Shown piece after piece: positions 1 to 55,316 of a stretch of 55,316 nt of DNA. Both the position numbers and the translations under genes were made by a program. The stretch lies in the NCBI GenBank assembly GCA_005889295.1, contig VBEY01000231.1, positions 1 through 55,316 on the forward strand. The letters are read 5' to 3'. The notes under the pieces are model-generated. The model saw only the letters and a list, made by a program, of their open reading frames with translations. It did no database searches and was not told where the DNA came from. Source of the stretch: Chloroflexota bacterium (lineage in GTDB: Bacteria > Chloroflexota > Limnocylindria > P2-11E). How positions within the stretch are numbered: position 1 is the first letter of the stretch; each line of letters starts with the position of its first letter.

Positions 1-390
1 CCCGGGCGTCTCGAGCACGGTGCGGACGATCGAGTCCATCCATCGCGGCTGCTCGGAGATGTCGAACATCACCGCGGCGACCGCCTCGGGCGCTGCGTCG
101 AAGACCGACTGCACGGCGACGTCGAAACGCCGGTGCTCCGCAGGGAGCCACCACAGTGTCCAGAGGACCGCGAGGATCGCGAGGACCGCACCGAGAAGCG
201 GTGTCCCGACGAGGAACTCGACGATCACAAGGACGAAAGCGGCAACCGTGAGCTGTTGCGACTGCACGGCTCGCGACTCGAACACGAGGTAGTCGCGGCC
301 GTGTACCCCGGAGCGGTCGACGAGAAGTGCTCCGACCAGGAGTCCCACGACCAGAATGAAAAGCCCGGTCTGTATCAGCAGGAGGAGCAC
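1..390 (-). CDS. hypothetical membrane protein, 5' part only (continues past the window edge); N-terminal hydrophobic helices followed by the start of a soluble, possibly SRPBCC-like domain
   Basis: Own minus-strand translation from GTG at 390-388: VLLLLIQTGLFILVVGLLVGALLVDRSG...LWWLPAEHRRFDVAVQSVFDAAPEAVAAVMFDISEQPRWMDSIV. 130 codons are open to position 1 and third positions are G/C-rich. It is absent from the ORF track because there is no stop inside the window. Confidence 0.5.
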   Translation of the reverse strand, partial: MLLLLIQTGLFILVVGLLVGALLVDRSGVHGRDYLVFESRAVQSQQLTVAAFVLVIVEFLVGTPLLGAVLAILAVLWTLWWLPAEHRRFDVAVQSVFDAAPEAVAAVMFDISEQPRWMDSIVRTVLETPG

Positions 391-421
391 GCCCGCCCGA
401 GTCTAGACTCGGGCGGGCGTG
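388..421. promoter_or_regulatory. perfect 34-bp palindrome covering both divergent GTG starts; TAGACT -10-like hexamer on each strand (404-409 plus, 405-400 minus)
   Basis: CACGCCCGCCCGAGTCTAGACTCGGGCGGGCGTG pairs base for base from 388/421 to 404/405. The intergenic space is only 28 bp. Confidence 0.55.
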
Positions 422-859
422 GGGCAGTACGTCGTCACGAGCGATGCGCGACACGTGGACCGCAAGCTCGTCTGGCGTTTCCTTCACGACGAGGCGTACT
501 GGTCGCAGGGTGTGCCGCGCGACGTCGTCGACCGCGCCATCGACGGATCGATCTGCTTTTCAGCGTTCGAGGGCGACCCTGATCGCGACGGCCGGCAGGT
601 GGCCTTCGCGCGGGTGGTGACGGATCGGGCGACGTTCGCGTGGCTCTGCGACGTCTTCGTCCTCGCGGAGCATCGCGGCAAGGGCGTCGGCAAGCAGCTC
701 ATGGACGCGGTAATGGCGCACCCCGACCTGCAGGGTCTGCGCAACATCCTTCTCGCGACGCGCGACGCGCACGGTCTCTACGCGCGGTACGGATTCGTTC
801 CGCTCGCGGAGCCCGCGCGCTGGATGGCGATCCGGCGGCCGTACCGCTCGTCCCCATAG
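419..859 (+). CDS. GNAT family N-acetyltransferase
   Basis: 146 aa with an acetyl-CoA binding-type motif (AEHRGKGVGKQLMDAV) and the typical GNAT C-terminus (YARYGF). GTG start. Confidence 0.8.
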   Translation: MGQYVVTSDARHVDRKLVWRFLHDEAYWSQGVPRDVVDRAIDGSICFSAFEGDPDRDGRQVAFARVVTDRATFAWLCDVFVLAEHRGKGVGKQLMDAVMAHPDLQGLRNILLATRDAHGLYARYGFVPLAEPARWMAIRRPYRSSP

Positions 860-862
860 ACT
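857..862 (+). promoter_or_regulatory. TAGACT -10-like hexamer 6 nt upstream of ATG 869 (leaderless-type promoter)
   Basis: TAGACTCGGGCG is followed directly by ATG. The TAG of the hexamer is the stop codon of the GNAT gene. There is no Shine-Dalgarno sequence. Confidence 0.45.
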
Positions 863-868
863 CGGGCG

Positions 869-1390
869 ATGCGCGACACCGAGCTGATGGCGAAATGGTT
901 CGAGGACATCGCCGCGGGACTCCGCCGTCGAGTCAAAGCTCTCGACGAGGACGCGCTCGAGTGGCGCGCTGACGATCGCGGCAACAACATCCGCGAGACC
1001 GTTTGGCACATGGCGCGGTGGATCGACGTGCTCACGCGCATCCTCGGCGGCACGCAGGCTTCGACTGAACGGTGGTTCACCGACGGCTGGGCCGACCGGA
1101 CCGGCTATGACCCGCGGGGTCTCGGCGACGACGGACTTGGCGCGCTGAGCGGGTACACGTTCGAGGAGGTCCTCGCGATCCCTCGTCTAACGGCGACACA
1201 GCTCCTCGAGTACGTCGACTCGGTCAGCGCGCCTCTGGCGCAGCGCTTCCGCGCCCTCCCCGACGACGAGTCCGCCGCGAAGGCGGTACGCCGCGCGACC
1301 GGCATCCTCCAGGGCTGCTTCGCGCACATCGGCGAGATCGACGCGCTCCTCGCGATACGCGAGCGTTCCGCGCAGCGCGCGTCGGCGTAG
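869..1390 (+). CDS. DinB family protein
   Basis: 173 aa. N-terminal helix with a conserved His context (ETVWHMARWIDVL) and a C-terminal HIGEI motif, both typical of the DinB/YfiT-like fold. Confidence 0.65.
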   Translation: MRDTELMAKWFEDIAAGLRRRVKALDEDALEWRADDRGNNIRETVWHMARWIDVLTRILGGTQASTERWFTDGWADRTGYDPRGLGDDGLGALSGYTFEEVLAIPRLTATQLLEYVDSVSAPLAQRFRALPDDESAAKAVRRATGILQGCFAHIGEIDALLAIRERSAQRASA

Positions 1391-1397
1391 GAGCCGC

Positions 1398-2552
1398 GTG
1401 GACTTCGACCTCACCGCCGAGCAGCAATCCATCCGCAAGCTCGCGAAGGACTTCGCGGACAAGGAGATCGCGCCGGGCGCGCGGGATCGCGATCGTGGCG
1501 AGATCTTCCCGAAGGATGTGCTCCTGAAGATGGCGCCACTCGGCCTTCTCGGCGGGCCCGTGCCGGAGAAGTACGGTGGGATCGGACTCGACTACGTATC
1601 GCACGCCCTCGTGACCGAGGAGGTCGGGCGCGCGGATTCATCGGTGCGCACCACGCTCTCGGTGCAGATCTCGCTTGTGGAGATGACGATCCTGAAGTTC
1701 GGCACGGAGGAACAAAAGCAGCGCTGGTTGCCCTCGCTGTGCAAGGGCGACGTCATCGGCTGCTTCGGCCTCACCGAGCCCGAGGTCGGCAGCGACGCCA
1801 CCAAGATCCGCACGAGCGCCAAGCGCGACGGCGACTTGTGGGTCCTCCGCGGACGAAAGATGTGGATCTCGAATGGCTCGGTATCGAAGCTCGCCCTCGT
1901 CTTCGCGCAGGGCGATCCCGCAAAGGAGTCCAAAGGCATCACCGCCTTTGTGCTCGAGCGCGACCGCCAGCCCTATGGCAGCCAGGCCCTGCACGGGAAA
2001 CTGGGGCTGCGCTCATCGGATTCGAGCGAGCTCATCCTCGACGACGTCCGCGTCCCGGATGCCAATCGTCTCGGCGAGGTCGGCGACGGCTTCAAGGTCG
2101 CGATGAGCGCGCTCGACTCGGGCCGCTACTCGGTCGCGGCGGGGGCCGTCGGAGTGGCCCAGGCCTGCATCGACGCGTCGGTCCAATACGCGACCACGCG
2201 CAAAGCGTTCGGAAAACCCATCGCGGGACATCAGCTCGTGCAGGAGCTGATCGCGGACATGGTCGTCGAGACCGAGGCCGCACGGCTCCTCGTGTGGCGT
2301 GCCGGCGACCTGAAGGACAAGGGCAAGCCGAACACCCGCGAGACGAGCATCGCGAAGCTCTATGCGTCCGAAGCGGCGCAGCGCGCCGCCGACAACGCGA
2401 TACAGATCCACGGCGGCTACGGCTTCTCCGACGAGTTCCCGGTCGAGCGCTACTGGCGCGACGCGCGGGTGAATCGGCTGTACGAGGGCACGACCCAGAT
2501 ACAGAAGCTCATCATCGGTCGCTTCGCGACCGGCATCGACGCGATCGCCTGA
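1398..2552 (+). CDS. acyl-CoA dehydrogenase (short/medium-chain or glutaryl-CoA dehydrogenase-like)
   Basis: 384 aa with family motifs GCFGLTEPEVGSD, WISNG, QIHGGYGF and YEGTTQIQ. AGGAG lies upstream of the GTG start. Confidence 0.9.
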   Translation: MDFDLTAEQQSIRKLAKDFADKEIAPGARDRDRGEIFPKDVLLKMAPLGLLGGPVPEKYGGIGLDYVSHALVTEEVGRADSSVRTTLSVQISLVEMTILKFGTEEQKQRWLPSLCKGDVIGCFGLTEPEVGSDATKIRTSAKRDGDLWVLRGRKMWISNGSVSKLALVFAQGDPAKESKGITAFVLERDRQPYGSQALHGKLGLRSSDSSELILDDVRVPDANRLGEVGDGFKVAMSALDSGRYSVAAGAVGVAQACIDASVQYATTRKAFGKPIAGHQLVQELIADMVVETEAARLLVWRAGDLKDKGKPNTRETSIAKLYASEAAQRAADNAIQIHGGYGFSDEFPVERYWRDARVNRLYEGTTQIQKLIIGRFATGIDAIA

Positions 2553-2854
2553 TGGAATGGGATGAGCCCGCGGAGGGCGTCCTCGAGACCCTTTGCCGAA
2601 TGGTCCCCGACACGATCCGGGAGCTCGCAAAGGCCGCCGCACGCAACGAGGCGGAGTCCGTCGCGAGCGATCGCGCTGCCGCGAGCGTGAGCGTCGACGA
2701 CGTCATCCGCGGCTGGATCCGCACCACGCCGCCCGACCAGCGCAACGGCCTGGTCGCGGTCATCGAACAGCTCGGACTCGAACCGGAGATCTACGAGAAC
2801 GAGCTGCAATCCGACGAGGGGTGGGAGGAAGAGCCGGAAGACTCCGGCATGTGA
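2552..2854 (+). CDS. small acidic hypothetical protein (weak resemblance to PCP-reductase-like small proteins)
   Basis: In-frame ATG at 2552 overlaps the dehydrogenase stop (ATGA). 100 codons with G/C-rich third positions: MEWDEPAEGVLETLCRMVPDTIRELAKAAARNEAE..., with an acidic tail. The rest of track ORF 1739..2854 is an out-of-frame shadow. Confidence 0.55.
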   Translation: MEWDEPAEGVLETLCRMVPDTIRELAKAAARNEAESVASDRAAASVSVDDVIRGWIRTTPPDQRNGLVAVIEQLGLEPEIYENELQSDEGWEEEPEDSGM

Positions 2855-3582
2855 TGTTCCGGCTCGACGGCAAGATCGCGATCGTGACCGGCGGTGCACG
2901 CGGGATCGGCGCCGAGACGGCACGTGTGTTCCGCGAGGCCGGCGCCACCGTCGTGACGTGGGACGTGGCCGGGGACGCTGACGCGCGCGTGGACGTCACC
3001 GACGTCCCGGCCGTAGCGAAGGCCGCCGCCGGGGTGGCGAAGGAGCACGGGCGCATCGACGTCCTCGTGAACAACGCCGGCATCCTCCGCGATGCGCAGC
3101 TCGTGAAGGCGAAGGGCGATGAGATCAGCGGCATGATGAGCGAAGCGGACTTCGACGCGGTGATCTCGGTCAACCTTCGTGGCGTCTTCGCCTGCACGCA
3201 GGCGGTCGCACCGACGATGATCCGGCACCACTCGGGGCGGATCCTCAACGCGTCTTCCGTGGTCGGCCTCTATGGAAACTTCGGCCAGACGAACTACGTC
3301 GCGACGAAAGCCGGCGTCATTGGGATGACGAAGGTCTGGGCCCGCGAGCTCGGTCCCAAAGGGATCACCGTGAATGCCGTCGCACCCGGGTTTATCGGTA
3401 CCGAGATGGTTCGGCAGATGCCCGAGAAGATCCTCGCGACGATGGTCGAGCGCACGCCGATCCGGCGTCTCGGCGAGCCGAAGGACGTTGCATACGCGTA
3501 TCTCTTCCTCGCCTCGGACGAAGCATCTTTTATAAACGGCGTTGTGCTCTCGGTCGACGGCGGCGTGGTCGTCGGTACTTAG
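2854..3582 (+). CDS. SDR family oxidoreductase (3-oxoacyl-ACP/CoA reductase-like)
   Basis: MFRLDGKIAIVTGGARGIGAE (TGxxxGIG), NNAG, and a catalytic YxxxK (NYVATKAG). The ATG overlaps the upstream stop (TGATG). Confidence 0.88.
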   Translation: MFRLDGKIAIVTGGARGIGAETARVFREAGATVVTWDVAGDADARVDVTDVPAVAKAAAGVAKEHGRIDVLVNNAGILRDAQLVKAKGDEISGMMSEADFDAVISVNLRGVFACTQAVAPTMIRHHSGRILNASSVVGLYGNFGQTNYVATKAGVIGMTKVWARELGPKGITVNAVAPGFIGTEMVRQMPEKILATMVERTPIRRLGEPKDVAYAYLFLASDEASFINGVVLSVDGGVVVGT

Positions 3583-3660
3583 CGCTATTTCACTGAATCA
3601 TCACCGTACCGGCACCTTGCGGCTCCCTAGCGCGACCGCTGAGACCGCAGTATTCAATGC

Positions 3661-4059
3661 ATGGGAGCACCACTTCGCGTTGCACTGATCGCGCATGACG
3701 CGACGAAGAACGACATGCTCGAGTGGGCGCGCTGGAACCGTGATCTTCTCTCCCGCGCGAAGCTCTACGCGACCAAGCACACCGGCGAGCTCATCGGCTC
3801 GGACACCGGGCTGCACATCGAGCTTCTCCTGAGTGGCCCCCAGGGCGGAGACGCGCAGATTTCCGCGATGATCGCTCGCCGGGAGATCGATGTCGTCGCG
3901 TTCTTCTGGGATCCGCTCGCGACCCAGCCACACGAAACCGACGTCCGCTCGCTCATCCGGCTCGCGGTGCTGCACGACGTGGCGATAGCGTGCAACCGGC
4001 GCTCCGCGGATCTGATGATCAGCTCGCCGCTGCTGCGCTCGGTGCCGGTCGCGTCCTAG
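3661..4059 (+). CDS. mgsA: methylglyoxal synthase
   Basis: 132 aa with VALIAHDATKNDM, YATKHTG, SGPQGGDAQI, FFWDPL and PHETDV, all matching MgsA. Confidence 0.9.
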   Translation: MGAPLRVALIAHDATKNDMLEWARWNRDLLSRAKLYATKHTGELIGSDTGLHIELLLSGPQGGDAQISAMIARREIDVVAFFWDPLATQPHETDVRSLIRLAVLHDVAIACNRRSADLMISSPLLRSVPVAS

Positions 4060-4172
4060 CCGCCATCCTCGAGGAGAACGAGCCGAGCCTGCTCCGCAAG
4101 CCAGCTCTCGCCGGGATCGTCAGCCCCGGAATACAGGTCGTCGTTGGTCGTGGTGACGTCGTCGTTGTCCAT
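4056..4172 (-). CDS. possible 38-aa acidic mini-protein immediately downstream of the isocitrate lyase gene
   Basis: Own reading: ATG at 4172, 2 nt after the ICL stop. Sequence MDNDDVTTTNDDLYSGADDPGESWLAEQARLVLLEDGG. Third positions are mostly G/C. Below the track cut-off as an independent ORF. Confidence 0.25.
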   Translation of the reverse strand: MDNDDVTTTNDDLYSGADDPGESWLAEQARLVLLEDGG

Positions 4173-4174
4173 CG

Positions 4175-5320
4175 TCAGACCGCCTTCTCGCCGGCTTCGC
4201 CGTCGAATCTCCCGAGACGGGACGCTCCCATCATCTCGCCGAGCAGCTGGTGGTACGGCACGCCGGTGAAGAGGTGGTGGCTCTTCGTCGGGATGTCGTC
4301 GTCGGGCGCCCATTCTTTGCGTTGCAGCGCGATGTAGGCGCGCTCCTGCTCCTCCGAGAGACCCTGGAGCAGCTTGCTGAAGGCGTAGCCCATGGCGTGC
4401 TGGGCCGCCAGGGTGATGAATAGGAACTTGTACCCGAGCTCCCCGAGCTCGGCGAAGGAGATCGGGTTCGGGTCGTTGAACCACTTGAAAGAGCTCGACC
4501 AGTTGAACGCGAGCTTCGCGTCGGGGAAGCGGCGTCGCACCTGGTCGGCGAACCGTTCGGTTGGCTCGCGGTCGGAGTTCGGGAACTCGCACCAGACCAG
4601 GTCGGGCGCGCCGCTGTCGAGATACCGGAGCGCGCGTTCGATCGCGAGGTCGAGTCCGCGCGTCCTCTCCGGCGCGTCCACGGCTGAGACCGCGTCGGTG
4701 CGTGCGATCACGACGAAATCGTCACGCCCCAGGTCCTCGGCGACGGCTCGCGCCATGCGCAGCTTGCCGATCATCTCATCGGCCGAGATCAAGGCCTTGC
4801 CGGCGATGTGACCGCAGCGTTTGGGGAGGACCTGATCCTCGATGTGGGCGCCCGCGACACCGGCGTTCACGTACAGCTCGGCGACGCGCTGCACGTTGAA
4901 GAGATTTCCGTAACCGCCGTCCATGTCGACGACGACGGGCGGGATCTCGAGATGGGTCGGGGCGACGCCCTTCTCAGGGTCGCCGGTGGCCATCGTGAGC
5001 TGGAACTTGCGTAGCGCCGAGACCGTGCGGCGCGCGCCGTCGGCGATCTCAGGTCCCGAGTAGAGGTCCATGTCGGTCGTGCCGAGGTGTCCGATCGCGA
5101 ACGAGTACCCCGAGAAATAAATCGCCGTCGCCCGGTGGTACATCGCGATCTCGGCGCCGTGCGGGTCGTAGATACCGGGCGCGAACACGTACGGCTCGCT
5201 CTGCAGTAACTGGCGGAGGCGTGTCGCCGGATCGGTCCATCGCGAAGCCGGCACGGTGAAGCCCGGCGGCAGGAGCGCCGTCTCGGCAAGAGCGGCGTGC
5301 GCACGAACGGTCGTGGCCAT
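4175..5320 (-). CDS. isocitrate lyase family protein
   Basis: 381 aa with the ICL signature KRCGHIAGK plus NWSSSFKW and FITLAAQHA, which parallel the NCSPSFNW and FITLAG motifs of ICL. GGAGGGG lies 6 nt upstream of the ATG. Confidence 0.85.
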   Translation of the reverse strand: MATTVRAHAALAETALLPPGFTVPASRWTDPATRLRQLLQSEPYVFAPGIYDPHGAEIAMYHRATAIYFSGYSFAIGHLGTTDMDLYSGPEIADGARRTVSALRKFQLTMATGDPEKGVAPTHLEIPPVVVDMDGGYGNLFNVQRVAELYVNAGVAGAHIEDQVLPKRCGHIAGKALISADEMIGKLRMARAVAEDLGRDDFVVIARTDAVSAVDAPERTRGLDLAIERALRYLDSGAPDLVWCEFPNSDREPTERFADQVRRRFPDAKLAFNWSSSFKWFNDPNPISFAELGELGYKFLFITLAAQHAMGYAFSKLLQGLSEEQERAYIALQRKEWAPDDDIPTKSHHLFTGVPYHQLLGEMMGASRLGRFDGEAGEKAV

Positions 5321-5344
5321 CAGGTCCCCTCCGTGTCCAGTTAT

Positions 5345-5494
5345 CTAGTTGTCGTGGTCCAGCTGGCAGAGCTCAGGGCAGCAGCACTCCGATTGCTGCG
5401 ACTCGCTCGCCCGCTCGGTCACGGAAGCGCGAAGGATCGGCACGTACTCAGCCGGGGTCCGCTCGGTGCGGTCGAAGCTGCTCATGGCGGTCAT
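5345..5494 (-). CDS. Cys-rich 49-aa hypothetical protein upstream of isocitrate lyase
   Basis: Own reading: ATG at 5494, TAG at 5347-5345. Sequence MTAMSSFDRTERTPAEYVPILRASVTERASESQQSECCCPELCQLDHDN. About 44 of 49 third positions are G/C. It ends 24 nt before the ICL start. Confidence 0.45.
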   Translation of the reverse strand: MTAMSSFDRTERTPAEYVPILRASVTERASESQQSECCCPELCQLDHDN

Positions 5495-5526
5495 GAGAGG
5501 GCATGCTGCGTGCCGGATCGCCCATA

Positions 5527-5543
5527 AAACAAATCGTTTGTTT
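5527..5543. promoter_or_regulatory. perfect inverted repeat AAACAAA-TCG-TTTGTTT; candidate LysR-type operator in the divergent promoter region
   Basis: AT-rich dyad in the only AT-rich stretch between the LysR gene (5579) and the small-ORF/ICL operon (5494). Confidence 0.5.
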
Positions 5544-5566
5544 GGATATGTCCGATCAATAACGCT

Positions 5567-5572
5567 TATGAT
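5567..5572 (+). promoter_or_regulatory. TATGAT -10-like hexamer 6 nt upstream of the LysR ATG (leaderless-type)
   Basis: TATGAT-GGCGCG-ATG with no Shine-Dalgarno sequence. Confidence 0.45.
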
Positions 5573-5578
5573 GGCGCG

Positions 5579-6472
5579 ATGCTCCTGGCTCAGCTCGAGG
5601 CCTTCAGCGAGGTGGCGCGCCTCGGCAACGTGAGCCGGGCGGCCGACTCCCTGAGCGTGACCCAGCCGGCGCTTACCGCGCGTTTACAAGGGCTCGAGCG
5701 CGAGCTCGGGGTCGAGCTCTTCGTCCGAGCGTCGCGCGGGATGGCGCTGACCGACGCCGGGCGCGCGCTCCTCCCCTACGCGCACCGCGCGATCGCGCAA
5801 GTGGTCGAGGGACAGAAGGCCATCGAGGACCTGCGCTCAGGAAAGACGGGCGAGTTATTCATCGCCGCCGCACCGGCCGTGAGCACGTATGTCCTGCCGG
5901 CCGTGTTGAAGTCGTTCCAGACGTCCCATCCGCGCGTCCGGATGGGCGTGCGCACCGGGCACACGGAGGAGGTGCTCGACATGGTGTTGCGACGCGAGGT
6001 CCATCTCGGCGTTGGGCGGCCGATCCGCCATCCGGATGCCGAGCTCATCCCGGTCTTCGACGACGAGCTCGTCCTTGTCGTGAGCCGGCATCACTCATTC
6101 GCGCAGCGCGACCGTATCCGCTTGCAGGAGCTCGCGGACGATCGGCTCATCCTGTTCGATCGCGCGTCCAGCTACTACGAGCTAACGAGTTCGCTCATCC
6201 GGCAGGCCGGCGTCGTCCCGGAGAGCGTCATCGAGGTCGACAACGTCGAGGCCGCGAAGAAGATGGTGATCGAGGGCCTTGGCGTGGCGCTGCTTCCGCG
6301 CATGGCGCTCCTCGCCGAGCTTCGCGCCCGCGCGCTGCGTCCGGTCCGCGTAATCGGCGCTCCGCCCATCCGCCGTCCGATCGTCGCTATCCGGCGCACC
6401 GACGCCGGGATACCGATGGGCCCGGTGGCGGACTTTCTGGAGCTTCTGCAGCGCAGGCGCCCGGGTCACTAG
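5579..6472 (+). CDS. LysR family transcriptional regulator
   Basis: 297 aa. N-terminal wHTH (LEAFSEVARLGNVSRAADSLSVTQPALTARLQGLEREL) and a LysR substrate-binding-type C-terminal domain. Confidence 0.9.
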   Translation: MLLAQLEAFSEVARLGNVSRAADSLSVTQPALTARLQGLERELGVELFVRASRGMALTDAGRALLPYAHRAIAQVVEGQKAIEDLRSGKTGELFIAAAPAVSTYVLPAVLKSFQTSHPRVRMGVRTGHTEEVLDMVLRREVHLGVGRPIRHPDAELIPVFDDELVLVVSRHHSFAQRDRIRLQELADDRLILFDRASSYYELTSSLIRQAGVVPESVIEVDNVEAAKKMVIEGLGVALLPRMALLAELRARALRPVRVIGAPPIRRPIVAIRRTDAGIPMGPVADFLELLQRRRPGH

Positions 6473-6491
6473 GCGTGCCGAGACGGCGTGG

Positions 6492-7127
6492 TCAGCCCAG
6501 ATTCGCGCGCTCGCGTCGGGCGAGCGCGGCGCCGATCGACTCGGGCGACGCATCCATCGCCAGAGCGAACGTGGCGCGCGCGTCGTCAATGAGACCCGCC
6601 TCGCGGAGCGCCACGCCGCCGAGATAGCCGAGGAACGCGCGGTCGCCGGCACGGAGCTTCGTCGCGCTGGCCTCCGCCGTCCGGAGCTTCGCGCGAACGC
6701 CGTCGCGATCGTGTGTCTGCGCGGCCACGATTGCCTCCAGCGCGTGATGCATCGCGACGCGTTCCGCCGATCGCGCGAGATCCGAATCCTTCGCGATGTC
6801 GGCGACGAGCCCCGAGCCTCGATCGCGGTCGCCGCCGAGCGCTACGAGCTCCGACCAAGCGAGCGCGAGGCGGACGTCGACGTGCTCGGGAAGGACCGCG
6901 GCAGAGCGGCGGGCATCGCCGGCGCGATTGAGCGCGGCGTACGACGCGACGAGCCCGACAGCGACCGCCCGGTCAGTCGGGAGCCTCCTGGCGGCCTGCT
7001 CGAAGAGCGATGCCGCGGAGAGCGGATCCCCCGACGCGTAGAGGATCTCCGCCGCGATCTTGCGCACCAGAGTGACCGTGCCGAAGCGCCCCAGGACAGG
7101 GGCGACAAGGGTCCGGGCGGCCTCCAA
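6492..7127 (-). CDS. hypothetical helical-repeat (TPR-like) protein
   Basis: 211 aa, Ala/Arg/Leu-rich repeated helices. The first canonical start is TTG at 7127. The frame stays open upstream to 7244 without ATG, GTG or TTG, so the N-terminus is uncertain. Confidence 0.45.
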   Translation of the reverse strand: MEAARTLVAPVLGRFGTVTLVRKIAAEILYASGDPLSAASLFEQAARRLPTDRAVAVGLVASYAALNRAGDARRSAAVLPEHVDVRLALAWSELVALGGDRDRGSGLVADIAKDSDLARSAERVAMHHALEAIVAAQTHDRDGVRAKLRTAEASATKLRAGDRAFLGYLGGVALREAGLIDDARATFALAMDASPESIGAALARRERANLG

Positions 7128-7214
7128 TTCGCCGGCGTCCAGGGCTCGCCGGGCCCGCCAAACCGCGAGCGGAACGCGCCAGACGTCGGCGACGGACGCT
7201 TTCGTTACGGCCGG

Positions 7215-7274
7215 TTGTCCACAGAAACGGCCCCCGGAGGCCGTTTATCCACCGTATTTATGGGGTTATCCACA
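7215..7274 (+). promoter_or_regulatory. cluster of three DnaA-box-like 9-mers in the same orientation
   Basis: TTGTCCACA at 7215-7223, TTATCCACC at 7245-7253 and TTATCCACA at 7266-7274, in the 166-bp gap between two minus-strand genes. Confidence 0.55.
7225..7246 (-). terminator. hairpin (8-bp stem AAACGGCC/GGCCGTTT, 6-nt loop) downstream of the acyl-CoA dehydrogenase gene
   Basis: Perfect stem. On the minus strand it is followed by TTTCTG. It sits between DnaA boxes 1 and 2. Confidence 0.4.
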
Positions 7275-7293
7275 TCTGACTCCAGAAATGGTG

Positions 7294-8439
7294 CTAGGTG
7301 TCCGCAAGAAGCCCCTGCGCAATAACGAGCCGCTGGATCTCGCTGGTCCCTTCGTAAATCCGGTAGATACGCGCGTCGCGGTAGGCCCGCTCGATCCAGA
7401 GCTCCCGCATGTAACCCATTCCGCCGTGGATCTGCACTGCGGCGTCGGCGATCCGACCAAGGGCCTCCGTGGCGAACAGCTTCGCCTTCGCGGCTCGGTC
7501 GGTAACCCGCTCGCCGCGGTCGGCCCGCGAGGCCGCGTCGTAGACCATGAGCCGAGCGGCGTGGACATCGATGGCGGCGTCCGCGAGGAGCCATTGGATC
7601 GCCTGATTCGTCCCGATCGGTCGTCCGAACTGCGTGCGCGTTTTGGCGTGCGCGACGCTGGCCTCGAGCAGGCGCTGCGCGGCGCCGACCGCGTGCGCGG
7701 CGAGTCCCATGCGACCGTAGTCGAGCGTGGCGAGGGCGATCGCGAACCCCTTGCCTTCATCGCCAACGCGCTGCGCAGCGGGCACACGCATGTCGCGGAA
7801 GTAGAGCTGCGCGGTCGTCGAGCCATGCAATCCCATCTTCGCATCGTTCCGGCCGACCTCGAGGCCCGCGGTGCGGCGGTCGACGACGAACGCGGTGATC
7901 GCTTTCGAGCCAAGAGTGGGGTCGAGCGTCGTGAAGATGACGAACACGTCTGCGATCGGCGCATTGGTGATGAAAGTCTTCGCCCCATCGATCACGTACG
8001 TGTCGCCGTCGCGGCGCGCGATCGTCTTGAGTCCGCCCGCGTCGCTACCGGCTCCCGGTTCGGAAAGACCGTATGCGCCGATCTTTCGTGCCGATAGCAG
8101 ATCCGGCAGGTAGCGGGAACGGAGCGCGTCGGGTCCGCCGATGTCGATCGCGGTACCGCACAACCCCGCCGACCCGCCGATGACGTTCCAGAGCGACGCG
8201 TTCGCGCGCGCAAGCTGCTCGACCGCGACGCAGTAGCCGAGCTTGCCGAACCCCTGACCGCCGAGCTCTTCGCGAAAGCCGAGTCCGAAGAGGCCCATGC
8301 CGGCCATCGCGTCGATGACGGCTCGCGGGATCTCGTCCTTCTCTTCGATCTCGCGCTCGAGCGGCACGAGCTGGGTCTCGACGAACTCCCGGACGGAGCG
8401 CTGGAGCATGACGAGCTCCTCAGGAAGGACGGGTTCCAT
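7294..8439 (-). CDS. acyl-CoA dehydrogenase
   Basis: 381 aa with GAYGLSEPGAGSD, FITNA, QIHGGMGY and YEGTSEIQ. Confidence 0.9.
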   Translation of the reverse strand: MEPVLPEELVMLQRSVREFVETQLVPLEREIEEKDEIPRAVIDAMAGMGLFGLGFREELGGQGFGKLGYCVAVEQLARANASLWNVIGGSAGLCGTAIDIGGPDALRSRYLPDLLSARKIGAYGLSEPGAGSDAGGLKTIARRDGDTYVIDGAKTFITNAPIADVFVIFTTLDPTLGSKAITAFVVDRRTAGLEVGRNDAKMGLHGSTTAQLYFRDMRVPAAQRVGDEGKGFAIALATLDYGRMGLAAHAVGAAQRLLEASVAHAKTRTQFGRPIGTNQAIQWLLADAAIDVHAARLMVYDAASRADRGERVTDRAAKAKLFATEALGRIADAAVQIHGGMGYMRELWIERAYRDARIYRIYEGTSEIQRLVIAQGLLADT

Positions 8440-8855
8440 CAGGCGGGCTTCGCGCGCTCAAGGAGCTGACGGAGAGCATCGGGGATGCGGGTGGGGCGCC
8501 CGGTCTTGCGGTCGAGCATCACCTGGATCGTCGAGGCATCAACGCAATGCGCTCCATCGGCCCGGTCGATCGCGTATTCGAAGGTCCACGATGAGTGGCG
8601 CATCTCGCCGACGCGGACCTTGATGTCGTACTCGTCGTCGAAACGGAGTGGCGCGTGATAGCGCACCCGCGCCTCGCCGATCGTGAAGTCGAGGCCCCGA
8701 TCCAGCAGGTCGCGGGTGTACACGATGCCAAGGTCGCGCAAGTACGCGACCCGACCGACCTCCGCGAATACCAGGTAGTTCGCGTAGTAAACGACCCCTT
8801 GCAGGTCCGTCTCGCCAAAGCGCACCCGCTGGCGGTGTGCGAAGGGAAAATCCAC
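8439..8855 (-). CDS. acyl-CoA thioesterase (4HBT/YbgC-like hotdog fold)
   Basis: 138 aa with the family-typical RVRFGETDLQGVVYYANYLVF. The stop overlaps the dehydrogenase start (ATGA). Confidence 0.85.
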   Translation of the reverse strand: MDFPFAHRQRVRFGETDLQGVVYYANYLVFAEVGRVAYLRDLGIVYTRDLLDRGLDFTIGEARVRYHAPLRFDDEYDIKVRVGEMRHSSWTFEYAIDRADGAHCVDASTIQVMLDRKTGRPTRIPDALRQLLERAKPA

Positions 8856-8882
8856 GGCCGCTTGGCAGGTTAACGATTTGGC

Positions 8883-9356
8883 ATGCCACCTGCTGCCCCG
8901 TCCGGCATGGCTACATCAGCACCACGCGACCACGACACGACCGAACGCGTCGATCGCTACGAGCGCGAACGCATCGTCGAGCGTCCCGCGCACACACCAC
9001 CGGCAAGCGCGAACGTGAACGTCGGGCCGACGACCGCGACCGTCGCTCGCAACGATCCGGTGTGGACGGTCACGCGCGTCGTCACCCTGCTCTTCACCGT
9101 TCTCGAGGTCCTACTGCTGCTCCGCTTCGTCCTGAAGCTCCTTGGCGCGAACGCGAACCAGCCGCTCGTGTCCGGCCTGTACGGGATTACCGAGCCACTG
9201 GTGCGTCCGTTCCAGGGCATTTTCCCGGAGCCGGCGGGCCCGCCGGCGCTCGACCTCGCCGCGCTTCTCGCGGTCGCGTTCTTCTTCCTCATCGCTGCGC
9301 TGGTCGTCGCGCTCGTGCGCGCGATCACGGCGAACCGGGGAACCCTGAACCCATAG
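8883..9356 (+). CDS. YggT family membrane protein
   Basis: 157 aa. LLLRFVLKLLGANANQPLVSGLYGITEPLVRPFQGIFP followed by a second transmembrane helix. Confidence 0.7.
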   Translation: MPPAAPSGMATSAPRDHDTTERVDRYERERIVERPAHTPPASANVNVGPTTATVARNDPVWTVTRVVTLLFTVLEVLLLLRFVLKLLGANANQPLVSGLYGITEPLVRPFQGIFPEPAGPPALDLAALLAVAFFFLIAALVVALVRAITANRGTLNP

Positions 9357-9370
9357 CGCGATAGGTGGAA

Positions 9371-9394
9371 CGGCGGGGGCACGCGCCCCCGCCG
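9371..9394. terminator. GC-rich hairpin (10-bp stem CGGCGGGGGC/GCCCCCGCCG, 4-nt loop) between convergent genes
   Basis: Perfect stem between the yggT-like stop (9356) and the acs stop (9434). There is no clear U-tract. Confidence 0.45.
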
Positions 9395-9433
9395 CGGCGT
9401 GCCGCCCGAGCCCGGCGCGGCGATGACGCTTGT

Positions 9434-11374
9434 CTAACGCTTCGCGAGGGCGCGGACCTCCTCGACCGCCGCGGGATTGTCCAGCGAGCTCAGATCGCCG
9501 AGATCCTGTTTCCCGAGATACGCGCCGCGGATGACCCTGCGGAGAATCTTGGCGTTCCGGGTTTTCGGCAGCTGCGTCACGAAGCGCACGGCCTCGGGCC
9601 GCAGCGGCTTGCCGAGTATCTCCGCGATCTTGTCCTGCACCGACCGCGCAAGCTCGTCGGTCGGATGGTGCAGCGGGCGCGGCACGACGAAGACGACGAT
9701 CGCCTCGCCTTTGATCGCGTGCGGCACCCCGATCGCGGCCGCCTCGGACACCGCCGGATGCGCGACCGCCGCCGACTCGACCTCCGCGGGCCCCACGCGC
9801 TTGCCGGCGATCTTCAGAGTGTCGTCGCTTCGTCCCTCGATGTACCAGTAGCCCTCGTCGTCGATTCGCGCCCAGTCGCCGTGGACCCAGGTGTTGGGAA
9901 AGCGAGACCAGTAGGTCTGGAAATAGCGGCCGTCGGGAGTCGCCGGGTCGCGCCAGAAACCGCGCGTCATGCCCGGCCAGGGTTTGCGAATGACGAGCTC
10001 CCCGACAATGCCGCGCACCGGTCGGCCCTTCTCGTCCACGACGTCCGCAGCCATCCCTGGACACGGACCGGTGAACGAGCTCGGCTGGATCGGCGTCCAG
10101 GTCGTGCAGCCGACGATCCCGCCGGAGACCTCGGTACCGCCGGAGTAATTGATGATCGGGCAGCGCGAATCGCCGACATTGCGGAAGTACCACCACCACG
10201 GATCCGGGTTCCAGGGCTCGCCGGTCGAGCCGAGCACGAAGAGCGAGGAGCGGTCCTTCGTACGGACCGGATCCTCACCGGATCGCATGAGGCCGCGGAT
10301 CGCGGTCGGCGAGATCCCAAGATGCGTGACGCGATGACGCTCGACGAGGGACCACATCCGGGAGGCGTCGGGGAAGTCCGGTGTGCCGTCGTACAGGACG
10401 ATGGTCGCGCCAAGCATGAGCCCGCCCGCGATGAGCCAGGGTCCCATCATCCAGCCGATGTCGGTCGACCACAGGATCACGTCGCGCTCTTGAAGATCGA
10501 AGCAGTGCGCGAGGTCCTGCGCCGCCTTGATCGGGAACCCACCGTGCACGTGCTGCGCGCCTTTCGGCTTGCCGGTCGTGCCCGAGGTGTAGATCACCAT
10601 GAACAGGTCCTCGGCGGACGTGTCGGCGATGTCCAGCACCGCACCGGCGGGGGTGACGCCGGACCAGGGAACGTCGCGGCCGCGCTTGGGATACGCACGC
10701 CCGACGCGGTCGACGACGATGACGGCGTCGACGGAGGGCGCTCCGTCCGCGGCGCTGTCGGCGGTCTCTTTCATCGCGACGACCTGACCCCGCCGATAGA
10801 AACCGTCCGCGCAGATGAGCACCTTCGCCTCGGCGTCGCGTAAGCGGCCGGCGATCGCCTCCGCGCCGTATCCGGAGAAGATGGGGATGAAGACGGCGCC
10901 GATCGCGCCGATCGCGAGCACCGCGACGGCGGATTCGACGGTCAGCGGCAGAAAAACCGCGACGCGGTCACCGTGTTTCACTCCGAGCGAGCGCAGGCCG
11001 GACGCCAGGCTCGCGACCTGATCGGCGAGCTCGCGGTAGGTGAGCTTTCGGACGGTGCCCTCCTCGCCCTCGGAAACGATCGCCACGCGGTCGCCATCGT
11101 GTCGCAGCGCGGTCGCCACATAGTTCATGCGGCCACCGGTCCACCACGTCGTCCACGGGATGCCGCGCGACGTGTCGAGCACATGCCTGTATGGCGTGCG
11201 CCAGGAGATCCGGAGATCGCGCTCAGTCGCGGCCCAGAAACCCTCGAGGTCTTCGGTCGACCAGCGCAACAGCGACGCGTAGTCGGTGTGGCCATTCTTC
11301 AGCGCGAACGCGCGCAGACGGCTGCGCTCGAGGTACGCGGAGCTCGGCGTCCACGCTGCCGCCACGCTCGTCAC
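9434..11374 (-). CDS. acs: AMP-forming acetyl-CoA synthetase family ligase
   Basis: 646 aa. YTSGTTGKPKG, colinear by eye with Acs (GISPTAIR, GSTGEP, DDEGYWYIEGRSDD). The C-terminal PKTRNAKILRR contains the Lys that is acetylated in characterised Acs enzymes. Confidence 0.85.
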   Translation of the reverse strand: MTSVAAAWTPSSAYLERSRLRAFALKNGHTDYASLLRWSTEDLEGFWAATERDLRISWRTPYRHVLDTSRGIPWTTWWTGGRMNYVATALRHDGDRVAIVSEGEEGTVRKLTYRELADQVASLASGLRSLGVKHGDRVAVFLPLTVESAVAVLAIGAIGAVFIPIFSGYGAEAIAGRLRDAEAKVLICADGFYRRGQVVAMKETADSAADGAPSVDAVIVVDRVGRAYPKRGRDVPWSGVTPAGAVLDIADTSAEDLFMVIYTSGTTGKPKGAQHVHGGFPIKAAQDLAHCFDLQERDVILWSTDIGWMMGPWLIAGGLMLGATIVLYDGTPDFPDASRMWSLVERHRVTHLGISPTAIRGLMRSGEDPVRTKDRSSLFVLGSTGEPWNPDPWWWYFRNVGDSRCPIINYSGGTEVSGGIVGCTTWTPIQPSSFTGPCPGMAADVVDEKGRPVRGIVGELVIRKPWPGMTRGFWRDPATPDGRYFQTYWSRFPNTWVHGDWARIDDEGYWYIEGRSDDTLKIAGKRVGPAEVESAAVAHPAVSEAAAIGVPHAIKGEAIVVFVVPRPLHHPTDELARSVQDKIAEILGKPLRPEAVRFVTQLPKTRNAKILRRVIRGAYLGKQDLGDLSSLDNPAAVEEVRALAKR

Positions 11375-11381
11375 GGTAGCG

Positions 11382-11729
11382 TTATCGCGACGCCGGAACC
11401 GGATCGATCAGCCAGTCGAGATGGAGCCATACCACGCGCGAGTACCGCCAGACGAACGGGACCAGGGCGAGAAAGAGGACGTCGGCCACGACAAGTGCGA
11501 CGACGATGTCCCAGCCGGTCGCGAGCCAGACCGCGAGCACAAGGAGCGCAAGCACGGGGATGCCGAGCGCATAGCTCGCGACCATGGCGCCGGTCCAGTA
11601 GCCGGTCTCGCGCTCGAACCGGAGCCCGCACACCGGACACGGCTCGTTCATCGCGAACATCCCGCGCCAGACACGGCCCTGCAGGCACCTCGGGCAACGG
11701 CCGCGGCAGATCGCCCAGACCCGACGCAC
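11382..11729 (-). CDS. DUF983 domain membrane protein
   Basis: 115 aa. CPRC...CPVCG zinc-ribbon-like N-terminus followed by two transmembrane helices. Confidence 0.7.
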   Translation of the reverse strand: MRRVWAICRGRCPRCLQGRVWRGMFAMNEPCPVCGLRFERETGYWTGAMVASYALGIPVLALLVLAVWLATGWDIVVALVVADVLFLALVPFVWRYSRVVWLHLDWLIDPVPASR

Positions 11730-11731
11730 GC

Positions 11732-12400
11732 CTAGAAGTACCGCAGGATGGCCGCCGCCACCACGATCGCGACGAGCAGGACCGCGATGAGGAGCAGCGG
11801 GAGCAGGTAGAACGCGAGCCCGCCGAGGAGGAGGATCGCGAGAGCCTGATCACCGGGTACCCCGTAGTGCTGCTCGATCGCGCGATGAACGACGAGGGCG
11901 AACCAGACCAGCATCACTCCGCTCACGACGTCCGCGATCACGGCGAACGGTCCACCGGCGAACGCGATCCCGGCGAGCGACGTCGGCGCCTGGTACACGA
12001 GCTCGGCGTAGCCGAAGAGGACGAGCAGTGGCAAGTAGGGACGGCCCCGAACCCCGCGAAAGCGAGCGGCGGCGTGGATCGCGCTCGAGCCGAGGAGCCA
12101 GAGAAAGATCGGCGTGAGCGCCGCCGCGACGACGAGCGCGTCGAACGATCGCTGCAGCACGTAGACGAGCACCGCGGTGCGCTCGACGCCGATCGCCAGG
12201 AGGAGCGCGTCGACGATCGCGCTTCGCGTCGGGCCGAACACGATGTCATCGACGTGAACGGTCTGCGAGAGGTGGTACGCGCTGAGGGTCGAGAACGCCA
12301 TCGCGATCGGGACGCAGGCGAGACCCCAGAACGTGCTCGCGTGGAGCGCCGAGGCCGCGAACGGTCTCGGTCGCCAGCGATGGGCGACCGTCGCGATCAC
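11732..12400 (-). CDS. Yip1-like multi-pass membrane protein
   Basis: 222 aa with about 5 hydrophobic helices. Assignment rests on general architecture only. Confidence 0.45.
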   Translation of the reverse strand: MIATVAHRWRPRPFAASALHASTFWGLACVPIAMAFSTLSAYHLSQTVHVDDIVFGPTRSAIVDALLLAIGVERTAVLVYVLQRSFDALVVAAALTPIFLWLLGSSAIHAAARFRGVRGRPYLPLLVLFGYAELVYQAPTSLAGIAFAGGPFAVIADVVSGVMLVWFALVVHRAIEQHYGVPGDQALAILLLGGLAFYLLPLLLIAVLLVAIVVAAAILRYF

Positions 12401-13485
12401 TTGAACGCTGCGGCGAGAGCTTCGTGCATAGCCTGGTCGGTCGCGGCGTCCACCGCGGTGCGCGCGCGGCCGCCGAGCACCGGCGGATCTTCATCGTGGA
12501 GCGCTTCCGGCACTGGAGCGCCGAGCATGATGAGGTACTCCATCGACCAGGTCCGCCGTACCGCGTCGAGGTCGTAGCCGCCCCCGCCCATCGCGACCCA
12601 GGGATAGGCGCTCGCCGCGAACCAGCTCACCACGTGCTCACGCGAGTGCGTTGAGAGCTGAAGGTCGGTCAGCGGGTCGGTGAAGTGGGGATCGATGCCC
12701 TGCTGCGTCACGAGGACATCCGGGCGGAACCGCTCGAGGAGCGGAGGCACGACCGCATCGAACGCGCGCATGTATGCGAGGTCGTCGGTATACGGCGGGA
12801 GCGCCACGTTGACGCTGTATCCCGCGCCCTTGCCGGTGCCCCGCTCGGCGGCGGTACCGGTCCCGGGGAAGAACGGCCGGCCCAGCCGAGGGATCAGACC
12901 GAACTCGTGCAGGGAGATGGTGAGGACGCGGTCGGTGTCGTAGAACGCGGCCTGCACGCCGTCGCCGTGGTGGGCGTCGATGTCCACATACGCGACCTTC
13001 ATCCCGCGGTCCGAAAGCAGGCCGCACACGATCGCAGGGTCGTTGTAGATGCAGAAGCCCGAGGCCCGGCGGCGCATCGCGTGATGGAGGCCACCTGAGC
13101 CGTTGAACGCGACGCGCGACCGACCGGCGATAACGTCCTCCATCGCGACGAGCGAGGCCCCCGTCGTGAGCAGCGAGGCGTCGTGCATGCCGGCGAACGG
13201 CGGGGTATCGCCCCACGCCGAAAGGCCCCACGCGGAGTAGTCAAGGTCGGGTTCGGCCGAGGCCTCCGCGATCGCGTCCACGTACTCGTGATCGTGGATG
13301 CGCTCGAGCTCGGCGCGTGTTGCGAGTCTCGGCATCAGCACCCGCGCGTTCGGGAGCGCGAAGGCGCCGAGGCGCTCGAGCGTGTCGTGCACCCCCTGAA
13401 GCCGCCACGGCTTGAGCGGATGATCCGATCGGTACACGTGCGACGCGAGGCGCGGATCCCAGACGAACCCGGCGGCGCCGCTCAT
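12397..13485 (-). CDS. acuC: histone deacetylase family protein (AcuC-type deacetylase)
   Basis: GGLHHAMRRRASGFCIYND and DIDAHHGDGVQAAFY. I chose the start at ATG 13485 because it overlaps the folA stop (ATGA); the track start 13569 would overlap folA by 88 nt. Confidence 0.85.
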   Translation of the reverse strand: MSGAAGFVWDPRLASHVYRSDHPLKPWRLQGVHDTLERLGAFALPNARVLMPRLATRAELERIHDHEYVDAIAEASAEPDLDYSAWGLSAWGDTPPFAGMHDASLLTTGASLVAMEDVIAGRSRVAFNGSGGLHHAMRRRASGFCIYNDPAIVCGLLSDRGMKVAYVDIDAHHGDGVQAAFYDTDRVLTISLHEFGLIPRLGRPFFPGTGTAAERGTGKGAGYSVNVALPPYTDDLAYMRAFDAVVPPLLERFRPDVLVTQQGIDPHFTDPLTDLQLSTHSREHVVSWFAASAYPWVAMGGGGYDLDAVRRTWSMEYLIMLGAPVPEALHDEDPPVLGGRARTAVDAATDQAMHEALAAAFK

Positions 13486-13973
13486 CGTGCCCGCTCGAGC
13501 GTCACGAACGAAAACGCGAACGGGTGCCGCGCGTCCGCCGGATGCGGCTTCCGGTCGACCTCGCGCCACTCGTCCGGATCGAGCGGCGGGAAATACGTGT
13601 CGCCCACCGCTTCGGTCTCCACCTCGGTGAGATAGATGCGATCGGCGCGGGGCAGGAAATCCCTGAAGACTCCGGCGCCGCCGAACACGATGACCTCCGG
13701 CACGTCACCGGCGAGCGCGAGCGCCTCGTCGGGCGTGCGCGCGATGAGACACCCTTCGCACCGGAAAGCCGGATCGCGTGTAAGGACGATGCTCACGCGG
13801 TCCGGGAGCGGCCTGCCGATCGAGTCGAACGTCCGTCGACCCATGATGAGCGGCTTCCCCACGGTGAGCTGGCGTACGTGCCTCATGTCGTCGGGGAGCC
13901 GCCACGGAAGCCGTCCGTCCTTGCCGATAACCCCGTGGCGGTCGCGGGCAACGACGAATGCGATGCGGCTCAC
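13482..13973 (-). CDS. folA: dihydrofolate reductase
   Basis: GTG start VSRIAFVVARDRHGVIGKDGRLPWRLPDDMRHVRQLTVGKPLIMGRRTFDS. The GTG overlaps the thyA stop (GTGA). The upstream part of track ORF 13482..14534 is an out-of-frame shadow over thyA. Confidence 0.9.
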   Translation of the reverse strand: MSRIAFVVARDRHGVIGKDGRLPWRLPDDMRHVRQLTVGKPLIMGRRTFDSIGRPLPDRVSIVLTRDPAFRCEGCLIARTPDEALALAGDVPEVIVFGGAGVFRDFLPRADRIYLTEVETEAVGDTYFPPLDPDEWREVDRKPHPADARHPFAFSFVTLERAR

Positions 13974-14851
13974 ACCGCCATCTTCGCCTTGATCGGCGGG
14001 TGGTGCTGGTAGTTCAGGAGCTTCGCGAAGCCGTCGAGGAGCGGACCGGAGGCCTCGCCGCGCTTCGCGCGCGCGACGATCTCGCGGTAGCGCGCCACCG
14101 CGTCGTCGACGCCACGCAGCTCCGGGTCCAGCCACAGCGACGGGGCGGCATAGGGCTCGCGCTGCAGCTGCTCGCGAGCCGCGTCCATGTGATCGCGATA
14201 CACGTGCGCGTCCGCGAGAACGTGGACGAACTCGTGCGGTTCGAGGTCGACCTCGCGGGCGACCAGGTGCAGCAGAAGCGCGTATTCGGCCATGTTGAAG
14301 GGGACCCCGAGCACGAGGTCGCACGAGCGCTGATACATCATCAGCGAGAGCTTTCCGCCGGCCACGAAAAACTGGAAGAACGCATGGCAGGCCGGAAGCG
14401 AGGTCTGGTCGAGCTCGCCGGGGTTCCACGCACTGACGAGCATCCGCCGGCTGGCGGGCTGCTCGCGGATAAGGCGGATCGCCTCGCGCAGCTGGTCGAT
14501 GCGTCGACCGTCGGGTGCCGCCCAGTCGCGCCACTGTTGTCCGTAATTCCGGCCTGCGTCACCGGGAAAACGCGCGCGGCCCTGCCAGTAGTCGGCGAAC
14601 GCGTTGCCGTCCCAGATGTGGACGCCCAGCGCGTGGAGGTCGTTCACGTCCGAGCTTCCCGCGAGAAACCACAGAAGCTCGGCCACCACCGACCGGAAGG
14701 CGAGCCGCTTCGTCGTAACAGCGGGGAATCCACGAGAGAGGTCGAAGCGCATCATCTCGCCGAACACCGCGCGGGTGCCGACCCCCGTGCGGTCGGCACG
14801 CTCGTCACCCTCTTCGAGCGCCTTACGCAGGATGTCGAGGTATTGGCGCAC
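13970..14851 (-). CDS. thyA: thymidylate synthase (ThyA type)
   Basis: MRQYLDIL, DRTGVGT, LPACHAFFQF (catalytic Cys), and a C-terminal HPPIKAKMAV. Confidence 0.93.
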   Translation of the reverse strand: MRQYLDILRKALEEGDERADRTGVGTRAVFGEMMRFDLSRGFPAVTTKRLAFRSVVAELLWFLAGSSDVNDLHALGVHIWDGNAFADYWQGRARFPGDAGRNYGQQWRDWAAPDGRRIDQLREAIRLIREQPASRRMLVSAWNPGELDQTSLPACHAFFQFFVAGGKLSLMMYQRSCDLVLGVPFNMAEYALLLHLVAREVDLEPHEFVHVLADAHVYRDHMDAAREQLQREPYAAPSLWLDPELRGVDDAVARYREIVARAKRGEASGPLLDGFAKLLNYQHHPPIKAKMAV

Positions 14852-14853
14852 GG

Positions 14854-16254
14854 CTAGGCGTCGACGCGCCGGTGCACACGGCCGCCGCTGCGCAGCCAGC
14901 GGACCGCACCGGCCTCGTCGCGGATTACTTCGCCGCGGACGTCCTTGAGCGGGCCTTCAAGGCATACGAACTGATCCTGGCCGATGAACGCCACGGGAGA
15001 AGGTGGAGGATCGGTGGGCGCGGGGGTGATGCCAAGCAGGTTGTGGTAGATGGAGCGGTACAACAGCACGCCATCGCCCCCCGCGCGGAGTTCGATGTCG
15101 GAGCCTACCGCCGTGTAGCGGGCGACCAGCTCGTCGCGTCGCGTCCTCGTCATCCGGACATGCTGCGGTGCCGGGTCGTCCACCCCGACGAAGGTCTTAA
15201 GGGCCCATTTGGTGATCGCCTGATGCAGAAGCGCGCCGCGCGTTGAGTTGGTCTGCACCGCGATGGCGAAGCCACGCTCCGGCGCGAGCATGAGAACGCC
15301 CTGCTGCCCGATGGCGGATCCGCCGTGGTACTGGAGCGTCACGCCACCCACCTCCCGCAGGAACCAGGCGACACCGACGGCGCGGTCGTTGTCGGCGGGC
15401 GCGAGCCGTGTCCGCATGAGCTCGAGCGACCCGACAGACAGGAGGCGGCCGCCGTCCGGCGCGCGCCCGTCCCCGAGGTGGAATCGCGCGTACGCCAGGA
15501 GGTCACGCACGCTCGAGATCACACCGATCACTGGCGTGGTGGCGCGCGGGAACGCGTAGGGACGTACGACGCGCGGCTGCTCGTCGACGATCGAATGCCC
15601 GGCGGCAACGCGGTGGGTGATCGCCTCGTCGGCGTTGAAACAGCTCCGGGCCATCCCGAGCGGTACGAAGAGGAGCTCCCGCACCGCGGCCTCGTACGTC
15701 TTTCCGGTGACGACCTCGATGAGCCGGCCGAGCACCTCGAAGCTCGAGTTCGAGTAATGCCAGATCTCGCCGAGCGGCGTCAACTGCTCCAGCTCGGCCA
15801 TCGCAGCCACGTAGCGGGCGAGCGCGTCGTCGCCCTTGCCGAAATCGGCAAAGCAGTCACCAAGCCAGCCGCCGGTATGGGTGACGAGATGGCGAAGCGT
15901 CGCGCGCTCGGCCGTAGCCTCGTCGCGCAGCTTGAACTCCGGGAGATAGCGACGGATCGGCGCATCGAGGTCGAGCGCGCGGCGCTCTACGAGGCGCATG
16001 ACGACCGTCGCGGTCATCGTCTTGGTGATCGACGCGATCTGAAAAAGCGTGTCGGCATCCACCGGGAGCGGGTGCTCGAGGTTAGTGACCCCGTACGCGG
16101 CGATGTCCTCGTCGCCGTCGTGGAGAATTCCGATCGCGATCCCGGGGACGTGGTAACGGGACATCCCTTCCCGCACCAGCTTCTCGAGCTCAGGCCGCAC
16201 GCGCGAATTGTGCGCGGCCCTTAGTTCGGCGTCACCCCGCTGACCCAGAAGCAA
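14854..16254 (-). CDS. serine hydrolase (beta-lactamase/transpeptidase-like family)
   Basis: SITKTMT (SxxK) motif and about 460 aa. The start is uncertain: TTG at 16254 overlaps the upstream gene by 34 nt, and GTG at 16200 is an alternative. Confidence 0.75.
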   Translation of the reverse strand: MLLGQRGDAELRAAHNSRVRPELEKLVREGMSRYHVPGIAIGILHDGDEDIAAYGVTNLEHPLPVDADTLFQIASITKTMTATVVMRLVERRALDLDAPIRRYLPEFKLRDEATAERATLRHLVTHTGGWLGDCFADFGKGDDALARYVAAMAELEQLTPLGEIWHYSNSSFEVLGRLIEVVTGKTYEAAVRELLFVPLGMARSCFNADEAITHRVAAGHSIVDEQPRVVRPYAFPRATTPVIGVISSVRDLLAYARFHLGDGRAPDGGRLLSVGSLELMRTRLAPADNDRAVGVAWFLREVGGVTLQYHGGSAIGQQGVLMLAPERGFAIAVQTNSTRGALLHQAITKWALKTFVGVDDPAPQHVRMTRTRRDELVARYTAVGSDIELRAGGDGVLLYRSIYHNLLGITPAPTDPPPSPVAFIGQDQFVCLEGPLKDVRGEVIRDEAGAVRWLRSGGRVHRRVDA

Positions 16255-17639
16255 CCGTTACGGAACGCGACCTGCTTCACGACGAACGGGACCGTTCCGG
16301 AAATGTCCGCCGTGGTCGAGTCGACCAGGCCCTTCACCGCGTCGAGGAGGGCTGGCGGGATCGGGTCCGCAGCGAGGTGCGAAACCTTCAGCGTGAACTT
16401 GTTGCCAACCGACCCACCCACCACGTCGGCGGTCGCGGTGACGGTGATGAGTTGCGTCGCGGCCTTCGCGCTCCCGTGAATTCCTCCGCCGTCGATGGTG
16501 ATCTTCGCGTCGCTCAGGGTCACGCCCTGCGTGGACTTGCCGTTCTGGTTCACTGCCTGGTTCAACTCCGCCTCGGTGAACACCAGCGACACGGGACTCG
16601 ACTTGTTATCGCGCGCGAAGGTCTTGATCGAATCGCCGCGGCCGTCGACTGCGCCCGACGCGAAGACGAGCCCCGGAGCGGTCGCTGCGCAGACGCTCGT
16701 CACGACAGTCGATGGCTCGAAGGCCGATAGTCCCAGCGGCGGGCCTGGCGTCACCGTGATGCCACCTCGGAACATCTGGCCGGCGGCCAGCGGTCCTTCC
16801 ATGATCCGTCTGGCGCTGGATGTGGTTCCGACGAAAACCTCAACGACGAATGCGGAGACCCCGATGGCTTTCGGCGATGTCAGGAAGACACCCCAGCGAC
16901 CGGGCGTGGCATCGCGGATGGTGATCTTGTCGGTGCTCAGCACGCAGCCGAAGATCTCGGCCTTCCCCCCGGCGGTTCCGCAGGACTGACCGGTCGGGGC
17001 CACGACGAGGAAGCCGAGCCCGGGCGAGCCGGTGATCTCGATGCGGGGTGTCGGCGCCATGGGCGTGGCGCTCGCGGGCGCCGGTGCGCCTTCCGCGATC
17101 GTGACCTGGCTCCCGGCCGGCACGGTTACGGTGCCGCCCGCCGTGGCGGCCACCTGCAGCGTGCCTTCATCGACCTGATAGGTGGTCTGGGTCCCGCCCG
17201 CCGCGAGCTGCTGGACGAACGTGAGGAACCCGGTGCCGCGGACCACCGCGGTCGTGCTCGGCGTCCGCACCTCGTAGCGCGAGTCAGGAGTTTTCAGCTT
17301 CTGCACGGATGACCAGGATCGTCCGAGCGATTGCTCGATGGTGACCTGGATCCCGTCGGTCGAGACGCGATTCAGCGCGAGGACCTTTACCTGCGATCCC
17401 GGGTCTACCGAGAGCGACGATCCGTCGAAGAAAGTGAGGACCGCACGGCCATCGACATTCGCGCGGACGAGGTCGCCCGTCGCGTAGACCTCGCCGTCGA
17501 GCGCCGGAGCGAACGCGGCACCGGCGCGCGCGCCCTCGATCGTGGTGTTCAGGATGGCGAGGGTCGCCGCATTCTGTGCGGACGTGGACGTTCCGCCGCG
17601 GGGGAAATAGAGGAACGCCCCCACTCCCGCGACGACCAA
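16221..17639 (-). CDS. FecR-domain secreted/membrane-anchored protein
   Basis: FecR-like segment (GDLVRANVDGRAVLTFFDGSSLSVDPGSQVKVL...EVRTPSTTAVVRGTGF). The track start TTG 17639 truncates an in-frame upstream signal-anchor (LKKLFVVLLL), so the true start may be the CTG at 17666. Confidence 0.6.
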   Translation of the reverse strand: MVVAGVGAFLYFPRGGTSTSAQNAATLAILNTTIEGARAGAAFAPALDGEVYATGDLVRANVDGRAVLTFFDGSSLSVDPGSQVKVLALNRVSTDGIQVTIEQSLGRSWSSVQKLKTPDSRYEVRTPSTTAVVRGTGFLTFVQQLAAGGTQTTYQVDEGTLQVAATAGGTVTVPAGSQVTIAEGAPAPASATPMAPTPRIEITGSPGLGFLVVAPTGQSCGTAGGKAEIFGCVLSTDKITIRDATPGRWGVFLTSPKAIGVSAFVVEVFVGTTSSARRIMEGPLAAGQMFRGGITVTPGPPLGLSAFEPSTVVTSVCAATAPGLVFASGAVDGRGDSIKTFARDNKSSPVSLVFTEAELNQAVNQNGKSTQGVTLSDAKITIDGGGIHGSAKAATQLITVTATADVVGGSVGNKFTLKVSHLAADPIPPALLDAVKGLVDSTTADISGTVPFVVKQVAFRNGCFWVSGVTPN

Positions 17640-17730
17640 CAGGAGAACGACGAAAAGCTTCTTCAGGTGACCCTTCCCGCAGGGCCGAGGCTAGCAGAGC
17701 AACGTTCGCGCGAACGGTCGCAGCCGGGTG

Positions 17731-18270
17731 TCAGGCTTGCGTTTTCTCCCAGTCCGCGCGGAGGAGTTCTCCGAGCCAGCGGTCGTGCCACTTTCCTTCG
17801 CGGAACGTCTGCTCGCGCCGTATCCCTACGGCCCGGTATCCGTTACGTTCGAGCGCCTTCAGGCTCGCTTCGTTGCCGGAATCGATCTCTGTCATGACCT
17901 TGTGGAGGTTGAGCTCGCGGAAGGCGTGACGAGTGCGAAGCCGCATCGCCTCGGTGGCGTAGCCCTTACCCCAGCAATCCTTGTCGCCGATCATGATCCC
18001 GGTCGTGCCGTTGGCGTCGAGCCAGTTGATGCGATGGATCCCCGTCGCGCCGATCGGCTTCGCCTCGGCGTCGATCATCCACCACACATCGTCCTTCGAC
18101 TCGCCGATCTTCTTCAGGTAGTCCCGCTCCTGCTCCAGCGTGACCGCCATGCGCCGATTGAGGTAGCGAGTGACCTCCATGTCGGCGAACCAACGTACGA
18201 AATGCTCCGCGTCGTTTTCGCGCGCGGGGCGGAGCGTCACCTTCTTTCCGCGAAGCAACGGTCCGAACAT
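17731..18270 (-). CDS. GNAT family N-acetyltransferase (RimJ/RimL-like)
   Basis: I chose the start at MFGPLLRGKKVTLRPARENDAEHF, the typical N-terminus of this subfamily. The region upstream of it in the track ORF is Ala/Ser/Arg-rich filler. Confidence 0.75.
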   Translation of the reverse strand: MFGPLLRGKKVTLRPARENDAEHFVRWFADMEVTRYLNRRMAVTLEQERDYLKKIGESKDDVWWMIDAEAKPIGATGIHRINWLDANGTTGIMIGDKDCWGKGYATEAMRLRTRHAFRELNLHKVMTEIDSGNEASLKALERNGYRAVGIRREQTFREGKWHDRWLGELLRADWEKTQA

Positions 18271-18352
18271 GGAAGCGGCCAGAATAGCCGCGGATGCAGC
18301 CTTCCTTCCTGGGTGGCGCGACGACCTGGCGCGAGAGAGTGACGCTGGACTA

Positions 18353-18796
18353 ACGATGCGGTTCCTCGTGGCCGCGGGCTTCGCGATCCTCATCGCGGCC
18401 ACCGCGAAAGCGATCGACGTGTTGCTGACGCCATTCGGCGCCACTTTCGACCCGGGCCTGCAACTCCCGTATGCGCTATCCGGTTATGTGCTCTATGGAC
18501 TCGGCCTGGCCCTGCTCTTCTTCGCCCTGGCCGCGCACTTTGGATTCGCTGCCGCGTCGCCGCGGCTCATACGGTCGGGCGCGGCCCTCGCCGCTGTGGC
18601 CCTGCTTTCGGGCACCGCAATCGCGGCCTATGTGCCGTGGTCTCTCGCGATGGGGCTACGGTGGATCATCCCCGAAGAGCAGCCGCGGTTTGTCGTCGTC
18701 CTCGTCATCAGCACTCTGCACCTCGTCGCAGACGGTTTGCTCCTGATCTGGCTGGGGTTTCGATTGTGGTGGCTCAGGCCACCGGCCGTTGCGTGA
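18353..18796 (+). CDS. hypothetical membrane protein (about 4 transmembrane helices)
   Basis: MRFLVAAGFAILIAATAKAI... with four hydrophobic segments. The start is chosen at the first Met before TM1; 18269 is an alternative. Confidence 0.45.
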   Translation, partial: TMRFLVAAGFAILIAATAKAIDVLLTPFGATFDPGLQLPYALSGYVLYGLGLALLFFALAAHFGFAAASPRLIRSGAALAAVALLSGTAIAAYVPWSLAMGLRWIIPEEQPRFVVVLVISTLHLVADGLLLIWLGFRLWWLRPPAVA

Positions 18797-20285
18797 GGGC
18801 GGCCGAGAGCAGTACTTCGTCGCCACGGCGGTCTCCGACATCGAGCTTGGCGCGGATCCGCGTGAGGTGAACGCGCAACGTGTTCGGTGACACGCCGAGC
18901 CGATCCGCGAGCGACGCGCGGTCGAGCCGCTTCCCCTCGCGCGAGAGGAGCTCCATCTCGCGAAGGATTCCCAGTTCGCGCCAGGTCAGCCCGACTGTCC
19001 GTAGGTAGAACGTCGCCTCGTCGAGCGCGGACGACCCCACCGGCGCGGCGCTGTCGGACTTCGCCCGGCGCAGCGCGGCGTCGGCGTGTGCGCTGATCTT
19101 TCGCGCCAGCTCACGCGCCGCCGGATCGCGCTCGGCCGTGCGTCCGAGCCATAACGCGACCTCGGGCAGGTAGTACGCGAACCCCTCGCCGCCGCGCGCG
19201 CCGATGTCACGCACGAGGCCGGCCGCGCGCGACGCGCCGCCCCCGCGCACGAGCGACTCGCGCCAATAGGCGGCGTGCACCGCGGCGCCGAGCGCCCAGT
19301 GCGCCATACCGCGCGCCTCGAATTCCTTTGCGGCCTCGTCCAGCATGCGCACTCCGCCACGCGGGTCGCCCTTCTCCGCGCGAACGATCGCGCGAACGTT
19401 GTTGCGGAATTGCTCGTCCTCGGGAAAACCGGTGGGCGCCCGCGTCAGAATCCGGTCCGCCACGTCGGTCTCGCCGCGCAGCAACGCGAGGTGCGCGTGG
19501 TCCTCGGCGGCGCCAGTCGCGCTCTGTCGCGCGAGACGGTCGCCGTCGGCGATCTCGCCGCGCTCCATTCGCGCGCGGGCGAGGCACAGGCACGTGTACC
19601 GCCAGACCGAGGACCCGTAAGCGCGCAGGCCGACTTCGGCCTTCGTGAACTGGTCGACCGCCTGATCGATCCGTCCTGCGGCCCAGTCGACGAAGCCCGT
19701 CGTGTAGGTGGCCCACGCGGCCTCCCACGGATCGCCCACGCGCGCGGCGTGGCGCACGGTCGCCTCCGCCGCGGCGGTCGCGTCGACGTAGTCACCCGAG
19801 TGCGACAGCAGGTGCGCGAGCTGGCGCTGCACACGCGTGACGACCAGGTCGCGCGATCGGCCTTTCGGCGCGGTCAGCAGCGCGTCCTCGGCGCGCCGCG
19901 CATTCTGCAACGCGTTGGTGATCTCGTTCTGTGCGGTGAGCACGATCGAGTTGCCGAGATAGAGCTCGGCGAGCATCAACGGATCCGAGGCGGCGTGCTT
20001 GTCGGCGATCTTCGCGAGCTTCGGCGTCTCCTCGCGCCGCACCAGGTAGTAGGAGAGGTGGAGAAGGTCGATCGCGACGCGCGCCTCAAGGAGCGGGTCT
20101 TTGACCTGCGGCAGGACCTCGTTCAGCTCGGCCCAGGCCAGGTCAAACGACTCGAAGTACTTGAGGCAGCGGGCCCGCAGCACTCGCCGCTCGAGCGTCT
20201 GACGTCCGCTCGCGAGCAAGGGAAGGAGCCGCTCGGCGTCGGCGCGCGAGAGCGGCGCAAGGGCTTGCTCCCGCAAGGTCGGCAC
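18774..20285 (-). CDS. LuxR-family transcriptional regulator with a large helical-repeat N-terminal domain
   Basis: C-terminal LuxR-type HTH (LSREGKRLDRASLADRLGVSPNTLRVHLTRIRAKL). 503 aa, GTG start. Confidence 0.75.
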   Translation of the reverse strand: MPTLREQALAPLSRADAERLLPLLASGRQTLERRVLRARCLKYFESFDLAWAELNEVLPQVKDPLLEARVAIDLLHLSYYLVRREETPKLAKIADKHAASDPLMLAELYLGNSIVLTAQNEITNALQNARRAEDALLTAPKGRSRDLVVTRVQRQLAHLLSHSGDYVDATAAAEATVRHAARVGDPWEAAWATYTTGFVDWAAGRIDQAVDQFTKAEVGLRAYGSSVWRYTCLCLARARMERGEIADGDRLARQSATGAAEDHAHLALLRGETDVADRILTRAPTGFPEDEQFRNNVRAIVRAEKGDPRGGVRMLDEAAKEFEARGMAHWALGAAVHAAYWRESLVRGGGASRAAGLVRDIGARGGEGFAYYLPEVALWLGRTAERDPAARELARKISAHADAALRRAKSDSAAPVGSSALDEATFYLRTVGLTWRELGILREMELLSREGKRLDRASLADRLGVSPNTLRVHLTRIRAKLDVGDRRGDEVLLSAALTQRPVA

Positions 20286-20328
20286 GCATGTATTACGCCA
20301 TGACTAGCAGTTGTGTTCCTGAGGCGGC

Positions 20329-20796
20329 TCAGGAGGTAGGCGGAAAAGCCTTCGCCAGCTCGCCTGTATGGCCGTGCGAGTGATCCGCCTGGTAGGCCGC
20401 GAAGTGACCGGCATCGACTTCGCCCCAGTCGCTGTGCGTGCCCGGGCGCGCCGTTGCGCCAGGACGCTGGAGGAGCTGGATGATGCGCGAGTGCGCGGCT
20501 GAAAGCCGCCGCGAAAGCTCCATCGGATCGCGCTCGTTGTTCCGCCTCTCCGCCGCCAAGGCGTCCTGGTCGTACGAAGCCACCGCGGGCCGGTCCTCCT
20601 CGATGCACCGGCGCACGCGGTCGGCGAAGATCTCGGCCGCGTCGGTGACGTGACCGATGATCTCGAGGGCCGTCCACCTATCGAACGTCGTCGCCCGGAG
20701 GCGCTCCGCCGGAGTTGTCCGGACGATCCGGGCGACCGTCGCCGCGTCATCGGCGAGCAAAAACGCCTTGTCCTCGTCGTACTCGAGGCGTTCCAC
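20329..20796 (-). CDS. DinB family protein
   Basis: 155 aa with WTALEIIGHVTDAAEIFADRV, an HSRI segment and a C-terminal DHSHGHTGEL, consistent with the DinB_2-type His triad. Confidence 0.65.
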   Translation of the reverse strand: MERLEYDEDKAFLLADDAATVARIVRTTPAERLRATTFDRWTALEIIGHVTDAAEIFADRVRRCIEEDRPAVASYDQDALAAERRNNERDPMELSRRLSAAHSRIIQLLQRPGATARPGTHSDWGEVDAGHFAAYQADHSHGHTGELAKAFPPTS

Positions 20797-20873
20797 ATCC
20801 TTCTTCTATCACGGACGTACGAGTTGCGGCTCACGACGCGGACGACGTCGGGTCTTTAGGCCGACACACTGGC

Positions 20874-22217
20874 GTGGTGCGTGAGCTCGCCGCCGCTGCG
20901 CTGCTCCTCCTCGCGCTGGCGGTCGGCGCGCTCGCGCCCAAGTTCTGGCCTATGGACAGTGGCTCGGCGCTCGCGTCGGGACGACCGGCCTCCTCCGGAC
21001 CGCTCGCGACGGTAGCGAGCGCCACATTCGCGCCCGTCTCCTGGAAAGGAAAAGACGGCGGCATGGGCTACGTCGTCTGCGGGAGCACCCAGAACTGGTC
21101 GCGGCCGACCATTTCCGAGCAGAACGCGCATCTCGCCTCGGACGCGCGATACGCCCGGATGCGCGCCGACGACCCGGGTTCCGAGGCCTGGACGAAGTTC
21201 CAAGCCGTCGCGCTCCTCTACGACGGCTCCGCGCTCAGCGCACGTATCGACCTCGTCGCGCTGACCGGCATGTGGACCGACCCGTACATCGGTGGAAATG
21301 CCGCGGGATGCACCTCCGTCGAGCCGCAGGTCTGGCTCGTCGGGTATGAGCCGGTTTCGTTCCGTGGGAGCCCAGGCATTTCCCAAATCGGGGTCCGTCA
21401 AGCGTCCGGCTACCGCATGGTCGTTCTGACCGGTGCGATCGGGACCGACCTGATCATCGTCGGGCCGGGCGGGAAGATGGCCGCCTTCGACACCAGACCC
21501 TGGCGCGGGCCGACCCCGACGCCGGCACCAAAAGCGCTTCCCACGTCCAAGACGGCCGCGAGCCCGGAGCCGCCGTTTCCCATGACGGATCGGCCCCTCG
21601 AGCTCGCGCTGCCGGGCTGCGCGATTTCGCCGCAAGGGCGGCACGCCGACGGAGGTGGCGCCGTCTGGACGGTGCAGTGCGGATCCGTCCGGGCGAACCT
21701 CGCGGTTTCCGTCGCCGCGGTGAGGCAGGGTTGGAGCCACATCGCGGGACCGCCGATCGGAGTCGGCATGCAGACCTACGCGAAGGGCAAGCTCTCGATG
21801 CAGCTCGCCTACCGACTCGACGGTCCGGCTTATTCAGACCCGATCGTGCTGGTGCAGTACTCGCGGCCGTTCGCGCAGGGCGCTGACACATCGCCTCCAA
21901 ATCTCACGGCCTACCTGCGCGTGCCGACAGGCTTCGAGCTCCCGACCGGCTGCGTTTGGAAAGACGGCCCGGTGGGATTCACCAACGACGGCGCCTACGA
22001 GCTGGGGTTCGTGTGCGCGGGCCTCCCCGCGCCGGAGATTCGAGGGGCGTTCCATCGTGCGCTGCTCGCCCAGGGCTGGCGGGCAGATAACGGCGGCTTC
22101 GGCTTCATCAACTACGCGAGGGACGACATGCGTTTGACCATGAACTTCGTCAACGAGAAGGCGGAGGCGAGCGACTCTCCCTGGGTGGTCGAGTCGCTTT
22201 GCTGTTTTGCTCCCTAG
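20874..22217 (+). CDS. hypothetical secreted two-domain protein
   Basis: The GTG start gives a signal-like N-terminus (VVRELAAAALLLLALAVGALA). A Pro/Thr linker (PTPTPAPKALPTSKTAASPEPP) separates the two halves. No family recognised. Confidence 0.5.
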   Translation: MVRELAAAALLLLALAVGALAPKFWPMDSGSALASGRPASSGPLATVASATFAPVSWKGKDGGMGYVVCGSTQNWSRPTISEQNAHLASDARYARMRADDPGSEAWTKFQAVALLYDGSALSARIDLVALTGMWTDPYIGGNAAGCTSVEPQVWLVGYEPVSFRGSPGISQIGVRQASGYRMVVLTGAIGTDLIIVGPGGKMAAFDTRPWRGPTPTPAPKALPTSKTAASPEPPFPMTDRPLELALPGCAISPQGRHADGGGAVWTVQCGSVRANLAVSVAAVRQGWSHIAGPPIGVGMQTYAKGKLSMQLAYRLDGPAYSDPIVLVQYSRPFAQGADTSPPNLTAYLRVPTGFELPTGCVWKDGPVGFTNDGAYELGFVCAGLPAPEIRGAFHRALLAQGWRADNGGFGFINYARDDMRLTMNFVNEKAEASDSPWVVESLCCFAP

Positions 22218-23641
22218 GCGGGTGAGGCGACGCCGCGCGCCACGAATTTTCCGCGACCGGCCTCGGCCCGAAGCTCTCCCCGCTCGAACACGACCTCCCC
22301 GCGGGCGATGACGATCAGAGGCCACCCAGTGACATCCCAGCCCTCGTACGGGTCGTAGTCGCAGGCCGAATGCAGCTCCGTCGCGCGGATCGTGCGGCGC
22401 GCGTTCGGATCGAAGATCACCACATCGGCATCCGAGCCGACCGCGAGCACTCCCTTGCGCGGGTACATCCCGGCGATGCGCGCGGGCGCGGTCGCGAGAA
22501 CTTCGACCATGCGCGCGAGCGTGAGACGACCCTTGCGCACCCCTTCCGAATGCAGCATCGGCAGCAGTGTCTCGAGATTGGAGACCCCCGGCGGGATGCG
22601 ATCGAAGCTCTGTCCCGGCGCGAGCTTCGCGGCGCGCGTGTGCGGGAAGTGATCGGTACCCACGGTGTCGAGAGTTCCGTCGCCGAGCGCGGCCCAGACG
22701 GCGTCGACATCGTCGGGCTCGCGGAGCGGTGGCTGCCCGACCCAGAGCGCCGCGTCGGGGCGATCGAACTGCGCGCGCGTGAGATAGAGGTAGAGCGGTC
22801 GCGTCTCGCCGAACACGTGGACCCCGCGCCGCTTGCCCTCGCGAAGCGCATCCAGGGCCGCCCGCGAGCTGAGGTGGACCAGGTAGATCGCGGCGCCGGT
22901 GTCCTCGGCAAGCTCGATGGCCTCGCGCACCGCTTTCACCTCGGCCTCGACCGGGCGACTCGCGGGAAAGTGCCGGACAGCGGTGCGCCTCGCGGCGTGC
23001 AGCTCGGCGGTCCGGGCGGCGACGATCTCGTAGTCCTCGGCGTGGATGGCGACCACCGTCCCCGCCCGAGCGGCCGCTCGCAGGAGAAGGCGGTAGTCGT
23101 CGCGCCGCTCTCCGAACCGTGGGGTGACCATGAAGACCTTGAGCCCGGCGTGTCCGTCGCGCACCACCGCGGGGATCTCGGCGCGGGCCGCCTCGCTCGG
23201 ATCCGTGACGACGATGTGAAAAGCGAAGTCGGCGAGAGACCGTTCGGCGTCGCGTCTCCCGCGATCGATGCCACGCCGGAGCGAACCGTCCTCCTGGTAG
23301 ACCATCGACGCGACGGTGGTCACGCCGCCGGCGATCGCGGCACGCGTGCCGTGCTCGAAGTCGTCGAGGGGCGCGAACGTCGGCGTCGAGGCGAGATGCG
23401 TGTGGAGATCGACGCACCCCGGGAGCACGAGCTTGCCCCGCGCGTCGATATCACGTGGCGCCGAACCCACCTCACCGATCGCGCTGATGCGCTCGCCCGA
23501 TATCGCGACGTCGGCGTGACGCGCGGCGTCTGGGATGACGACGAGGCCGCCGCGTATCGCTAGATCGATTGCGTGCCTCGCCGGGCGAAGAGGAGCACGA
23601 ACCCCACCGCCAGACCCGCGAGCATGACCACGTGGATCCAC
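22214..23641 (-). CDS. cyclic amidohydrolase (dihydropyrimidinase/hydantoinase-like)
   Basis: LVLPGCVDLHTHL metal-binding motif, a K in GLKVFM, and about 470 aa. The start overlaps the upstream gene by 82 nt (ATG 23641) or 43 nt (GTG 23602). Confidence 0.8.
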   Translation of the reverse strand: MDPRGHARGSGGGVRAPLRPARHAIDLAIRGGLVVIPDAARHADVAISGERISAIGEVGSAPRDIDARGKLVLPGCVDLHTHLASTPTFAPLDDFEHGTRAAIAGGVTTVASMVYQEDGSLRRGIDRGRRDAERSLADFAFHIVVTDPSEAARAEIPAVVRDGHAGLKVFMVTPRFGERRDDYRLLLRAAARAGTVVAIHAEDYEIVAARTAELHAARRTAVRHFPASRPVEAEVKAVREAIELAEDTGAAIYLVHLSSRAALDALREGKRRGVHVFGETRPLYLYLTRAQFDRPDAALWVGQPPLREPDDVDAVWAALGDGTLDTVGTDHFPHTRAAKLAPGQSFDRIPPGVSNLETLLPMLHSEGVRKGRLTLARMVEVLATAPARIAGMYPRKGVLAVGSDADVVIFDPNARRTIRATELHSACDYDPYEGWDVTGWPLIVIARGEVVFERGELRAEAGRGKFVARGVASPA

Positions 23642-23895
23642 AGGTCGACACCGAGAAGGCCGCGGGCGACGACGATGCTGAGCCCGAAGATCGTCCCGGC
23701 GAGCACGATGCCGTACGCGATCCGCGCGGGGACCAGGCCGATGATTGCCGCGGCCAGGACGAGACCGAGAAGGCTCTCCGCGATGCTCGCCGGCGCGAGC
23801 GCGCCCGCCGGGATCAACGCGCCGGAGTGGTACGCCGCGGCCCCGAAATACACCACCGCGTTCACCACCGTGAGGACCCGGAGCGTTCCTCCCAT
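23560..23895 (-). CDS. hypothetical small membrane protein (about 4 transmembrane helices)
   Basis: 111 aa, four hydrophobic helices, G/C-rich third positions. Confidence 0.5.
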   Translation of the reverse strand: MGGTLRVLTVVNAVVYFGAAAYHSGALIPAGALAPASIAESLLGLVLAAAIIGLVPARIAYGIVLAGTIFGLSIVVARGLLGVDLWIHVVMLAGLAVGFVLLFARRGTQSI

Positions 23896-23899
23896 CGGC

Positions 23900-25000
23900 T
23901 CAGTCGCCGTCCTCTTCGAGTCGCGAGAGGCGGTCGGCTTCGTCCTGCTCGGCCAGGGCGTCGACGAGATCGTCGATGTCGCCGTCCAGCCGGCGGTCCA
24001 GGTTCGAGAGGTTGTAGCCGAGGCGCCGGTCGGTGAGACGGTCCTGTGGGAAGTTGTACGTGCGCATCTTCTCCGACCGCTCGCCGCGGCCGATCTGCGC
24101 GTTTCGTGCGGACGATTCGCGCTCCTGACGCTCCTCCGCGGCGCGCGCGAGAAGCCGCGAGCGCAGCACAGCCATGGCCTTGGTTTTGTTCTTGAGCTGG
24201 CTCCGCTCGTCCTGGCAGGTGACGACCTCGCCGGTCGGGAGGTGCGTGATCCGCACCGCGGAGTCGGTCGTGTTCACGCCCTGGCCACCGTGGCCACCGG
24301 CGCGGTAGACGTCGATCTTCAGGTCGTCTTCGTTGATCACGAGATCGTTCTCTTCGGCCTCGGGCAGAACGGCGACCGTCGCGGTCGAGGTATGGATACG
24401 CCCCTGCGCCTCGGTCTTGGGCACGCGCTGCACCCGGTGTACGCCTGACTCGAACTTCAGCTTCGAGTACGCGCCCCGGCCGGTGACTTTGAAGATGACC
24501 TCTTTGAAGCCGCCCTTCTCGGCGTGGCTCGCGGAGAGCTCCTCGACCTTCCAACGATGCCGTTCGGCGTAGCGCAGATACATCGTGTAGAGGTCGAGCG
24601 CGAACAGCGCGGCCTCTTCCCCGCCCTCGCCGGCGCGGATCTCGACGATGACGTTCTTCTCGTCGAGCGGATCGCGAGGCACCAGCTGGCCGCGCAGCCG
24701 CGTCGTGAGCTCCCCGGTCCTTGCGGAGAGCTCCGCAACCTCCTCGCGGGCGAGGTCGCGCAGGTCCGCGTCGTCGCCCTCGACGAGCTGCTGCGCCTCC
24801 GCGAGCCGCCGCTCGGCATCGCGCAGCGAGCGGATCGTCTCCACGATCGGAGCGAGCGACGAGAGCTCCTGACCGACCTCGCGGATGCGGTTACGGTCGG
24901 AGGTCGTCTCGGGATCCGACACCTTCCGCTCGAGCTCCTCGTAGCGGCCCTCGACGCCTTCGAGCCTGCGGCGCAGTCCCGGTGTGAGCACGTCGCTCAT
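23900..25000 (-). CDS. prfA: peptide chain release factor 1
   Basis: GGQ motif (RAGGHGGQGVNTTDSAVRITHLPTG) and a PxT-type tripeptide (VPKTE), as in RF1. 366 aa. Confidence 0.93.
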   Translation of the reverse strand: MSDVLTPGLRRRLEGVEGRYEELERKVSDPETTSDRNRIREVGQELSSLAPIVETIRSLRDAERRLAEAQQLVEGDDADLRDLAREEVAELSARTGELTTRLRGQLVPRDPLDEKNVIVEIRAGEGGEEAALFALDLYTMYLRYAERHRWKVEELSASHAEKGGFKEVIFKVTGRGAYSKLKFESGVHRVQRVPKTEAQGRIHTSTATVAVLPEAEENDLVINEDDLKIDVYRAGGHGGQGVNTTDSAVRITHLPTGEVVTCQDERSQLKNKTKAMAVLRSRLLARAAEERQERESSARNAQIGRGERSEKMRTYNFPQDRLTDRRLGYNLSNLDRRLDGDIDDLVDALAEQDEADRLSRLEEDGD

Positions 25001-25890
25001 GCCGCCACCTCGCCTTCGCGGTCGCCGGCGATCGCCTCTTCGAGCGACGCCACGGCCACCTCGATCATCCGGGCGTCCGGTCGGCGCGTCGTGATGCGCT
25101 GCAGGAGGAGCCCGGGCGCGACGAGCAGCCGCATCACAGGTGACCGCTCATGCGCCGCGCCGAGACGGAGCGCCTCGTACGAGATGGACGCGACCGGGAT
25201 GACCAGCAGGAGCCGAACCACAAGGTCGACCAGCAGGTTCACTCGCGGCAGGAACGCGAAGATCGCGATCGCGATGACGACGACAAGCAGCAGGAACGCG
25301 GTGCCGCAGCGTGGGTGGGCCGTCGGATACTGCTCGATGCGCGCGGGAACGAGTGGATCGCCGTGCTCGAACGCATGGATGGTCATGTGCTCGGCGCCGT
25401 GATACGCGAAGACGCGCCGCACGTCCGGCAGGAAGGAGATCGCGACGAGGTAGCCGACGAGCAGCGCAAGCCGGATCAGGCCCTCGGTCACGTTGAGGAC
25501 GATCGAGCTTGGGATCAGCGCGCGAGCCGCGCTCGTGGCGAGATACGGCACGCCGATGAAGAGCAGAAGCGCGCCGGCGAGGGCCACGCCCATGATGAGC
25601 GTGTTCCCGCCCTTCCCGAGCTGCTCCTCCTCGTCGAGCTGCACCTCGGCGGAGCGCATGAGCATGCGGATGCCGTAACTGAGCGACTCCCAGAGCACAA
25701 CGACCCCGCGCACGAACGGTAGGCGCGCAACGCGCGAGCGGACGAGCGGGGAACGGAGCGGCTCGCGGTAGCGGTAGATCTCACCGTTCGGCTTGCGACA
25801 CGCAAGCGCTATGGTGCGACGACCGCGGATCATGACGCCTTCGATGACCGCCTGCCCGCCATAGAGAGTGGGCTGCTGCTTTTCGGTCAT
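24997..25890 (-). CDS. DUF1385 domain membrane protein
   Basis: LYGGQAVIEGVMIRG N-terminus and AYHGAEHM motif. The stop overlaps the prfA start (ATGA). Confidence 0.8.
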   Translation of the reverse strand: MTEKQQPTLYGGQAVIEGVMIRGRRTIALACRKPNGEIYRYREPLRSPLVRSRVARLPFVRGVVVLWESLSYGIRMLMRSAEVQLDEEEQLGKGGNTLIMGVALAGALLLFIGVPYLATSAARALIPSSIVLNVTEGLIRLALLVGYLVAISFLPDVRRVFAYHGAEHMTIHAFEHGDPLVPARIEQYPTAHPRCGTAFLLLVVVIAIAIFAFLPRVNLLVDLVVRLLLVIPVASISYEALRLGAAHERSPVMRLLVAPGLLLQRITTRRPDARMIEVAVASLEEAIAGDREGEVAA

Positions 25891-25919
25891 ACCCGGTCGT
25901 GGCCGGGCGTGATCGGCAC

Positions 25920-26162
25920 CTAACGGTGCGGGGCGGCCTCCGCGGACGCGGGCGCGTCGGCCGCTTTCTTGGCGTACCGCTTCGTAAAGCGCTCGACGCG
26001 ACCCTGGACGTCGAGGATGTGCTGCGTCCCGGTGTAGAAGGGATGGCAGCCGGCACAGACCTCCACGTGGAGCTCCGGCTTCGTCGACCCGGTCGTGTAA
26101 CTGCGACCGCAGGCGCAGATGATCTTCGCCTGCATGTATTTGGGGTGAATCTTCTCTTTCAT
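25920..26162 (-). CDS. rpmE: 50S ribosomal protein L31 (Zn-binding type)
   Basis: MKEKIHPKY...CACG...[10 protein letters not shown]. Confidence 0.93.
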
Positions 26163-26172
26163 GACCTGACCT

Positions 26173-26427
26173 CTATACCGCGACGACGTTCACACGGCGC
26201 CGGTCGTCGCGTGCCGCCTTGAACTCCACGGTCCCCGCAATGAGGGCGAAGAGCGTGTGGTCCTTGCCCACGCCGACATTGTTTCCGGGCAGGACCTTGG
26301 TGCCGCGCTGCCGGACGATGATCGTGCCGGCTTCGACGCGAGCGCCCGCGTATTCCTTGACGCCGAGCCGCTGGCCGGCGCTGTCTCGTCCGTTGCGGGT
26401 GGAACCCGCGCCTTTCTTGTGTGCCAT
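26173..26427 (-). CDS. rpmA: 50S ribosomal protein L27
   Basis: [24 protein letters not shown]...IIVRQRGTK. Internal Met of track ORF 26173..26571. Confidence 0.93.
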
Positions 26428-26431
26428 TTCC

Positions 26432-26671
26432 TTACGCCTCGATCTTCGTGATGCGGAGAGTCGTCTCGTCCTGCCGGTGACCGCGGGTCTTCCGCGACCG
26501 CGTCTTGTTCTTGTATTTGAACACGCGGATCTTCGGTCCTCTTCCGTGCCCGACGATCTGGGCGGTGACAATGGCGTCGGTCACGAACGGGGTTCCGGCG
26601 CGGACGCGTACGCCGTCGGCGAAGAGCAGCACCTGGTCGCTTCGCGCGCCGCTACGGACGACCGCGTACAC
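26432..26671 (-). CDS. rplU: 50S ribosomal protein L21, unusually short (79 aa)
   Basis: GTG start [11 protein letters not shown] preceded by GGAGAGG. The C-terminal two-thirds ([27 protein letters not shown]) is typical L21. Confidence 0.8.
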
Positions 26672-26694
26672 GGACTCTGGACCTCTCCGAACAG

Positions 26695-26721
26695 AAAAAG
26701 TCGCCGCGCTGCATGCGCGAC
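26695..26721 (-). terminator. terminator-like hairpin plus T5 run in the rplU upstream region
   Basis: On the minus strand GTCGCGC...GCGCGGCGAC forms a 7-bp stem with one bulge, followed by TTTTT. It lies between a TATACT hexamer (26735-26730) and the rplU RBS. Confidence 0.35.
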
Positions 26722-26799
26722 GCAATAAAAGTATAGCTGACGACTACCCTCCGGCAGTCCTCGCCGGTCGCTCGCTTCGGCTCGGCGGCCGCGGCTAGC

Positions 26800-28026
26800 T
26801 CAAGCGGCCGTGGGGACTGGCACCATCGACGGCCGGGCCCACAACCGAAGAGTGAAGGTGACAAGGCCCAGAAGGATCGCGAGCCCCATGACCGGGGCCG
26901 TGAAGCGTTCGAAGAACGTGATGTTCGCGAGCAGCACGACGATGAACGCCGCCACGCCGGCATTCAGGCCCCAGAAGACCACGCTGTCCGCCCACGGCAG
27001 CACGGCCGTGCGGTCGGCGGTGAACGCAATGAGTAGCGCGAAATTCAAGTTGGTCATCACGCCGACGAAGAGGGCGTGGTCGAGGGTCACCGCCACCGAC
27101 GACGGCACCTCGCTGAAGTCCTTGTAGATGTTGAGTACGAACAGGGCGAGGATCAGGTAGATGATCGAGCCGACGTTGAGCACGAGGAACGGCACCGCGA
27201 CAGCGGCATGACGCGAGCTGCCGGCGTGGGTCCAGCTCGATCGTACCGCCGACCAGCCGACCCGGATGAGGAAGATCACGAGCGCGGGGATCTCGAGGAG
27301 GACTGCGCCGCCGGCAGCCTGCGGTTGACCGAGCGCGAAGCCGACGGCGATCGCGAGGGCACCCAAGAAGAGAAGGCCCACCTGGACACGGCCGGCCCAC
27401 GACGCGGACGTCGACGTAGGCCTGTACCAGTACTCGATGAGTCCCATACCGAGAAGCAGGAGGAAGCCGACGACCTGAGCGGTGATGTGGCCACCGATGA
27501 TGTTCATCGGCTCGAACTGATCGCCCCTCGCGAGCGCGAACTGCGCGTACACGCCGAGGGACGACCCGATGACCAACGAGACCAGACCTGCGATCGCCGA
27601 GAGCTGAGGCACGCTGAGACGTCCAAGGCCGATGCGTCGCGCCTCTCCGATGGACCAGCCGAGAAGGAAGACGATGGCGACGAACACCGGGGTGCTGAGG
27701 GCCGCGCGAGCGATGAAGCTCCCGCTCCAGAACCCGGCGACGTAGAGAGGAATGCTTCCCGTGAGCGCGATGGCCAGGCCACGAACGAGGCCCTCGTTCG
27801 CTTTGCGAGGACCGGTGCCGCCGAAGATCCAAAGGCAAGCAGCGGCGACACCGAGGGTGATCCAGCCGAGCGTTCCAGCGTGAACGTGCGTGAGGAGGAC
27901 GCTGCGCTCGAGCGTCCCGAACACTTTCGTGCCGTTTGCAATCCCGATCAGCACTGTGACGACGAAGATCAGCATCGCGATCTGAAGCAGCCACCCGATC
28001 TCCGGGCGGTAGCGCAGCGTTCCCAC
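26800..28026 (-). CDS. hypothetical polytopic membrane protein (about 12 helices)
   Basis: 408 aa with His residues inside hydrophobic segments (LLTHVHAGTLGW, GGHITAQVVGF, LDHALFVGVM). No family assigned. Confidence 0.55.
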   Translation of the reverse strand: MGTLRYRPEIGWLLQIAMLIFVVTVLIGIANGTKVFGTLERSVLLTHVHAGTLGWITLGVAAACLWIFGGTGPRKANEGLVRGLAIALTGSIPLYVAGFWSGSFIARAALSTPVFVAIVFLLGWSIGEARRIGLGRLSVPQLSAIAGLVSLVIGSSLGVYAQFALARGDQFEPMNIIGGHITAQVVGFLLLLGMGLIEYWYRPTSTSASWAGRVQVGLLFLGALAIAVGFALGQPQAAGGAVLLEIPALVIFLIRVGWSAVRSSWTHAGSSRHAAVAVPFLVLNVGSIIYLILALFVLNIYKDFSEVPSSVAVTLDHALFVGVMTNLNFALLIAFTADRTAVLPWADSVVFWGLNAGVAAFIVVLLANITFFERFTAPVMGLAILLGLVTFTLRLWARPSMVPVPTAA

Positions 28027-28037
28027 GGATTCCTCCC

Positions 28038-28682
28038 TCAGCGCGCTCGCGAGTCGAGAGCGACGACCTGCACGTTTTCAGGCAGCGAACCGCGCGTCAC
28101 GGACAGTTTGGGCACGGGCGTCAAATCTTTGACGCCGAGCTCGTGGAGCAGCCGGTCGAAGGGAGCGTGCGTGTCCTTCTTCGCGTCGGGGTCGTAGGAC
28201 ATCGGCACGACGACCTTGGGTTCGAGCTGGTGGATGACCTCGGCGGCCTTCGCCGCCGTGAGATTCACGTCGCCCCCGGAGATCGGGACGAGGACGATGT
28301 CCACGTCACCAAGACGTTCGAGGTCGCCCGCGGAAAGCTCATGGCCGAGATCCCCGAGGTGGCAAATGACGAGGTCGTCCAACCGGATCGCGAAGACCGT
28401 GTTCCGTCCCCGGACCGAACCCTTCGAATCATCGTGGAAGGTGCCGAGACCGGTCACCAGGACCTCGTGGACCTCGTATTCACCCGGGCCGCGAAGCACG
28501 ACGGGCTCGCCGCCGACCGACTTGAGACTCGAGTGCCCGGGGTGCTCGTGCGAGATGGTGACGATGGCGGCCTCGGTCTTGGTTATGGCGTGCCCAGACT
28601 TGGGGTCAGGTGGGTCGGCCAGCACGACGCCTTCGCGCCCGCGCATGCGAAAACAAGCGTGACCGAGCCAGGTCAGGTCCAT
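28038..28682 (-). CDS. MBL-fold metal-dependent hydrolase (UPF0173-like)
   Basis: Start chosen at MDLTWLGHACFRM, the typical N-terminus of this family. Also SHEHPGH. Confidence 0.8.
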   Translation of the reverse strand: MDLTWLGHACFRMRGREGVVLADPPDPKSGHAITKTEAAIVTISHEHPGHSSLKSVGGEPVVLRGPGEYEVHEVLVTGLGTFHDDSKGSVRGRNTVFAIRLDDLVICHLGDLGHELSAGDLERLGDVDIVLVPISGGDVNLTAAKAAEVIHQLEPKVVVPMSYDPDAKKDTHAPFDRLLHELGVKDLTPVPKLSVTRGSLPENVQVVALDSRAR

Positions 28683-29331
28683 GGAGCGGGGCCGAGAATA
28701 CGCGAAACAACGCGCCGGCCGAGCGGGTAGTCCAACTCGACCCGACCTCCTGGCTGGGGCGGCGGAGGCTTCTCTGACCGACACCGACCAGGACGTCGTC
28801 AAGGCTTGTCTGGCTGGTGATGCGGACGCCTACGCGGCTTTGGTCGAGCGCTACGGTGGCCGCGTGTTCAACATCGCACTCCGGATCACCGCCGACACCG
28901 ACGCGGCGAAGGACTGCGCACAGGAGGCTTTCATTCGCGCCTATCGCGCGCTCCATCAGTACGACCCCGCGCTCCCGTTCGGCCCCTGGCTGTATCGGAT
29001 CACGACGAACGCGAGCCTCAACCACGTGCAACGCTGGCACGCCCACCAAACACCGGTCGACGAGCTGCCCGAGGATCCCGAGGAGATCGCGGAGGGTCCC
29101 GAGGCGACCGCGGTCCGCCGTGAAGAGGTCGCCGAGGTCGTGGCGGCGATGGAAGAGCTTCCGCCGGCGTACCGCGCCGCGCTCACCCTCCGCCACATGC
29201 AGCAGCTCTCCTATCAGGAGGTTGCCGATGCCCTCGGGATCCCCCTGGGTACGGTGAAGACGCACCTGCATCGCGCGAGGGCCGCGCTCAAGGTGCGCCT
29301 CGCCGCGCGCCTGAGGGGGCGAAGCGCATGA
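28681..29331 (+). CDS. ECF-type RNA polymerase sigma factor
   Basis: Region 2 (AYAALVERYGGRVFNIALRITADTDAAKDCAQEAFIRAY) and region 4.2 (LSYQEVADALGIPLGTVKTHLHRAR). There is no alternative in-frame start before region 2. Confidence 0.88.
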   Translation: MERGREYAKQRAGRAGSPTRPDLLAGAAEASLTDTDQDVVKACLAGDADAYAALVERYGGRVFNIALRITADTDAAKDCAQEAFIRAYRALHQYDPALPFGPWLYRITTNASLNHVQRWHAHQTPVDELPEDPEEIAEGPEATAVRREEVAEVVAAMEELPPAYRAALTLRHMQQLSYQEVADALGIPLGTVKTHLHRARAALKVRLAARLRGRSA

Positions 29332-29717
29332 GCGGATTCGCCCCGGGCGACCTCGACCCGGCGGAGCGGCGAACCCACCAGCTGCTCGCGAGCGTCCCTC
29401 CGCGCGCGGTTCCGCTTGGCTTTCGCGACGCGGTCATGCGCGGGGTCGCGGGCGAAAGACGAATGGCATGGGAGTGGATAACCGCGGCGGCCCTCGCGGT
29501 CCCCTCGCTCGTGTTTCTCGTGTATCAGCACGCGACGAACGGGGACGAGCTCGCCACGGCCTTCAACAACGTGATCGCCGCCGCGACCGCGGACTCGGCC
29601 GACGCCTTCTTCTTCGTAGACGGCGCGACGGTGCTGGCGCTCGCGCTCGTGGGGATCGCGAGCCTCATCGCGGCGCATGCCGCGATCGCGATGCCGATGC
29701 GTCGGACCGCGAGATGA
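29328..29717 (+). CDS. putative membrane anti-sigma factor
   Basis: ATGA overlap with the sigma gene. 129 aa: short cytoplasmic N-terminus followed by two transmembrane helices. The call rests on position and topology only. Confidence 0.5.
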   Translation: MSGFAPGDLDPAERRTHQLLASVPPRAVPLGFRDAVMRGVAGERRMAWEWITAAALAVPSLVFLVYQHATNGDELATAFNNVIAAATADSADAFFFVDGATVLALALVGIASLIAAHAAIAMPMRRTAR

Positions 29718-30487
29718 AGCAGCGCGACGCGTTGGTCGTGCTCGGCGCCGTGATGCTCGCGGTCGGTGTCTCCGCGATCCTTCTCGCGTCGTCGCTGGCG
29801 TCGGCTTCACCGAACCGCCGCATCTTCTTCGACCCCCGCAACTCGCCACCACCGGCTCGCACTGTGATCGACACCCAGCGCGATCTTCCAGGCGCTCTCC
29901 AGCCGATCGTCCCGGTGCAGCGCGGGCTCACCGACACGGCTCGCGACGCGGCCGGCTATCTCCTCATCCTCCTCGCGACGTCGGGCGCTCTCGTCCTTGC
30001 CCGCGACCAGGTCGTGAGCACCTATCGCGCGTCGTTCGGAGGCTGGCGGTCGCAACTCCGTGTCCTCTTGAGCGGGCTCGCGGTCATCGGAGTCGGGGTC
30101 TCTGCGGCAGCGCTCGCTGGGATCGTTTTCCTCGGCTCCGTTACGAGCCTTCGCAACGCCGGAGTGGTCGGGGTCCCCGCCGCGCTCCAGGTGGGCCTCG
30201 CCACGTTCAGCGTGATCCTCGTCGTCACGGGGATCGCCGCCGTGGTCGGTTTCGCCGCCGCCTCCTGGCGCCTGGGGGACGCCCTGTTCAGGGTCGGGCG
30301 GCTCCGCCGCTACAACGGGAAGGTGCCAGCGCCTCTCATCGCCCTCTTAGGCGCCACCCTTATCTATATCTCGTGGCAGCTTCCATATCTGGGCGCTGTG
30401 GCCGTGGTGGGGGCCCTCGCGTATGCGCTTGGCGCGGTCGTGACGGCGCGCCTGTCGCCTGCCCCGCGCCCACAGAGCGCGACGTAA
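29714..30487 (+). CDS. hypothetical polytopic membrane protein
   Basis: The ATG at 29714 overlaps the upstream stop (ATGA). 257 aa: MKQRDALVVLGAVMLAVGV... with about 6 hydrophobic segments. Confidence 0.5.
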   Translation: MKQRDALVVLGAVMLAVGVSAILLASSLASASPNRRIFFDPRNSPPPARTVIDTQRDLPGALQPIVPVQRGLTDTARDAAGYLLILLATSGALVLARDQVVSTYRASFGGWRSQLRVLLSGLAVIGVGVSAAALAGIVFLGSVTSLRNAGVVGVPAALQVGLATFSVILVVTGIAAVVGFAAASWRLGDALFRVGRLRRYNGKVPAPLIALLGATLIYISWQLPYLGAVAVVGALAYALGAVVTARLSPAPRPQSAT

Positions 30488-30518
30488 GAGGCGCGACGGA
30501 GCAGAGGGGAAGACACCG

Positions 30519-32408
30519 ATGACCGTATTTCGAGGAATCCTGATGACCTGGCCCGGTCGGATCTTTGCTCTCGCCCTGGTCGGATTGATGGCGGGCGGCG
30601 CGGTCTTCGTGTCTCGCGCGAACGCCCCCGCCGCGAAGACGGAGATCCGCACGCAAGCCGTGACGAAGGGCTCGGTCATCCAGAGCGTCGCGGTTTCCGG
30701 ATCGGTCGCGGCGATGAACCAGACAAAGATGAGCTTCAAGACCTCGGGCAAGATCGCGGCTATCTACGTGTCGGTGGGTCAGCAGGTGACGGCCGGCCAG
30801 CCGCTCGCGAAGCTCGACACGACCGACCTGGAAGCCGCTCTCGCGCAGGCGCAGGCGAACCTCGTGACCGCGCAGAACAACTACAACCGCACCGCCTCAA
30901 CGACGAGCGACGCGCAGAAGGCGCTGAACCAGGCTCGCCAGCAGGCCGCGCAGGATCTCGCGACGGCGCAGGCCGCCCTCGCCAAGCTCACGACCAACTA
31001 CGCGGCCGCGAAGTCGAACTTCAGCTCATTCACCGACAACGCGACGAGCGGGATCGCGAGCTTCCAGGACAGCCTCGGCACGATCCAGTCGCAGATCGAC
31101 GCACTCATCGCGGAGATGCAGAGGATCGTCGGCGGCGGTGACACCGGCGATCTGCGCAACGCGCTGAATGCGATCAGCGGAGCGAATTCCCCGGCGCTGC
31201 AGAACGCGCGGGCGAACTCGGTCACCCTCCTTTCACCCGCGCTCGCGGACTACCAGAGCGCGCGGAGCGCCTTGCTGTCCCTCGTGGCCCAATACGACGC
31301 GGCGGCCGCAGCAGGGAGCGACACGACTGGCATCGCCTCGAGCTTCCAGCTCGCGCAGACGAACTACACGATCGCGACCTCGCGCCTCACCAGCGCGCTC
31401 GACACGACCTCCGCGGTGCTCGCGACGGTGCAGAGCAGCGTCACCACTGCGCAGGGCAGTCTGAACACGCAGTCGACAAAGGGCCTTCACGATCCCTTCG
31501 ACCAGTGGCGAGCCGACCTGGCCACGCTTTACACGCTGGTGAGCGGACAACAGCAGAACGTCTCGACCGTGAAGCTGAAGATCGCGCAGGCGGCGACCTA
31601 CGCGAACACCATGAACGACGCCATCGGCGGTTCGATCGCGACCGCGACGCAGAACGTGACGACCACGGCGCAGCGCGGACAGCAGTCGATCGATTCGGCC
31701 CAGACGTCCTTGAACTCGAAGCCCTACGACCTGACGAACTCCCAGGCGAGCGTCGACAACGCCTCCGCCGCGGTCGACACGGCACAGTCGAACCTCACGA
31801 ACGCCGTGGCCACCGCGCCGGCCGCGGGCGTGGTCGCCTCCATCGCATCGCAGGTGGGCGAGACCGCCGCGAATCCGTTCATGGTCCTCGCAAACACGAC
31901 CTCGCTCGTCCTCCACGGGACGCTTGGCGAGAGCGACGTCGCCAAGGTGAAGCTCGGCCTCGTCGCGAATATCACCGTGGATGCCGTGAGCAGCACCTCA
32001 CGCATGACGGGCCGTGTCACCTCGCTCGACCCGGTCGCGACGATCCAGTCGGGCGTACCGGTGTACGGCATCGACGTGACCATCGACATCGCGAACCCGC
32101 TGGTGAAGGCCGGTATGACCGGAACGGCGACCGTAATCATCGCGAGCAAGCAGGGCGTCCTCACCGTACCAAACCTCGCGATACGCACGACCGCCGGACG
32201 CCGCTACCTGCAGGTCCTGAAGGGCGGCGAAGTGGTGGACACCGACGCGACCTTCGGTATCGCGAACGACACCACGACGGAAGTGATCAGCGGAGTCGCG
32301 GAGGGCGACCTCGTGGTGCTGCCAGCTGCGCGCGCGACCGCGACCGCACGGCCCGGTGCGGGCGGGGGTGGCTTCGGCGGCGGCGGACCGGTCATCGTCG
32401 GCCGGTGA
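30519..32408 (+). CDS. HlyD/MacA-type periplasmic adaptor (membrane fusion protein) with a greatly expanded helical hairpin
   Basis: N-terminal transmembrane helix. Lipoyl half-motifs [31 protein letters not shown] and [18 protein letters not shown] are separated by about 330 Ala/Gln/Thr/Ser/Leu-rich residues. The C-terminus has beta-barrel-like segments and a Gly-rich tail. Confidence 0.8.
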
Positions 32409-33145
32409 TCCAGAGCGTCGTTCAGCTGCGCGGCGTCACGAAGACGTACCGCATCGGGCGGGAGATCACCGTGAATGCCTTGCGCGGCGTCGACCTCGAC
32501 GTCCGGGCCGCTGAGTTCGTAGCGATCATGGGCCCTTCGGGCTCCGGCAAATCAACGCTCATGAACATCCTCGGATGCCTCGACGTGGCCGATGGCGGCA
32601 CGTACATCCTCGCCGGCGAGAACGTTGGAAAGCTCTCCGACGGCCAGCTCGCCGGCATTCGCAACAAGCACGTCGGTTTCGTCTTCCAGACGTACAACCT
32701 GCTCTCGCGACTGAACGCGATCGAGAATGTCGAGCTTCCGCTGATCTATGGGGGCGATCGCAAGCAGCGACGCGAACGCGCCCTCGCGGCGCTCGAGCAG
32801 GTGGGCCTTGGCGACCGGATCCATCACCGCCCGAGCGAGCTCTCCGGCGGCCAGCAGCAGCGTGTAGCGATCGCGCGGGCGCTCCTCAACGATCCGTCGA
32901 TGATCCTCGCCGACGAGCCGACCGGAAACCTCGACTCCCGCTCGAGCGCGGAGATCCTATCGATCTTCCAGCGCCTCAACGACATGGGCAAGACCGTCGT
33001 GATGGTCACGCATGAGCCGGACGTGGCGGCGCACTGCAAGCGCATCGTGCGCATGCGCGACGGGCTCATCGCTCGTGACGAGCTTGTGCCGCGACCGCGC
33101 CGCGCCGAGGACGAGCTCGCCGTTGGCATAGGCGCAGCGGAGTGA
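32405..33145 (+). CDS. ABC transporter ATP-binding protein (MacB/LolD-type)
   Basis: GTG start overlapping the upstream stop (GTGA). Walker [10 protein letters not shown], signature LSGGQQQR, Walker B ILADEPT. Confidence 0.92.
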
Positions 33146-34422
33146 AGCTCTACGACTCGTTCCGCTCGGCGCTGCAATCGCTGGTCGTGAACAAGCTTCG
33201 GTCGGCGCTCACGATGCTCGGCGTCATCATCGGCGTCGCCGCCGTCATCGCGATGGTGAGCGTCGGCAACGGCGCATCGCAGAGCGTCCAGAACACGATC
33301 CTCAACCTCGGCTCGAATCTCGTGACGGTGCAGCCGCAGTTCGGCAATGACAACGGCCTCAAGGGGGCGGGCGCGCAAGCGCAGAACCTCACGCTCGACG
33401 ACATGCGCTCGATCCAGGACCAGCTCGGCGCGTCGATCGCCGCGGCGGAGGCCGAGCAGCAGGCTGGCCGCTGGCAGGTGACGGCGGCAGGGCAGAACTG
33501 GAACACCCAGGTGTCCGGCGTGACCGAGGACTACCCCATCGTCCGCGACTGGGGCGTCGATAGCGGCGAGTTCTTCGCGACGTCCGATCTCAACGTGAAC
33601 GCCCAGGTCGCGGTCCTCGGCGCAACGACCGCGACCAACCTGTTCGGGGACATCGACCCGGTGGGCCAAACGATCCAACTGCGGCAGGCGTTCGGTGGCG
33701 GTGGGCAGGGCGGCGGTCAGCAGCGCGCGCGGATCCTGAATTTCCGTGTCGTCGGCGTGCTCGGCATCAAAGGGAGCACTTTCGGCTTCAGCCGCGACGA
33801 TCAGATACTCGTTCCGCTCACGACAGCCCAGCACGTGCTCACCGGCCAGCTCAACCGCGTGAGTCAGATCGTCGTAAAGGCAACGTCAAGCGACACCATG
33901 GAACTCACCACGAGCGACGTGAACAACATCCTTCTCCAGCGCCACAACATCGGCGATCCCGCGAACGCGGACTTCACCGTGACGAATCAGAACGACACGC
34001 TCGCGGCGCTCAGCTCCGTGACCGGCACGTTCACGCTCTTGCTCGGCGCGATCGGCGGGATCTCGCTGCTCGTCGGCGGCATCGGGATCATGAACATCAT
34101 GCTCGTCTCGGTGAACGAGCGGACCCGTGAGATAGGCATCCGCAAGGCCGTCGGCGCGCGCCGCGGAGACATCCTCAACCAGTTCCTCATCGAGGCGATC
34201 GCGCTGACGGGCCTCGGCGGCGTGATCGGCATCCTGCTCGGCTGGGCGATCACGGTGGTCGTCCACCAGATTCCGCAAGCGGCGAGCCTGCCGCTCCTCA
34301 TCACGAGCGGCACCGTGATCATCGCCGTCGGCGTGTCCGTCGCGATCGGCGTCGTCTTCGGGCTCTACCCGGCGATGCGCGCGGCACGGCTCCATCCCAT
34401 CCAGGCACTCAGATACGAGTAG
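33142..34422 (+). CDS. ABC transporter permease (MacB/FtsX-type)
   Basis: 426 aa: N-terminal transmembrane helix, a large extracytoplasmic domain, and a C-terminal FtsX-like three-helix bundle ([28 protein letters not shown]). Confidence 0.9.
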
Positions 34423-34443
34423 CGAACCAAAAAGGGGAATCAG

Positions 34444-35010
34444 ATGAAGGCACCGCAGATCGTGATCGGCGTCGTCGCGGCGCTTGCTCTCGCGGGCGGC
34501 GGATTCGCTGCCGGGATGACCTACGACAAAGCGCAGAGCCCGAGCACGACGGGCACGACGGGCACGACGGGCGCGACCGGGGCGCGCGGCGGAACCGGCG
34601 CTCGTGGCGCCTTCGGGGGAGGCGGCGCGCTCGGCGGCCAGCAGGCCGTCACCGGTCGCATCCTCGCCGTCAACGACGGTTCGATCACAGTCGCCGCGGT
34701 CGACCGCGGTCAGGGCGGACCCGGCGCGCAGGCATCGGCATCGCCCGCAACCACGTCAGAGATCGTGCTCGTGGGATCGACGACGCGGATCGTCAAGACG
34801 ACCGAAACGGATGTGAAGCTCAGCGACCTCAAGGCGGGCGACCAGGTGACCGTTGTCGGCACGACCGACTCCACCGGGATGGTCTCGGCGACCGCGATCG
34901 TTGTGGGCTCGACGAACATCCTGGGGCAGCTCTTCGGCTCGCAGACCGGCACCGCCGGTCTCGGCGGTGGCGGCGCGCGACCAAGCGCGAGCCCGACCAA
35001 GGCGCCGTAG
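34444..35010 (+). CDS. secreted/anchored DUF5666-like protein with a Gly-triplet linker
   Basis: N-terminal transmembrane/signal helix, ten consecutive X-Y-G triplets, then GRILAVNDGSITVAAVD...LKAGDQVTVVGTTDSTGMVSATAIVVG. AAGGGGA RBS. Confidence 0.5.
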   Translation: MKAPQIVIGVVAALALAGGGFAAGMTYDKAQSPSTTGTTGTTGATGARGGTGARGAFGGGGALGGQQAVTGRILAVNDGSITVAAVDRGQGGPGAQASASPATTSEIVLVGSTTRIVKTTETDVKLSDLKAGDQVTVVGTTDSTGMVSATAIVVGSTNILGQLFGSQTGTAGLGGGGARPSASPTKAP

Positions 35011-35020
35011 CCCGCTCGAC

Positions 35021-35026
35021 TAGCGT
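35021..35026 (+). promoter_or_regulatory. TAGCGT -10-like hexamer 6 nt upstream of GTG 35033 (leaderless-type)
   Basis: TAGCGT-CATGGC-GTG with no Shine-Dalgarno sequence. Confidence 0.4.
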
Positions 35027-35032
35027 CATGGC

Positions 35033-35923
35033 GTGACGCGCGGATTCCGTCTGCCGGACCGAACGTACCTGCCCGCGATCTTCGAACGTCTCGCCATAGC
35101 TGAGCAGGACGAGCTCGAGATTCTCGCCGGGTGGCCGTCGCCGACGATGGAGCCAGAGACCTGGCGGCCGCTCGAGCGCGCCTACCGGACGCTCGTCGCG
35201 GACATGGGCGGGTGCGAGATCAGGGAGCTTCCCGGCCCTGCCTCCGTCGAGTCAACCTCGCTCGGACGTTATTTCTTCGTCTACGTGTACCTGGCCGCGC
35301 TTGCGGAGGCGCGCCGGTTCCATCGGGAGCGCGGCATTCCCGACGACATTTCGTGGGCCACGCTCTCCGACCTCGGCCGGAACCTCGTGCGTGATCGCCT
35401 GCTGTTCGGCAGCGGAGGTCTACGCACGAGTTCATGGCTCACGCTTCATTTCCGCGGTTCGATCTACGAGCTCGGACGTCTTCAGTTCAACCGCATGCGC
35501 GTCCGCGCGGCGCGCGTCGCGAACGCGTTTCGCGAGGGCGACCACGCGCTTGGCATCCATATCCCGGAGAACGGACGGCTCAGCCCCGAGGCCTGCGATG
35601 ACTCCTTCGCGCGAGCTCGGTCATTCTTCGCGCGCCACTTTCCGGAAACGCCGACGCGCGTCGGAATCTGTACGTCGTGGCTGCTCGACCCGCAGCTCGC
35701 CGACTACCTTGCTCCGGACTCAAACGTCCTCCGGTTCCAGCGCCGCTTCACCAGCATCGGAGAGGGCTACGACGGCGACGCGGACATCCTGCGGTTCGTC
35801 TTCCATCGCATCGCGCCGGACATCGACGAGCTGCCGCAGCGCACGACACTCGAGCGCGCGATCGTCGCGCACCTCCGTGCGGGAAAGCATTGGCGGAATC
35901 GCACCGGTTGGCTGGAGCTGTAG
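35033..35923 (+). CDS. acyltransferase-domain protein (N-acyltransferase N-terminal plus GNAT-like C-terminal type)
   Basis: 296 aa. LGRLQFNR...LGIHIPENGRLSPEACDDSFARARSFFARHFPE...CTSWLLDP resembles that family as recalled from memory. Moderate certainty. Confidence 0.5.
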   Translation: MTRGFRLPDRTYLPAIFERLAIAEQDELEILAGWPSPTMEPETWRPLERAYRTLVADMGGCEIRELPGPASVESTSLGRYFFVYVYLAALAEARRFHRERGIPDDISWATLSDLGRNLVRDRLLFGSGGLRTSSWLTLHFRGSIYELGRLQFNRMRVRAARVANAFREGDHALGIHIPENGRLSPEACDDSFARARSFFARHFPETPTRVGICTSWLLDPQLADYLAPDSNVLRFQRRFTSIGEGYDGDADILRFVFHRIAPDIDELPQRTTLERAIVAHLRAGKHWRNRTGWLEL

Positions 35924-35995
35924 GCGCAGCCGCGGCGACGCGCGGCACCGCCACGCGTTAGTGCGGCTCGGGTCCTCGGTCGTCTCGGGCAGTAG

Positions 35996-36139
35996 CTACT
36001 GAGGTGGCGATCTGGCTGGCCAGATCGGCGGAGGCTCAGCAGACCGCAGGCGCGGCAGTGCCGAGGACTACTGAGGTGGCGATCTGGCTGGCCAGATCGC
36101 CGGAGGCTAAGCAGACCGCAGGCGCGTCAGCGCCGAGGA
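35996..36139. repeat. tandem direct repeat, 2 x 72 bp (4 mismatches), each unit carrying a 9-11-bp palindromic hairpin
   Basis: Unit: CTACTGAGGTGGCGATCTGGCTGGCCAGATCG(G/C)CGGAGGCT(C/A)AGCAGACCGCAGGCGCG(G/T)CAG(T/C)GCCGAGGA. Hairpins at 36008-36027 and 36078-36101. A third partial unit (CTAC) overlaps the argS stop. Confidence 0.9.
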
Positions 36140-37807
36140 CTACATGCGCTCGGGTGCGCTGACTCCGAGCAGTCCGAGTGTCCGACGCAGCGCGACCTGC
36201 ACGGCCTGCACGAGACGGAGGCGCGCTTTCGACCGCGCGACGTCGGCTTCGTCGACCACCCGGTGATCGCGATAGAAGCCGTGGAACGCGCCGGCGAGCT
36301 CAAGCGCGTAGGTCGTGAGCTGATGAACGCCGTAGTGCTGGCGGATGTCGTCGACGAGCTCGGGGAAGCGCAGCACGAGGCGCACGAGGTCGAGCTCGCC
36401 CTTTTCGATGAGGAGGGACGTGTCCGCGCCAGCTGCGTTGATTCCGCGCTCGGCTGCCGTGCGCAGGATGCTCGCGATCCGCGCGTGCGCGTACTGCACG
36501 TAGTAGACGGGGTTCTCGTTCGATTGCTGCACCGCGAGCTCGAGGTCGAAGTCGAGCTGGCGGTCCGCACTCGATTGCAGGAAGAAGTAGCGGGTCGCGT
36601 CCTTGCCAACCGCCTCGATGACCTCCTCGAGCAGGAGGAACTGGTTCGTGCGGCGCTGCATGCGCTTGAGCACACCCTCGTGCAGGAAGCGCACGTACTG
36701 GTAGAGGACGACCTCGAACTTGTCGAGCAGGCCGAGCGCCTGCATCGCCGCACGCATCTGGATCAGGTGGTAGTGGGTGTTCGAACCCCAGATGTCGATT
36801 TTCTTGTCGAACTTTCGGTCGCGCAGCGACTCGACGTGGTAGGCGATGTCCTTCCCGAGATAGCCCGGTTCGCCGTTCGAGCGGACCAGGACCCAGCCCT
36901 CCTTGTCGTCGACGGCCTCGCTGGCTTCGAACCAGACCGCCCCGTCCTTGTCGTAAACCTTGCCGAGCTTCCGCAGCTCCGCGAGCGTTTTCTCGAAGTA
37001 GCCCGACCGCATCATCTCGGCCTGCGAGAACCACGTGTCGTAGTGGATTCCGAGCATCTCGGTCACGCGCTTCGCGTCGCTCAGGACCCAGGCGACGCCC
37101 TCGGGCGCGAATTGCTTCGCCTGTTCGTCGAGGGGGAGGTTCATCCACTTGTCGCCGACGCGCGCTTTGATCCCGGCGGCGATGTCCTTCACATATTCGG
37201 CGGGATAGGCGTCCGCGGGGATCTCGATGTCCTCGCCGTGGAGCTGCCGGTACCGGATCGCGATGGAGCGGCCGAACGTCTCGAACTGCGTCCCGGTGTC
37301 CTCGACGTAGTACTCGCGCTCAACAGTCGCGCCGGCGAACTCGAGCACCGACGAGAGCACGTCGCCGAGCGGTCCGCCGCGCGCGTTCGCGACGGTGAGC
37401 GGCCCGGTGGGATTCGCGGAGACGAACTCCACCTGCATGCGCTTACCCGCGAGGGCCTTCGAGCGACCGAAGTCCGACCCGGCCCGCACGATCTCACCGA
37501 CCTGAGCCGCGAGCCATTTCTCGTCGAGGCGTACGTTCACGAAGCCACTCAGCTCCTCGACCGCGGCGATCGGCGCAGCGACGCGCACTCGCTCCTTGAT
37601 GGCCTTCGCGATGTCGCGCGGGGGCTTGCGCGCTTGTTTCGCGAGCTTCAGCGCGATGTTCGAGGCGTAATCGCCGTGCTCCGGATTCCCCGGACGCTCC
37701 ACCTCGACCGGCACGCCGTCGACGTTGGGCCAACCGAGGTCCGTCACAGCGCGCGCCAGGCCGTCCTTGATCGCGGCCGCGATCTGGTCACGGAGAAGGG
37801 TGGTCAC
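36140..37807 (-). CDS. argS: arginine--tRNA ligase
   Basis: GTG start VTTLLRDQIAAAIKDGL..., 555 aa. FVSANPTGPLTVANARG (HIGH-region equivalent) and a typical C-terminal anticodon-binding domain ending in M. The GTG overlaps the MFS stop (GTGA). The track ORF continues upstream only as an out-of-frame shadow. Confidence 0.92.
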   Translation of the reverse strand: MTTLLRDQIAAAIKDGLARAVTDLGWPNVDGVPVEVERPGNPEHGDYASNIALKLAKQARKPPRDIAKAIKERVRVAAPIAAVEELSGFVNVRLDEKWLAAQVGEIVRAGSDFGRSKALAGKRMQVEFVSANPTGPLTVANARGGPLGDVLSSVLEFAGATVEREYYVEDTGTQFETFGRSIAIRYRQLHGEDIEIPADAYPAEYVKDIAAGIKARVGDKWMNLPLDEQAKQFAPEGVAWVLSDAKRVTEMLGIHYDTWFSQAEMMRSGYFEKTLAELRKLGKVYDKDGAVWFEASEAVDDKEGWVLVRSNGEPGYLGKDIAYHVESLRDRKFDKKIDIWGSNTHYHLIQMRAAMQALGLLDKFEVVLYQYVRFLHEGVLKRMQRRTNQFLLLEEVIEAVGKDATRYFFLQSSADRQLDFDLELAVQQSNENPVYYVQYAHARIASILRTAAERGINAAGADTSLLIEKGELDLVRLVLRFPELVDDIRQHYGVHQLTTYALELAGAFHGFYRDHRVVDEADVARSKARLRLVQAVQVALRRTLGLLGVSAPERM

Positions 37808-39051
37808 CCGCGCGAGTCTGGGACAGCGACGCTGGGCACGCCAACATCGCCGCTCGGCTCGTGCGTCGCGAAGAGGCGCCAGGTGAGATACGCCGCGAGC
37901 CCGTATGCGATCGCGAGGGTGACGAGGTTCACCGTGAACCCCTCCGGCCCAAGCCGTGCACGGACCGCGCCGGAGAGGATCGCGCCGACGGCATTCGCCG
38001 CGCTCCACGCGAGCGCGAAGAACGCGTTCGCACCGGCGCGCTCGGCCGGCGTGAACGAGGAGAGCTGGAACGCGTTGCTTGTCCCGCTCGCGCCGAACAT
38101 GAGGAAATGCCGTACCGCCAGCGCGCCGACGGCGATGGGAAGCGCGCCGGTGAAGGCGGCGACGAGCGCGAACGGCAACGACAGCGTCTCCACGAGGACG
38201 ATCGACGGGATCGCGCCAAAGCGCGCGGCGACGAATCGTCCGTGGAGGAGCGCGCCGAGGCTTCCGGCCACCGCGAGGACACCGAGCACCAGACCCAGGG
38301 CCGAGAACGGCACACCGAAACGGTCGGCGAAGAACAGGTTCATGAACGGAAGGAAGCTGCCCGCACCGAAGCCGAAGAGCACCTCGATCGCGAGGAAGCG
38401 CCGGACCAGGTCGTTGCGCGTCGGTGCCTCGAGGGTGTGCCGGGCAACGGGGACCGCGCGGATGGCGAGGATCGGGACGATCGAAACGGCGGCGATGATG
38501 CCGCCGCATCCGACGAGGGCTCGTAGCACCAGCGCGTCCCCCGGTCGAGCGCCGAGCAACGAGGCCACGGGTGTCGCGAGCGCACCGGCGATCACGCTCG
38601 AAAGGAATGCGGCTGTCGTGCCGAGCGCGATCTGCTGGCCGAAGCGGGTTGCGCGCCGCGCCGCATCCGTCGCGTCCGCGAGGAGCGCGGCGCCCGACGA
38701 GCTCGCGATGATGCCGCCGAAGCCGACGAGCATCGCCGACAGGAACAGAGCTGCGAGCGCGTTGAAAAGAAGGATCCCGAAGATGCCAACCCCGGTGAGC
38801 GTGCCGCCGAGGAGGATCGCCGCCCGGCGCGAACGGCCTCGTGTGAAGATCGCCGCCGGGATCGCGCCGCACACGACGCCGAGCGCTTCCGCGCCGGCGA
38901 GAAGTCCGATGGCGAACTCGTCGAAACCGAGCGACCGGTAGAGGAAGTTCAGGTAGAACTGCGCGACGCCCAGTCCGAAGCTGCCCAGGCCCGCCGCGAC
39001 GAGATACAGGACGGCGTCGCGCCGTCCCAGGAGGAGGCCGGTTGTCGCTAT
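37804..39051 (-). CDS. MFS transporter; N-terminal two helices are encoded in frame but without a canonical start codon
   Basis: The track ORF starts at GTG 38874, just before MFS motif A (FTRGRSRRAAIL), which normally follows TM2. The frame is open upstream and encodes ATTGLLLGRRDAVLYLVAAGLGSFGLGVAQFYLNFLYRSLGFDEFAIGLLAGAEALGVV. The only candidate starts are ATA at 39051 (overlapping the htrA TAG) or CTG at 39030. Confidence 0.7.
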   Translation of the reverse strand: MATTGLLLGRRDAVLYLVAAGLGSFGLGVAQFYLNFLYRSLGFDEFAIGLLAGAEALGVVCGAIPAAIFTRGRSRRAAILLGGTLTGVGIFGILLFNALAALFLSAMLVGFGGIIASSSGAALLADATDAARRATRFGQQIALGTTAAFLSSVIAGALATPVASLLGARPGDALVLRALVGCGGIIAAVSIVPILAIRAVPVARHTLEAPTRNDLVRRFLAIEVLFGFGAGSFLPFMNLFFADRFGVPFSALGLVLGVLAVAGSLGALLHGRFVAARFGAIPSIVLVETLSLPFALVAAFTGALPIAVGALAVRHFLMFGASGTSNAFQLSSFTPAERAGANAFFALAWSAANAVGAILSGAVRARLGPEGFTVNLVTLAIAYGLAAYLTWRLFATHEPSGDVGVPSVAVPDSRG

Positions 39052-40154
39052 TGCGGGGGTTGGCCGAGGGTCACGTCGACGGTCATCTCCTTGCCAGTGC
39101 GAATAAGCGTGAGCTTCACCTTATCGCCCGGCCGGTTCTTGACGAGAAGGCTGGACAGCGGGTGGTCCGCGTCGATGACCTGATCGTTGACCTTCGTGAT
39201 GATGTCGTTGACCTGGACACCCGCCTGTTGGGCGGGCGAACCCGGGACGACCTGGCCGACGACAATGCCGATCGTGCCGCTCGGCAGCCCAAGCTGCGCC
39301 GCCTGTCGCGGGGTGATCGGCGAGTACTGAATCCCGAGATAACCGCGGACGACTCTGCCGTTCGCGATGAGCTCGTCCGCGATCTGCTTCACGGTGTTGC
39401 TCGAGATGGCGAAGTTGATGCCCGTCGCCTGACTCACGCCAAGTGTGTTCACGCCGATGACCTGATGCGTCGCGGCCCAGAGGAGCGGCCCTCCGGAGTT
39501 GCCCGGGTTGATCGGCGCATCCGTTTGGATCAGATCCTCGAGGATGAGCTGCGACGATTCGGCGACGCGTCGGCCTTTGGCTGACACGATGCCGTGCGTG
39601 ACCGTGTTCTGGAATTCGCCGAGCGGGCTACCGATGGCGACCGTCAGCGCGCCGACGGGAACGTTGTCGCTATTGGCAAGCGTCGCCGCTTTCAGACCCT
39701 GCGGCGCCACCTGGAGTACAGCGATATCGGTGAAGGGATCGCGTCCGACGAGCTTCGCGCTCGCCTTCCTATCGTCGGAGAAGACGACGTCGAAGGAAGC
39801 TCCCGCGCCCGTCGTCCGCGGATCCTCGACCACATGATTGTTCGTGATGATGTAGCCCTTTCCCGAGTCGACGACGAATCCGGAACCGCTCGATTGCGGC
39901 TGGCCGTTGGCCGCGTAGTTGATGACCGTCACGACGCTCGGCAAGAGGTCTCGGACCACACCGACGATCTCCTCATCGGCCGGTGCGCTCGAAGCTGTCG
40001 GAGCGCTGGCGGCGGGGAGACCGGTACCGACGGGTGCTGACTGCCCCGGCGACTCGGTCGCCCGGGAAGTGAGATACGTCGCCGTGGCGCCGCCGGAGAT
40101 CCCGCCGATGAGAATCCCAACGAGGAGGAGAGCCGCCGCGCGCCCGCGGCTCAC
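39048..40154 (-). CDS. HtrA/DegP-family serine protease with C-terminal PDZ domain
   Basis: Catalytic motifs TNNHVV, TDIAVL and GNSGGPL, with a PDZ-like C-terminus. Start chosen at GTG 40154, just after the upstream stop and before the transmembrane anchor. ATG 40277 would overlap the GH57 gene by 113 nt. Confidence 0.85.
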   Translation of the reverse strand: MSRGRAAALLLVGILIGGISGGATATYLTSRATESPGQSAPVGTGLPAASAPTASSAPADEEIVGVVRDLLPSVVTVINYAANGQPQSSGSGFVVDSGKGYIITNNHVVEDPRTTGAGASFDVVFSDDRKASAKLVGRDPFTDIAVLQVAPQGLKAATLANSDNVPVGALTVAIGSPLGEFQNTVTHGIVSAKGRRVAESSQLILEDLIQTDAPINPGNSGGPLLWAATHQVIGVNTLGVSQATGINFAISSNTVKQIADELIANGRVVRGYLGIQYSPITPRQAAQLGLPSGTIGIVVGQVVPGSPAQQAGVQVNDIITKVNDQVIDADHPLSSLLVKNRPGDKVKLTLIRTGKEMTVDVTLGQPPQ

Positions 40155-40164
40155 GCGCTCACGA

Positions 40165-42330
40165 CTATCGGCGCAGAACCCTCGCTGTTTCGGCGTTCGC
40201 GCCGGCCGCGGCCTTGCGGCGCCGGGCGGTCGGACGCACGGCGTCGGGTTCGACCATCTGACCGACCGCCGTCGCACGCACCTCGAGATCCACGTGCGCG
40301 TCCGGCTCGATCGTCACGTTCCAGCTCGACGCGATCTCGAGCTGCTGGTAGACGCGCTCGAATCCCTGCTCGGAGTTGGTGATCGAGTAGATCGGCCGCG
40401 TCGTCACCTCGCACGGGGGATCGACAGCAATTGCGATGTCAAAGTGGCGCGATTCGGAGTGAACGGCGATTTCTGACACATGACGAGCATCGATCGGCTT
40501 CCCGGGTGTCGTCTTGCGAGTCCCGACGGTGATCACGTCGGCCGGGTTCTGTTCGGAGAGCAGCCCGATGTTTGATGTGCTCGTGAACTGAAGGGTGATG
40601 GCCTCCTCGCCGTCGTTGCGCAGGCGGTAGCGCACGCCCGCGGCGAGTCCTTCATCCGCGATACGGATGTCCTTACGGATCCCCAGACCGGGAACGCTCG
40701 CGAGCGCTCGCGCCGGCGGCTCGAGGATGAGGCTCACGGTGCGGGCCTCGCGCTGCGGAGTCAGCTGGTAGTAGTAGGCGTGGAGCACCACCGGGTCGGC
40801 CTTGCCAACACGGAAGCTGTCCTGAAAGAGCGCGCGGCGCGCCACGTCGTACTCAAGGAGCTTGGAGAGACCGCGCTCGCGCGCGCGCACCGCTTCGTGA
40901 ATGGACTTCGTCTCTTTTTCGGCCGCCTTGCCAACGAGCACCTTGCCGGATTTTTCGGCGCGACGAAGCGCTTCGTGCTCCGCCTCCGGCCGGCGCGCAA
41001 GTGTATCCACGAGGTTGGTCGCCGACGCATAGATGTCCCACTCGATGACGGCACCGCCTTGGACGTGGACGAACACCGCACCGGCGTTGCCGCGAAAGAT
41101 GTACTCGTCGTAGCCGTCGACGTCGTAGTCGCGCTGCTCGCCCGCCGCGGTGCGGCGCTCCGACAGGATCCGTTCCGCTTTGAGGAGCGACGCGTATGCG
41201 TCCGCACGAAGGTGCGGGAAATAGATGCCACCGAAGACGCCGTGCCAGTAGACATCGTTTCCCTGAGCGCGCCAGAGATTCTGCTGCGCCTGACGGACCT
41301 CGGCGGACGCGTCGAGGATGCTGCGGCGCGCAAGCTCCTCGCTCACGATGAGCATCCGCTTCTGCAGGCCGTTGGACTCCGGGTATTTCGCGAAGAAGTT
41401 GCGCCAGAGTGGCGCCACCGCCAGCGCCGCGAGATCGTCGCCGAGCTTGTTTCGCGCCTGCGTGTACCGCTTCGCCGCGTTCGGCTCGAGCGCCCACTCC
41501 GCCATCTCGGGGTACGAGCCTCCCGGGATGTAGATGCGCCGCGCGGGCTTCTGGAAGATCCAGGCATCCTCGAGCGTCGTCGTCTGAATGAAGTCGGCCT
41601 GCGCGATAGCCGAGAAGAACTGCTCGAGCCACCCGTCTTTGTGGACGCGCTGATACGTCCCGGGCCATGCCCCGAACTTCTCGCCGTCGTCGGCGTACAC
41701 GACGAGGCGCGCGCCCTCGTCCGCTCGCGCGCGAAGCTCACGCATCGTTTGGCTCACGTCGCGGAACGGGATGAGGTATCGGAGCTTCACACTCCCGGGG
41801 AAGACGATCACGGGAAGCCCCTGATCCTCGGTGACGAACGACTCGCCAAGCTCCTGTGGGCGAAGACCGGCTTGGAGGAAATGCTCGTCGTCGAGGACCG
41901 TGTAGGCAACGCCCGCCTCGGCGAGGAGCGACGGCAGGTGCGGCTCCCACACCCGCTCGGTCAGCCATGCCCCGAGCGGGCGTTGTCCGAACATCGCATG
42001 GACGCGGTCGGAGAGCGCCCGAATCTGGGCCACGCCGTCACGCCGAGGCACCCCGACCAGAACCGGCTCGTAATAGCCCCCCGAGAGAAGCTCGATCTGG
42101 CCACGCCGGACGAGGTCGGCGAGGTCTCCAATGACGTCCGGGCGGTTCGCTTCGAGCCAGTCGAGGAGGGGTCCGGAGAAATGGAGGCTCGCCTTGACTT
42201 CGGGGTGCCGATAGAGGGTGGCAACAAGCGGGGCGTACGCCCGCTCGGTCACATCCTGGAAGACTGACGGGAAATTCCCGGCCGGCTGATGCTGGTGGAA
42301 CACCAGCGCCAATCGGAGGCGATCGGCCAC
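40165..42330 (-). CDS. GH57 family alpha-amylase / 4-alpha-glucanotransferase-type enzyme
   Basis: 721 aa. Colinear by eye with archaeal GH57 4-alpha-glucanotransferase: HQHQP.GNF, HFSGPLLDWLE, WLTERVWEP, DDGEKFG.WPGT, NFFAKYPESN, YWHGVFGGIYFPHLR. Confidence 0.88.
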   Translation of the reverse strand: MADRLRLALVFHQHQPAGNFPSVFQDVTERAYAPLVATLYRHPEVKASLHFSGPLLDWLEANRPDVIGDLADLVRRGQIELLSGGYYEPVLVGVPRRDGVAQIRALSDRVHAMFGQRPLGAWLTERVWEPHLPSLLAEAGVAYTVLDDEHFLQAGLRPQELGESFVTEDQGLPVIVFPGSVKLRYLIPFRDVSQTMRELRARADEGARLVVYADDGEKFGAWPGTYQRVHKDGWLEQFFSAIAQADFIQTTTLEDAWIFQKPARRIYIPGGSYPEMAEWALEPNAAKRYTQARNKLGDDLAALAVAPLWRNFFAKYPESNGLQKRMLIVSEELARRSILDASAEVRQAQQNLWRAQGNDVYWHGVFGGIYFPHLRADAYASLLKAERILSERRTAAGEQRDYDVDGYDEYIFRGNAGAVFVHVQGGAVIEWDIYASATNLVDTLARRPEAEHEALRRAEKSGKVLVGKAAEKETKSIHEAVRARERGLSKLLEYDVARRALFQDSFRVGKADPVVLHAYYYQLTPQREARTVSLILEPPARALASVPGLGIRKDIRIADEGLAAGVRYRLRNDGEEAITLQFTSTSNIGLLSEQNPADVITVGTRKTTPGKPIDARHVSEIAVHSESRHFDIAIAVDPPCEVTTRPIYSITNSEQGFERVYQQLEIASSWNVTIEPDAHVDLEVRATAVGQMVEPDAVRPTARRRKAAAGANAETARVLRR

Positions 42331-42339
42331 TGAAGACGC

Positions 42340-42345
42340 ATTTTA
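42340..42345 (-). promoter_or_regulatory. extended -10-like element TGgTAAAAT, 9 nt upstream of the GH57 GTG start
   Basis: Minus strand reads TTTTGGTAAAATGCGTCTTCAGTG, in the only AT-rich patch of the divergent intergenic region. Confidence 0.45.
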
Positions 42346-42441
42346 CCAAAAATGGTTGTGGCGTACGGTCTCCGTACAGAATGCACGCCTGCTTGTCGAC
42401 GAACTCGACAGCGAGCCGTTAGTCACTCAGGCTTGGGCCAG

Positions 42442-43128
42442 ATGTTCGGACGGTTGATCCTCTACGGGGCGCTGGCCCTGGCCATCGGCATCGTCGTCGT
42501 GAGCGCGTGTGGTCCCGAACCGCAGACTCAGGGATTAGCGACGCCGACCCCGGCAACGTCCGCTTCCCGTCCAGTTACACCCAGTACGGCGCCAACCTCG
42601 CTCGCCACGGCGACAACCCGGCCCAGCCCCTCCGTGTCCAGCGCCCCGACGGTGGCGCCGAGCCCGGGATCGTCGCCCGCCGCAGCCTGTCCGCGCTCGA
42701 CCGGCGGCGACCCGAGCAACCAGGCCCAACTGGTAGCCGTGCGAGTCGGGCACCAACCTGGCTTCGATCGGCTCGTCTTCGAGTTCGCACAAAGTGCCGC
42801 ACCCGGCACCTTCGGAATACCCGCGTACACGATCGAGGCGGCGAGCTCGCTGTCCGGACCGAGCGGGCAGCCCGTGACCATCAACGGAAACGCCCTCTTC
42901 GGCACGCGGTTCCAGAACGCCTCGACGCAGAACCCCAACGGCACGCCGAGCTACACCGGCAGCACCGACATGAAGCCGACCACCCCATTGATCAAGCAGA
43001 TCAAGCTCGTCGAGGACTTCGAGCGAGTCTTGCTCTGGGGGACCGGACTCGACCACCTCGCGTGCCCGAAGGTGACCGAGCTTGCCGGCCCCTTCCGCGT
43101 CGTCCTCGATTTCCCCACCCCGCCTTGA
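42442..43128 (+). CDS. hypothetical lipoprotein
   Basis: MFGRLILYGALALAIGIVVVSAC has a lipobox-like VSAC. A Pro/Ser/Thr-rich linker is followed by a roughly 130-aa beta-rich domain of unknown family. Confidence 0.6.
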   Translation: MFGRLILYGALALAIGIVVVSACGPEPQTQGLATPTPATSASRPVTPSTAPTSLATATTRPSPSVSSAPTVAPSPGSSPAAACPRSTGGDPSNQAQLVAVRVGHQPGFDRLVFEFAQSAAPGTFGIPAYTIEAASSLSGPSGQPVTINGNALFGTRFQNASTQNPNGTPSYTGSTDMKPTTPLIKQIKLVEDFERVLLWGTGLDHLACPKVTELAGPFRVVLDFPTPP

Positions 43129-43173
43129 CCCATAATTAGGTCTCCGCAAGAAGATTCAGGGGAGCGATCCGTC

Positions 43174-43965
43174 GTGGCCGAAGCCCAAAAGCTCAGCGTC
43201 CGCCCGCGCGAGGTCCTCGGTAAGAAGGTGAATGCCCTTCGCCGCAAGGGCCTGCTCCCGGGCGTCGTTTTCGGCGGGCACGCCGATTCGACGCCGGTCG
43301 AGACGGACCAGCACGCCTTCGAGCTTTCGTACCGCCGCTGGGGCAACACGACGCTCCTTTCGCTGACCGGGCTCGATGGCGGCGAGGTACCGGCTCTCGT
43401 CCACGACGTCAGCCGCGATCCGGTGACCGGCCGCATGCTCCACGTCGATTTCGCTCGCGTTTCGCTCACGGAGAAGACGCATGCCGACGTACCGCTCCAC
43501 TTCGTCAAGGAATCGCCCGCCGTGCGGACGCTCGGCGCGGTCTTGCTCCACGCGCGCTCCGAAGTTTCGGTCGAGGCTTACCCGCAGGACATGCCTCGAG
43601 CGATCGAGGTCGACCTCTCCGGGTTGCTTGAGATCGACGACGCGATCTTCGTCCGCGATCTCGTCATCGACCCGAGCTTGATCAAGATCGAGAACGACCC
43701 CGACGAGCTCGTCGTAAAGGCCGTTCCGGTGAAGGTCGAGGAGGAGAAGCCCGCCGAGATCGCCGCGCCCGTCGAGGGCGAGGCCGTCCCGGAGGGTGCC
43801 GAAGGCGAAGGCGCCGCGCCGGCGGCAGCCGGATCCGAAGCGGCCAAGCCCACCGCAACCGGGGCCAAGCCCGCGGCAGCCGGCGCGAAGGCCGCGCCGG
43901 CCGCGGAGGGCGCCGCGAAGGGCGCAGCCCCAAAGGCATCGGGAGCACCTCCGAAGAAAAGCTAG
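43174..43965 (+). CDS. rplY: 50S ribosomal protein L25/general stress protein Ctc with an Ala/Pro/Lys-rich tail
   Basis: REVLGKKVNALRRKGLLPGVVFGG...LVHDVSRDPVTGRMLHVDF. AGGGGAG RBS. Confidence 0.88.
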   Translation: MAEAQKLSVRPREVLGKKVNALRRKGLLPGVVFGGHADSTPVETDQHAFELSYRRWGNTTLLSLTGLDGGEVPALVHDVSRDPVTGRMLHVDFARVSLTEKTHADVPLHFVKESPAVRTLGAVLLHARSEVSVEAYPQDMPRAIEVDLSGLLEIDDAIFVRDLVIDPSLIKIENDPDELVVKAVPVKVEEEKPAEIAAPVEGEAVPEGAEGEGAAPAAAGSEAAKPTATGAKPAAAGAKAAPAAEGAAKGAAPKASGAPPKKS

Positions 43966-43994
43966 CCCGGTTTGCGAACGTCGCCGCTCGTCTA

Positions 43995-45614
43995 TTAGCT
44001 CTGGAAGTCCGCCAGCGCTGCGTCCGGGAACGGGTTGTCCGCCAGCTCGAGGCTGCGCAGCTCGACTTCATCTTCGATCGGATCGCCCGAATGCGCGAGC
44101 GCTACCGCCCGCCGGTACCGATGCGCGTGCGAGCGAAACCGCTCGACGGCGTAGTCAGCGGCCTGACCCGTCGTGACGAGGAACGGCCAGTCGCTCGATT
44201 GCGCGAGCAAGAGCTCCCGCACCGCCTGTCGTGCGGCGCGCTCGCGGAACGGACCCTCCCGCGTTGTCCTCGCGCGAAGGGCGTCCATCTCCCGCGCGAG
44301 ACGCTCGAGCTCGTCCCACATCCAGGCTGTGCCTTCGTTCAGCCAGGTCGAGTGATCGTTGTTCTTTCCCCACGATCCCTCTGAAAGCGCGACGCGCTCC
44401 GTCGGTGGCTCACGGTCGAGGTACTCGGCTGCGGTGGCGACACGCACGTCGGATTCGGTGAGCTCGCGGAGGACGAGACCGAGCCAATCCACGCCCTCAA
44501 ACCACCAGTGACCGAAGAGCTCGCTGTCGAAGGTCACCGCGAGTAGCGGGTCCCTGCCGTCCGCGCTTCGACCGGATAGCTCCGCGCGGACGACGTTCAC
44601 GAAGTGACTCGCATGCTCGCGCGCCCGCTCGGCCGCGCGGCCCGGCGAGTACTCCTCTTTTTCTCCAAGTCCTTTGTGAACGGATGTCACGCGCCAGTAG
44701 CGAAGGCCGCTGCTCGTGTCCTTGCGATGGAACTCCCGGTAGTGCGCATCGCCGGGATATCCCGTGAACGCCGACCAGACCTGGCTCGATACACGGTCGT
44801 GCCGCGCGATCGCGACCACGTCCGAGTTCCCCACGTAGTACGGACGCAGGAGATCGACGTCGCTCGATGCGACGGCCGCGGTGGCGTTCACGGGCTCCTC
44901 GTGCGCCGGCCACCGACCGAGCTCGCTCTGCCCGCGGCCGCGGGCCACATCACCCGCGGGACGCGCGTGCCCAGGTAGAAGCGCGGCATCAGTGAAGAAG
45001 TGCGTGATGCCGTGCGCAGCAAGCGCCTTCTCGAGGCCGGGAGCGTACGCGCATTCCGGTAGCCAGATTCCGGTCGGATCCAACCCGGTGAGGCGGCGCG
45101 ACGAGCGCCGACCGATTCGGAGCTGCGCGTCAACCGAAGGCCGATCGAGAAGTGGCAGGTAGCCATGGGTCGCCGCCGAGGTGAGGATCTCGACGTGCCC
45201 GGTCTTCGCGAGGCTGGCGAACGCGCCGACCAGGTCGCGGCCGAAGCGTCCTCGGTACGCCTCGCGCAGACGGCGGTAGGAGCCGACGTAGAAGTTCGCG
45301 AGCTCGGCGCGGCCCTGATCGGGCGCGTCCGTGAAACGGCGAACGTCCTTCTCCGCTCGCAGCACCTGATCGTCGATGTACTCGAGCGCGCGGACGTTGA
45401 TGTCGCGGTCGGCGAGCTGCTCGATGAGGATCGGCGTGAGCCCGATGACGATTCGGTATGGAACGCCGGCGTCGCGGAGGTCGTGCAGAAGCACGAGCAG
45501 CGGGAGATATGTCCCGAGGACCGCCTCATGTATCCATTCCTCGCCATGCGGCCACCGGCCCGCGCCGCGGCAATAGGGAAGGTGCGAATGGAGCGCCAGG
45601 ACGAATGTGCCCAC
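43995..45614 (-). CDS. GH57 family 1,4-alpha-glucan branching enzyme
   Basis: 539 aa. Colinear by eye with characterised GH57 branching enzymes: LALHSHLPY, GLTPILIEQLAD, SAATHGYLPLL, YREFHRKD, FDSELFGHWWFEG, EGSWG, SSDWPFL, DNPFP. Confidence 0.9.
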   Translation of the reverse strand: MGTFVLALHSHLPYCRGAGRWPHGEEWIHEAVLGTYLPLLVLLHDLRDAGVPYRIVIGLTPILIEQLADRDINVRALEYIDDQVLRAEKDVRRFTDAPDQGRAELANFYVGSYRRLREAYRGRFGRDLVGAFASLAKTGHVEILTSAATHGYLPLLDRPSVDAQLRIGRRSSRRLTGLDPTGIWLPECAYAPGLEKALAAHGITHFFTDAALLPGHARPAGDVARGRGQSELGRWPAHEEPVNATAAVASSDVDLLRPYYVGNSDVVAIARHDRVSSQVWSAFTGYPGDAHYREFHRKDTSSGLRYWRVTSVHKGLGEKEEYSPGRAAERAREHASHFVNVVRAELSGRSADGRDPLLAVTFDSELFGHWWFEGVDWLGLVLRELTESDVRVATAAEYLDREPPTERVALSEGSWGKNNDHSTWLNEGTAWMWDELERLAREMDALRARTTREGPFRERAARQAVRELLLAQSSDWPFLVTTGQAADYAVERFRSHAHRYRRAVALAHSGDPIEDEVELRSLELADNPFPDAALADFQS

Positions 45615-45792
45615 GCTCGCATTCTGTCCCAGCGGCGTCGCGGCGGCTGGCAGGCGCGCCTTCGCGATTTTGTGCCGAGATCGTTTCGCGATCGCGCGCT
45701 AGGCCCCCTAACGTCGCGCGACCCTGGCCTCCCTGCTGCAGCGCTCGCTTGCCAGTCTCGGACCGAAGGTCCGGAGAGAAAAGAGGCGTCAT

Positions 45793-46560
45793 ATGCCGGC
45801 GGCCGTCACCGACCTTCCCACCGCGCTCCTCACCGGCCTCGCGGCCGGACTCGCGACTCTCATTTCGGCCATTCCCTCGATCCTCGGTGCCCTGCTGATC
45901 CTGCTGCTCGGCTGGATCATCACCGGCGCTCTGGCCGGAGCGCTCGCCCGAGCACTGCGCGCGGTCCGCGTCAACGCGGCAGCCGATCGCGCTGGAGTCA
46001 CGCGCGTCCTTCAGCGCGCGCAGGTTCGCGCCGATGCCGCCGGCGTCATCGCCGGTGTCGTGAAGTGGTACCTGCGGCTCATCGTCATCCTCATGGCTGC
46101 GGACGCCGTCAAGCTCACCGCCGTGAGCACGATCGTCAACCAGATCCTTGCGTTCGTTCCGAACCTTCTCGTCGCGGTCCTCATCCTCGCGGCGTTCTCG
46201 TGGCTTGCAACGCTCGCACGCAATCTCGTGACCGCCGCGCTCGAGCCGACGATGCCGAACGCCAAGACCATCGGCGTTCTCGCGTACGGAGCGACGTTCG
46301 GCTTTGGGGTCCTGGCAGCGGCGACGCAGATCGGCGTCGCGGCGACACTCCTCAACATCCTGTTCATCGGGATCGTGGGCGCACTCGCGCTTGCCTTCGG
46401 GCTCGCCTTCGGCCTCGGTGGCCGTGAGGAAGCCGCGCGCATGTGGCGCGAGATGAATGGTGCTGTCGGAAACGTGGTGAAGGAAGGAGCGCCAGCCGCG
46501 GCCAACGCGTCTGGCAACGGCCGGCCGGTCGAGCGAACCGAGCACGCCATCAGGACGTAA
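45793..46560 (+). CDS. membrane protein with repeated 'conserved TM helix' units
   Basis: 255 aa with repeated units of the type IPSILGALLILLLGWIITGALAGALARAL and VPNLLVAVLILAAFSWLATLARNLV. Confidence 0.55.
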   Translation: MPAAVTDLPTALLTGLAAGLATLISAIPSILGALLILLLGWIITGALAGALARALRAVRVNAAADRAGVTRVLQRAQVRADAAGVIAGVVKWYLRLIVILMAADAVKLTAVSTIVNQILAFVPNLLVAVLILAAFSWLATLARNLVTAALEPTMPNAKTIGVLAYGATFGFGVLAAATQIGVAATLLNILFIGIVGALALAFGLAFGLGGREEAARMWREMNGAVGNVVKEGAPAAANASGNGRPVERTEHAIRT

Positions 46561-46589
46561 CCAGTACGCATTAATGAGCGCGGTGACAG

Positions 46590-46626
46590 CGCCGCCGGTC
46601 CCGGTAACGCACCGAGACCGGCGGCG
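46590..46626 (+). terminator. hairpin (11-bp stem CGCCGCCGGTC/GACCGGCGGCG, 15-nt loop) after the TM-helix protein gene
   Basis: Perfect stem 30 nt after the stop. No strong U-tract. Confidence 0.4.
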
Positions 46627-46779
46627 CGCTATTACGTGAGCCTGCCTGAATTGACCACCTGATTGGGCGCGACTAGGCTCGGTTAGCCGTGCTAGCCGCA
46701 CTCGCGGCGAGCCATCTGCTCGCGCAAGAGCAGGATTCGCGGCGGTCCGGGGCGGCTTCGTCCGCAGAGGGGGTTTGGA

Positions 46780-48069
46780 ATGCTTCGATTCCCGCGATCT
46801 CTTGCCATCGTTTCGCTCGTCGCACTCCTTGTGGCTACGGCTTGTTCGTCGGGCGGGAACGCGCCTGGAACGGGGGCGTCCGGCAGCACGATCAACGTCA
46901 TGTCGCTCTGGGGCGCCAGCGAGCAGGACAACTTCCAGAAGGTGCTCGACGCCTTCAAGACGAAGACTGGCGTAACCGCGAAGTACGAATCGATCCGCAC
47001 GGACTACGCGACCACCCTTCAGACCCGTATCTCCGGCGGCAATCCGCCGGATGTGGCGATCATCCCGGGCATCGGCTTCCTGCGGCAGTTCGCGAAGCAG
47101 GGATCCCTCAAGAAGATCGCCGACCTTGGGCTCGACGTGAACGCCCTCAAGTCGAACTACCCACCGGGCATTCTTGAGATCGGTCAGGTCGATGGGACGC
47201 AGTACGCGATCATGGTGAAGTTCAACAGCAAGAGCACGGTCTGGTTCCGACCTGACAAGTTCAAGACTCTCGGTGTCACGGCGCCAACGGATTTCGCCGG
47301 CTTCACCAAGCTCCTCGGCGACATCAAGGCAAAGGGCCAGGCGCCCCTCGGGCTTGGAGCCGGCGACTCGTGGACGCTGACCGACTGGTTCGAAAGCGTC
47401 TACGTCCGGCAGGCCGGTCCCGACAAATACGACCAGCTCTTCAGCGGCAAGCTGGCCTGGACTGACGCGTCCGTCGCGACCGCCATCGACACGATGAAGC
47501 AGGCCCTCTCCGACCAGTACGTCGCAGGCGGCATCACGGCCGCCCTCGGACGCACCTTCACCGACGGGATCGGCCAGGTCTTCAGCACCAACCCGCAGGC
47601 CGTCGTCTACTACGAAGGCGGATTCGTGGGCGGCATCGCGACAGGGCAGACCAACACCGCCCTGAAGGTCGGCGACACGATCGACTGGTTCGACTTCCCG
47701 AGCATCAACAGCAACAAGTCGGTCACCATCGGTGGCGACGTCATCGCCGCCTTCACGACCAAGCCGGGCGTCAAGGAATTCATGCAGTACATGACGACAG
47801 CCGACGCCGGCTCGGTCTGGGCCGGAACCGGCGCGATCATCTCGCCGATCAAGTCCGTCCCGGCGACCGCGTATCCGAACGATCTCGCCAAGCGCGAGGC
47901 GGCACAGGTGGCGAACGCCTCGGCCGTCCGCTTCGACGGCTCCGACCTGCTTCCATCCGGCGGCGGGGACGACATGGGCGCCGCGCTACAGGACGCGCTC
48001 CGGGGCAAGACCGTCGACTGGGCGGGTTTCGAAACTCGAATGAAGGCAAAGTGGACATCGGAGAAGTGA
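46780..48069 (+). CDS. sugar ABC transporter substrate-binding lipoprotein (MalE/family 1 type)
   Basis: Lipobox LLVATAC, 429 aa, typical family-1 SBP features. GAGGGGG RBS. Confidence 0.85.
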   Translation: MLRFPRSLAIVSLVALLVATACSSGGNAPGTGASGSTINVMSLWGASEQDNFQKVLDAFKTKTGVTAKYESIRTDYATTLQTRISGGNPPDVAIIPGIGFLRQFAKQGSLKKIADLGLDVNALKSNYPPGILEIGQVDGTQYAIMVKFNSKSTVWFRPDKFKTLGVTAPTDFAGFTKLLGDIKAKGQAPLGLGAGDSWTLTDWFESVYVRQAGPDKYDQLFSGKLAWTDASVATAIDTMKQALSDQYVAGGITAALGRTFTDGIGQVFSTNPQAVVYYEGGFVGGIATGQTNTALKVGDTIDWFDFPSINSNKSVTIGGDVIAAFTTKPGVKEFMQYMTTADAGSVWAGTGAIISPIKSVPATAYPNDLAKREAAQVANASAVRFDGSDLLPSGGGDDMGAALQDALRGKTVDWAGFETRMKAKWTSEK

Positions 48070-48094
48070 CCAGGCGCGTGACCTAGAAATCAAC

Positions 48095-48131
48095 GGAGCG
48101 GGTGGGCATCAACGGATGGCCCACCCGCTCC
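48095..48131 (+). other. 13-bp perfect-stem hairpin between the SBP and the first permease gene
   Basis: GGAGCGGGTGGGC - 11 nt loop - GCCCACCCGCTCC. Intra-operon position. Confidence 0.6.
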
Positions 48132-48148
48132 GCTACGGACGGAGATAG

Positions 48149-49123
48149 ATGGGGCTCGCGCCAACACCAGCGGTACCGGCTCAAAAGGTCTCCACCCCCG
48201 ACCTCACGGCGGTGCGTCGTGCGCGCACACCCGAGGGGCCGAACTATGGAGCCGCGATCCTGTTCCTTTTCCCAGCCGCGATCCTTCTCGTCGTCTTTCT
48301 CTTGTACCCCTCCCTCTACACGATCCTGCTGAGCTTCAACCGCGGGCGTAACGGCGTCTTCGAGCAGTGGGTCGGTTTTGACAATTACGTCCGCCTCTTC
48401 ACCGATCCAGACTTCATCAATCTTTCGACGTTCCCACCCTCCGGAGCGCTTTGGAACAATGTCCTCTGGATCGTCTTCTACACGAGCATCGTCATCTTCC
48501 TCGGGCTGATCATCGCGGTCGTCGCCGCGCGTGTGCGCTACGAATCGGTCATCAAAGCGATCGTCTTCATCCCGATGGCGATCTCGGCAACGGCCCTCGC
48601 TGTGATCTGGAAGTTCGTCTACTCGCCTGATGCAAACATCGGTTTGCTCAACGCCATTCTCGGCGCCTTTGGCGTGTCGCCGATCTCCTGGCTCGGCGAC
48701 GAGAACCTCGTGAACTTCGCGCTCATCGCGGTCGGCATCTGGGGATCGGTCGGCTTCGCGACGGTGATCCTGTCCGCCGCCGTGAAGAGCATCCCGGCTG
48801 AGGTCATCGAGTCGGCGCGCGTCGAGGGCGCGAACGAGCGGCAGATCTTCTTCCGAATGATCCTACCGATGGTCAGCCTGCCCATCTCGGTCCTGGCCGT
48901 CACGCTCGTCGTCAACGTCATCAAGCTCTTCGACCTCATCTACGTGATGACGGCGGGCGGACCTGGCAAAGCGAGCCGCGTGATCGCGTTCACGATGTAT
49001 CAGCAGGCCTTCCAGGCCGGGCAGTACGGCTACGGGTCGGCGGTCGCAGTCGTCATGCTGGTCGTACTCATCCCGATCATGATCTACAACGTTCGGCGCT
49101 TCCGAACCGGAGCGGTCACGTGA
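48149..49123 (+). CDS. sugar ABC transporter permease (MalF-like)
   Basis: 324 aa, 6 transmembrane helices, EAA-type loop (IESARVEGANERQIFFRMILP). Confidence 0.88.
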   Translation: MGLAPTPAVPAQKVSTPDLTAVRRARTPEGPNYGAAILFLFPAAILLVVFLLYPSLYTILLSFNRGRNGVFEQWVGFDNYVRLFTDPDFINLSTFPPSGALWNNVLWIVFYTSIVIFLGLIIAVVAARVRYESVIKAIVFIPMAISATALAVIWKFVYSPDANIGLLNAILGAFGVSPISWLGDENLVNFALIAVGIWGSVGFATVILSAAVKSIPAEVIESARVEGANERQIFFRMILPMVSLPISVLAVTLVVNVIKLFDLIYVMTAGGPGKASRVIAFTMYQQAFQAGQYGYGSAVAVVMLVVLIPIMIYNVRRFRTGAVT

Positions 49124-50016
49124 GCGTCCTCGCCGAAGCGATGGCCGGCTCACGTCCGCGGACACCAGCGGGCCGCCTCGTCGCAGCACTCAACCATTGG
49201 GCCATCCACGTCGCGCTGGGCCTCATCGGCCTGATCTGGCTCGTCCCGACTTTGGGACTACTGGTGACGTCCTTCCGGCCGCGCTCCGACATCCAGGCCA
49301 CCGGGTGGTGGGACATCTTCAACCTCCACCTCACGCTCGAGAACTACAGGCAGGTGCTCGAAGCGCAAGGGATGCTCCCGGCTTTCATGAACACGGTCTT
49401 CATCGCTGTCCCGTCGACCGTGCTTCCCATCGCCATCTGCGCTCTCGCCGCGTATGCCTTCTCCTGGGTCCGGTTCCCGTTCCGCGACACCCTCTTCCTC
49501 ATCGTGATCGCTTTCCTGCTGGTGCCGGTGCAGGTCGCCTTTATCCCCCTGCTCACGACAGCGACTGCCCTGGTGCCCGACCTCCAGCTCACCCGGGGCT
49601 ATGTCGCCATATGGCTCGCCCACACCGCCTTCGCGCTCCCCTTCGGGATCTTCCTGCTGCGCAACTTCTTTATCACCCTGCCACCGGACATGATCGAAGC
49701 CGCGCGCATCGACGGCGCGTCGGATTTCCGGGTCTTCAGCCAGATCGTCGTGCCGGTGTCGGTCCCGGCGATCGCCGCGTACGGCATCTTCCAGTTCCTC
49801 TGGGTATGGAACGACCTCCTCATGGCCCTCGTGTTCGTGCAGGACTCGAGCAAGTACCCCATGACGCGCGCGATCCAGAACCTCCTCAGCCAGTACGGCA
49901 CCGAGTGGCATCTTCTCGCGGCGGGCGCATTCCTATTGATGATCGTCCCGCTGATCGTCTTCTTCAGCCTCCAGCGCTACTTCGTCCAGGGCCTCCTCGC
50001 CGGCTCCATCAAATAG
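49120..50016 (+). CDS. sugar ABC transporter permease (MalG-like)
   Basis: 298 aa with EAA loop (IEAARIDGASDFRVFSQIVVP). Overlaps the upstream stop. Confidence 0.88.
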   Translation: MSVLAEAMAGSRPRTPAGRLVAALNHWAIHVALGLIGLIWLVPTLGLLVTSFRPRSDIQATGWWDIFNLHLTLENYRQVLEAQGMLPAFMNTVFIAVPSTVLPIAICALAAYAFSWVRFPFRDTLFLIVIAFLLVPVQVAFIPLLTTATALVPDLQLTRGYVAIWLAHTAFALPFGIFLLRNFFITLPPDMIEAARIDGASDFRVFSQIVVPVSVPAIAAYGIFQFLWVWNDLLMALVFVQDSSKYPMTRAIQNLLSQYGTEWHLLAAGAFLLMIVPLIVFFSLQRYFVQGLLAGSIK

Positions 50017-51264
50017 GTGCACGCCGTACCGATCACCGCGAAGAAAAGCATCGCGGACTACGCGGAAGTAATCGGCGAGAAGCACTACGAAGAGCTGCGC
50101 ACCCTCGCGAAGGCCGCGAAAGGCCGCAGCATGCTGCACGTCAACGCCACCGCTTACGGCGGCGGTGTCGCGGAAATACTCCAAAACCTCGTCCCGCTGC
50201 TCCGGGACGCGGGCGTGGACGCGCACTGGGCAGTCTTGGACGCCCCGCCCGCGTTCTATGACATCACGAAGAAGATCCACAACGCCCTCCAAGGGATGAA
50301 GCTGGATCTCTCCGAAGCCGAAAAGAAGCTCTTTCTCGACGTTGGGCGCGAGAACGCGGCGCAGCTGACGGACGCCGACGTGGTCCTCGCGCACGACCCG
50401 CAGGCGGTCGCGCTGCATCACTTCGCGAAGGATCCGGGTCGCGCCGGGTGGGTCTGGCGCTGCCACATCGATCTGACTACCGCCCACCAGCCGGTGTGGT
50501 CCTTCCTCAAGCCGTTCGTCCAGGAGCACGACGCCTCGATCTGGACGATGCCTCAGTTCGTACGGCCTGACTTGAAACAGAAGGTGCTCATTCAGGCGCC
50601 GACGATCGATCCGTTCTCCGAGAAGAACCGCGACATGCCGATCGAAGAGGCGCGCGAGATCGTGCGCCGTTTCGACGTCGATCCTGGCCGGCCGATCCTC
50701 CTGCAGGTCTCGCGCTTCGATCCGTGGAAGGACCCGCTCGGCGTGATCGACGCATACCGAATCGTGAAGAAAGAGGTGCCTGGCGTCCAGCTCGTCATGA
50801 TCGGTTCGCTCGCCGACGACGACCCCGAAGGCCAGGAGTACTTCGACCGGACAAAGAAGCACGCGGGCGGCGACAAGGACGTCTTCCTCTTCACGAACCT
50901 CGACGGCGTCAAGGACCGCGAGGTGAACGCGTTCCAGCGCGCGTCCACGGTGGTGGTCCAGAAGTCGCTCCGCGAAGGGTTCGGCCTCGTCGTCGCGGAA
51001 GGGCTGTGGAAGGGCATCCCGGTCGTCGCGGGCAAGGTCGGCGGCATCGTCATCCAGATCCAGGACGGCGTGTCGGGGTACCTCGTCTCGAGTCCCGAGG
51101 AATGCGCCGCGCGCTGCCTCGACCTGCTGCGCGATCCCGGTCTCCGGAAGCACATGGCCGCGGCGGGACGAGAGCACGTGCGCGAGAACTTCCTCATCAC
51201 TCGCGACCTGCGCGACCAGCTCGGGCTCGTGGCGACGCTCGCGAAGGTCGGCCAGACCCAATAG
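50017..51264 (+). CDS. treT: trehalose glycosyltransferring synthase (TreT-type GT4 glycosyltransferase)
   Basis: 415 aa. Colinear by eye with archaeal TreT: VNATAYGGGVAEIL, HNALQG, WRCHIDL, VSRFDPWK, DDPEG, REVNAFQRAS, REGFGL. GTG start directly after the permease stop. Confidence 0.85.
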   Translation: MHAVPITAKKSIADYAEVIGEKHYEELRTLAKAAKGRSMLHVNATAYGGGVAEILQNLVPLLRDAGVDAHWAVLDAPPAFYDITKKIHNALQGMKLDLSEAEKKLFLDVGRENAAQLTDADVVLAHDPQAVALHHFAKDPGRAGWVWRCHIDLTTAHQPVWSFLKPFVQEHDASIWTMPQFVRPDLKQKVLIQAPTIDPFSEKNRDMPIEEAREIVRRFDVDPGRPILLQVSRFDPWKDPLGVIDAYRIVKKEVPGVQLVMIGSLADDDPEGQEYFDRTKKHAGGDKDVFLFTNLDGVKDREVNAFQRASTVVVQKSLREGFGLVVAEGLWKGIPVVAGKVGGIVIQIQDGVSGYLVSSPEECAARCLDLLRDPGLRKHMAAAGREHVRENFLITRDLRDQLGLVATLAKVGQTQ

Positions 51265-51265
51265 C

Positions 51266-51271
51266 TAGCAT
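51266..51271 (+). promoter_or_regulatory. TAGCAT -10-like hexamer 7 nt upstream of GTG 51279
   Basis: TAGCAT-CGCCGCC-GTG with no Shine-Dalgarno sequence. Lies 2 nt after the treT stop. Confidence 0.35.
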
Positions 51272-51278
51272 CGCCGCC

Positions 51279-52379
51279 GTGGGCGATGCGCTCTTCGAGA
51301 TAGACCCCGACATCCGTGTCGCGCGAACGCTCCCCGCGCGCGTCTACTCCGATCCGGAGATCTTTCGGCTCCAGCGCGAGCGGCTCTTCGCGCGCACCTG
51401 GCACTACGCCGGTCACGCAGACCTGGTCAAGGTCGCGGGCCAGGTCTACCCGTTCACGCTTCTTCCGGGCGTGCTCGATGAACCTCTGGTTCTCACGCGC
51501 GATTCAAGCGACCGGATCCACTGCCTTTCGAACGTGTGCACGCACCGCGGGACTGTGGTGGTCGAGGGCGCGGGGGTGGAGCAACAGCTACGGTGCCGCT
51601 ACCACGGCCGCCGCTTCGCGCTGGATGGCCGCTTTCATTCGATGCCTGAGTTCGAGCAAACCGCGAACTTCCCCGCGAAGACGGACGATCTGACAGAGGT
51701 CCCGCTTGGGCTTTGGGAGCGCTTCCTGCTCGTCGCGCTGGCACCGAGCGCGCAGATGTCGATCGCCGCGATCTTCGCGCCACTTGTCGCTCGGCTCCAT
51801 CAGCTTCCGTTCGCGGAGCTCACGTTCGACGTCCTGAGCGCACGGGACTACCTCGTGAACGCGAACTGGGCGCTCTACATCGACAACTACCTCGAGGGCT
51901 TTCACATCCCATACGTGCATTCGAGCCTCGCCACGACGCTCGACTACGGGGAGTACACCGTCGAGCTCCAGCGCTTATCCGTCCTGCAGCTCGGCATCGC
52001 TAAGCCTGGCGAACCCGCATTCGCGCTCCCGCGCGAGCACCCCGATCACGGACGCGCCGTCGCCGCGTACTACTTCTGGCTCTTCCCGACGACGATGTTC
52101 AACGTGTACCCGTGGGGCGTCTCGGTGAACGTCGTCACGCCCCTCGCCCTCGACCGGACGCGCGTCTCGTTCCTCCCATTCGTCTGGGACGCGAGCAAGC
52201 GCGACGCCGGAGCGGGCGCGGGTCTCGATCGCGTCGAGCGGGAAGACGAGGCCATCGTCGAGTCGGTGCAGCGCGGCGTACGCTCGCGGCTGTACGAGCG
52301 CGGACGTTACTCACCCGCCCGGGAGACCGGCGTACACCATTTCCACCGACTGCTCGCCGAGTTCATGTCCGCGACGTAG
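51279..52379 (+). CDS. Rieske (2Fe-2S) non-heme iron oxygenase alpha subunit (choline-monooxygenase-like)
   Basis: Rieske motif CTHRG...CRYHG and mononuclear iron motif NYLEGFHIPYVH. 366 aa. No beta subunit or reductase gene nearby. Confidence 0.85.
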   Translation: MGDALFEIDPDIRVARTLPARVYSDPEIFRLQRERLFARTWHYAGHADLVKVAGQVYPFTLLPGVLDEPLVLTRDSSDRIHCLSNVCTHRGTVVVEGAGVEQQLRCRYHGRRFALDGRFHSMPEFEQTANFPAKTDDLTEVPLGLWERFLLVALAPSAQMSIAAIFAPLVARLHQLPFAELTFDVLSARDYLVNANWALYIDNYLEGFHIPYVHSSLATTLDYGEYTVELQRLSVLQLGIAKPGEPAFALPREHPDHGRAVAAYYFWLFPTTMFNVYPWGVSVNVVTPLALDRTRVSFLPFVWDASKRDAGAGAGLDRVEREDEAIVESVQRGVRSRLYERGRYSPARETGVHHFHRLLAEFMSAT

Positions 52380-52393
52380 CACATCAGTAGTGA

Positions 52394-52418
52394 GGCGCCG
52401 CGCGGTTTGCGCGGCGCC
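52394..52418. terminator. bidirectional GC-rich hairpin (10-bp stem GGCGCCGCGC/GCGCGGCGCC, 5-nt loop) between convergent genes
   Basis: Perfect stem centred in the 62-bp gap between the Rieske and DUF4331 stops. Confidence 0.5.
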
Positions 52419-52441
52419 CCTCTCATTCAGAAAGCGCTTGC

Positions 52442-53884
52442 TCAGGAGTGCTCGTCTTCCTCGTCGTGCTCGTGGTCAAAACCCTCGTTCGGATGCCCGA
52501 GGTACGGAAACTCGTCAAGGTATGGCTTCTCGCCGGCCTTCGGCGCGGCGTTGGAGGTCCCGTCGGTCAGAAGTCCCGCGGCGGCGTCGGCCTTGAAGTC
52601 GGACCGCACCAGCGGCAGCGTCACGCCCGCGACAGCCCGGAGTTCGATCGCGACGACGTTGTCGGCAACGCGCCTCCCATTCGGGAACCCCGCGAGGTCG
52701 CCACCCAGGAGACCAAAGGGGCTCGGGTCGCTTTTCTTGGGCGGGATCGCCATATTGAGGCGGAGCATGTCCGCGATCCGCGGACCCGTGAAGTTCTGGA
52801 AGCCGGCGATGATCCCCGACGGGAGCCCGGTCGCGAGGATCGCGACGAGGTCGGCACGTGGCCGGTCGGCGGCCGCGGTCGTCGTCAGCAAAGTCTTGAG
52901 ATTGGCGAACACGCCCGGATACAGCACCGGCAGCAGGTTCTGCAGCTCGGGGTTCTGGTAGTAAGGCAGGAAGTCTGAGTCGCGGTGCGGCTCGCGCGCG
53001 TTCCAGCGATCCTTGCGGCCCACCGGAATGATGACCTCGTTGATGAGTGGGTTGCCCAGGCGCGACACCTGGGTCCACCCGCCGGCGGAAGTGCGCTGGC
53101 CCTCGTCGGTCTGCACCGAGCCGCGTTGCCGGCTCGCGGTCGCCCACACGCCGATCACCGACTTCGCGTCCTTGACGTCAGTCGGCATGGATCCGTCCCG
53201 GGTGAGGTCGGTCTTCGGGACCTGGATCGCGATCGTGTGCACGTTGTAGCCCTTCGTACCGTCCTGGCCGCCGGCCATCGGCAGGGGGATGAGGTGAAGG
53301 TTCTGGAACGGGCGAAGGGCACCGAGATCGAAGATCGAGCCGAGATCCACGAAGAAGCCTTCATCGCGCTGGCCGGCGAAGACCTTTACTCCGTCGGGCA
53401 GCATGCGGATCGCGGCGTTCGCGAGGTTCGCGTAATTGGGGGTCGATCGCGGGCCGATCCGCACCGGTGGGCTAACGATGTTGCGTCCGAGGACCGTCCT
53501 GCGCCAACCGTCGTCGTCCCCCTCGTCGCTCCGCACCGCGCGCGTCACCGAATAGATCTGACGCACGTTCCATGAGGGGCTGCCCAGCGAGTCGATCGGT
53601 CCGGTGTTGTAGAGGAACGTCTCGGGGTTGGTTACGCGTGTCCGGAAGCGAAACTGGTACACGACGTCGGCCATGGCGTCACCGTCGTTGTCGATCTTGA
53701 CCTCGTACAGCACGTCGTCGCCGAACTGGTAGAAGTTCGGCCCACCCGCCGGCTCCTCGAGCGGGATGTAGTTGGCGAGGATCGTCACCTTGGAGCTGTC
53801 GACGGGATCCACGAATGCGTAGAGGTCGGTGTTGTCGGCGACAGGGTCCTTGGAGATCTCGGGAGCTTCACGATGCGACGACAT
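52442..53884 (-). CDS. DUF4331 domain protein without signal peptide
   Basis: Start chosen at ATG 53884, preceded by GGGAGG. It gives MSSHREAPEISKDPVADNTDLYAFVDP, the hallmark DUF4331 N-terminal motif. The tail is His/acid-rich (GFDHEHDEEDEHS). Confidence 0.85.
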   Translation of the reverse strand: MSSHREAPEISKDPVADNTDLYAFVDPVDSSKVTILANYIPLEEPAGGPNFYQFGDDVLYEVKIDNDGDAMADVVYQFRFRTRVTNPETFLYNTGPIDSLGSPSWNVRQIYSVTRAVRSDEGDDDGWRRTVLGRNIVSPPVRIGPRSTPNYANLANAAIRMLPDGVKVFAGQRDEGFFVDLGSIFDLGALRPFQNLHLIPLPMAGGQDGTKGYNVHTIAIQVPKTDLTRDGSMPTDVKDAKSVIGVWATASRQRGSVQTDEGQRTSAGGWTQVSRLGNPLINEVIIPVGRKDRWNAREPHRDSDFLPYYQNPELQNLLPVLYPGVFANLKTLLTTTAAADRPRADLVAILATGLPSGIIAGFQNFTGPRIADMLRLNMAIPPKKSDPSPFGLLGGDLAGFPNGRRVADNVVAIELRAVAGVTLPLVRSDFKADAAAGLLTDGTSNAAPKAGEKPYLDEFPYLGHPNEGFDHEHDEEDEHS

Positions 53885-54155
53885 CGGTGGCCTCCCTGGC
53901 GATGGCGATGAGTCGCGAGACGAGTCCCGAGTCGCGGCGAACAATCTCGCGCGTCCCGACCATCACCACGAGCTCGCCCCTTCGTGCGTCGCTGACGTAC
54001 GCGACGATGGGCTCGGCGGTCGCGTCGTTCGCCAGGACGGCTCCTCCGCCGATCCCGCGCGCCGCGGCGAGGAGTCCCATCGCGGCCGTGCCGGCCGCCG
54101 CCGCCTTTATGACCGTGCGACGTGAATGCGTGGACGTCAGAACTTTTCGCGTCAT
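53868..54155 (-). CDS. small (95 aa) protein with a twin-arginine (Tat) signal peptide
   Basis: ATG 54155 is preceded by GGGAGGA. MTRKVLTSTHSRRTVIKAAAAGTAAMGLLAAARG contains an S-R-R-x-V-I-K motif plus an Ala-rich h-region. Its 3' end overlaps the DUF4331 start by 17 nt and contains that gene's RBS. Confidence 0.6.
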   Translation of the reverse strand: MTRKVLTSTHSRRTVIKAAAAGTAAMGLLAAARGIGGGAVLANDATAEPIVAYVSDARRGELVVMVGTREIVRRDSGLVSRLIAIAREATDVVAS

Positions 54156-54230
54156 GTCTTCCTCCCGAAACGGCGAGTGCCGATCCGGCCGGGAGATACG
54201 CGAGGAGAAGCGCAAATGGATCACCGCACG

Positions 54231-54236
54231 TACGCT
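54231..54236 (+). promoter_or_regulatory. TACGCT -10-like hexamer 7 nt upstream of ATG 54244
   Basis: TACGCT-CGGCGCG-ATG with no Shine-Dalgarno sequence. Confidence 0.35.
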
Positions 54237-54243
54237 CGGCGCG

Positions 54244-55170
54244 ATGGACCGCAAAATCCGGTTCGCGACACAGAGCGGTGGTCAGCCGACCGGCGCCGAC
54301 TGGCTCGATCGGGCGAAGCGACTCGAAGACATCGGGTACGCAACGATCTCCATGCCGGATCACATGGTGGGCGGCGCGTGGAGCAACCTGCCCGCGCTCG
54401 GCGCGGCGGCGGCGGTCACGACCAGGCTCCGCCTCGGAAACCTCGTCCTCGACAACGATTTCCGCAACCCCGTGGTGCTCGCGCGCGAGTACGCGACGCT
54501 CGACGTGATCTCGAACGGCCGCGTCGAGGTCGGCCTTGGCGCGGGCTGGTACGACCGCGATTACCGGAGCACGGGCATTCGGTTCGACCGCGGCCGGGTC
54601 CGAGTCGCCCGGCTCGCCGAGGGCGTGACGCTCATGAAGCGCCTGTTCACGGAGGACGAAGTGACCTTCGAGGGCACCTATTACCGGACCTCCCAGTCGG
54701 AGTGCCGGCCCAAGACCGTGCAGCAGCCGCGGCCGCCGTTTCTCATCGCGGCGGGCGGTCCACAGATCCTCGAGCTTGCCGGCCGGGAGGCTGACATCGT
54801 CGCGGTGATCGCGCCCGGCGCCGGAGTGCGGCCGCCCGCGCCGGACGACGTCGCGGCCACCGGCGTGCGGAGACAGCTCGATCTCGTTCGCGCGGCAGCC
54901 GGCGCGCGCTTCGCCGAGATCGAGCTCAGCTGCTTCGTCGACGTCACGCTGACCGACGATCGCGAAAAGACGATCGCTGAGCTCGCCGAGAAGGGGAACG
55001 TCGACCCGGCCGTCCTCGGTTCCTCGGTGTATCGCGGCATCGGGACGCTCGACCAGATCCGCGAGCACATCGTTCGGGTCCGGCGCGAGACGGGCATTAC
55101 GTACTTCTGCCTGCGGGGGCCGCACGTGGAGGAGCTGGCGCCCGTGGTGAGAGACCTCGCAGGCACTTAG
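54244..55170 (+). CDS. LLM-class (luciferase-like) F420-dependent oxidoreductase
   Basis: MDRKIRFATQ... with SMPDHM, RLRLGNLVLDNDFRNPVVLARE and VEVGLGAGW. 308 aa. The upstream part of track ORF 53815..55170 is a shadow. Confidence 0.8.
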   Translation: MDRKIRFATQSGGQPTGADWLDRAKRLEDIGYATISMPDHMVGGAWSNLPALGAAAAVTTRLRLGNLVLDNDFRNPVVLAREYATLDVISNGRVEVGLGAGWYDRDYRSTGIRFDRGRVRVARLAEGVTLMKRLFTEDEVTFEGTYYRTSQSECRPKTVQQPRPPFLIAAGGPQILELAGREADIVAVIAPGAGVRPPAPDDVAATGVRRQLDLVRAAAGARFAEIELSCFVDVTLTDDREKTIAELAEKGNVDPAVLGSSVYRGIGTLDQIREHIVRVRRETGITYFCLRGPHVEELAPVVRDLAGT

Positions 55171-55187
55171 CGCTCGCTCGCCCGGCC

Positions 55188-55193
55188 TAGACT
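55188..55193 (+). promoter_or_regulatory. TAGACT -10-like hexamer 6 nt upstream of ATG 55200 (third plus-strand copy of TAGACTCGGGCG)
   Basis: CTAGACTCGGGCG followed directly by ATG. Confidence 0.45.
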
Positions 55194-55199
55194 CGGGCG

Positions 55200-55316
55200 A
55201 TGGCCGACCTCGCGATCGTCGCATTCGTCCTCGTCGGGGCAGTCATCGGCTTCTCAAAGGGGTTCGTCCTGCCGCTCGTGGCGGCGGGCGGGGCGCTCAT
55301 CACCACGACGTTCCTC
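55200..55316 (+). CDS. CvpA-like membrane protein, 5' part only
   Basis: Own reading: MADLAIVAFVLVGAVIGFSKGFVLPLVAAGGALITTTFL. It resembles CvpA N-termini and runs off the window. Confidence 0.5.
   Translation, partial: MADLAIVAFVLVGAVIGFSKGFVLPLVAAGGALITTTFL

What the first reader, a model, noticed from the sequence alone, without database searches (positions are those of the whole stretch)
388..421. Perfect 34-bp palindrome containing two divergent GTG start codons and back-to-back TAGACT boxes
Positions 388-421 (CACGCCCGCCCGAGTCTAGACTCGGGCGGGCGTG) are perfectly self-complementary. The outer triplets are the GTG start of the GNAT gene (419) and the GTG start of a minus-strand membrane-protein gene (390) that the ORF track misses. 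TAGACT, a TANNNT-class -10 hexamer, occurs on the plus strand at 404-409 and on the minus strand at 405-400; the two copies share the central TA. Each hexamer lies 9 nt from its start codon. The intergenic space is only 28 bp, so any -35 or activator site for one gene must lie inside the coding sequence of the other. I read this as either a fully symmetric bidirectional promoter making (near-)leaderless mRNAs, or a dimeric-regulator operator that exactly covers both promoters and both initiation codons.
Basis: partly seen in the sequence, partly recalled or inferred. Interest (0 to 1): 0.6.

Follow-up and report, generated by a model that had tools for sequence, protein, structure and literature searches.

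The report
Palindromic two-way promoter for leaderless genes
The 34-bp perfect palindrome is real and is most likely a very compact two-way promoter, with two back-to-back TAGACT -10 boxes sharing one TA step, that starts two divergent genes at or next to their start codons; this is a known promoter type, and the perfect symmetry is a recent strain-level mutation rather than a conserved regulator site.

Summary
Observation confirmed. Positions 388-421 form a perfect 34-bp palindrome, the longest in this 3.23-Mb soil Chloroflexota (Ca. Limnocylindria) MAG. The same allele occurs in three independent metagenome assemblies.

Its outer triplets are the GTG starts of a GNAT gene (419, +) and a TM+SRPBCC gene (390, -). 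The centre AGTCTAGACT holds two TAGACT hexamers sharing one TA.

Genome-wide, TANNNT piles up 6-9 nt before start codons (about 10% of ORFs). These sites rarely also carry a Shine-Dalgarno-like word. TAGACT is the commonest such hexamer, and 40 of its 83 copies sit before a start.

Divergent leaderless pairs use two hexamer geometries: TANNNTA (11 loci) and the TA-sharing ANNNTANNNT (12 loci, this one included). These correspond to the published 18-bp and 23-bp bidirectional-promoter classes.

Across 15 congeneric species both TA...T hexamers and both start codons are kept. The arms vary.

The perfect arms are derived within one species. The sister haplotype and all sister species carry an imperfect 8-nt right arm. 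A clustered 1-indel plus 2-substitution change made the right arm the exact complement of the left, which is the signature of a quasi-palindrome template switch.

The operator reading is not supported. This is a new member of a known kind, of modest interest.

The parts
388..421 (.). Perfect 34-bp palindrome, running from start codon to start codon and covering the whole intergenic region
   Evidence: The same allele is present in L106, L108 and L109.
404..409 (+). -10 hexamer TAGACT for the GNAT gene. T404/A405 are shared with the opposite hexamer.
   Evidence: TA...T is kept in 15 congeneric orthologues as TAGACT, TAAAGT, TAAACT or TACACT. TAGACT is the commonest -10 of leaderless candidates in this genome.
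400..405 (-). -10 hexamer TAGACT (AGTCTA on the + strand) for the TM+SRPBCC gene
   Evidence: Kept as TAGACT or TAAAGT in the orthologues.
410..418 (+). 9-nt spacer/discriminator CGGGCGGGC on the GNAT side. Positions 411-416 are the derived tract; the ancestral spacer is the 8-nt CGCCGCGC. Predicted TSS at G416-G419.
   Evidence: The TSS position is inferred from -10 geometry, not measured.
391..399 (-). 9-nt spacer CGGGCGGGC on the membrane-gene side. It is ancestral in this species and is the likely template for the conversion of the right arm. Predicted TSS at 393-390.
419..859 (+). GNAT N-acetyltransferase gene, 146 aa, GTG start
   Evidence: Pfam Acetyltransf_7/_1. The start codon alternates ATG/GTG at the same position in orthologues. 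Homologues in other phyla align from residues 1-6.
1..390 (-). 5' part (130 codons) of a 241-codon membrane-anchored SRPBCC (Polyketide_cyc2) gene, GTG start at 390. It is cut by the contig end.
857..868 (+). Second TAGACT promoter, TAGACT-CGGGCG-ATG. Its TAG is the GNAT stop codon. It drives a leaderless DinB_2 gene (869-1390).
   Evidence: TA(G/A)ACT-N6-ATG is conserved in relatives.
55188..55199 (+). Third copy of TAGACTCGGGCG, directly before the ATG at 55200 of a small membrane protein (CvpA-like by eye; not tested against a family library)
   Evidence: TA(G/A)ACT-N6-7-start is conserved in the genus; the spacer sequence is not.

Best explanation
The palindrome is a bidirectional promoter of the TA-sharing type. 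Two consensus-like -10 hexamers (TAGACT) lie back to back on opposite strands. The T-12/A-11 of one is base-paired to the A-11/T-12 of the other (AGTCTAGACT, 400-409).

One RNA polymerase holoenzyme can bind in either orientation, but not both at once. It melts outwards from the central TA and starts 7-10 nt beyond its hexamer, at G416-G419 rightwards and 393-390 leftwards. The two mRNAs therefore begin at, or 1-3 nt before, the GTG start codons of the GNAT gene and the TM+SRPBCC gene. They would be translated without a Shine-Dalgarno sequence (leaderless initiation).

No -35 element is needed or present. This organism's leaderless promoters look -10-only.

The 12-bp core palindrome GAGTCTAGACTC follows simply from placing two consensus half-promoters (TAGACT plus C) back to back. 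The extension to a perfect 34-mer is a recent event in one haplotype of one species. A single quasi-palindrome template switch during replication recopied the right spacer from the left arm, turning CGCCGCGC into CGGGCGGGC.

Shown: the sequence, the genome-wide geometry, the conservation pattern, and the derived polymorphic state of the arms. Inferred: actual TSS positions, RNAP binding in both directions, leaderless translation, and the template-switch mechanism.
For: Leaderless geometry in this genome:
- TANNNT peaks 6-9 nt before the first start of 2579 high-confidence ORFs: 105, 55, 36 and 74 cases against a background of about 7 per position.
- Only 8 of 271 such starts also have an SD-like word, compared with 574 of 2583 overall.
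- TAGACT is the commonest hexamer in that set, 24 of 270, with C preferred at the next base.
- 40 of the 83 TAGACT copies in the genome lie 5-10 nt before a good start, compared with 7-8% for same-composition control hexamers. Spacers of 6, 7, 8 and 9 nt are about equally used.

Recurrent bidirectional geometry:
- Among divergent gene pairs with a TANNNT on both sides, hexamer offsets cluster at two values only: -1 (TANNNTA, 11 loci) and +4 (ANNNTANNNT, 12 loci including this one). Every other offset from -8 to +60 has 4 or fewer.
- Per occurrence of the core, 4.4% and 10.3% are flanked by divergent starts, compared with 0.1-0.5% for control cores.
- By arithmetic these two offsets give TSS separations of 18 and 23 bp. 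The literature names 18 bp as the commonest bidirectional-promoter spacing and 10 and 23 bp as also common (PMC12825309; PMC10268837).

Conservation:
- In 15 congeneric orthologous loci (70-86% identity) A400, T402, T404, A405, A407 and T409 are invariant.
- Positions 401, 403, 406 and 408 vary, sometimes on one strand only (TAAAGT on + with TAGACT on -), which breaks the palindrome but keeps both -10 boxes.
- Both start codons stay in place (ATG/GTG on +; GTG/TTG on -), with spacers of 7-9 nt.

Origin of the perfect arms:
- The perfect allele is found in the window and in L106, L108 and L109. It is nested within one species, whose other haplotype (C277, L107, L110) has the right arm CGCCGCGC. 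All sister species have 8-9-nt imperfect right arms.
- The two haplotypes differ at 411, 413 and 416 (1 indel plus 2 substitutions within 6 nt), and there are no other differences within about 45 nt on either side. The derived tract is the exact reverse complement of the unchanged left arm.
- Such clustered, arm-homogenising changes are the known signature of quasi-palindrome template switching (PMC7202029, PMC8794818, PMC13100816).
Against: - There is no direct transcript 5'-end evidence.
- A 9-nt spacer puts the start codon 2-3 nt beyond the textbook optimal TSS position, so the mRNAs may carry a 1-3-nt leader rather than none. Whether this organism's ribosomes accept that, or a 5'-terminal GUG, is inferred from other high-GC bacteria, not shown.
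- A generic sigma-70 consensus scan finds no promoter here. That is expected for a -10-only promoter, but it means nothing independent confirms it.
- Within-species arm complementarity across orthologues is slightly above the cross-species control (0.565 against 0.52, permutation p = 0.04, not corrected for phylogeny). One distant species (L011) has independently complementary arms of a different sequence. Some pressure or mutational bias towards symmetry beyond the -10 boxes therefore cannot be excluded.
Confidence: 0.72

Rival explanations
1. The palindrome is the operator of a dimeric transcription factor that covers both promoters and both start codons and co-represses the two genes.
For: - It has perfect dyad symmetry of a size that suits a dimer.
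- Several orthologues keep a 14-16-bp palindromic core GCGAGTCTAGACTCGC.
- There is slight excess arm complementarity across species, p = 0.04.
- Template switching can create new dyad sites in promoters (PMC13100816).
Against: - The arms are not conserved. The closest haplotype, 96.5% identical, already has 3 of 8 complementary arm positions, and the sister species have 2-7 of 6-8 with unrelated sequences.
- In four species the core itself is asymmetric (TAAAGT against TAGACT) while both TA...T hexamers persist.
- The half-site GACTCGGGCGGGCGTG has no other copy in the window, even with 3 mismatches. The shorter 12-mer occurs only in promoter-like positions before start codons.
- No regulator gene lies next to it. 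The neighbours are GNAT, SRPBCC, DinB_2 and acyl-CoA dehydrogenase genes.
- The core palindrome is explained by two consensus half-promoters, TAGACT plus CG.
Confidence: 0.1
2. The symmetry serves a DNA-structural role: cruciform extrusion that tunes promoter opening with supercoiling, or a recombination or replication site.
For: - As single-stranded DNA the 34-mer folds into a 15-bp hairpin, -22.7 kcal/mol, z = -6.9 against shuffles.
- The centre TCTAGA is AT-rich, which favours extrusion.
Against: - The long stem exists in one haplotype only, and relatives do without it.
- It is single-copy in the genome and synteny is unchanged in relatives, so it is not a mobile-element end or attachment site.
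- Each predicted mRNA contains only one arm, so no RNA hairpin forms.
- There is no Rfam match and no terminator-like T tract.
Confidence: 0.05
3. The TAGACT boxes are not promoters here. The genes are read from upstream promoters inside the neighbouring coding regions, and the palindrome is a neutral by-product.
For: - There are no TSS data.
- In-frame TAG stops inflate the counts at spacers of 6 and 9 nt when the first start of an ORF is used.
Against: - Enrichment is just as clear at the out-of-frame spacers of 7 and 8 nt (55 and 36 against about 7).
- The hexamers and spacing are conserved across the genus while the flanking intergenic bases vary.
- There is no SD-like sequence in the 28-bp gap.
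- SD-like words and TANNNT rarely occur at the same start genome-wide.
Confidence: 0.08
4. Assembly artefact: a strand switch of the assembler at the palindromic core.
For: - The contig ends 388 nt from the palindrome.
- A second contig (C277) overlaps it with a different arm.
Against: - The identical perfect allele, with the same flanking haplotype markers (A355, A464), is present in three independent metagenome assemblies. The imperfect allele is present in two others.
- The flanks on the two sides are unrelated coding sequences, not a fold-back.
Confidence: 0.01

Closest known systems
Bidirectional bacterial promoters with symmetric/overlapping -10 elements (Warman et al. 2021, Nat Microbiol, as cited in PMC10268837 and PMC12825309); specifically the configuration with divergent TSSs 23 bp apart
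   Same: - Two -10 hexamers on opposite strands share key bases.
- Opposing polymerases cannot bind at the same time.
- The site is short and intergenic and drives two divergent mRNAs.
- This genome also shows the commoner 18-bp configuration (TANNNTA) at 11 loci.
   Different: - Here both transcripts are predicted to be leaderless or nearly so. The start codons are only 29 nt apart, and the promoter, both TSSs and both initiation codons fit in 34 bp.
- The hexamer is TAGACT in a 67% GC Chloroflexota genome, with no -35 signal.
- The described cases are experimentally mapped, mainly in E. coli and Salmonella. This one is inferred from sequence.
TA-led (leaderless) genes of high-GC bacteria (Zheng et al. 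2011, PMC3160421): TANNNT about 10 bp before the start codon in Actinobacteria and Deinococcus-Thermus
   Same: - The -10 pattern is TANNNT with uninformative middle positions.
- It is positioned 6-9 nt before ATG/GTG, with no SD.
- About 10-16% of genes are affected.
   Different: - The lineage is Ca. Limnocylindria, an uncultured soil Chloroflexota class.
- That paper describes medium-GC Chloroflexi as having a TAtaaT-like signal. This high-GC member has TAG(A/C)CT.
Quasi-palindrome-associated template-switch mutations (PMC7202029; PMC8794818; promoter example in yeast, PMC13100816)
   Same: - A clustered multi-nucleotide change turns an imperfect inverted repeat into a perfect one.
- The new sequence is the exact reverse complement of the other arm.
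- The ancestral imperfect state is preserved in sister lineages.
   Different: It is observed here as a natural polymorphism between co-occurring haplotypes of an uncultured soil bacterium, at a promoter whose core is palindromic for functional reasons. The mechanism is inferred, not watched.

Membership tests
Bidirectional promoter with shared -10 symmetry (23-bp class) | Two -10 elements on opposite strands overlapping so that key bases are reciprocally placed | tested here: met
   AGTCTAGACT at 400-409. T404/A405 serve as -12/-11 on the + strand and -11/-12 on the - strand. The same geometry occurs at 12 divergent pairs in the genome, compared with 0.1-0.5% per occurrence for control cores.
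Bidirectional promoter with shared -10 symmetry (23-bp class) | Divergent TSSs mapped 7-25 bp apart on opposite strands | not testable with these tools
Predicted separation is 23 bp (416/393) to 29 bp (419/390).
Bidirectional promoter with shared -10 symmetry (23-bp class) | Conservation of -11A and -7T of both hexamers | tested here: met
   A400, T404, A405 and T409 are invariant in 15 congeneric orthologues while positions 401, 403, 406 and 408 vary.
Leaderless (TA-led) genes | TANNNT about 6-9 nt before the start codon, with significant positional enrichment genome-wide | tested here: met
   Both sides have TAGACT-N9-GTG. Genome-wide there is a peak at 6-9 nt. 40 of 83 TAGACT copies lie before a start.
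Leaderless (TA-led) genes | No Shine-Dalgarno sequence | tested here: met
   There is no GGAG, GAGG or AGGA in 391-418 on either strand. Genome-wide, only 8 of 271 TANNNT-preceded first starts also carry an SD-like word.
Leaderless (TA-led) genes | mRNA 5' end at the start codon and translation from it | not testable with these tools
   No RNA data. With a 9-nt spacer a 0-3-nt leader is predicted.
Palindromic operator of a dimeric regulator | Half-sites conserved in orthologous promoters | tested here: not met
   The arm sequences differ between species and between haplotypes of one species.
Palindromic operator of a dimeric regulator | Further sites in the genome, or a cognate regulator gene nearby | tested here: not met
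   The half-site is unique. The neighbours are GNAT, SRPBCC, DinB_2 and ACAD genes.
Quasi-palindrome template-switch mutation | Clustered changes whose product is the exact reverse complement of the nearby arm, with the imperfect state ancestral | tested here: met
   The differences at 411, 413 and 416 are the only ones within about 45 nt on either side. The tree places the perfect allele as derived within one species.
Intrinsic terminator | GC-rich hairpin followed by a T tract at the 3' end of a gene | tested here: not met
   No terminator-like site is found. Both flanking genes start here; neither ends here.
Repeated palindromic element (REP/MITE) | Many copies in the genome | tested here: not met
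   There is a single locus. C277 is the same locus from another haplotype.

The most novel reading that the evidence does not exclude
Limnocylindria may run a substantial share of their divergent gene pairs from ultra-compact, doubly leaderless bidirectional promoters of two discrete geometries (18-bp and 23-bp classes). In these, 17-34 bp carry all the transcription- and translation-initiation information for two genes. Because the cores are intrinsically quasi-palindromic, replication template switching would recurrently extend them into long perfect dyads (here 34 bp; independently in species L011). That would supply raw material for new operators or supercoiling-sensitive switches. The perfect allele would then differ measurably from the ancestral one in the balance between the two directions.
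Probability: 0.2. Interest if true: 0.5.

Novelty: new member of a known kind. Interest (0 to 1): 0.3.

Why it matters
- It gives sequence-level evidence that an uncultured, abundant soil lineage (Ca. Limnocylindria) uses -10-only promoters and leaderless mRNAs for roughly a tenth of its genes. That affects start-codon calling and promoter prediction in these MAGs. Starts such as GTG 390 and 419 are fixed by the promoter, not by an RBS.
- It shows that both bidirectional-promoter geometries described in E. coli recur in a distant phylum, here with both messages leaderless.
- It captures, as a natural polymorphism, a template-switch event that perfected a promoter palindrome.
- None of this overturns current understanding.

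Tried and rejected
- Generic sigma-70 promoter and terminator scan of 1-1500: nothing found. This is uninformative for -10-only promoters.
- Rfam at E up to 1 on 1-1500: only sub-threshold chance hits, the best at the palindrome being a miRNA model at 19.9 bits against a cut-off of 88.
- CarD-type open-complex stabiliser (PF02559) in the genome: only the Mfd/TRCF-sized frame matches. No separate small CarD was found in this 92%-complete MAG, so no conclusion is drawn.
- My first count of close divergent pairs used only the first in-frame start of each ORF and missed most cases, because upstream in-frame starts lie in the neighbour's coding region. I replaced it with the core-pattern and control comparison.
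- The Warman 2021 primary paper is not held in the library. Its statements are cited through PMC10268837 and PMC12825309.
- The exact 12-mer TAGACTCGGGCG at three promoters was considered as a regulon half-site. Orthologous promoters in sister species keep TA(G/A)ACT and the spacing but not CGGGCG. I read the identity as consensus-like discriminators (C, then G, preferred) plus chance. It remains slightly more frequent than I can account for.
- Ectopic conversion of the right arm from the promoter at 857 or 55188 was rejected, because only the left arm matches all 9 spacer bases plus GTG.

Full report
**1. What is there**

Window 388-421 is CACGCCCGCCCGAGTCTAGACTCGGGCGGGCGTG, a perfect 34-bp palindrome with 17-nt arms and no spacer.
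- The window is the whole contig C250 of a 3.23-Mb, 339-contig, 66.9% GC MAG.
- This is the longest perfect palindrome in that genome. The runners-up are 32 and 28 bp, and a first-order Markov genome of equal size reached 26 bp.
- GTG at 419 opens a 146-aa GNAT acetyltransferase gene (Pfam Acetyltransf_7, E 2.6e-14).
- GTG at 390 on the minus strand opens a gene that the contig end cuts after 130 codons.
- The complete 241-codon form is seen in contig C277 and in metagenome contig L106. It has hydrophobic N-terminal segments (judged by eye) and a Polyketide_cyc2/SRPBCC domain, E 2.7e-10.
- Both frames open immediately after the in-frame TAG of the palindrome centre, so neither gene can start further upstream.
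- Relatives named in public records are soil Chloroflexota MAGs, several labelled Candidatus Limnocylindria.

**2. It is real and polymorphic**

A 21-mer spanning the left arm and core finds five metagenome contigs.
- Three (L106, L108, L109) carry the perfect 34-mer with the window's flanking haplotype.
- Two (L107, L110) carry an imperfect version in which the right spacer is CGCCGCGC.
- The MAG itself holds that second haplotype as contig C277. Its first 631 nt are the reverse complement of window 1-632 at 96.5% identity.
- Among the 22 differences, three (deletion of 411, G413C, G416C) sit within 6 nt in the right arm. There are no other differences within about 45 nt on either side.
- An assembly artefact is therefore excluded.

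**3. TAGACT is this organism's leaderless -10 box**

- For 2579 high-confidence ORFs (at least 120 codons, high GC3, low GC2), TANNNT occurs 6, 7, 8 and 9 nt before the first start codon in 105, 55, 36 and 74 cases. The background is about 7 per position.
- In-frame TAG/TAA inflates the counts at 6 and 9 nt. The out-of-frame 7 and 8 nt are just as clearly enriched.
- TAGACT is the most frequent hexamer in this set (24 of 270). The consensus is TAG(A/C)CT followed by C, and no -35 or extended -10 signal appears upstream.
- The genome has only 83 TAGACT copies. Forty of them lie 5-10 nt before a start codon that opens a good ORF, compared with 7-8% for the same-composition hexamers TCAGAT and TTCAGA. 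Spacers of 6, 7, 8 and 9 nt are used 8, 12, 8 and 9 times.
- SD-like words and TANNNT rarely occur at the same start: 8 starts have both, out of 271 with TANNNT and 574 with an SD-like word.
- This is the TA-led, leaderless pattern described for high-GC bacteria (PMC3160421).
- Both sides of the palindrome are TAGACT-N9-GTG with no SD-like word in the 28-bp gap.

**4. The TA-sharing arrangement is a recurrent architecture**

I listed every divergent pair in which both genes have TANNNT 5-10 nt before a start.
- The offset between the two hexamers takes two favoured values. Offset -1 (TANNNTA) occurs at 11 loci. Offset +4 (ANNNTANNNT, the two hexamers sharing TA) occurs at 12 loci, including C250 and its haplotype C277.
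- No other offset from -8 to +60 exceeds 4.
- These two are the only overlaps that save two fixed bases, so I checked controls of the same composition. Real cores are flanked by divergent starts in 4.4% (12 of 274) and 10.3% (11 of 107) of their occurrences. Control cores are so flanked in 0.1-0.5%.
- With the hexamer at -12 to -7, the two offsets put divergent TSSs 18 and 23 bp apart.
- The literature on bidirectional promoters states that 18 bp is the commonest separation and that 10 and 23 bp are also common. It also states that opposing polymerases cannot bind together (PMC12825309; PMC10268837).
- I could not see that paper's supplementary figure. Equating the TA-sharing form with the 23-bp class is my own arithmetic.

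**5. What is conserved**

The SRPBCC/GNAT divergent pair is present in at least 15 species of the same genus at 70-86% identity. In their alignment:
- A400, T402, T404, A405, A407 and T409 never change.
- Positions 401, 403, 406 and 408 do change.
- The plus hexamer is TAGACT, TAAAGT, TAAACT or TACACT. The minus hexamer is TAGACT or TAAAGT.
- Four species have TAAAGT on one strand and TAGACT on the other. This destroys the core palindrome but keeps both -10 boxes.
- The start codons stay put: ATG or GTG on plus, GTG or TTG on minus.
- The spacers are 7-9 nt and vary in sequence.

More distant Limnocylindria keep TAAACT or TAAAGT 7 nt before the GNAT ATG, without the partner gene. This is the footprint of two promoters, not of a sequence-specific dyad operator.

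**6. Where the perfect symmetry came from**

A tree was built from the flanking 850 nt with the palindrome masked.
- It places the perfect-allele sequences (window, L106, L108, L109) as one subgroup of a single species.
- The other subgroup of that species (L107, L110) and all sister species have imperfect right arms: CGCCGCGC, CGGCGCGC, CGCCGGGC and others.
- The left arm, CGGGCGGGC read on the minus strand, is shared by both haplotypes. The new right arm is its exact complement.
- One indel plus two substitutions, packed into 6 nt and all restoring complementarity, is what a single quasi-palindrome template switch produces (PMC7202029, PMC8794818, PMC13100816).
- Arm complementarity in the other 14 orthologues is only marginally above a cross-species control: 0.565 against 0.52, p = 0.04, uncorrected for phylogeny.
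- One species (L011) has 7 of 8 complementary arm positions with an unrelated sequence. Such extensions may therefore recur.

**7. Mechanism proposed**

- One holoenzyme binds in either orientation at the shared TA.
- It flips out A405 for rightward transcription, or the A opposite T404 for leftward transcription.
- It opens the DNA outward and starts at G416-G419 or at 393-390.
- The messages carry 0-3 nt before GUG and are translated without an SD.
- The -35 positions fall inside the neighbour's coding sequence and show no signal.
- All of this step is inferred.

**8. Rivals**

- Operator: not supported. The arms and even the core symmetry are not conserved, the half-site is unique, and no regulator gene is adjacent.
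- Structural or cruciform role: the DNA hairpin is stable (-22.7 kcal/mol), but it is present in one haplotype only.
- Terminator, known RNA or repeat element: no.

**9. Earlier notes of this scan**

Earlier first-reader notes on the same window had listed the 12-mer TAGACTCGGGCG at three loci and the TANNNT-before-start pattern. I tested both.
- The pattern is genome-wide.
- The 12-mer's TAGACT and spacing are conserved at the DinB_2 and membrane-protein promoters in relatives. The CGGGCG spacer is not.

**10. Verdict**

- The kind of element is already known.
- The perfect palindrome is a young, probably neutral by-product.
- Interest is modest (0.3).

Noticed in passing
window 857-868 and 55188-55199 (also 394-405 on the minus strand and 404-415): The exact 12-mer TAGACTCGGGCG precedes three different genes on this one contig and occurs nowhere else in the genome, apart from the C277 copy of this same locus. 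From the discriminator frequencies I expect about 0.1-0.2 such identities among roughly 40 TAGACT promoters. Sister species keep TAGACT and the spacing at the orthologous promoters but not CGGGCG. This is unexplained beyond consensus preference plus chance.
   Followed up: partly
window 857-871: The GNAT stop codon TAG (857-859) is itself the first three bases of the TAGACT -10 box of the next gene (DinB_2, ATG 869). An internal leaderless promoter therefore overlaps a stop codon. In four relatives (L014, L015, L018, L019) the DinB_2 gene sits elsewhere, in another TA-sharing bidirectional promoter, ACCATAGACT, with TATGGT-N6-ATG on the opposite strand.
   Followed up: partly
window 1-632 and genome contig C277:1-631: The MAG contains two haplotypes of this locus at 96.5% identity, as overlapping contig ends. 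The assembly broke here because of strain variation, and C277 is the leftward continuation of the window.
   Followed up: yes
genome contigs C198:13337-13368 and C328:8223-8250 (outside the window): Two other perfect palindromes are far longer than chance predicts: 32 bp (GTGGCGCGGTGGGAACGTTCCCACCGCGCCAC) and 28 bp (GAAGGGGAGGACGCGCGTCCTCCCCTTC). They were not examined.
   Followed up: no
whole genome: TAGACT (83 copies) is 6-7 times rarer than same-composition hexamers (TCAGAT 629, TTCAGA 501). Cores containing the TA step are rare overall: TANNNTA has 107 copies compared with about 2000-2500 for controls. This suggests avoidance of promoter-like words outside promoters, or general TA/CTAG depletion.
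   Followed up: partly
It has TAACCT on the minus strand 11 nt from its start and only AACGAT on the plus strand. It fits neither of the two canonical overlapping-hexamer geometries.
   Followed up: partly
genome contig C274, approx. 5180-5200 (outside the window): Another divergent pair has two TAGACT boxes directly abutting (AGTCTATAGACT, a 12-bp palindrome). This is a third, non-overlapping back-to-back arrangement.
   Followed up: no

Follow-up and report, generated by a model that had tools for sequence, protein, structure and literature searches.

The window analysed here, a stretch of 55,316 nucleotides from a Chloroflexota bacterium of the Limnocylindria (assembly GCA_005889295.1, contig VBEY01000231.1), encodes a DUF4331 protein that lacks a signal peptide and, overlapping its start, a small protein that carries a twin-arginine (Tat) leader. 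This arrangement raises the question of whether the small protein escorts its neighbour out of the cytoplasm by Tat hitchhiking, as a sequence-only reading of this DNA had proposed, or whether the two products act apart. A literature search for DUF4331 and PF14224 found no publication, and searches on Tat hitchhiking and on HupE, TPR proteins and nickel found no description of a DUF4331-partner pair.

Organization of the overlapping gene pair

The coordinates of all features discussed below are collected in Table 1. The sequence-only reading had placed the small ORF, from here on the partner gene, at 54155-53868 with a length of 95 aa and a GGGAGGA ribosome-binding site, all of which was verified on the sequence; the GGGAGG core of this site lies 5 bases before the ATG. 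The 17-nt overlap with the DUF4331 gene and the GGGAGG-6nt-ATG embedded in the 3′ end of the partner ORF were likewise found as described. In the overlap (GATGTCGTCGCATCGTGA), one frame gives DVVAS and the stop, the other MSSHRE; with respect to the partner ORF, the DUF4331 gene lies in frame +1. With its start codon at 53884-53882 of the minus strand, the DUF4331 product begins directly at M-SSHREAP, and the stretch that extends this frame upstream (FAATRDSSRDSSPSPGRPP) does not resemble a signal peptide, which agrees with the earlier reading on both counts.

Table 1. Positions of the features of the partner-DUF4331 locus in the window.
Feature	Position	Strand	Remark
GGGAGGA of the partner ORF, Shine-Dalgarno-like	54160..54166	-	ATG 4 bases downstream; read from the sequence
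Small Tat-signal partner gene	53868..54155	-	95-aa ORF
Partner Tat signal region, residues 1-42	54030..54155	-	S-R-R-T-V-I-K n-region, Ala-rich h-region
Partner folded mature domain, residues 48-93	53877..54014	-	AF2 model: three beta strands and one helix
GGGAGG RBS of DUF4331, within the 3′ end of the partner ORF	53891..53896	-	6-nt spacer; read from the sequence
Gene overlap, 17 nt	53868..53884	-	Partner TGA stop at 53870-53868
Signal-less DUF4331 gene, proposed passenger	52442..53884	-	480 aa; PF14224 match
M-SSHREAP motif	53861..53884	-	Putative Ser-Ser-His N-terminus after Met removal
DUF4331 residues 352-367 (TGLPSGIIAGFQNFTG), segment of the partner-dependent clade	52784..52831	-	Clade-specific conservation
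C-terminal His/acid-rich tail of DUF4331 (PNEGFDHEHDEEDEHS)	52445..52492	-	Clade consensus HPHEGYEHSHD
10-bp G+C-rich inverted repeat GGCGCCGCGC-aaacc-GCGCGGCGCC	52394..52418	.	Between the convergent DUF4331 and Rieske-oxygenase genes

The inverted repeat between the convergent genes possibly signals where the bicistron ends; it was not flagged by the terminator scan because it has no T-run. Promoter and terminator scans of the locus returned no consensus sites, and there are no tat, sortase or metal-transporter genes within the window.

The partner protein

We judged the partner leader (MTRKVLTSTHSRRTVIKAAAAGTAAMGLLAAARG) by a Tat consensus of S/T-R-R-x-F/L-L-K in the n-region with an uncharged h-region after it, under which S-R-R-T-V-I-K and the uncharged segment AAAAGTAAMGLLAAA count as a Tat signal. 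The codons of R12 and R13 lie at 54122-54117 of the minus strand, and candidate signal-peptidase sites fall between A-A-A and R and between V-L-A and N. The Pfam TAT_signal model aligns to residues 11-28 of the partner, and the scores of the window protein lie just below the curated cut-offs for this model (19.7 vs 22.7 bits) and for TIGR01409 (13.7 vs 16.7 bits). Among 138 diverse partner relatives, TIGR01409 is matched by 82 and PF10518 by 44 (E <= 0.01). The twin-arginine leader recognized in the sequence-only reading is borne out across this family: R12 and R13 are kept in 138/138 homologues and are the sole invariant columns of an alignment whose mean column identity is 27%, the strict Tat motif [ST..]RRx[FL..][L..] occurs in 130 proteins, and an A-x-A follows the arginine pair at a distance of 12-42 residues in 127. 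The alignment suggests that the Tat signal of the partner is under selection.

In the AF2 model of the partner, the signal region is disordered and is followed by a confidently modelled beta-beta-beta-alpha fold of approximately 45 residues (pLDDT block means of 93-97 for residues 51-90), with strands at residues 50-56, 61-66 and 69-74 and a helix at residues 76-93. Near-invariant residues in the 138 homologues are P49, G60, G67, E70, D75 and L78. In profile searches of Pfam, NCBIfam and PDB sequences, the partner family matched Tat-signal models only; the mature domain matched no curated family and no PDB sequence, and a Foldseek search with the partner model found nothing significant and no solved structure.

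A set of 92 partner homologues spans 70-111 aa, all except two of them being 88-111 aa long, and an exhaustive profile search recovered 818 cluster representatives at E <= 1e-3. When five loci were looked up from the partner side, DUF4331 stood immediately downstream of the partner gene in all five. Because of these homologues, the 818 cluster representatives and the constant DUF4331 neighbour, the small ORF is, on comparative grounds, a real gene rather than an open frame that arose by chance in high-GC sequence. Natural fusions of partner and DUF4331 were found neither among the 150 matches listed in the partner profile search nor among the 92 homologues, and long matches in the partner searches were low-complexity false positives.

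Recurrence of the pair across phyla

The sequence-only reading would have failed if the small ORF were not conserved beside signal-less DUF4331 genes. Of 79 signal-less DUF4331 loci, 74 have a same-strand ORF immediately upstream that the partner HMM recognizes and 4 more have a divergent or displaced copy, which brings the total to 78/79. The 74 loci come from at least five bacterial phyla and three archaeal lineages, and the pair was found in Chloroflexota, Actinomycetota, Dormibacterota, Aminicenantes, Bathyarchaeota, Thermoplasmata and Nitrososphaerales. The partner lies on the opposite strand in one locus (L054) and downstream of DUF4331 in another (L034). From partner stop to DUF4331 start, the spacing ranges from a 17-nt overlap, identical in loci L001, L003, L005, L006 and L098, up to a 150-nt gap; tight translational coupling is specific to Limnocylindria. 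The distance matrices of partner and passenger are correlated (Mantel r = 0.59, reached by 0/2000 permutations), and the partner evolves faster, with a mean distance of 0.64 vs 0.36 for the passenger.

A second possible objection, that orthologues might start further upstream with a normal signal peptide, found no support either: no upstream signal-peptide starts were seen, and 111 of the best 120 database relatives of the window DUF4331 start at M-SSHREAP, as do 119 of the best 120 relatives of another query, in which position 5 is R or K. The start codon always lies exactly one residue ahead of [ST]-S-H. The signal-less form of DUF4331 is thus no oddity but what a very large clade normally has. 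Its recurrence in many phyla of bacteria and archaea gives the pair the look of a piggy-back export system not described so far, probably one that serves a metal-binding protein of the cell surface.

Relatives with their own signal peptide

DUF4331 proteins had been described in the sequence-only reading as normally carrying their own signal peptide ahead of SSHREAP, which holds for other clades and fails for the large clade of the window, where absence of a signal is the rule. Of the plasmid-borne DUF4331 genes, 10 that are full-length and encode a signal peptide of their own had no partner HMM match (0/10), and the sole signal-less plasmid copy, from Kitasatospora, has a partner. The more distant copies of Adhaeribacter and Nostoc are likewise without a partner. 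Because genes with a cis signal lack the partner, cis signal and partner are complementary arrangements. In the signal-bearing proteins, cleavage is predicted to fall directly ahead of [SA]SH, and because their leaders are mostly of the Sec type, the DUF4331 fold as such does not require Tat. A distant DUF4331-like clade of approximately 330 aa (Rhizobium, Methylocystis and Streptomyces plasmids) is both signal-less and partner-free, so some family members may be cytoplasmic. Small proteins encoded downstream of proteobacterial DUF4331 genes were considered as partner homologues and rejected, being lipobox lipoproteins with HMM scores at noise level.

The DUF4331 protein

The 480-aa product belongs to PF14224 with a score of 457.8 bits (cut-off 27, E = 6e-137), and its residues 2-465 align to positions 1-421 of the 421 in the profile, position 1 of which corresponds to residue 2. 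The AF2 model (pLDDT 85, pTM 0.88) is disordered at residues 1-5 and at the tail end, residues 471-480. Searched against PDB sequences, the DUF4331 profile had no match at E <= 1, and because Foldseek of the model against the PDB returned noise only (TM < 0.2), the function of DUF4331 cannot be read from its fold.

Residues S3, H4, R5, E6, A7 and P8 are invariant in signal-less and signal-bearing clades alike. The SHREAP motif is part of 66 columns common to both groups, and the mature N-terminus and these columns are kept across exported and signal-less clades (>= 95% and >= 90%). The segment of residues 352-367 sets the groups apart: P355, G357, F362, N364, T366 and G367 are at least 97% conserved in 74 signal-less proteins, and the same six positions are gapped or different in the 10 signal-bearing ones. 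We regard this segment as a candidate partner-binding surface and as a lead only. Assignment as an N-terminal nucleophile hydrolase, suggested by the N-terminal Ser/Thr, was set aside since Paraburkholderia has Ala there.

Links to cell-surface anchoring, Tat genes and metals

All 48 relatives of at least 525 aa start with M-SSH[RK]EAP, and 47 of them end in PxGx[PAV]xTG followed by a hydrophobic segment and basic residues. Because basic residues follow the hydrophobic C-terminal segment, the bulk of these relatives is predicted to lie outside. They are actinobacterial and have the same partner, and in 4/4 loci inspected a class F sortase scoring above its NCBIfam cut-off adjoins DUF4331. The window DUF4331 ends in a His/acid-rich C-terminus with no hydrophobic segment and thus has no sortase anchor. 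Of 80 signal-less loci, 11 have a tatC gene within 4 kb of the pair and 14 have tatA-like ORFs near it, to which one in Actinospica robiniae is added; it is tatA and tatC, not sec genes, that cluster with the pair (approximately 14% of loci).

The same 80 loci include 11 with a NicO gene and 7 with an ArsR gene, the latter being the loci of Bathyarchaeota and Nitrososphaerales. A HupE/UreJ or NicO-like transporter adjoins the signal-bearing DUF4331 copies, and a Zip transporter and His-rich proteins are found near the sortase-type loci. In every clade examined, the predicted mature N-terminus reads X-X-His (SSH, TSH, ASH, SDH, SNH or SHH), with the His exactly two residues past the start codon or the signal-peptidase site. 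The amino-terminal Cu(II)/Ni(II)-binding motif (ATCUN), NH2-X-X-His, requires a free alpha-amine, any residue, a non-Pro residue and His at mature position 3. The DUF4331 N-terminus resembles it as a sequence pattern and is a candidate site. Because of the NicO, HupE/UreJ, ArsR and His-rich neighbours and the X-X-His N-terminus, we propose that DUF4331 likely captures a divalent metal of the Ni/Cu type.

A hitchhiking model and its alternatives

We consider it probable that the two genes constitute a Tat hitchhiker pair in which the partner escorts DUF4331: the passenger has no signal peptide, and the adjacent partner bears a Tat signal. DUF4331 would fold in the cytoplasm and, because Ser occupies position 2, methionine aminopeptidase would take off the initiator Met to expose a mature Ser-Ser-His. 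The beta-beta-beta-alpha domain of the partner would bind the folded DUF4331, its twin-arginine signal peptide would carry the complex through the TatAC translocase, and signal peptidase probably cleaves the partner after export. In a Limnocylindria-like (Chloroflexota) host, the passenger would be an extracytoplasmic protein, either soluble or loosely attached; a class F sortase would afterwards fix it to the wall in some Actinomycetota. DUF4331 would most likely capture Ni, Co or Cu via its N-terminal X-X-His and His-rich tail, and the captured metal would serve permeases of the NicO or HupE/UreJ type. More tentatively, and with rather more doubt than belief, the partner may be viewed as an ancient family of dedicated signal peptides acting in trans and common to bacteria and archaea, a minimal escort of approximately 45 residues for DUF4331 only. 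In some lineages it would rely on a TatAC encoded at its own locus and deliver a hitchhiking sortase substrate, and its cargo would be a new-fold, metallophore-like surface protein whose N-terminal X-X-His site feeds Ni, Co or Cu to NicO or HupE/UreJ permeases.

The two products could also share an operon or pathway and not be exported jointly, the partner being an independent Tat substrate, such as a binding or regulatory factor that is extracellular or anchored in the membrane, and DUF4331 a cytoplasmic protein, perhaps a metal receiver at the inner face of a permease. The distant signal-less clade without a partner, which lies beside HupE/UreJ in Rhizobium, would fit such an arrangement, and the MelD operon illustrates that an exported pair can have intracellular paralogues (PMC2758597). 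We nevertheless find it unlikely: signal-less relatives with the same partner bear sortase signals that place their bulk outside, the conserved N-terminus and columns span exported and signal-less clades, and the strict pattern of either cis signal or partner is predicted by a trans export signal and not by a separate function. That pattern also weighs on the idea that DUF4331 leaves by an unrecognised internal signal or a non-classical route and meets the partner after export as a chaperone, anchor or metallochaperone, since a post-export chaperone would oddly be missing exactly where a cis signal exists. The signal-less proteins moreover start with M-SSH and have no hydrophobic N-terminal segment, and the genes clustering with the pair are tatA and tatC rather than sec. 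Although the tiny, faster-evolving mature domain would suit an accessory factor, and relatives with cis Sec signals indicate that DUF4331 can cross a membrane unfolded, we rate this route as somewhat less likely still.

By far the least credible explanation is an artefact of annotation or sequence in which the small ORF is the N-terminal signal-plus-propeptide of one DUF4331 precursor that a frameshift in sequencing has split or that programmed +1 frameshifting joins, as the overlap and the relative reading frame of the two genes might suggest. The two-gene layout recurs in at least 74 independent genomes, each gene having its own start codon, the DUF4331 start is fixed one residue before [ST]-S-H, and fusion proteins were not seen. 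We rejected this reading on the variable spacing and the opposite-strand and downstream arrangements across genomes, and the comparative data effectively refute it.

Comparison with known systems

The closest analogue of the pair is Streptomyces MelC1/MelC2, in which the small MelC1 with its Tat signal carries the signal-less tyrosinase MelC2, which is secreted by hitchhiking (PMC2758597). Both are bicistrons with a small Tat-signal protein upstream and a signal-less protein downstream, secreted in the case of MelC2 and proposed to be exported here, and in both the passengers stand outside redox chains and are metal-associated and extracytoplasmic, as proposed for DUF4331. MelC1 and the partner are not homologous: the 138-partner profile matches the caddie protein 1wx2_B in residues 1-42, the signal peptide, only (E = 0.07), and the NCBIfam MelC1 model NF047833 is matched by 7/138 partners in the signal-peptide region, the best of them (E = 0.0016) far below the cut-off. 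The mature domain of MelC1 has approximately 100 residues compared to approximately 45 in the partner, MelC2 is a type-3 copper protein and the passenger here a DUF4331 protein, and MelC is confined to a few actinomycete and related lineages whereas the present pair extends over many bacterial phyla and archaea.

In classical Tat hitchhiking, a signal-bearing subunit carries signal-less partners as a folded complex (PMC10924467, PMC4273604), the examples being the NiFe hydrogenase subunits HyaA/HybO with the large subunit, DmsA-DmsB, FdnG-FdnH and PaoABC. Some of these passengers are C-tail anchored, a likeness to the family of the present pair. The differences are that the classical signal resides on a large cofactor-containing enzyme subunit and here on a minimal domain that has no predicted cofactor and seemingly acts as an escort only, that neither the partner nor DUF4331 has a predicted redox cofactor, and that some DUF4331 passengers are sortase substrates. 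Tat hitchhiking comprises a handful of systems, mostly redox enzymes, with MelC1/MelC2 as a helper-type exception; the pair would add a widespread, non-homologous example with at least 818 partner sequence clusters in bacteria and archaea, in which the component with the signal would have shrunk to an escort domain of minimal size. In 2024, a survey of tail-anchored Tat proteins could not identify signal-less C-tail proteins with Tat partners by its search (PMC10924467), and the pair would supply such signal-less C-tail or sortase-targeted Tat cargo.

The signal-bearing DUF4331 proteins, which are 32-45% identical to the window clade, share its mature N-terminus and its metal-transporter theme, their operons also encoding TPR proteins and HupE/UreJ or NicO-like transporters. 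They have a cis, mostly Sec-type signal, no partner and no clade-specific segment 352-367, whereas the window clade would have swapped the cis signal for a Tat escort in trans. The extracytoplasmic site, the fixed X-X-His N-terminus and the link to Ni/Co-type permeases would provide a first functional handle on DUF4331, and cultured carriers of the pair that allow direct tests include Actinospica robiniae, Kribbella, Kitasatospora, Allobranchiibius and Thermogemmatispora.

Organization of the gene pair

In the window, the partner gene and the DUF4331 gene overlap by 17 nt, and reading the sequence confirmed every element that had been claimed, including the 95-aa ORF with its GGGAGGA motif, the internal DUF4331 ribosome binding site and the M-SSHREAP start. 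The 480-aa product is a full-length DUF4331 protein (PF14224, E = 6e-137). Because the Pfam profile begins at residue 2, nothing precedes the domain, and the protein indeed lacks a signal peptide. The sole Pfam match of the partner was TAT_signal (19.7 versus a cut-off of 22.7 bits), its leader being slightly sub-threshold for curated Tat models. Because the upstream gene is divergent and the downstream gene is convergent, the pair constitutes a two-gene operon; no tat, sortase or transporter genes were found in the window.

The 451-aa ORF on the opposite strand is an over-extension whose 5′ part only shadows the partner gene. Its TIGR03621 match starts at residue 148, so the true oxidoreductase start lies near 54253, leaving ~97 bp of divergent intergenic DNA common to both genes. 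The inverted repeat was not flagged by the terminator scan because it lacks a T-run.

Features of the window and of loci from other genomes used for comparison
Feature	Source	Position	Strand	Remark
RBS-type GGGAGGA	window	54166-54160	minus	precedes partner ATG at 54155
Partner ORF	window	ATG 54155 to TGA 53870-53868	minus	95 residues, MTRKVLTSTHSRRTVIKAAAAGTAAMGLLAAARGIGGGAVLANDATAEPIVAYVSDARRGELVVMVGTREIVRRDSGLVSRLIAIAREATDVVAS
GGGAGG plus six bases before DUF4331 ATG	window	53896-53891	minus	within partner ORF 3′ end
DUF4331 start ATG	window	53884-53882	minus	480-aa ORF, N-terminus M-SSHREAP
D-N-[DN]-G-D loop	window	53668-53694		DUF4331 residues 64-72, IDNDGDAMA
F420-dependent LLM-class oxidoreductase gene	window			upstream of pair, divergent
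451-aa mechanical ORF	window	53815-55170	plus	F420-dependent LLM oxidoreductase (TIGR03621)
Rieske oxygenase gene	window			downstream of pair, convergent
Inverted repeat	window	52394-52418		10 bp, G+C-rich, 5-nt loop; between convergent DUF4331 and Rieske oxygenase genes
Fixed cluster, Bathyarchaeota	L013	963-4000		tatA, tatC, ArsR-family HTH regulator, 102-aa hydrophobic family-less protein, Tat partner, DUF4331
Tandem pairs, Pseudonocardiales MAG	L103	2865-6668		partner, 465-aa DUF4331 without anchor, second partner, 555-aa DUF4331 with sorting signal
~111-127-aa family-less protein	L099	6068-6403
~111-127-aa family-less protein	L101	7916-8263
~111-127-aa family-less protein	L103	6665-7048		His-rich insert HDHGHDHEHDHDPGHDHGHDHGHGHG
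~330-aa DUF4331-like clade	L104	2947-4616
~330-aa DUF4331-like clade	L105	2944-3924
~330-aa DUF4331-like clade	L106	2956-3975
Small lipoprotein gene	L086	6431-6676		3′ of leader-bearing DUF4331
Small lipoprotein gene	L087	1933-2148		3′ of leader-bearing DUF4331
Small lipoprotein gene	L089	6499-6804		3′ of leader-bearing DUF4331

The partner family and its pairing with DUF4331

A word-indexed search returned 92 partner homologues, 90 of them 88-111 aa long and all within 70-111 aa; none has a Pfam domain, and the named members belong to Candidatus Limnocylindria. When 1.84 billion cluster representatives were searched exhaustively with an HMM, 818 matched at E <= 1e-3, 85 of them at E <= 1e-10, and almost all were 80-125 aa long. 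The small ORF represents a genuine gene family of wide distribution, whose public annotation includes the label "hypothetical".

In an alignment of 138 diverse partners with a mean column identity of 27%, only R12 and R13 were invariant, with P49, G60, G67, E70, D75 and L78 nearly so. All 138 carry RR, 130 the strict Tat motif (most commonly SRRxFL or TRRxFL) and 127 an A-x-A 12-42 residues past RR. Pfam and NCBIfam recognized the Tat-signal part only, and against the PDB the profile matched only signal peptides of classic Tat substrates (NapA, Rieske subunits, NosZ and MelC caddie residues 1-42). AlphaFold2 predicted residues 1-47 of the window partner to be disordered and residues 48-93 to form a confident three-strand-plus-helix domain (pLDDT block means 93-97 for 51-90); a Foldseek search with this model gave no significant match.

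All five look-ups begun from partner proteins found DUF4331 directly 3′ of the partner gene. A scan with one genome per species gave 80 DUF4331 loci from Chloroflexota, Actinomycetota, Dormibacterota, Aminicenantes, Bathyarchaeota, Thermoplasmata, Nitrososphaerales and others, in which the DUF4331 match began at residue 1 in 78, at residue 4 in one, and was cut at residue 12 in another. The small ORF proved conserved beside these genes: a partner HMM match lay directly upstream on the same strand in 74 of the 79 loci with upstream DNA, a divergent but evident Tat-signal ORF occupied that position in two (L019, L061), and the partner was downstream in L034 and on the opposite strand in L054, leaving L068 as the only locus without one. 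Partner and passenger distance matrices correlate (Mantel r = 0.59, reached by none of 2000 permutations), the partner evolving faster (mean distance 0.64 versus 0.36). No natural fusion was seen among the matches listed. The suggestion of co-translation fits the Limnocylindria branch, where the genes overlap by 17 nt and are hence tightly coupled in translation, rather than the system at large. Measured from partner stop to DUF4331 start, the spacing across loci extends from that overlap to a gap of 150 nt.

Evidence for export

Among relatives of at least 525 aa of the actinobacterial passenger in L099, all 48 start with M-SSH[RK]EAP and 47 end with P-x-G-x-[PAV]-x-T-G, ~12 residues, a ~20-residue hydrophobic segment and basic residues, which is a predicted tripartite cell-wall sorting signal. 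A class F sortase above the NCBIfam cut-off adjoins DUF4331 in all four loci inspected (L099, L101 from Actinospica robiniae, L102 from Allobranchiibius, and L103), and these DUF4331 proteins have a Tat partner and no signal peptide. A substrate of sortase has to arrive at the outer face of the membrane, so these loci speak independently for export of signal-less DUF4331.

Within 4 kb of the pair, tatC occurs in 11 of the 80 loci (six Bathyarchaeota, Chloroflexia, Gaiellaceae, two Actinomycetes and Kitasatospora) and tatA-like ORFs in 14; in Actinospica, tatA lies 3′ of the sortase gene. Given one or two tatC per genome, we roughly estimate chance adjacency at well under 1%. The Bathyarchaeota cluster resembles a Tat module devoted to its own substrate and equipped with a metal-type regulator. 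Similar clusters occur in L012, L014-L016 and L021; in L019, only ArsR and membrane-protein genes precede the pair.

Signal peptide in cis or partner in trans

The sequence-only reading took DUF4331 proteins normally to have a signal peptide of their own, which is true of other clades, but in the window clade the signal-less form is the rule: 111 of the best 120 database relatives begin at residue 1 with M-SSHREAP rather than further upstream. Twelve plasmid-borne DUF4331 genes bear N-terminal leaders, mostly Sec-type (Streptomyces, Embleya, Miltoncostaea, Marinobacter, Sulfitobacter, Comamonadaceae, Paraburkholderia, Lichenicola, Pseudoalteromonas, Paracoccus and the more distant Adhaeribacter and Nostoc), with predicted cleavage exactly before [SA]-S-H (e.g., ...TSFA|SSHREAP, ...AAGA|SSHREAP). 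Because none of these twelve has a partner HMM match nearby and the single signal-less plasmid copy, in Kitasatospora, does (E = 1e-15), a cis signal peptide and a trans Tat partner are alternative solutions, and the predicted mature protein begins at the identical residue under both. The Sec-type leaders show that the DUF4331 fold itself needs no Tat; Tat would be needed solely for the passage of a folded complex.

A missing signal alone is no proof of hitchhiking, since a distant ~330-aa clade annotated as DUF4331 family protein (~25% identity; L104-L106) is signal-less and no partner was found for it. Export mediated by the Tat partner is nevertheless probable, and the hitchhiking reading, in which the partner would carry DUF4331, is supported by several independent comparative lines.

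A small lipoprotein gene follows proteobacterial leader-bearing DUF4331 in L086, L087 and L089. With its lipobox (LTAC, VAAC or LAGC), the product is unrelated to the Tat partner; next come a TPR-like protein and HupE/UreJ in L086 and L089, and type II secretion genes in L087.

Comparison with known systems

Tat hitchhiking is already established as a mechanism class. Among known systems the melC operon comes closest: there the small upstream Tat-signal helper MelC1 carries MelC2, a tyrosinase that lacks a signal (PMC2758597). The partner is much smaller than MelC1, and NCBIfam and PDB profile searches ruled out homology, the PDB match covering caddie residues 1-42 only. In hydrogenase, DMSO-reductase, formate-dehydrogenase and PaoABC hitchhiking, the signal-bearing subunits are large and contain cofactors (PMC10924467, PMC4273604). 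A 2024 Tat tail-anchor survey notes that its search did not extend to C-tail proteins that lack a signal and are exported together with a Tat partner; of six N-out S. coelicolor candidates taken from previous work, it found none encoded beside a candidate Tat substrate (PMC10924467). Our literature search found no paper mentioning DUF4331 or PF14224. By class, the pair would add to known Tat hitchhiking an escort/passenger family that is new, very widespread and not homologous to the earlier examples.

Possible function of DUF4331

The AF2 model of the window DUF4331 is of good quality (pLDDT 85, pTM 0.88): the body is rich in beta structure, the C-terminal part is helical, and residues 1-5 and 471-480 are disordered. 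Because no PDB likeness was found by sequence or by fold, functional inference rests on context and motifs. Residues 352-367 (TGLPSGIIAGFQNFTG) are conserved clade-specifically and are, as a lead only, a candidate docking surface.

Leader-bearing DUF4331 genes adjoin TPR proteins and HupE/UreJ or a NicO-like "nickel transporter". Of the 80 loci with signal-less copies, 11 have NicO (PF03824) nearby, 15 an ECF sigma factor and 7 (Bathyarchaeota and Nitrososphaerales) an ArsR-type regulator; sortase-type loci also have a small His-rich protein, and one of them a Zip transporter. In every clade, distant ones included, the predicted mature N-terminus is X-X-His (SSH, TSH, ASH, SDH, SNH or SHH), the start codon or cleavage site always lying exactly two residues ahead of the His. 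The ATCUN Cu(II)/Ni(II) site has the pattern X-X-His and needs a free alpha-amine. The predicted DUF4331 N-terminus fits this pattern, Met removal being expected with Ser or Thr in second position. We tentatively propose that DUF4331 may serve extracytoplasmic Ni/Co/Cu capture, a role to which we give slightly less than an even chance and clearly less confidence than the export mechanism.

The ~330-aa clade starts with M-S-N-H or M-S-H-H, again X-X-His, and in Rhizobium a HupE/UreJ gene lies directly 3′ of it. The conserved ~111-127-aa protein adjoining sortase-type loci, with a variable His-rich insert and no signal peptide, could be a cytoplasmic metal-binding accessory. In L103, where the whole pair is duplicated in tandem, a His-rich protein and the class F sortase lie beyond it, with the Zip transporter ~1.5 kb past the sortase. 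The D-N-[DN]-G-D loop is kept in all DUF4331 clades (NIDNNGD or NIDNDGD in the most distant DUF4331-like proteins) and presumably resembles Ca2+-binding loops of the DxDxDG or FG-GAP type, which extracellular proteins typically have.
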